From Octopus sinensis (taxonomy: Eukaryota): a DNA stretch of 42,472 nucleotides. Below the pieces are notes generated by a model that was not told the DNA's origin, did not search any database, and saw only the letters and a program-made list of their open reading frames with translations. Both the position numbers and the translations under genes were made by a program. Below, piece by piece: positions 1-42,472 of the stretch. Numbering within the stretch: the first letter of the stretch is position 1; the number at the start of each line of letters is the position of its first letter. The stretch is taken from positions 1 to 42,472 of the forward strand of contig NW_021835188.1 of NCBI RefSeq assembly GCF_006345805.1, given 5' to 3'.

Positions 1-14086: not shown

Positions 14087-15820
14087 CTGTGTTTGTCCCC
14101 CTAGCATGGCTTGACAACCGATGCTGGTGTGTTTATGTCCCCGTTACTTAGCGGTTCGGCAAAAAAGACCGATAGAATAAGTACTGGGCTTACAAAAGAA
14201 TAAGTCCCGGGGTCGAGTTGCTCGATTAAAGGCGGTGCTCCAGCATGGCCGCAGTCAAATGACTGAAAACAAGTAAAAGAGTAAAAACAGAGAGAGTATA
14301 AAGAGAGACACATAAATACTTACTCTGTCAAATAGGTGAGATGTGTTGGTATATAAGTTGTTCTTGAGGTTGGATTAGCCGTGGGGTTGGTTCTGTATTG
14401 GAAATGGACTTTCATCACGAAGTCAGCATCACCATGAAGTGCTGTACACAGCTAAAGAAAAACAAACAAATATTTACTGTCACATTGCTTCTTTTCTTTC
14501 TTTATTTTTTTTTCATTAGTTTTCTTGCTGGAATGCTGCCATCTGAAGACAGCCTTCAGGGCGAACATCTTGAAGTAATGATTACAACAATAAAATTCTC
14601 ATAATATTATTAAACTAGCAGTATAGCCCAGCGTTGCTCGGACTTGTTTTCTTTTCGACCCTTTAGAATTGGAAATTTTGGAAAGTAAAAATTTTGCATT
14701 ATGTAGCTTGTTATTCTCTTTAATTGAACATTTTTCTGGTTGAAATACACCGAAAAATGGCGACACAGCAGTCAAAAAATCGTAAAAAATAGGGATTTTC
14801 ATAGAAAAAAAGCACCTTTTTTATGTAAATAATTTTTGGTGTTAACATGGTCCGATTTGAATTTTTTTCTTCTACTGAGGGAAGAGCAAGCCTTCTTCTA
14901 TCATGCTCTCAATTTTGGTCAACTTCCGCCGCAGGGTCTCGGAGGAGATAGTGTTAGTTGAAGGCTACTGACACCTGCCATACACTGAAGACAGCTTCAG
15001 CTTTATATAGAGAGATTTACTCTGCTGTACCTATTGAGCACACTTCACATTGTTCGCAGTACATCTTCAAAAACAATAACACACACACACACACACACAC
15101 ACTTTGGTCGAAAGATTCAAAGGATTTTCCATGCAGAATCTTTTCCTTTCTTAATTTAATCCTGCGGAAAAATATGCAGAAAAAGAAAAATCTTGTTCGT
15201 TGGATAAACTTACAAAAGGAAATTTGTCCAAACTAAGTTGAAATTTATCCTTGTAGTATATCACTGTCGGGTCCTTGACGGAGACTTTGCCACAGAACGG
15301 GGTCCTGTCGCTGACAACCTTACCATTGTGATTGTAATCGGAAGGGTTTTCAAAATCGTTGAAATAACCGTACGTCCCTATCGAAGGTGAAGATATATGA
15401 GAAGGGCAGATAACTCCGAACATCGTGTTTAAGGCGGTTGATATCTATGGATAGAAAGATAAGGGTAAATCAATAGGATGTCATGCATGTATGTGTATGT
15501 ATGTATGTATGTATGTATGTCCGCATGTATGTATGTATGCATGTATGTATGTATGTATGCATGTATGCATGTATGTATGTATGTATGTATGTATGTATGT
15601 ATGTATGTGTATATATATATAGTTAATCCAAACAAGAAAGCACAAAAAAACACAACAACGCGAGGACGTGGAACAAACATAGCATTATTGGACGAAAAGA
15701 AAAGAAGGAGGTTTTAACGTTTCGAGCGGAGCTCTTCGTCGGAAACATAGGAGAATGAAAGATCCAGAGAAGGGAAGACAGAGGGGAAAAAATTGCCAAC
15801 GGTACACACGAGGTCACATT

Positions 15821-15867
<47 letters not shown>

Positions 15868-17205
15868 GGGAGAAAGAGAGAAACAGACAGACAGAGATAT
15901 AAAAAGGCAGGTAAACACAAATATCGGTTTAATAAATATATTTACAAGGAATACAAACAAATAAACAAATGGAATGATATATTAGTCTTATCTTGACAGC
16001 TGTTTCGGGTGAACCACGATGTATGTCATAACTATGTTTATTATGTAACAGACATCCATGATAAAAATCACGTTACATCATCGGATGGATTTCTGATGAG
16101 GATCACATGATTTCCTATCACAGATCTGTAAAAATTAATGCTATTTTATACATCTATGACATATAGGCGCAGGAGTGGCTGTGTGGTAAGTAGCTTGCTA
16201 ACCAGCCATATGGTTCCGGGTTCAAACCCACTGCGTGGCATCTTGGGCAAGTGTCTTCTGCTATAGCTCCGGGCCGACCAATGCCTTGTGAGTGGATTTG
16301 GTAGACGGAAATTGAAAGAAGCCTGTCGTATATATATATATATATTTATATATATATGTGTGTGTTGTGTGTGTTGTGTGTGTGTGTTGTGTGTGTGTGT
16401 GTGTGTTTGTGTGTCTGTGCTTGTTCCCCTAGCATTGCTTGACAACCGATGCTGGTGTGTTTACGTCCCCGTCACTTAGCGGTTCGGCAAAAAAGACCGA
16501 TAGAATAAGTACTGGGCTTACAAAGAATAAGTCCCGGGGTCAATTTGCTCGACTGAAGGCGGTGCTCCAGCATGGCCGCAGTCAAATGACTGAAACAAGT
16601 AAAAGAATAAAAGAAGAGAAAAGAATAATAGTTACAAGTGGTTTGCATTTAAAATCGTATGTTAGATTAAAGTGAAAAGCATCAAGCGGTTTTCGAAATG
16701 CCTCTCGGTACAGATTTCTGAACTTACCTGCTCAGCTGTCGCTTTCACGGAAAGTGGTGATGACATGACGCCATCTAGTGTGAATGCAAAGTGACGGTTG
16801 CTAGCCTTTCCGTTCGCCATTTTTGTCAGACTGATGTCAAGTTTGTTGCCATTATAATCAGGAACGTGTTCGACTTCTATCAACGGCAGACTTCCTAATA
16901 ATTAAAACCAGATCAACAATGAACATCTTATTATTTTATATTACGTGTAATATCTCGTAACCTAAATCCTTAAATCCTTAAAAATGTTTTAGCCCGAAGG
17001 CCTCGGCCATGCTGGGGCACCACCGGTGGGTTTTTCAAACATCATTTTTTAGCCCGGAGTGGGTCTTGATCAAAACAATTAGGAACAGCAGCAACGGCAA
17101 AGTGGAGGCGCAATAGCCCGATGGTTAGGGCAGCGGACTTGCGGTCGGAGGATCGTGGTTTCGATTCCCAGGCCGGGCGTTGTGTGTGTTTATTGAGCGA
17201 AAGGC

Positions 17206-17261
<56 letters not shown>

Positions 17262-19522
17262 CACGCACATATGCATACATATATATTTACATATACATAC
17301 ATACATACATACACCTAAAGCTCCACGAGGCTCCAGCAGGGGGTGGTGGCGACCCCTGTTGTACTCTTTCACCCCAACTTTCTCTCACTCTTTCTTCCTG
17401 TTTCTTGTCCTCCCCGACTTCCTATGCAACCACTGAGCCTGGATACGCATTCATCCATCCGTCAATGCTCACGGTGTCGGGGGTTGACCTGCTTTCTCTT
17501 CTGCGGGTCTTACGAATAGCAAAGGACCACGTTTCTGACTTCTCCCACGACTGGGACGAAGACCGATTCGCTCAGCAGCAACGGCAACAACAACAACAAC
17601 AACAACAGAGGTGTATTTAATTACGATTTAACCCTTTGGCTATTATATTTTCAGCCCATTTCAGATATTACTATATATATATATAAGACCGGTAGGCCAG
17701 GTGTTGGTTTTGTAGTCTTGATCATTTCATGATGGCGCGCGGTCTCATGGTTAGGGTGTTCAGCTCATGGTCATAAAGACAGCGGGCTCAGTTTTTTGAG
17801 CCGGCAGTATGTCACGACTATACAAGCACCTAAAACAATAGGAAAAGCACGGTACATGTTACTAAGCCATACTCGCTCGCGAATGACCACACCCTGCACT
17901 GTACCATACCTACGGAAATCGAGATAAGTTCAGACCCAATGAACTGTAAGTTCGAGACAGACTTATTTCTTAAGAATGGTAAATTATCTCTTCTTTTTTG
18001 GACTTACCAATGGGTAACTTCAAGAAAATGTAAAAATCGGTTGTGTTTCCTGTGCTGTTCTCTGCTACCCGAACCATTCTGCTCAGACTTGGTAACGAAT
18101 CTAAAGCATATTGGATATCTTTTGCTGATGCAGTTCCTGGAAGTGGTACTGTAAATAAAAAGCAAAATGGCAGAATACATATAAGCCGATTCCTGTGCCA
18201 TCTTGGAACTGGTTAATTTATCCAATTCTCTAAAGATTCAACCAATCTGCTCTTCCCCTGCTCGAGCCAAATAATAAAACAACACATAAAGCTAAATAAA
18301 ACAATAATAAAACAGCCATCCATCCATTTTCTCTGTACACCGTTCCTAGAAAGTTCGTGGCGGAATTCTCCACGGGTACCGCCTCCATGGACTCCTAATA
18401 CAAGCAGCCATTTATACTCTTTTAAGCTGACCAACCGTGATTACTGAGACAATGGATATTACCCGACCATTCCATTCTTGGTTTACTTTTAGGTCTCCTG
18501 CTAGTTGGCTCCGCTTGAAGAATTCGTTCTGCGATTCTTCCCTGTTAAATGCTAATCCCATCTCCGAAGTACCAGAGCTATATAACCTCTCAATGTAGAG
18601 AAATAACGGCTCGACCTAGAAAAACTCCATGATCTCTGAGCTACGTTTCCTGTCGAGATTCGTTACTCCAAAGATCCCTCGGATGAACCCTGTTTCCGAT
18701 CGCTTGTATTCGTGATCATTCTTTTTCTGTCCCTACCCAGCAATCATTAATTTTTATGGATAACTAGCAGTATCACCCGGCATTGCTCGGGTTTGTAAGG
18801 GAAATAACTATATAAGCATTTTTAGAGAGTTACTTCCCTTATATAAAACCGAGTAAAAATGCATTAAAAGAACGAAAAAATGATGGTAAATTTTTTTTAA
18901 ATCGTAGACTCATCGTAGACGCGCGCTAATACCCAGAAGGGCTCGATATGTATCACGACTATAAGATACCCGCTTTCGGTTAAACTGTACCGCAAAATGT
19001 AGGAGTAGTTAGGAATCTAATTAGGAGTAGACAGACAGACACACACAACTTCAGTTTTATATATAAAGATGACACCTGACGACGTAAAGATGACAAAACA
19101 TGAACTGCAAATAAATTCTACCGAATTTAAAGAACTGAAATTCTTACTCACATGTGGCAGCGTTACCAAACTTCAACTTGAACTTAGCACCGTCGGTCTG
19201 CGGAGAATTCTTTCTTATTACTAAACTCTGGATGTCATCGGAACTTTCGGTCTTGTTTAATTCATTCAGTTTTATTATCTGGATAAATGTAAGGAATGGT
19301 TGCGTATCACCATATCAACATAGGGAAACATTCTGACACACACACACATATGAATATACGCATGCGCATAAACACACACACACATAGATGAACATACACA
19401 GGCGTATAAACACACACACACACACCACACACACACACACAGATAAATGAACATACACAGATGCATAAACACACACACATATACTATACACCATTGTGCA
19501 CATGTGTGTGTATGTATGTTTC

Positions 19523-19553
<31 letters not shown>

Positions 19554-20239
19554 GTACCTTGTTCTACCATTACTCTATATTTATATTACGGAGATGTACT
19601 TGCATAGCAAGTGACCTGATCTGAGATCGTGTGCCGAAACGAAAACAATTGCAGCGTGGAAGGTGTTTGCAAGCCATTTAAGAAACACACAGAAGCCGTT
19701 CGATTCACTTCAACATTTAAGTTTAATTTGTCAAAATATTTTCGTCGCTTTAAGACCGCGACCTCTTCACTGACAAAAATCAGGGATGCATCACGGATTT
19801 TTGTCAGTGAACAGGTCGCGGTCTATATTTATACTACTACCTTTATTTTGCTGGAAAAGTAATAGATTTGTATTGCAATATTTTAGTTTCCGTTGAAAAC
19901 TTTTTCACTCTTCTCAATCTGTTAACGACTAAACTTTCAGGCGAGTATTCTGACATTGATGTAGCAACATTTGAAATATTGTCCAGGTAAATCCAACTGA
20001 TGAAGACTAATCAATTTTACGCTGACAAACGTATTTGAAGAGTCCGAAACCTAGGTACAGGATTATCCGATTCTGGGTTGTTCATTTATCTAATGTTCTC
20101 CCTAGAGGTAAGACAAAATGTTTTATGTTTGTTGCACTCACACGTCTTTGCCAGTATACACGCAGCGAAACTTTACTATAGCGTCGTAAATGTATCCACT
20201 GCTATTTCCAGTAAATATTGGGGCTTTGTTGTACAACTA

Positions 20240-20278
<39 letters not shown>

Positions 20279-21439
20279 ATATATATATATATATATAAGA
20301 TTCCGTCGAATTAGGTACTTAAGTTGAGGCACCCTAGCTAGGTGGGTATAATCCGCATACCCAAACAATATTATTGAATATTGAATATGAAGACTCCATG
20401 CAGGGGTGTTTGAACATGATATTATTGTCGTGTGTGCAGACAACGCAATCCAGCTAAGGGAAGATATCCGCTCTTGGTAATATATATATATATATACATA
20501 CATACACACACGACCAGCTTCTTTAAGTTTCTTAAAGTTTCTTTAAACGCATTGTGACCAGCGGTGCGTAACGACATTCGATAGTCTGGTCGATAACCAC
20601 TACTACATAGGATGTGTTAAAGCTAAAGAACGTGTAGCTCCTTCAGACTTACCATTGTTTTAAGGCGGCGAGCTGGCAGAAACGTTAGCACGCCGGGCGA
20701 AATGCTTAGCGGTATTTCGTCTGCCGCTACGTTCTGAGTTCAAATTCTGCAGAGGTCGACTTTGCCTTTCATCCTTTCGGGGTCGATTAAATAAGTACCA
20801 GTTACGCACTGGGGTCGATATAATCGACTTAATCCGTTTGTCTATCCTTGTTTGTCCCCTCTGTGTTTAGCCCCTTGTGGATAGTAAAGAAACAGAAATA
20901 GATATTTCGTCTGTCTTTACGTTCTGAGTTCAACTTTGCCTTTCATCCTTTCGGGGGTCGATAAATTAAGTACCAGTTGCGTACTGGGGTCGATCTAACT
21001 GACTGAGCCCCCTCCCCAAAAATTTCAGGCCTTGTGCCTAGAGTAGAAAAGACTTACCATTGTTTCGTTGACTTCAGTTGTGCTGAGAATTATTCTTTGT
21101 TTCATGTTCCTGCTGTGACCTGTCTGCGACCGAGTCACTGAGCTGTTCTTGCTAAACATTCTTACATAGACTTCTGGTGTGGGTCTCGAGTATCGGTTTT
21201 CATACAAAACCTCGATGTAATACCTGAAACGGACGAGAGGAAAATTTGGATGAAACAAATAACAAAAAAACTTAGGCGCAGGAGTGGCTGTGTGGTAAGT
21301 AGCTTGCTAACCAACCACATGGTTCCGGGTTCAGTCCCACTGCGTGGCACCTTGGGCAAGTGTCTCCTGCTATAGCCTCGGGCCGACCAATGCCTTGTGA
21401 GTGGATTTGGTAGACGGAAACTGAAAGAAGCCTGTCGTA

Positions 21440-21499
<60 letters not shown>

Positions 21500-23364
21500 G
21501 TGTGTGTGTGTGTGTGGTGTGTGTGTGTGTGTGTGTGTTTGTGTTTGTGTGTCTGTGTTTGTCCCCCCAGCATTGCTTGACAACCGATGCTGGTGTGTTT
21601 ACGTCCCCGTCACCTAGCGGTTCGGCAAAAAAGACCGATAGAATAAGTACTGGGCTTACAAAGAATAAGCCCCGGGGTCGATTTGCTCGACAAAAGGCGG
21701 TGCTCCAGCATGGCCGCAGTCAAATGACTGAAACAAGTAAAAGAGTAAAAGAGTAAAAGAGAATATCAAAAACAGAAAATTATTATGATTTCATTTATTT
21801 GCCACAGGGGCAAAGCATGAGGGGGACAATACGAAGACAGACATAAAATGTGGGGGGGGGTTACATGGAGTGAAATGATGAAAAACAAAGGAAAGAAAGA
21901 AAGTATATTCGGTATACACCGGAAAAGAAGGGACATATACTCTTTTACTCTTTTACTTGTTTCAGTCATTTGACTGTGGCCATGCTGGAGCACCGCCTTT
22001 AGTCGATCAAATCGACCCCGGGATTTATTCTTTGTAAGCCTAGTACTTATTCTATCAGTCTCTTTTGCCGAACCGCTATCGGACTTACTTCTGAACTATT
22101 TCTACCTCCATCTTGTACACACACACACACACACACATATACAGTATTCTCTTTTACTCTCTTTTAAGTGTTTCAGGCATTTGACGGGGGCCATGCTGGA
22201 GCACCGCCTTTAGTCGATCAAATCGACCCCGGGGCTTATTCTTTGTAAGCCTAGTACTTATTTTATCGGTCTCTTTCTTGCCGAACCGCTAAGTTACGGG
22301 AACGTAAACACACCAGCATCGGTTGTCAAGCGATGTTGGGGGGACAAAGACAGACACGCAAACACGCACATACATATATATATACATATATACGACGGGC
22401 TTCTTTCAGTTTCCGTCTTCCAAATCCACTCACAAGCCTTTGGTCGGCCCGAGGCTATAGTAGAAGACACTTGCCCAAGGTGCCACACAGTGGGACTGAA
22501 CCTGGAACCATGTGGTTCGTAAGCAAGCTACTTACCACACAGCCACTCCTACGCCTATGTATAACATATAAGTCTTGTGAGTGGATTTGGTAGAGGGAAA
22601 CTGAAAGAAGCCCTTCGTATATATATATATATATGTGTGTGTGTGGTGTGTGTGTGTGTGTGGTGTGTGTGTGTGTGTGTGTGTGTGCATGTGTGTGTGT
22701 CTGTATTTGTTGTCCACCATCATCGGTTGACAACCGATGTTGGTGTGTTTACGTCCCTGAAACTTAGTGATTCGGCAAAAGAGCCCTATAGAATAAGTAC
22801 TAGGCTTACAAAGAATAAGTCCTCGGGGGTCGATTTGTTCGACGGAAGGTGGTGCTCCAGCGTGGCCGCAATCAAAATGACTGAAACAAGCAAAAGCCTC
22901 CTCCGTGCCCGTGTTTTTCTTATAATGAGATGTTGTGTGGGGGTGGGAGGGGGCAGGGGGATAAGGGTCCTGGGGGGGGGGGTAAATAAAGAATTGGTTT
23001 TTACTTTTTGCCTTCGATCAGGTTAATTTCAACATTTTCAGTCCGGCGCTGAAAACAAAAAGAAACGTAATTAATTTGAATTTATTATTTCATAAATGAA
23101 AAAAAATAAATAAACAATTAAAAGAATGGTGTGTGTCCGGTTATAGAAATCAGGTAAAAAGCGGACATTGGAGCTTGACCGCGGTCTTTTGGCTTGCGGG
23201 GGAGTCTGTCAAACCGTCCAACCCATGCCAGCTTGGGAAAGAAGGGACGATAAATGGCGATGATGATGATGTGATGATGATGATGATGATGATGATGGTG
23301 TTAATGATGATGATGATGGTGGTGATGATGATGGTGGTGGTGGTGGTGGTGGTGATGATGATGT

Positions 23365-23399
<35 letters not shown>

Positions 23400-23958
23400 G
23401 TGTTAATGATGATGATGATGGTGGTGATGATGATGGTGGTGGTGGTGGTGGTGTGATGATGATGATGATGATGATGAGGAGGAGGAGGAGGAGGAGGAGG
23501 TTGGTGGTGGTGATGATGATGATGATGATGATGGTAACAATGATGGTGGTGATGAAGATGATGTTGATAATGATGAGAATGATGAGGAGGCTGATGATGA
23601 TGATGATGATGATGATGATTACAATGCAATAGAGAAGACAGTATGTTCGATTCGGGCATTTTCTTACCATAAATTCTTTACTTTCGTTCGTACTCAGCCA
23701 AACCTGTGACGGTCCGTTACCGTTTAATTTGAGGGTGTGTTTACCAGAGTAAATTGGAACCAGGAATCCTGACATTCGTATACTTTTCCGATCTTTACTT
23801 GTGGAATATTCACCGTTGTCGTTCCAGCCCTCCATATAACCAGACGTGGTGCCATTGTAGGACCTCAATTTCGTAAACGACTGAGCCCCGATATCCCAGC
23901 TCTCTATCTTCAGACCTCGGTTTCCTGTGGAAACAGAAACAGAGAGAGTAACGGTGGA

Positions 23959-23997
<39 letters not shown>

Positions 23998-26293
23998 GGT
24001 GGTGGTGGTGGTGGTAGTAGTAGATGTCTTTGCTGCTATTGTTGTTGTACTAATGGCTGCTATTGTTGTTGTACTAATAGCTGTTGTGTTGTGGATGTTG
24101 TTGCAGTGGTTGTCATTGATGTTGTTATTGTTGTTGTTGTGGTGGTGGTGGTGGTGGTAGATGTATTTGCTGCTATTGTTGTCGTACTAATGGCTGTTGT
24201 TGTTGTTGTTGTGGATGTTGTTGCAGTGGTTGTCATTGATGCTGTTGTTGTTGTTGTTGTGTGTTGTAGTTATTGCTCTTTTTGTTGTAGTAGTGGTGGT
24301 TATTGTTGTAGTTGTTGTTGTTTCAGCTGCCGTGCCTGTCCCCACCCCCGATCATCGCCCTGGGACATCAGCCCCTCTATTCTTCCAGCTTTGCAGCCGC
24401 CCCCTATTTTATATCGTCTCCACTACTACCCCGACGACCACAACTACTCTTACCGACACCAACATCATTATCGCCGAAGACCACCAAAACCACGACCAAT
24501 ACTACTACTACTACTACTACTACTACTAGTAGTAGTAGTAGTAGTAGTAGTGCGATCGAGATCCTTATCTTCAAAATATCCCCAACTGTTAAAGTGGCGG
24601 TCTGACCGTCTGGTAAGCAAATAGGAAGTAGTAATTGAAGTAGATGATGAATATGCTCCGGAATAATCATTTAAAGATGGTTTTGTTTCATGTTGTTATT
24701 TGTTTTTGTTGAATAAAATGTTGGAAAAAAAAAGCCGCAATAATTATGCACCAACCCAATATAATCGAATAACAAACGAAACACGAGATGACGGCGGTTG
24801 GCGGTCGCGGTTCCCTTACGTAATAAAAACTGGTTGAACATAACTGGCCCTGGGCTAAATAACAAGAAAGAACGAAAAGAGCAACGTCAACAACAACAAG
24901 AGGATAATAGGCGCAGGAGTGGCTGTGTGGTAAGTAGCTTGTTTACCAACCACATGGTTCCGGGTTCAGTCCCACTGCATGGCATCTTGGGCAAGTATCT
25001 TCTGCTATAGCCTCGGGCCGACCAAAGCCTTTTGAGTGGATTTGGTAGACGGAAACTGAAAGAAGCCTGTCGTATATATGTATATATATATGTGTGTGTA
25101 TGTTTGTGTGTCTGTGTTTGTCCCCCTAGCATTGCTTGACAACCGATGCTGGTGTGTTTATGTCCCCGTCACTTAGCGGTTCGGCAAAAAGAGACCGATA
25201 GAATAAGTACTGGGCTTACAAAAGAATAAGTCCCGGGGGTCGAGTTTGCTCGACTAAAGGCGGTGCTCCAGCATGGCCGCAGTCAAATGACTGAAACAAG
25301 TAAAAGAGTAAAAAAAAGAGTAATAGTAGCTAAACAAATTCTGTGCACCTACCTGCATGTATTGATGGCATGTGTTCTGGTTTCGAACCCACTTCACAGA
25401 GGATGGTATCGTCGGTTACTTTTGATGTGATCACGCACGGTTTCCCTTTTCAATGAAAATAAATCGTTCAAAGAGTTAGTGGTTCCTTTGTGATTTAGGC
25501 TACGGGAAGTGGATTGATAGGGTGGAGATCATTGGGAGTGTGTGATATTCATGCCTTTCCCAGAATTAATATCTTTGTGAATGAAGGGAAGCGCAACGGG
25601 AGGTGTGATCTTTAGGCTTGTTGTAACAGAGCGATGTGAACCCGCTGCGCCGGGTGATTAGCCCTTGCTTTGCAAATCCTGTCTCAAGAATTCTATAAAA
25701 GAGTTTATAGAAAGCCTTGATAGTGTCAGTTCAGTTTCCACAAACATGAGGTTTTTCAACGTTTCGGAGTTCGGTCGTTTGTCAGTGGATACAAAACAGG
25801 AGTGGTACTTTATTTCTTTATAAGCCTGTCTAATGGCGGTGAATTAGCAGTGGAATAGTTAGAGCGTGGGGTAGAATGTCTTCTGTGCTCGTTCAGCTCT
25901 TTGAGTTCTGAGTTCAAATCCCTCTGAGGTCAAATTCGCCTTTAAAAAATGGTAAAGCTCAATCTCGAGTCATATCGACTCATTGGTCAGTATTACCCGA
26001 TTCTTGAGCTCATATATACTCCCTCCCTGGATGGGACGCTGACCCTTCGCAAGATTACTCTCTTTTGCCAGCTGAGTGGCAAAAATGAAATTAAGTATTT
26101 TTTTCTCAATAACACAATGCATCGCTCGATCCAGGAATCGAAACCATAATCATGCGGTCGTGAGTCCAACATCCTAACCACTAAGCCATGCGCCTTTCAT
26201 CTTTCCAAATCAATAGATAAATAGCAATCCGGTAAAGAAGTCGGTTCTTCTTTTCTCAACCTTCTTCTACCTGTCTGTCTGTCTGTCTGTCTG

Positions 26294-26344
<51 letters not shown>

Positions 26345-28920
26345 CAGACGACCACTCCTTTCGCTCTGTTTTTTTTTCTCTGGATTGTGTCTAGCCTTGC
26401 CATACAACGTGCCATGCCCACATCGCCTGAGGAAGGCTTTAAAGGTATCTGTATCTATAGAGCCCCGCATCCCTCTCTCTTAAACGTCAAGTTTCGCTTT
26501 GGCGAATAGGAATTCATCGTTGAAATCGACGGAGAACCCACCGGGTGAACACGTGGGGAGGAAATGAAATGAAGAAATGCTGTGGGATATGAGGGAAGTG
26601 CAAGAGAAAGGAAGGAAGGAAAGAAGGAAGGAAGGAAAGAAGGGAGGAAGGAAGGAAGGGAGGGAGGAAGGTAGGAAGGAAGGGAGGAAGGAAGGGAGGA
26701 AGGAAGGAAGGAAGGAAGGAAGGAAGGAAGGGAGGAAGGAAGGAAGGAAGGAAGGAGAGAAGGAAGAGGGAGAAGGAAGGAAGGAAGGAAGAGAAGAAGG
26801 GAGGAAGAGGAAGGAGGGAGGAGGAAGGAAGGAAGGGAGGGAGGAGGAGGAAGGAAGGGAGGAAGAAGGAGGAAGAAGGAAGAGAGGAGGAAGGAAGGAA
26901 GAAGGAGGAAGGAAGGAGGAGGAAGGAGGGAGGAAGGAAGGAAGGAAGGAAGGAACGGAGGAAGGAAGGAAGGAAGGAAGGAAGGAGGAGGAAGGAAGGA
27001 AGGAAGGAGGAAGGAAGGAGGAAGGAAGGAAGGAAGGAAGGAAGGAAGGAGGAACGGAGAAGGAAGGAAGGAAGGAGGAAGGAGGGGGAAGGAAGGGAGG
27101 GAAGGAAGGAGGAAGGAAGGAGGAGGAACGGAAGTAAGTGAGGAAGGAAGGAAGGAAGGACGGAGGGAAGGAAGGAGGAAGAAGGAGGGAAGGAAGGACG
27201 GAAGGAAGAGGGGAAGGAAGGAAGGAAGGAAGGGAGTGGAAGGATGGAAGGAGGGAAGGAAGGAAGGAAGGAAGGAAGAAGAAAGGAAGGAAGAAGAAAG
27301 AAAGAAAGAAAGAAAGAAAGGAAGAAAGGAAGGAAGGAAGGAAGGAAGGAAGGAAGGCGCCATTAGTGGACCAGAAATATGAAGTTGAAAATGGGCGAAA
27401 GAAAGACACAAGTTAAGAACTGGGAAGGAAGGTTGTAAGATGATATGGCGAAGATAAAGAAAAGGCGAAGAGCCCCAATAAAGAGAGAAAACGGGCGAAA
27501 ATGCTAATTTTTTGATCAGGTACAAGGCCATATGTCTGAGGAAAGGAATCATGGGATTTTGTGATGCTCATGCATTTCCAAATATCATTAATGGCATAAA
27601 TTAAAGGGAGAGTTTATCAACGGTAAATGAAATAACAGAAGAGAGAAAAATTAAAACATTAAGTAGGGTTTGTCGCGGATCGGAAGAGGTGACCGTCTGG
27701 AAGGGATGTTCTCATAAGCGCAGGAGCGGCTGTGTGGTAAGTAGCTTGCCTACCAACCACATGGTTCTCGGTTCAGTCCCACTGCGTGGCATCTTGGGCA
27801 AGTGTCTTCTGCTATAGCCTCGGGTCGACCAAAGCCTTGTGAGTGGATTTGGTAGACGGAAACTCAAAGAAGCCCGTCGTATACATGTATATATATATAT
27901 TTGTGTGTATATGTTTGTGTGTCTGTGTTTACGTCCCCCTAACATCGTGTGTGTGTGTGGTGTGTGTGTGAAGGTGGCGAGCTGGCAGAAACGTTAGCAC
28001 GCCGGACGAAATGCGTAGCCGTATTTCGTCTGCTGTTACGTTCTGAGTTCAAATTTCGCTTGACAACCTATGCTGGTGTGTTTACGTCCCCGTCACTTAG
28101 CGGTTCGGCAAAAGAAGACCGATAGAATAAGTACTGGGCTTACAAAGAATAAGTCCCGGGGTCGATTTGCTCGACTAAATGTGGTGCTCCAGCATGGCCA
28201 CAGTCAAATGACTGAAACAAATAAAAGAGTAACCTTTAATAAACGAAATTCAGAATTAACGTATTACCTTCTACGAATACTTTGGTTTTTGCTGTTGTTT
28301 CGTCAAAGTTTTTTCCTTTGATGGTTAACAAAGTACCTCCCAGAACACTGCCTTGTCGGGGCTCCACCGATTCAATTTCTGAAAAGGGCCGAAAAGGGCC
28401 GAGAACATGAAATTCTGAAAGGTTCCACAATAATTTCAATGGCCTATATATCAAATGCCATACACACACACACGCATACATACACGCACGCACGCACACG
28501 AGTGCGTGCACACACACATACACACATACGCACATGCATACATGCGCACACACACATGCACACGCACACACACACGCACACACACACATGCACGCACTCA
28601 CATACACATACACGTGCACACACATACGCACACACACGCACACACACATACGCACGCACACACGCACGCGCACACACATGCACACACACACATACGCACA
28701 CACATAGACTTGCACACGCACATGCACACATACACACACACACACGCACACACATACGCTGACGCATACACATGCACACACACGCGCACACACACTCACA
28801 CACATACGCACACACATAGACTTGCGCACACACACGCACACACACACGCACACACACACGCACACACACTTACGCACACACAGACATACGCTGACACATA
28901 CACATGCACACACGCGCGCA

Positions 28921-28951
<31 letters not shown>

Positions 28952-31900
28952 CACAATATTATATATGTAATTTTTAACACTACATATTTACCCGCATAAG
29001 TCTGTACTAGAAACAGTTTTCCTGCTCGACTCAAGAAGAATTTGTCGTCTCTCACTCGCGATCTAAAAAAAAACAAATTTCATACATTTTACATTTCTAT
29101 TCTTACCCTATTTCTGTTGTGCCCGGGGAGAGCCATTCTCTTTTGGTGCCTCATAATTTGACACACGCACCGGTAAAATTTCCACTCATTTCTTATTTTT
29201 ATTTTCCTGAAGAGTTCGTTGCGTCTTGCAACCTTTCCAATAGTCTTGACTCTGTCCATTATTTACACTGCGTTCCCTTTTGCTTGTTAGTGCGCATGTG
29301 TGTGGGTCAGTGTGTGTGTTGTGTGTGTGTATGTGTGTGTGCATACACATGCATGTGTGTGCGTATGCATGTACGTTTGTGTGCATATGTATATATGTAT
29401 GTACGTGTGTATACTTGTATATATGTCACCGTGACCGACTAGGCTATCAGATGTTGCTACACATCGCTGGTCACAATGCGCTTCGCATTGTTTTAGCCTT
29501 CAAACGACGCCACCCCGCTGGCTAAGCGAGCAGGCTAACAGAAGAAAGAGTGAGAGAAAGTTGTGGCGAAAGAGTACAGCAGGGATCGCCACCCACCCCC
29601 TGCCGGAGCCTCGTGGAGCTTTAGGTGTTTTCGCTCAATAAACACTCACAACGCCCGGTCTGGGTATCGAAACCGCGATCTTCCGACCGCGAGTCCGCTG
29701 CCCTAACCACTTAACCATTGCGCCTCCCACTTAACCTGAACTTGTATGTATGTATTCTGCATATTCATGTGTTTGCATAGAATAAAATAGAAATAAAAAT
29801 GAAATAAGATAAAATAAAAGACTGGTGTTACGCTTCGATGAATCCAAGCAATAACGGTAACTAACATTAAGTTTGGATGGAATTAACGGACGTTCTACTC
29901 CAGTGATTTTCAACCAGGGTTCCGCCAATACAGTCCAGGGGTTCCGCAAGAAGTTACAAAACTGATAAAATCGACAGTAATTTTTAATTCTCCTGTGCAG
30001 ATATGTGTGCATAAAAATATTAAGTTATTGCACAGGGGTTCCTCGAGCCAGGGGAATGTTTCCTTGGGGTTCCACTCCAGCAAAAAGTTTGAAAAGCACT
30101 GTTCTACTTATTAATATAACATACGATAATAATAATAATATGGATGTTTTCGGTTTGAACGGCAGTTTTTTCTAGCGGTGTCATATGAAATTGTCACCCA
30201 TAATTATGACCCTAGTATCGATCTATTGCATTTCAATCTGTTTTAGGGTTAGGGGTGGGGGGAAGGGTGTCTTTTTTTCTTCACAAATGTAAATAAACCC
30301 AATCTGTTTCTTAAACGAGGGACATATTCATACGGCACAGAATAAGTTAGTGAAATATTTTTAAATGTTTACAGTTGGAAAGATAGACAAATATAACAAA
30401 ATAATTTGATAAAAAACGTGAATTTTTAATTATTTTCTGAGATTTTACAAAAACAACAAAAATATTTTTTAATTGGACGTCAGTGATTGGTTGAAATTGC
30501 AGAAATTGAAGAAAAAACAACAAATATCTTACAAACTATAGAATTTTCTCAATAAAGCCAAGAGAAAAAGATGTTTTATAAACACATTCTACCAGTATAC
30601 GAAGTTTAAAATTTTTTAGTTACCTAGAAATTATGTTAAAAACTGCCGGTCAAACCGAAAAGATCCAATAATATAATCCATAGATGTAGCTATATAATCC
30701 ATAAACGTAGCTTTCGGCCGACAGGACAAAGGAAATAAAATGTGATAAGCAAACGTTAGATGGAAACTTACCTGCCGAAGGGTCCATTGATTATGAAACT
30801 GGTGTTGAAACTTCCTGCAAGATAAATGTAACCGTGAATTTGTCAAAAGTCATGTTAACGAAAAGGGGTCCTAGAATATACGGGCAAACCCACATAACCA
30901 CTGAAGACATTCTAAAGGGAGCCAGCACAAGATTTAAGGCAACTCCAAATACGTGTTTCTGTCGTAATAGGCGTTATCAGCACAGCAATTATCTCATCAG
31001 ACGAGACACAGAGATATATACAAAAAAATTACACATTTATGTTCTGGGTAATTTATACAGACGAAACAAAAATGAGCCACGAGGAATAACGCAAAATGGC
31101 GACTGGTATGTATTTGAATGGCAAAGAAGAATAAGGGACATGTCGGGTTTTGGATCATTCTTGATTCTTGAAATCATCTTTCCTTCTCGTTTGGAATTGG
31201 TACGAATTGCCACCGAGCGATTAGTCTACCATCTCTGGAAGCGGTTATATTTTCTTAGGAAACATACAGAAATAGGCGCAGGAGTGGCTGTGTGGTAAGT
31301 AGCTTGCCTACCAACCACATGGTTCTGGGTTCAGTCCCACTGCGTGGCATCTTGGGCAAGTGTCTTCTGCTATAGCCTCGGGCCGACCAATGCCTTGTGA
31401 GTGGATTTGGTAGACGGAAACTGAAAGAAGCTTGTCGTATATATGTATATATATGCGTGTGTGTATGTGTTTGTGTGTCTGTGTTTGTCCCCCTAGCATT
31501 GCTTGACAACCGATGCTGGTGTGTTTACGTCCCCGTCACTTAGCGGTTCGGCAAAAGAGACCGATAGAATAAGTACTGGGCTTACAAAGAATAAGTCCCG
31601 GGGTCGATTTGCTCGACTAAAGGCGGTGCTCCAGCATGGCCGCAGTCAAATGACTGAAACAAGTTAAAGAGTAAAAGAGTAAATGGCTTTCTCTTGCTTT
31701 CTGCTGGTCTACTTAGTTTACCCTGCTAGTTTCTTGTTCTTCCACAGCTTACTCCCTCGAGGCATAGGACCTTTTTTATGCCTTCAGCAGAAGCACTGGT
31801 CCACGTAGCACCAGGGCATGTCCGCATCCTGGTTAGGCCTGTATGACACATACCTAGGAGCCAGACATATGCCTCAGTTACAGGACCATTTTCTGCTATT

Positions 31901-32306
31901 TCACCCATAATCGGGGATCCTCATAGGTACAACAATCTAGGGCCAAGGTGCACCTGGGAGGAGGAGAGAGTACGGGACAATCCTATACTCGCACAGCACA
32001 ATTGTTCTAAACTCTTGAGCAGGACTCTCAGTACCAGATGCAGTTTAATGCCTTGCCCATGACCGTTGTGTTTGTGTGTGTGTGTGTGTGTGTTAACGGG
32101 GTGCATACATAATTATTTGAAACAGAAATAATTCCACTTACCAACAAAGGTGCCTTGCATCTTGCACTTAATAAATCCCCAGTCACCATTGGTCAGTTTA
32201 GTTCCATAACTTCAAAACAGTAATCCATATCTTTGATAATATGTATTAGGCACGTATACACACACACACCACACACACACACACCACACACACACACACC
32301 ACACAT

Positions 32307-32354
<48 letters not shown>

Positions 32355-32532
32355 ATATATCTACATATATACGACGGGCTTCTTTCAGTTTCCGTCTACC
32401 AAATCCACTCACAAGGGTTTGGTCGGTCCGAGGCTACAGTAGAAAGACATTGCCCAAGGTGCCACACAGTGGGACTGAACCCAGAACCATGTGTTGGTAA
32501 AAGCTACTTACCACACAGCCACTCCTGCACCA

Positions 32533-32584
<52 letters not shown>

Positions 32585-32669
32585 TATAAATATACATATA
32601 TAAATATAATATAAATATATATATATATAAATATACATACATAATATATATATAATATATTATATATAT

Positions 32670-32755
<86 letters not shown>

Positions 32756-33210
32756 CGTATGCGGAAACCACAGCTGACAGATCGTAAAGATGTATCTATT
32801 AAATAGTTTTCTGTACCAATGCGTCTTTTGCTTTGTTTTGGGGGAGGAAACTTTATCAAATAAACTAAAGGACTCAGTTTAGTCGATTCATTAAACTTTT
32901 TTCTGAAGAAAAGAAATTCTGTTCACATTTCACAAACCATGAGTATTATCAACAATAATAATAATAATCCTTTCTGCTATAGGCACAAAGCCTGGAATGT
33001 GTGGGGAGGGGACAGTCGATCACATTGACCCCCCCCCCCAGTACTCTAGTGGTACTTAATTAATTTATCGATCTCGAAAGGATGAAAGGCAAAGTCGACC
33101 TCGGCGGAATTTGAACTCAGAACGTAATGACGGACGAAATGTCGCTAAGCATTTTGCCCGGCGTGCTAATGATTCTGCCAGCACGCCGCCTTGATAATAA
33201 TGATGATGAC

Positions 33211-33254
<44 letters not shown>

Positions 33255-36200
33255 GATAAGTCTAGTACTGTACAAGCATACTTAAACTGGAGACAGAAAC
33301 ACCCTGAAGTAAGACCCTACATAGACAGTAACAGCTTGCCAATGTTAGAAGAAACATTATAAAAAAGAAATTACTGAAGTAAGTAGGATTGATCAGGTTA
33401 GACAAGCAATACCGGATAAAATGAACGAAGCTGCAGCTAGAGAAGATAATACAGAGGAAATGATTATAGACCAGCCCAGGGCGGATAAAAACGAAGAGAG
33501 GATTGAAAGAGTTAGTATAAGTGATAGGCAAAGTGAAATACGCCTGAACCAATCATAAACACTAAGACAGATGAGCATCAAATAGATAAAGAAAGTCACA
33601 CAAATATTGACCCCAACAGAACTACATGAGCTAAAAAATCAAATCATGATTGAATGGCTGAAAATTAAAGAAACCACATGGATGAGCGTGATACACTTCC
33701 TAAAATCCGCAACTCTAACCAAAACATGAAAATAATTGGTAAAATCCGGCTTGCACTTAAGGATATAATTTCAGTTAATGATGTTGATATCACAAACCTC
33801 AACCACTATACTATGCATCCGCGAAAATCTCAACGATCCTATGTGTGTAAAGATTAGAAAACGGCAACAGTCCCAAAAAGCCTTCTTGGCAGAGCGTCTG
33901 CAACAACAAATTAAAGTATTTAGATCTGACATTGAATATTGAAAAACCTTAAGGCTCACAAGACTACCAAACCTACAAAAACCCAAAAATTACTGAAAAA
34001 ATACAATATGAAAACTATACTTGATATTGATGCCACCATAGAAACCATCAAACAAAAGGTATCTGCCAAAGCTGCCCGCATAGCGAGGTATGAAAAGCGT
34101 GTAGATTTTTCAAGGACAACAACATGTTCAAAAATAACACCAAGAATTTTTACAGGAAGATAGGAAAAAACAGCGTTTACTGCAGGGTCTGTACCATCAA
34201 AAGAAGAAGTGCAGAGATTTTGGAATAAAATCTGGGCAGAGAAAAAAACACACAACGAAAAGGCCCCCTGGATTGACAGAATATCTACAGAACTGGACCC
34301 CTTAGAAGAGCAAAAGTGGAGGGTGTCAAGGTAGAAGATATAGATCTGCTCTCAGGAGGTCAAGCAAATGGAAGTCTCCAGGAAAGGATAAAATTCCTAA
34401 CTTCTGGCTGAATGCCTTCCCAGAGAGCCATGAACTGCTAACAGAACTGTACAATGATGTTTTGCAACACCCTAGTAGGATGCCTCCTTGGCTAGTTAAT
34501 GGGTTAACATTCCTGCTTCCAAAAGTGAAGAAACAAATGAACCAAAAAACTATAGACCCATAACCTGCTTAACAACTATGTACAAAACACCTAACATCTG
34601 TCCTGACGGATATACCTATAGTTTTTTAAACAGACAGCAGCATATTCCCTAATGAACAGAAAGGATGTAAACGTGGATCCTACGGCTGTAAAGACCAACT
34701 ACTCATCAATAAGATGATCTTAGAAGATTGTCACAAACGACACAAAAACTTATCAATAGCCTGGATAGACTATAAAAAGGCTTTTGATAGCCTACCACAT
34801 AGCTGGATTAGGAAATGCCTTGAAATGTATAAGATAGCACCAACTCTGCGAAACTTCTTGACTGTAAGTATGAGATCATGGAGAACCACACTAACTCTGA
34901 ACAGTGACAGTGAATCCCTAAATGCTGGTGATGTAAAAATTTCGTGTGGCATTTTCCAGGGTGACTCACTGTCACCACTCCTCTTTTGTTTATCCTTAAT
35001 ACCTCTCTCAGCTGCTCAATGACGCGCAGTACGGGTATAAAATGTTTGATAAAATATAAATCATCTCGTTTACATGGATGATTTAAAGCTTTTTGCAAAA
35101 AATGATCAACAACTCAAGGCTTACTAGCGATAGTCAAACAATTCAGTGACGACATCAGAATGCAATTCGGCCTCGATAAATGTGCAAAGGCTACCTTTAT
35201 CAAAGGAAAAATGACAGAAACATCTAACGTTAAACCTTGACCAACAGAATGTCATAAAAGAACTAGACCCAGCGGAGAGCTACAAGTACCTAGGGGTAAT
35301 TGAAGGGAACGGAATAAGGCATTCAGAGAGATGAAGGAAAGGATCAGGAGAGAATGCTATCGAAGAGTGAGAGCAATACTCAAGACAGAGCTGAATGCAA
35401 GAAACAGGATCGAAGCAATCAATGCATTAGCTATACCAGTCGTGACTTACAGTTTCAATATTGTTAACTGGTCAATTACTGAAATATGTCAGCTCGACAG
35501 AAAATAAGGAAACTGTTGACAATGCATAGAATGCACCACGCTAAGGCAGATACAGAACGACTCTATCTGCCAAGAAAAGAGGGAGGCCGTGGTCTTTTGC
35601 AACTGGCAATAACAATGAAGATTGCTACAATTGGCCTAGACACCTACCTGAAAAACTCTGAGGACTGGATGTTAAAACTTGTCTCAAAACATGAAAACAA
35701 GAAAGCATCATACTCAGTCACAAAACAGGCAAAGGAATATCTAAGTGAATTCCGAATACAACCAATTTCGGAATTAGAGATAGACATACAAGAAACAAGC
35801 ACAGAAAAAGCTAGGCGCATGAAAACCCGTGCAAAACTGCGGCCTTAGATATTCTGAAAATAAATGGCAAGAAAAACCTCTCTATGGCAAATACCCAAAG
35901 AGAGCGAATAATGCAGATATCGACAAAGCCCTGACCCATCAATGGCTAATGGCCTCTGGCTTAAAATCTGAAACAGAGGGGTTTATCATAGCAGCTCAAG
36001 ATCAATGCCTACCAACAAGAAACTACCAGGCCAACATATTAAAGATCAGAAGCAGTCCAACGTGTCGTGTATGCAAGCAACAAAATGAAACCATTGACCA
36101 TGTGGTCTCCAAGTGCAGTCTCTTCTAGCGCCTACAGAGTATCTCAACAGGCACGATAGAGCTGCACAATATATTCACTGGGTAATCTGTAAAAACCTGG

Positions 36201-36851
36201 ATTTGCCCCATGAAAAAAACTGGTGGGAACACAACCACCCCCAGTGCTTGAAAATGACCACATCTCACTCCTCTGGAACTTCACCATTCAAACTGACAGG
36301 AAGATAGATGCAAATAGGCCAGACATCATATTGAAAGACTTCAAACAAAGAACATGCCTCCTCATTGATATGACTGTCCCAATCGATATAAACGTATCTG
36401 TCAGAACCTACCAAAAACTGAGCAAATATAAAGATCTTGAAATAGAAATCAGCAAAATGTGGAAGCTGAAGACTAAAACAATACCTGTTGTCATAGGTGC
36501 CCTGGGAATGATAGCAAAAGGGGCTGATAGCTACCTAACTCAGATACCAGGAAACCCCAAAATGGCAGAAGTTCAAAAGATAGTGCTCATGGGAACTGCT
36601 CATATCCTACGCAAAATACTCTCTATGTAACCTCAAGGTTTAAAACAAACATAATTTTCGGTTTATTTAAAAAAAAAAAAAAAAAAAAAAAACTTTTTTT
36701 TTTAGACATTCATTAGTACAAAATCCCCACCCCCCAAATATATGGCACACTAGGCATAACAACAACATGAACTTCCAACCCTGTTGTCTCTTGAGGTTCT
36801 GGGTGAGACTTGGAGCCAACTTGTACAAATATAAAGCAAAAGTCAAACATA

Positions 36852-36896
<45 letters not shown>

Positions 36897-37440
36897 CAAC
36901 AACAACAACAACAACAACAAAACAATAATAATAATAACAATAACAATAACAATAATAATAATAATAATGTCTTGGTATAAAAGATGGGCTACAACAAATA
37001 TTCTGCTCAATACCACAGATTTGCTTGTCAGTTGTTTGACCTTAACCAGTTTGAGAAGTCCCTTAGTGGCTGACGATATGTGCATCTCTGATCACGTGCA
37101 GAAGTAGTGGGGGAGCATCATAGCCATGTGTTGAGAGGGATTCTTTGGGGTTTGAATAATTCACCTCTGGAAACATGGGTGGTTCATTCAACATCCTTAA
37201 ACAACCCTTATTCAGGGACCGTTTGAGTGGGATGGGTTACTCGACCAGAAGAACATTCGAACTGGGCCCCACCTGCAAGGTCATGCGCTGTTTATCTTGA
37301 TATGAGATCACTATGTCGCGCACTTATGGTTGTGATGCATGTGCCTGGTGTACCCTTATCAGACGGGTAGTTATGATGGGTATACTGGGCTTCGTATATT
37401 TTACCCCAGTGTCACTTTGATGGCATGCACTGCTCTCTCA

Positions 37441-37501
<61 letters not shown>

Positions 37502-37591
37502 GCAATTATTATTATAATAATAGAAAAAAAGTCATACCTCACGTCTTTCTCTAAATCTTTAGTTTCACATTTGTTTCCGCCTGCGTATACT
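1473..37591 (-). CDS. PKHD1L1: Fibrocystin-L (PKHD1L1)-like gene, partial: 17 coding exons, IPT/TIG plus PA14-like N-terminal region; 5' and 3' exons lie outside the window
   Basis: Manual splicing of 17 GT-AG exons gives 2174 nt (1+724x3+1) with compatible phases and no stop. The peptides are colinear with recalled human PKHD1L1 (RVYxGG..C, YG..L..GD.G...CK..GTF.G, QTYAE, P.QGS..GGT.LTI.G..FD, G.RGLK.E.W, R.SGFLV, YYIE.L, FCG..S.K.P, LC.A..G, W.Y.C.D.LD, ASPPL.GSF). Orthology is by recalled similarity, not BLAST. Confidence 0.9.
1811..1905 (+). mobile_element. Pogo/Tigger-like left-end fragment
   Basis: cagtgatacctcgcattacgagtttaatt...ctcgtcttacga resembles Tigger-type termini (recalled). 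Confidence 0.4.
2421..2549 (-). ncRNA. Minimal type-I hammerhead ribozyme fold with extended loop II
   Basis: Minus strand AUCU-CUGAAGA-GGCC..GGCU-GAAAC-AGCU-GUA-AGAU: intact core, 4-bp stem I, 4-bp stem II, 2-bp stem III with palindromic loop, GUA cleavage triplet. Confidence 0.75.
3145..3990 (+). repeat. (GGT/GGC)n tract (3145-3345) followed by an almost purine-only (GAA/GGA)n tract (3414-3990)
   Basis: Direct reading. Confidence 0.95.
4565..5006 (-). mobile_element. Two tandem, diverged SINE family B copies
   Basis: Two occurrences of gatgaaa(a)gg..(g)acctc.gcggaatttgaac. Confidence 0.75.
5151..5549 (-). mobile_element. SINE family A, full length
   Basis: tRNA-like head ggcgcaggagtggctgtgtgg (A box) ... 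ggttcagtccc (B box), conserved core gccttgtgagtggatttggtagacggaaactgaaagaagcc (resembles the MetaSINE domain, recalled), internal (AT)n(GT)n, tail aagtaaaagag. Confidence 0.9.
5683..5843 (-). CDS. PKHD1L1: PKHD1L1-like exon p (161 nt, phase 1-0): [53 protein letters not shown]
   Basis: Acceptor ttcttttcag, donor GAG|gtaaat; resembles human RRLPAL...YSVTMTSYNCSYNIP. Confidence 0.88.
6130..6475 (+). mobile_element. Degenerate retroposon 3' end terminating in (AAC)n
   Basis: Ends ...gatcgatcaggagttttctggggctaaataacaacaac; family unassigned. Confidence 0.45.
6674..7095 (+). mobile_element. SINE family B, head plus tandemly duplicated body
   Basis: Head aggcagcgagctggcagaaacg; core gactttgcctttcatcctttcggggtcgataaattaagtaccag (resembles the Deu/Nin domain, recalled); the approximately 185-bp body occurs twice. 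Confidence 0.88.
7407..7564 (-). CDS. PKHD1L1: PKHD1L1-like exon o (158 nt, phase 2-1): [52 protein letters not shown]
   Basis: Acceptor tttacgcttag, donor G|gtaggt; resembles human WTYTCIDLLD. Confidence 0.88.
7583..9586 (+). repeat. About 2.0-kb interrupted (TAA)n microsatellite
   Basis: Direct reading; TGA, CAA and TAT interruptions. Confidence 0.97.
9587..9930 (+). mobile_element. 3'-end-only copy of a second R4/Dong-type family
   Basis: Frameshifted [41 protein letters not shown] (RLE C-terminus), followed by a distinct 3' UTR and (AAT)n. Confidence 0.85.
10023..13121 (+). mobile_element. 5'-truncated RLE non-LTR retrotransposon (R4/Dong type), frameshifted
   Basis: RT motifs [51 protein letters not shown]; CCHC knuckle [18 protein letters not shown]; RHD; RLE motif [16 protein letters not shown]; stop near 12942; 3' UTR ends in (AAT)n; TAA repeats on both sides. 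Confidence 0.93.
13644..13866 (+). mobile_element. SINE family B, monomer
   Basis: Head, core and tail gccccttgtgggtaataaagaaata. Confidence 0.88.
13879..14286 (+). mobile_element. SINE family A, full length
   Basis: Same head, core and tail as 5151-5549. Confidence 0.9.
14324..14451 (-). CDS. PKHD1L1: PKHD1L1-like exon n (128 nt, phase 0-2): [43 protein letters not shown]
   Basis: Acceptor tttttctttag, donor GA|gtaagt; resembles human LCLAYKG...KFQY. Confidence 0.88.
14615..15016 (+). mobile_element. Non-autonomous Helitron-like (Lep1/HINE type) element
   Basis: Starts a|ctagcagtatagcccagcgttgctcgg; ends ...ggaggagatag...agctttatatagagagat. Confidence 0.6.
15214..15444 (-). CDS. PKHD1L1: PKHD1L1-like exon m (231 nt, phase 0-0): [17 protein letters not shown]...[31 protein letters not shown]
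   Basis: Acceptor tctatccatag, donor TTT|gtaagt; resembles human KCPPQI...YCGRYSLKNP. Confidence 0.92.
15711..15746 (-). ncRNA. Hammerhead-like fold with CCGACGA core inside a Penelope-like repeat (about 15610-15825)
   Basis: GUUU-CCGACGA-A-GAGC-UCC-GCUC-GAAACGUUA-AAAC; bulged A before stem II and a non-canonical stem III. Confidence 0.45.
16164..16615 (+). mobile_element. SINE family A, full length
   Basis: Same head, core and tail. Confidence 0.9.
16728..16894 (-). CDS. PKHD1L1: PKHD1L1-like exon l (167 nt, phase 1-0): [55 protein letters not shown]
   Basis: Acceptor ttattag, donor CAG|gtaagt; resembles human FTLNWDGIASKPL. Confidence 0.88.
17102..17608 (+). mobile_element. SINE family C with internal (CT)n(AT)n expansion and tail type 1 ending (CAA)n
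   Basis: tRNA-like head gtggaggcgcaatagcccgatggttagggcagcggact...tttcgattccc; body cacctaaagctccacgaggctcc...ctttctctcactc. Confidence 0.85.
18008..18148 (-). CDS. PKHD1L1: PKHD1L1-like exon k (141 nt, phase 1-1): [47 protein letters not shown]
   Basis: Acceptor tttatttacag, donor G|gtaagt; resembles human FLPADASEFILQSALNDL. Confidence 0.88.
18313..18745 (-). mobile_element. Degenerate RTE-type LINE 3' fragment
   Basis: Frameshifted [27 protein letters not shown] and [21 protein letters not shown]; (ATGG)n-like tail. Confidence 0.65.
18764..19070 (+). mobile_element. Non-autonomous Helitron-like (Lep1/HINE type) element
   Basis: Same 5' end ctagcagtatcacccggcattgctcggg; subterminal (GACA)n; ends ttttatatataaagat. 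Confidence 0.65.
19152..19278 (-). CDS. PKHD1L1: PKHD1L1-like exon j (127 nt, phase 0-1): [42 protein letters not shown]
   Basis: Acceptor atttatccag, donor T|gtgagt; open frame with compatible phases. Confidence 0.8.
19990..20064 (+). ncRNA. Decayed hammerhead ribozyme fold
   Basis: CUGAUGA (19997-20003), GACU/AGUC stem II, GAAAC-CUAG-GUA (palindromic loop), stem I AAUCC/GGAUU with two core-proximal mismatches. Confidence 0.5.
20661..21049 (+). mobile_element. SINE family B (dimeric) with 16-bp target-site duplication AGACTTACCATTGTTT
   Basis: Identical 16-mers at 20645-20660 and 21050-21065 flank the element. Confidence 0.9.
21058..21223 (-). CDS. PKHD1L1: PKHD1L1-like exon i (166 nt, phase 2-0): [55 protein letters not shown]
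   Basis: Acceptor ccgtttcag, donor ATG|gtaagt; YYIE.L motif. Confidence 0.9.
21273..21761 (+). mobile_element. SINE family A, full length
   Basis: Same head, core and tail; (TAAAAGAG)n end. Confidence 0.9.
21938..22078 (-). mobile_element. SINE family A, 3' tail only
   Basis: Reverse complement of the family A tail. Confidence 0.85.
22147..22557 (-). mobile_element. SINE family A, full length
   Basis: Reverse complement of head, core and tail. Confidence 0.9.
22572..22897 (+). mobile_element. SINE family A, head missing
   Basis: Starts at ttgtgagtggatttgg; diverged tail. Confidence 0.85.
23005..23048 (-). CDS. PKHD1L1: PKHD1L1-like exon h (44 nt, phase 0-2): [15 protein letters not shown]
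   Basis: Strong acceptor ttctttttgttttcag, weaker donor AA|gtaaaa; bridges the phases of exons g and i; resembles human RSDDIHLQKGKE but is about 14 aa shorter than the recalled human segment. Confidence 0.7.
23130..23265 (+). mobile_element. LINE (RTE-like) 3' tail running into (GAT)n
   Basis: aaaccgtccaacccatgccagc...ggacgataaatggcgatgatgat pattern. Confidence 0.5.
23258..24320 (+). repeat. (GAT/GGT)n tract (23258-23620) and (GTT/GGT)n tract (23953-24320) flanking exon g
   Basis: Direct reading. Confidence 0.9.
23668..23924 (-). CDS. PKHD1L1: PKHD1L1-like exon g (257 nt, phase 1-0), PA14-like: [12 protein letters not shown]...[38 protein letters not shown]
   Basis: Acceptor tttccacag, donor ATG|gtaaga; PA14-type R.SGFL motif. 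Confidence 0.92.
24593..24761 (+). mobile_element. Right half of the same mariner MITE
   Basis: Shares gtctgaccgtctgg.aagcaaat.ggaag...gaatatgctccg and the right TIR ccgcaataattatgcaccaacc. Confidence 0.85.
24908..25323 (+). mobile_element. SINE family A, full length
   Basis: Same head, core and tail. Confidence 0.9.
25353..25445 (-). CDS. PKHD1L1: PKHD1L1-like exon f (93 nt, phase 1-1): [31 protein letters not shown]
   Basis: AAG acceptor downstream of a ctaac branch point, donor G|gtaggt; second half of the TIG domain (G.PC.I...T...I.C). Confidence 0.85.
25957..26194 (-). mobile_element. tRNA-headed SINE, fourth family (V-domain-like motif cagcgtcccatccaggg)
   Basis: Minus-strand ggcgcatggcttagtggttagg...gtttcgattcc A and B boxes. 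Confidence 0.65.
26607..27357 (+). repeat. About 750-bp (GGAA)n-based polypurine tract
   Basis: Direct reading. Confidence 0.95.
27715..28232 (+). mobile_element. SINE family A interrupted by (TG)n plus a SINE family B head (about 27948-28057)
   Basis: Family A sequence stops at ctaacatcg and resumes at gcttgacaacc; the insert matches the family B 5' part. Confidence 0.85.
28268..28378 (-). CDS. PKHD1L1: PKHD1L1-like exon e (111 nt, phase 1-1), IPT/TIG domain: [37 protein letters not shown]
   Basis: Acceptor ccttttcag, donor G|gtaata; classic TIG motif P..GS..GGT.LTI.G.NF. Confidence 0.92.
28461..28955 (+). repeat. Degenerate (CA)n tract occupying most of the d-e intron
   Basis: Direct reading. 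Confidence 0.93.
28992..29062 (-). CDS. PKHD1L1: PKHD1L1-like exon d (71 nt, phase 2-1): [23 protein letters not shown]
   Basis: Acceptor tttttttttag, donor G|gtaaat; ends QTYA(E) like the human protein. Confidence 0.9.
29430..29729 (-). mobile_element. SINE family C with tail type 2
   Basis: Same head and body on the minus strand; different 3' tail. Confidence 0.85.
29901..30101. mobile_element. hAT-type MITE (201 bp)
   Basis: TIRs cagtgattttcaa / ttgaaaagcactg; flanks ttctactc and ttctactt (7/8 TSD match). Confidence 0.8.
30142..30666. mobile_element. MITE with 29-bp TIRs and 8-bp TSD (Merlin- or Mutator-like)
   Basis: TIR ggatgttttcggtttgaacggcagttttt versus its reverse complement at the right end (27/29); AATAATAT on both sides (low complexity). 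Confidence 0.75.
30772..30814 (-). CDS. PKHD1L1: PKHD1L1-like exon c (43 nt, phase 1-2): [14 protein letters not shown]
   Basis: Acceptor atcttgcag, donor AG|gtaagt; resembles human HHNVSFILDNDYGR. Confidence 0.85.
31273..31683 (+). mobile_element. SINE family A, full length
   Basis: Same head, core and tail. Confidence 0.9.
32142..32209 (-). CDS. PKHD1L1: PKHD1L1-like exon b (68 nt, phase 2-1): [23 protein letters not shown]
   Basis: Acceptor ttttgaag, donor G|gtaagt; resembles human YGLKLDHPNGDMGSMVCKTTGTFIG. Confidence 0.9.
32258..32531 (-). mobile_element. SINE family A, head, core and internal microsatellite; tail lost
   Basis: Reverse complement of head and core at 32365-32531. Confidence 0.8.
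32533..32752. repeat. (TA)n-rich tract
   Basis: Direct reading; similar tracts at 2186-2243 and 41308-41494. Confidence 0.93.
32967..33192 (-). mobile_element. SINE family B, alternative tail
   Basis: Reverse complement of head and core; tail ...ggctttgtgcctatagcagaaaggatt(att)n. Confidence 0.85.
33257..36852 (+). mobile_element. Longer 5'-truncated R4/Dong-type retrotransposon (third family), frameshifted
   Basis: N-terminal [20 protein letters not shown]; RT motifs [59 protein letters not shown]; [22 protein letters not shown]; [17 protein letters not shown]; stop at 36630; flanked by (AAT)n. Confidence 0.93.
36969..37443 (+). mobile_element. Non-coding 475-bp module bounded on both sides by (AAT)n; probable Dong-mobilised passenger or isolated 3' UTR
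   Basis: Sharp boundaries with AAT arrays, no long ORF, no tRNA head, no similarity to the three UTRs in this window. Confidence 0.5.
37538..37591 (-). CDS. PKHD1L1: PKHD1L1-like exon a (54 nt, phase 2-2): [19 protein letters not shown]
   Basis: Acceptor ttttctccag, donor AG|gtatga; resembles human RVYIGGMPCELL. Confidence 0.85.
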
Positions 37592-37712
37592 CTGGAGAAA
37601 ATACAGAACAGAACAGAAAGTGTTAATTGTCATTAAAAGCAACAATATTAATGAGTTTTGTAATTACTTTTGTCTATAAATTCTATATTAAGGTGTAAAA
37701 GTCATCCATCTA

Positions 37713-38150
37713 TAGGCGCAGGAGTGGCTGCGTGGTAAGTAGCTTGCTAACCAACCACATGGTTCCGGGTTCAGTCCCACTGCGTGGCATCTTGGGCAAG
37801 TGTCTTCTGCTATAGCCCCGGGCCGACCAATGCCTTGTGAGTGGATTTGGTAGACGGAAACTGAAAGAAGCCTGTCGTATATATGTATATATATATGTGT
37901 GTGTGGTGTGTGTGTGTGTGGTGTGTGTGTGTATGTGTGTGTGGTGTGTGTATGTTTGTCCCACTAGCATTGCTTGACAACCATGCTGGTGTGTGTGTTT
38001 ACGTCCCCGTCACCTAAGCGGTTCGCAAAAAGAGACCGATAGAATAAGTACTGAGCTTACAAAGAATAAGTCCCTGTGTCGATTTGCTCGATTAAAGGCG
38101 GTGCTCCAGCATGGCCGCAGTCAAATGACTGAAACAAGTAAAAGAAGTAA
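37713..38150 (+). mobile_element. SINE family A, full length
   Basis: Same head, core and tail. Confidence 0.9.
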
Positions 38151-38578
38151 ACGAAGAAATATTAACTGCCAGCCACCCGAACGACTCGGGTATGTTGCTA
38201 TCGTGTAAAAGTGTCACCATTGAGTGACTACAATGGAAGTGGGAGACTGTTCCGGAAGCGGAAGCCAGTGACGGGAAGTGGCGGATCGATAACCAACCTC
38301 TACGCCACCTTAAGAGAATGACCCATAACATTGTTAACACTGGAGGAAGGTAAAAGGCAGAGAAGAGGAATCGTAATTTGGTTTCGATTCTCAGTTCTTT
38401 GACGTGTTCGCTGGTCTACTTATGATATTAATGTGTTAAGACAACGTATAAATAATGTGTGACAGGTTCCCATTTTTACCTGTCTTTAAATCAATCGATT
38501 TCTAATCTGCTGCACGTGTTTAAAATGACTGAGATTAATCTCGGTTTGAGTTTTCATTACTTCTTATTAATGTGTTCA

Positions 38579-38960
38579 GTGGAGGCGCAATCGCCCAGTG
38601 GTTAGGGCAGCGGACTCGCGGTCATAGGATCGCGGTTTCGATTCCCAGACCGGGCGTTGTGAGTGTTTATTGAGCGAAAACACCTAAAAAAGCCCCACGA
38701 GGCTCCGGCAGGGGATGGTGGTGATCCCTGCTGTACTCTTTCACTACAACTTTCTCTCACTCTTACTTCCTGTTTCTGTTGTACCTGTATTTCAAGGGGC
38801 CGGCCTTGTCACTCTCTGTGTCACGCTGAATATCCCCGAGAACTACGTTAAGGGTGCACGTGTCTGTTGAGTGCTCAGCCACTTACACGTTAATTTCACG
38901 AGCAGGCTGTTCTGTTGATTCGGATCAACCGGAACCCTCGTCGTCTTAACCGACGGAGTG
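38579..38960 (+). mobile_element. SINE family C with tail type 3
   Basis: Same head and body; different 3' tail ending aaccgacggagtg. Confidence 0.85.
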
Positions 38961-39469
38961 CTTCCAAGGAGGATTAATGTGTTCGGCTAATGTATGAATA
39001 AGGTCGCAGTTTCCCAACTCTATCGGTTCTGAATCCAATCGCATCACTAACCGGTTCACATTATTGATTGAAACGACTGTAGCTATCGGCTAATCTCCGT
39101 TATACTTATTTATTCTAAATTAGAGATTTTTCAAAGATAAATATGGTTAATTGATGAAAATTTTATCAAAGATAACATGAAAATCCATCTGCAACCTTTT
39201 AAACAACTTCTTTCATCATATATGAGGTTCTCAGATAAGACAAAGAACCCCCAAATCTACGAAACTTAAACGTCGGTTTTACATCGACTCAAAATTCATG
39301 GCTAAAACCTGTATTTAAGAAGGGTAAAGATATTCAAAATGGTAAATATAGGGAATCCTGAGAACGAAGATGAACACTAATTGCTAATTATGTAATACAA
39401 AACAACAAGAAAAGTAATTATTTCTGGTTATGAACAAAACCAACACATTTGAGGAGAAGGGGACTAACT

Positions 39470-40080
39470 AATGCCACTGGCCCCAGTCTTTCACTGGTAT
39501 TTTATTTTATCGACTACGAAAGGACGTAAGGTAAATTTCACCACGGTGGGATTTGAACTCAGAATTTAAAGAGCCAGAATAAATACCACAAGGTATTTTT
39601 CTCTGACGCTTTAACAATTCTGTCAGCTCGTCGCCTTAAACCACAACAATAATTTTGGTTTCAAATTTTGTTACAAGGCCAGCAATATCGGTGGAAGGAG
39701 TAAGTCGTTTACATCGTCCCCCATTTCTCAACTGGTACTTATTTTATCGACCCTGAAAGAATGAAAGGCAAAGTCGACCTTTTTGAACTGTTAAAACGGG
39801 CAAAACGGTGCTGAGCATTTTGGACGGCGAACTAATAACGATTAAGATAATTAATTATAATTCTGTCTAGTTTTGGCACAAGACCAGAAGTTTTGAGGGG
39901 GATGGGTGTAAGACGATGACATCAACCCCGGAACTTGACTGGGACCTTATTTTATCGATCCTTAAAATAATGAAAGTCAAAGTCGGCCTCGGCAGTATTT
40001 GAACTCAGAACAAAGTTTCGGAAGAACTGCTGCTAAACCTTTTTGTTCGACGCGGTGACGATTCTGCTAGTTTTCTGCCA
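39470..40080 (-). mobile_element. Cluster of three diverged SINE family B copies
   Basis: Repeated ttatcga...gaaaggcaaagtcgacc...tttgaactcagaa motifs. Confidence 0.75.
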
Positions 40081-40367
40081 ATTATAAAATCATCGATTTG
40101 GACCAAACAAAGGGATTACAGACTGGATGGATTAACGAAGTGGCCACCATGTTGTTACCAGAGCTGCAACGAAATGGTAACCAAATCCGTTTCCAAACTT
40201 ATTCCACAGTCTTGCGAACTAGCAGGACACATTATAATGAAATATATTTTTAGATATTCCTCACCGGCGTGACGGTCACGATTGGAATGTTCCAGCTGTC
40301 TAACAATAACAACAACACAGTATAACCGTCACGCCATCTCTAATAACAAATATAATTTTTTAATCTA

Positions 40368-40615
40368 TTAGGTTGGCGTATAATTATTGCGGCTTTTTTT
40401 CAACAAATTTTATTCAACAAAAACAATAACAATATTTAACAAAAACATCTTTAAATGACGGTCTGACCGTCTGGCAAGCAAATGGGAAGCAGTAATTGAA
40501 GTAGATGGTGAATATGCTCCGAAAAAACCATTTAAAGATGTTTCTGTTACGTGTTATTGTTTTTGTTGAAAAATATTTGTTGAAAAAAAGCTGCAATAAT
40601 TATGCACCAACCTAA
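40368..40615 (+). mobile_element. Mariner-derived MITE (248 bp)
   Basis: TIRs ttaggttgg(c/t)gtataattattgcgg and ..gcaataattatgcaccaacctaa; TA on both sides; internal remnant of a transposase C-terminus (W..VIEVDGEY). Confidence 0.9.
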
Positions 40616-41442
40616 TATTTATCTCTCAGTAGTCTTTGTTTAGCTTTTTTCAAAGTATGTTTCTATTGTTCGTTTTGTTTTCGAATTCGTTTCTTTTCGG
40701 GTGAAAGACAACTGATAAAGATCTGCTTATGTCATTCCTTAAAAGCACGAAATACAATAATAGCAAAGACAAACAAAGAAATTACAGAAACCTTTGTTTG
40801 TACAGAACCCTGCGAAGCAAATGTCGGACGCAATAAAAACACACACACACATCCCAGTAAATTACAAACCGCAACGAAAACAAACGAACAAAGAAGGAAA
40901 CAGTTTATACATATCTATACCTAAATATGAATAACAAAGAGTTCAATCTGTGAAATCAAGAGAGATTACTAAACTGATAGGACCAACAACTTTTCAATGA
41001 ATTTTCTCCGAGGAGTGTTGACACGAAACCCGCCGTTAATGGCGGATAGTCACGACTTGGAGAAAATGTCATGATTGAAGAGTTGGGTTGTGTAATGAAT
41101 TGACCTCGTTTAACACTCGTTCAGCATTTCCCCTGGCGTGCTAACGTTTCTGCCAGAATAATTATCTCAGGAACCATTTAGCTTAACAGTTAAAGCACCC
41201 AGACACTATTTGAGGTTGCGGGGTTCGATTTCCTGTAGAGTCTGTTGGCAACTTTTTCTCTGCTGTTTTTCACGGCTATACTGTGTTCGAAATTCACTTT
41301 CTTGTCTGTATGTATATATATTATATATATTATATTATATATTATAATAATATATATTATTATTATATGTAATATATATATATATATATTATATAGATAT
41401 ATATATTATATATATATATTATATAGTATAATATACTATATA

Positions 41443-41489
<47 letters not shown>

Positions 41490-41492
41490 ATA

Positions 41493-41871
41493 TATTCAAA
41501 CATATAAGGGATGGCCTAATAGGACATCCGACTCACGAGAAAGAGCAGTTAAACTCCAAACCACTAATAGTTGTAATTCTGAAATGGAAAGAAAGAAATA
41601 AAACGTTTACCCTTTCCTTCTTGACTATGCATAGTGTAGCAATCTTTGTCAAATAAAATTAGTCCTTGGCTTTCTGCTGAGAGTGCAACGCCAGTCGTAA
41701 ATAAATTTATTTTATTTACAAAAGATTGCCGAAACTATGCATAGTCCAGAAGGAGAGGGTTAAAAGTTTTATTTCTCTTCCATTTCAGAGTTACAACTAT
41801 AGTGGTTGAGTTTGGCTGCTCTTTCTAGTGAGTCGGAGGTCCTATTATAGACATCCCTATATGTTTGAGTG
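41493..41871. mobile_element. Foldback MITE with about 165-bp imperfect inverted arms (Tc1/mariner-like TA flanks)
   Basis: Left tcaaacatataagggatg...gactatgcatagt mirrors right actatgcatagt...catccctatatgtttgagtg|ta. Confidence 0.8.
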
Positions 41872-41959
41872 TATTTACATAGCTAGACTATTTTTTTCTT
41901 TCTCACTTGACCGCTGGTAGCGGAGCATTTTTCTAGAATTTTTGCTACCCTTAAATTTA

Positions 41960-41990
<31 letters not shown>

Positions 41991-42025
41991 GCTTTATTTA
42001 AAAGCAGCAGAAAATTCAATAAAAC

Positions 42026-42063
42026 CTGTTACTCTGAGTTTCACGTACCCGTTCGTCGGACAG
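42026..42063 (-). ncRNA. Compact hammerhead-like fold with CCGACGA (U4C) core
   Basis: CUGU-CCGACGA-ACG-GGUA-CGU-GAAACUC-A-GAGUA-ACAG; all three stems are present. Confidence 0.6.
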
Positions 42064-42303
42064 TTTTTGCTAGAACACAGCAAATTATGAGTTAGAGGTT
42101 ATGCAACCAACTAAGGGATAAATGTATCCGTAGACATACCTCACTATGTATAGTCCTAGCTATAAGGTTTAGAGTAGTTGGTAATTTTAAGGTAAAACCG
42201 TGGTTTAATATATATAGAAGAGAAAAGAAAAGAAATAGAGCAATAATTAACAACGAGAAGTTGTCCATTGGTATTAAAAAGACATTGTTTAATTGTAGTT
42301 CGG

Positions 42304-42388
42304 AACCATTTACAGCTGTTTCTGTTTATCAAATCATGATAATTTCCCATTTATCTCGTTCCATTTCACGAACATCGTCAGACTGGTT
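42304..42388 (-). ncRNA. Minimal type-I hammerhead ribozyme fold
   Basis: Minus strand AACCAGU-CUGACGA-UGUU..AACA-GAAAC-AGCU-GUA-AAUGGUU: intact core, stem I 6/7 bp, same stem III as 2421-2549. Confidence 0.7.
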
Positions 42389-42472
42389 TAGACGACTATA
42401 AAGAGTTGTAAATGGTTCTGAACTACAATCAAACAAACACTTTTTAATAGTAATGATACCTTCTTCTTTTAT

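What the first reader, a model, noticed from the sequence alone, without database searches (positions are those of the whole stretch)
20645..21065. SINE insertion duplicated an exon's splice donor and supplies a matching cryptic acceptor
The 16-bp TSD AGACTTACCATTGTTT comprises the last 8 nt of exon i plus the first 8 nt of its intron. The pre-mRNA therefore has two identical AAACAAUG|GUAAGUCU donors 405 nt apart. The antisense SINE head adds CUAAC...UUUCUGCCAG, defining a potential 20-nt frameshifting micro-exon (20653-20672). Use of the distal donor alone reads into a stop 11 codons after the exon. This is a plausible newborn poison-exon / NMD switch (inference). The branch-point-to-AG distance is short (about 12 nt).
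Basis: partly seen in the sequence, partly recalled or inferred. Interest (0 to 1): 0.7.

Follow-up and report, generated by a model that had tools for sequence, protein, structure and literature searches.

The report
Old SINE insertion duplicated a splice donor
In the octopus fibrocystin-L gene, an old mobile-element insertion landed on an exon-intron boundary and copied the splice signal; the gene still splices from the first copy, and whether the second copy is ever used has not been tested.

Summary
The sequence observation is correct. AGACTTACCATTGTTT occurs exactly twice (20645-20660 and 21050-21065). The two copies flank a 389-nt SINE that is antisense to a minus-strand gene. The window is a whole Octopus sinensis scaffold carrying part of fibrocystin-L (PKHD1L1-like). 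Exon i (21223-21058) encodes the end of the PA14 domain. The RefSeq protein maps exactly onto the window with the junction 21058|19278, so the exon-adjacent donor gives the productive mRNA.

The word "newborn" is wrong. O. bimaculoides carries the same insertion, the same two 16-mers and the same junctions. Cuttlefish has one donor at the same intron position.

The coding sequence downstream of exon i has dN/dS 0.25, so productive splicing persisted after the insertion.

The distal donor scores the same as the real one, at the 73rd percentile of this gene's donors. The proposed acceptor of the 20-nt micro-exon scores below all 48 real acceptors and no better than a random AG. Distal-donor use therefore looks more plausible than the micro-exon. 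It would give a stop after 10 codons.

A 55-nt perfectly conserved block covers the SINE head and the distal donor (P about 0.001-0.01). This hints at constraint but does not prove it. No RNA data could be reached. I rate this a new member of a known kind, of modest interest.

The parts
21058..21223 (-). Exon i of fibrocystin-L-like (166 nt). It encodes (K)[12 protein letters not shown]...STTEVNETM, the C-terminal part of the PA14 domain.
   Evidence: Exact mapping of RefSeq protein P0207 onto the window. The Pfam PA14 match on P0207 residues 145-229 runs into this exon. The O. bimaculoides ortholog is 92% identical with no gaps.
21050..21065 (-). Right TSD copy. It holds the last 8 nt of exon i plus the first 8 nt of the intron, and contains the productive donor D1 (AAACAATG|GTAAGTCT, cut after 21058).
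   Evidence: The donor scores 10.8 bits, at the 73rd percentile of true donors.
20661..21049 (+). SINE-type retroposon, antisense to the gene. It consists of a filler T at 20661, a full unit from the head AAGGCGGCGAGC at 20662 to about 20898, and a partial second unit from about 20899 to 21049.
   Evidence: Internal direct repeats, other copies in the window and the orthologous 209-nt monomer in O. bimaculoides. ARAGORN and Rfam find no tRNA.
20645..20660 (-). Left TSD copy, holding the decoy or distal donor D2 (cut after 20653). It is followed by the original intron.
   Evidence: It is identical in O. bimaculoides, where the intact 75-nt original intron follows it.
20653..20672 (-). It is bounded by the AG at 20674-20673 and by D2.
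   Evidence: The sequence is present. The acceptor scores -3.1 bits, below all 48 true acceptors. Inclusion would give a TGA spanning the junction with exon j.
20684..20688 (-). CTAAC branch-point-like motif, with the branch A at 20685, 12 nt from the G of the AG.
   Evidence: Read directly from the sequence.
20639..20693 (-). 55-nt block identical between O. sinensis and O. bimaculoides. It covers the SINE head, the cryptic AG, D2 and 6 nt of the old intron.
   Evidence: It is the second longest of 734 non-exonic perfect runs. Non-exonic identity is 85.9%.
19310..20591 (-). About 1.29 kb present in O. sinensis but absent from O. bimaculoides, lying inside what was a 75-nt intron. It is rich in repeats and microsatellites.
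19152..19278 (-). True next exon (exon j), encoding [15 protein letters not shown]...FGNAAT. Its acceptor is TTATCCAG|ATAATA.
   Evidence: The acceptor scores 8.6 bits.
23005..23048 (-). The 44-nt exon immediately upstream of exon i, encoding [14 protein letters not shown]. It resolves the phase mismatch that appears when exon i is joined directly to the larger PA14 exon at 23668-23924.

Best explanation
This is an old, fixed retroposon insertion that the gene tolerates.

A tRNA-SINE-like element inserted in antisense orientation across the boundary between the PA14-domain exon of fibrocystin-L and a short intron. That intron is 75 nt in O. bimaculoides. The staggered cuts lay 8 nt inside the exon and 8 nt inside the intron, so the 16-bp target-site duplication rebuilt the exon end and a complete donor (D1) upstream of the element. 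This is shown.

D1 joined to the acceptor at 19278 gives the productive mRNA. This is shown by three RefSeq models and by purifying selection downstream.

The second copy (D2) is a sequence-identical donor at the head of the old intron. I infer that it is a latent competitor. Any use of D2 keeps the SINE in the mRNA and stops translation after 10 codons, and such transcripts would probably be degraded.

I also infer that exon definition favours D1, because D1 closes a 166-nt exon whereas D2 would close a 571-nt exon (391 nt in O. bimaculoides). On that reasoning D2 products would be a minor by-product rather than a designed switch. The 20-nt micro-exon is unlikely because its acceptor is poor.
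For: - The TSD is exact and is not expected by chance.
- The SINE family has other copies, and one of them has its own 13-bp TSD.
- The same insertion and both 16-mers are present in O. bimaculoides.
- The cuttlefish ortholog has the same intron position and phase with a single donor, GTAAGTCA, and its 16-mer is unique.
- A cuttlefish- or squid-like (decapodiform) transcript-derived protein, P0151, reads straight across the equivalent junction.
- RefSeq models P0207, P0153 and P0209 all read ...EVNETM|IIKLNE..., and P0207 maps exactly to 21058|19278.
- dN/dS is 0.25 over the 371 codons downstream of exon i and 0.27 upstream.
- D1 and D2 both score 10.8 bits. The cryptic acceptor scores -3.1 bits, below all true acceptors.
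Against: - No transcript data were available, so the relative use of D1 and D2 is unknown.
- Gene models may favour the junction that keeps the reading frame open.
- In mammalian in vitro systems, two strong 5' splice sites splice almost wholly from the intron-proximal one (PMC3413131). Here that is D2. In O. bimaculoides D2 still heads an intact 75-nt intron.
- The 55-nt perfectly conserved block over the SINE head and D2 (P about 0.001 at 85.9% identity, about 0.01 at 90%) is not expected for a neutral by-product.
Confidence: 0.6

Rival explanations
1. The duplicated donor is a selected regulatory device. Regulated choice of D2 over D1 makes an unproductive, stop-containing mRNA that tunes fibrocystin-L output (alternative splicing coupled to NMD).
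For: - D2 is a top-quartile donor.
- Both copies have been retained unchanged in two species separated by dS of about 0.17.
- The 55-nt perfect block is the second longest of 734 non-exonic runs.
- Proximal-site preference for paired strong donors is documented in vitro (PMC3413131).
Against: - Only two species could be compared. About 0.6 non-exonic runs of 55 nt or more are expected by chance somewhere in 9 kb, and two were seen.
- There are no transcript data.
- No regulatory motif was tested.
- Predicted accessibility of D2 lies within the range of real donors.
Confidence: 0.2
2. D2 is the predominant donor under the intron-proximal rule, especially in O. bimaculoides where it heads the original 75-nt intron. 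Most transcripts would then be unproductive and the gene would run at a reduced level.
For: - PMC3413131.
- The 75-nt intron downstream of D2 in O. bimaculoides.
- Short introns of 95-161 nt are spliced elsewhere in this gene.
Against: - Purifying selection downstream (dN/dS 0.25) requires substantial productive mRNA.
- Three gene models use D1.
- The in vitro rule comes from short mammalian substrates and need not hold under exon definition with kilobase introns.
Confidence: 0.1
3. One reading: a 20-nt frameshifting poison micro-exon (20672-20653) is included, using the SINE-head AG and D2.
For: - CTAAC, a short pyrimidine stretch, an AG and a strong donor are all present and perfectly conserved.
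- A UGC lies at -6..-4 of the AG, read directly from the sequence.
- Inclusion would give an immediate TGA.
Against: - The acceptor scores -3.1 bits, below all 48 true acceptors, and 46% of random intronic AGs score as well.
- The branch A is only 12 nt from the AG.
- A 20-nt internal exon usually needs dedicated enhancers (general knowledge).
Confidence: 0.05
4. The two 16-mers are not a target-site duplication. They would be a pre-existing local duplication into which the SINE later fell.
For: No octopod empty site could be examined.
Against: - The repeats abut the SINE ends exactly, apart from one filler T.
- The element's ends match those of other copies.
- Another copy of the family has its own 13-bp TSD.
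- Cuttlefish has one donor and a unique 16-mer.
Confidence: 0.02

Closest known systems
Canine merle allele of PMEL: a SINE at the intron 10/exon 11 boundary (PMC7349775)
   Same: In both cases a SINE sits in reverse orientation exactly at an exon-intron boundary. In both, a roughly 15-16-bp target-site duplication includes the original splice site, the SINE body offers cryptic splice sites, and the outcome is a choice between normal and aberrant splicing.
   Different: Merle duplicates the acceptor, whereas this insertion duplicates the donor. The merle switch depends on the length of the SINE poly(A)/poly(T) tail, and this element has no A-tail. Merle is a recent polymorphic allele with a phenotype. 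This insertion is fixed and shared by two species, and it has no known phenotype.
Antisense SINE (Alu-type) exonization and poison exons coupled to NMD
   Same: An antisense SINE inside an intron supplies candidate splice sites, and inclusion would introduce a premature stop.
   Different: The strong site here is not SINE-derived. It is a copy of the host's own donor made by the TSD. The SINE-derived acceptor is weak. No transcript evidence exists.
Model substrates with duplicated strong 5' splice sites (Hodson et al. 2012, PMC3413131)
   Same: Two identical consensus-like donors lie a few hundred nucleotides apart on one pre-mRNA.
   Different: Those are engineered mammalian substrates spliced in vitro, where the intron-proximal site wins. 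Here the annotated product uses the intron-distal site, in vivo, in a cephalopod, with a long downstream intron in O. sinensis.
Octopus tRNA-derived SINEs (OK, OR1 and OR2 of Ohshima and Okada 1994, cited in PMC4824008)
   Same: It is a short dispersed element in an Octopus genome, with a GGCG... head, a B-box-like GTTCAAATTC and TSDs.
   Different: I could not compare it with the published consensus sequences. ARAGORN and Rfam do not recognise a tRNA in the head. This copy and one other are head-plus-partial-second-unit dimers.

Membership tests
SINE (non-autonomous non-LTR retroposon) insertion | Many dispersed, similar copies with a common 5' end | tested here: met
   At least 7 copies or fragments lie in the window at 72-93% identity, and more lie in L001.
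SINE (non-autonomous non-LTR retroposon) insertion | Flanking target-site duplication | tested here: met
   There is an exact 16-bp TSD here. The copy at 6676-7093 has a 13-bp TSD with one mismatch.
SINE (non-autonomous non-LTR retroposon) insertion | Head derived from a small RNA (tRNA) with an internal Pol III promoter | tested here: inconclusive
   ARAGORN and Rfam give no tRNA hit. B-box-like GTTCAAATTC and A-box-like TAGCACGCC motifs are visible by eye only. The head folds somewhat better than shuffles (z -2.45).
SINE (non-autonomous non-LTR retroposon) insertion | 3' tail shared with a partner LINE | not tested
   RT-like ORFs lie at about 33.3-36.7 kb in the window, but I did not compare their 3' end with the SINE tail.
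SINE (non-autonomous non-LTR retroposon) insertion | Orthologous empty site in a relative | tested here: inconclusive
   O. bimaculoides is also filled. Cuttlefish has a single donor at the same intron position, but its intron cannot be aligned.
Poison exon / alternative splicing coupled to NMD | The alternative junction is observed in transcripts | not testable with these tools
   No RNA-seq was reachable. The protein cluster of this gene holds only 6 members, all carrying names from sequence-database or annotation sources, and none from transcript assemblies. A search with the exon-i ORF found nothing.
Poison exon / alternative splicing coupled to NMD | The alternative product carries a premature stop far upstream of the last junction | tested here: met
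   Use of D2 gives a stop after 10 codons. The micro-exon gives a TGA at its junction. At least 7 further introns lie downstream in the window.
Poison exon / alternative splicing coupled to NMD | Competent splice sites on both sides of the cassette | tested here: not met
   The donor scores 10.8 bits, which is good. The acceptor scores -3.1 bits, below all 48 true acceptors. This applies to the micro-exon only, because use of D2 alone needs no new acceptor.
Poison exon / alternative splicing coupled to NMD | Conservation above the neutral level | tested here: inconclusive
   There is a 55-nt perfect block, with P about 0.001-0.01 for the element specified in advance. Only two species were compared, and one longer non-exonic run exists elsewhere.
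Merle-type SINE at a splice boundary | Antisense SINE whose TSD contains the original splice site | tested here: met
   The duplicated site here is the donor rather than the acceptor (compare PMC7349775).
Merle-type SINE at a splice boundary | [quoted passage not shown] | tested here: not met
   The element ends ...GTAGAAA and has no A-tail.
Fibrocystin-L (PKHD1L1) gene | IPT/TIG repeats plus a PA14 domain near the N-terminus, and orthology to named fibrocystin-L proteins | tested here: met
   Pfam finds TIG and PA14 above their cut-offs on P0207. The best hits are fibrocystin-L from O. bimaculoides (89-92% identity) and from many other animals.

The most novel reading that the evidence does not exclude
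The distal copy of the donor, together with the SINE head, has been kept unchanged for tens of millions of years because octopuses use the choice between the two identical donors as a regulated on/off valve for fibrocystin-L (productive versus stop-containing mRNA).

A related possibility is that the element's endonuclease prefers TAAGTCT, a sequence overlapping the GTAAGT donor consensus. In that case this SINE subfamily would land on splice donors and duplicate them repeatedly across the genome.
Probability: 0.12. Interest if true: 0.65.

Novelty: new member of a known kind. Interest (0 to 1): 0.33.

Why it matters
This is a clean natural experiment in 5' splice-site choice. Two donors identical over 16 nt sit on one pre-mRNA, and the arrangement is fixed in at least two octopus species.

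The downstream intron differs greatly between them: 75 nt in O. bimaculoides and 1.37 kb in O. sinensis. Public RNA-seq from the two species could therefore show directly whether proximity or exon definition decides donor choice in a cephalopod.

The case also shows how a target-site duplication can rescue a gene from an insertion that would otherwise have split an exon from its donor.

As it stands, this is one example of an event that a SINE-rich genome should produce occasionally. O. bimaculoides has 115,169 annotated SINE copies (PMC6279123). My rough estimate, assuming about 2x10^5 donors and 8 permissive offsets each in 2.7 Gb, is some tens of such hits per genome if insertion were random and neutral.

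Tried and rejected
1. I first took the ORF at 18008-18148 as the next exon. The phases did not fit. Homology to the cuttlefish protein then revealed two exons I had missed, at 23005-23048 and 19152-19278.

2. A protein search with the 93-aa ORF around exon i, meant to catch ORFs from filled or empty alleles in read assemblies, found nothing.

3. A search with the 731-aa spliced fragment found only cuttlefish, a decapodiform transcript and scallop. The octopus models are longer. They were reached only by padding the fragment with X to the expected protein length.

4. ARAGORN and Rfam, at both gathering and permissive thresholds, gave no tRNA and no known RNA family for the SINE.

5. Predicted RNA accessibility of D1 versus D2 did not discriminate. 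D2 has a mean unpaired probability of 0.34-0.36, within the 0.07-0.65 range of real donors. One O. bimaculoides index was off by 2 nt and I did not pursue it.

6. A scan of metagenome contigs for the SINE head, meant to collect more copies for a TSD census, gave no hits.

7. Other SINE-internal acceptors paired with D2 were examined. The AG before 20873 scores 6.3 bits but lies in the O. sinensis-only unit. An 81-nt exon from the AG at 20734 is stop-free and in frame in both species, but its acceptor scores 0.5 bits, and 7 of its 27 codons differ between the species. I rejected it as a conserved coding exon.

8. The first tblastn-based exon mapping failed on short exons. I replaced it with exact-match chaining.

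Full report
**What is there.**
The 16-mer AGACTTACCATTGTTT occurs exactly twice in the window, at 20645-20660 and 21050-21065. None of 100 dinucleotide-preserving shuffles gave two matches.

The 389 nt between the copies belong to a dispersed repeat family. The family has a defined 5' end, AAGGCGGCGAGCTGGCAG, and at least seven other copies or fragments in the window. One of these, at 6676-7093, has its own 13-bp target-site duplication.

The focal copy is composite. A complete unit (20662 to about 20898) is followed by a partial second unit (to 21049). ARAGORN and Rfam do not recognise a tRNA in the head. The tRNA origin therefore rests only on box-like motifs seen by eye.

**The host gene.**
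The gene lies on the minus strand. Pfam finds an IPT/TIG domain and a PA14 domain in the exon translations.

A whole-library HMMER search found a cuttlefish protein (Acanthosepion pharaonis, P0002) at about 42% identity. It aligns to 16 exons spread over the whole window.

A length-adjusted search then found fibrocystin-L of Octopus bimaculoides (P0153, XP_052830942.1). It is 92% identical with no gaps across the region of interest.

Its 90% cluster contains XP_036355861.1 (P0207), described as "fibrocystin-L-like, partial [Octopus sinensis]", on a contig of 42,472 bp, which is the length of the window. The window is therefore a complete O. sinensis scaffold.

P0207 maps onto it exactly, with 15 introns. 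Exon i is 21223-21058. The exon before it is a 44-nt exon at 23048-23005, and the exon after it is 19278-19152. The next exon is not the ORF at 18148, which I tried first.

All three available octopus gene models read ...STTEVNETM|IIKLNELNK.... That corresponds to the donor after 21058 joined to the acceptor before 19278.

- The right 16-mer is 8 nt of exon plus 8 nt of intron.
- Both copies read AAACAATG|GTAAGTCT on the minus strand.
- Read-through from the first donor gives [10 protein letters not shown] and then a stop.
- The segment 20672-20653, placed between exon i and the true exon j, reads CTC GCC GCC TTA AAA CAA TG|A, which ends in a TGA stop.
- CTAAC lies at 20688-20684, with the branch A 12 nt from the AG.

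All of this is correct.

**Age of the insertion.**
The O. bimaculoides locus (L001, CM046620.1) carries the same insertion at the same place. Both 16-mers are intact, and the junctions are the same, including the filler T. There the SINE is a 209-nt monomer. The two species differ by about 180 nt, roughly one repeat unit, which fits loss or gain of a unit between the tandem units.

The insertion therefore predates the split of the two species. Synonymous divergence in this gene is 0.14-0.22. One octopus genome paper calibrates dS of about 1 as 135 million years (PMC6279123). On that very rough scale the split is about 20 million years old. "Newborn" is not supported.

No octopod empty site could be examined. 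In cuttlefish the intron is at the same position and phase, with a single donor CAA|GTAAGTCA and a unique 16-mer. A decapodiform (cuttlefish- or squid-like) transcript-derived protein reads straight across the equivalent junction.

**The original intron.**
In O. bimaculoides the distal donor is followed by only 75 nt before exon j. That is the intact original short intron. The SINE plus one TSD copy enlarged it to 300 nt.

In O. sinensis a further 1.29 kb of repeat-rich sequence (20591-19310) lies inside that short intron. The two donors are therefore 1,779 and 1,374 nt from the acceptor.

**Is the gene still in use?**
Nei-Gojobori dN/dS between the two species is 0.25 for the 371 codons downstream of exon i and 0.27 for the 248 codons upstream of and including it. 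All of this divergence arose after the insertion. Productive splicing from the exon-adjacent donor must therefore have continued in both lineages.

**Strength of the candidate sites.**
I built position weight matrices from the 48 resolved introns of the O. bimaculoides gene.
- D1 and D2 both score 10.8 bits, at the 73rd percentile of true donors. Only 0.25% of intronic GTs reach that score.
- The acceptors of exon i and exon j score 10.1 and 8.6 bits.
That is below every one of the 48 true acceptors, and 46% of random intronic AGs score as well.

The branch A is only 12 nt from the AG, and the exon would be only 20 nt long. Together with the weak acceptor, this makes the micro-exon the least likely of the non-canonical routes.

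Use of D2 alone needs no new acceptor. [quoted passage not shown] Here that would be D2. Against this, D1 closes a 166-nt exon, whereas D2 would close an exon of 571 nt (391 nt in O. bimaculoides). I infer that exon definition favours D1, but this is not shown. Predicted RNA accessibility does not separate the two donors.

**Conservation.**
Across 11.1 kb of orthologous alignment, exonic identity is 93.1% and non-exonic identity is 85.9%. The run 20693-20639 (SINE head, AG, micro-exon, D2 and 6 nt beyond) is 55 nt of perfect identity. It is the second longest of 734 non-exonic runs and comparable to runs inside coding exons.

The chance that it shows no change is 0.0013 at 85.9% identity and about 0.01 at 90%.

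This is suggestive of constraint. It rests on two species only, however, and one longer non-exonic run exists elsewhere in the alignment.

**Verdict.**
The structure is real and well explained. A SINE-type insertion straddled an exon-intron boundary, and its target-site duplication regenerated the exon end and donor. This is why the gene survived.

What the second donor does is unknown. My best reading is a tolerated insertion with a latent competing donor. A conserved regulatory use of that donor is a minority possibility, and the micro-exon is unlikely.

The closest described case is the canine merle SINE, whose TSD contains the splice acceptor of PMEL exon 11 (PMC7349775). The octopus case is the donor-side counterpart, without the poly(A)-length mechanism. 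It is also fixed rather than polymorphic.

Noticed in passing
window 6661-7106 (+) compared with 20645-21065: The only other dimer-type copy of this SINE in the window has a TSD, AGACTTAG[A/G]TACT, that begins with the same 7-mer (AGACTTA) as the focal TSD. Its flanks are otherwise unrelated. On the nicked strand this 7-mer reads TAAGTCT, which overlaps the GTAAGT donor consensus. It could reflect a target-site preference that steers this subfamily onto splice donors. With only two copies the sample is too small to tell, and copies with other tails do not show the motif.
   Followed up: partly
window 21270-21764: About 500 nt of composite repeat are present in O. sinensis but absent at the orthologous point in O. 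bimaculoides. The repeat belongs to the abundant GGCGCAGGAGTGGCTGTGTGGTAAG... element and has a (CA)n/(TA)n core. It lies only about 50 nt upstream of the exon i acceptor. In O. sinensis, exon i is therefore flanked closely on both sides by antisense repeats, and this upstream one is the younger.
   Followed up: partly
window 4253-4353, within the well-conserved stretch 3958-4860: This is a 101-nt run of perfect identity with O. bimaculoides, the longest in the whole alignment. It lies in an intron, is AT-rich and holds several TAATTA/TAATTG motifs. Rfam gives no hit. It may be a conserved non-coding (enhancer-like) element.
   Followed up: partly
window 19310-20591: About 1.29 kb are present in O. 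sinensis but not in O. bimaculoides, inside what was a 75-nt intron. The stretch contains microsatellites, a 72-nt internal palindrome (19753-19824) and a piece that is 90% identical to a repeat elsewhere in the O. bimaculoides locus. CCTATGT occurs near both ends and could be a TSD.
   Followed up: partly
window about 33300-36700 (+); also about 9600-12900: Long ORFs here carry reverse-transcriptase-like motifs (for example [11 protein letters not shown] and [11 protein letters not shown]), followed by an A-run near 36690. This looks like a LINE-type element inside an intron of the gene. A second, degraded stretch of similar ORFs lies at about 9.6-12.9 kb. I did not compare either with the SINE tail.
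   Followed up: no
window 20734-20653 (-) and L001 22756-22836: The antisense SINE head is open in the gene's reading frame for 27 codons up to the distal donor in both species. It would form an in-frame 81-nt exon if the weak AG (0.5 bits) were used. Seven of the 27 codons differ between the species, so there is no sign of selection on the peptide.
   Followed up: yes
window 3100-4100 and 7600-9600: Very long low-complexity tracts (trinucleotide and AT-rich microsatellites) make up several kilobases of the introns.
   Followed up: no
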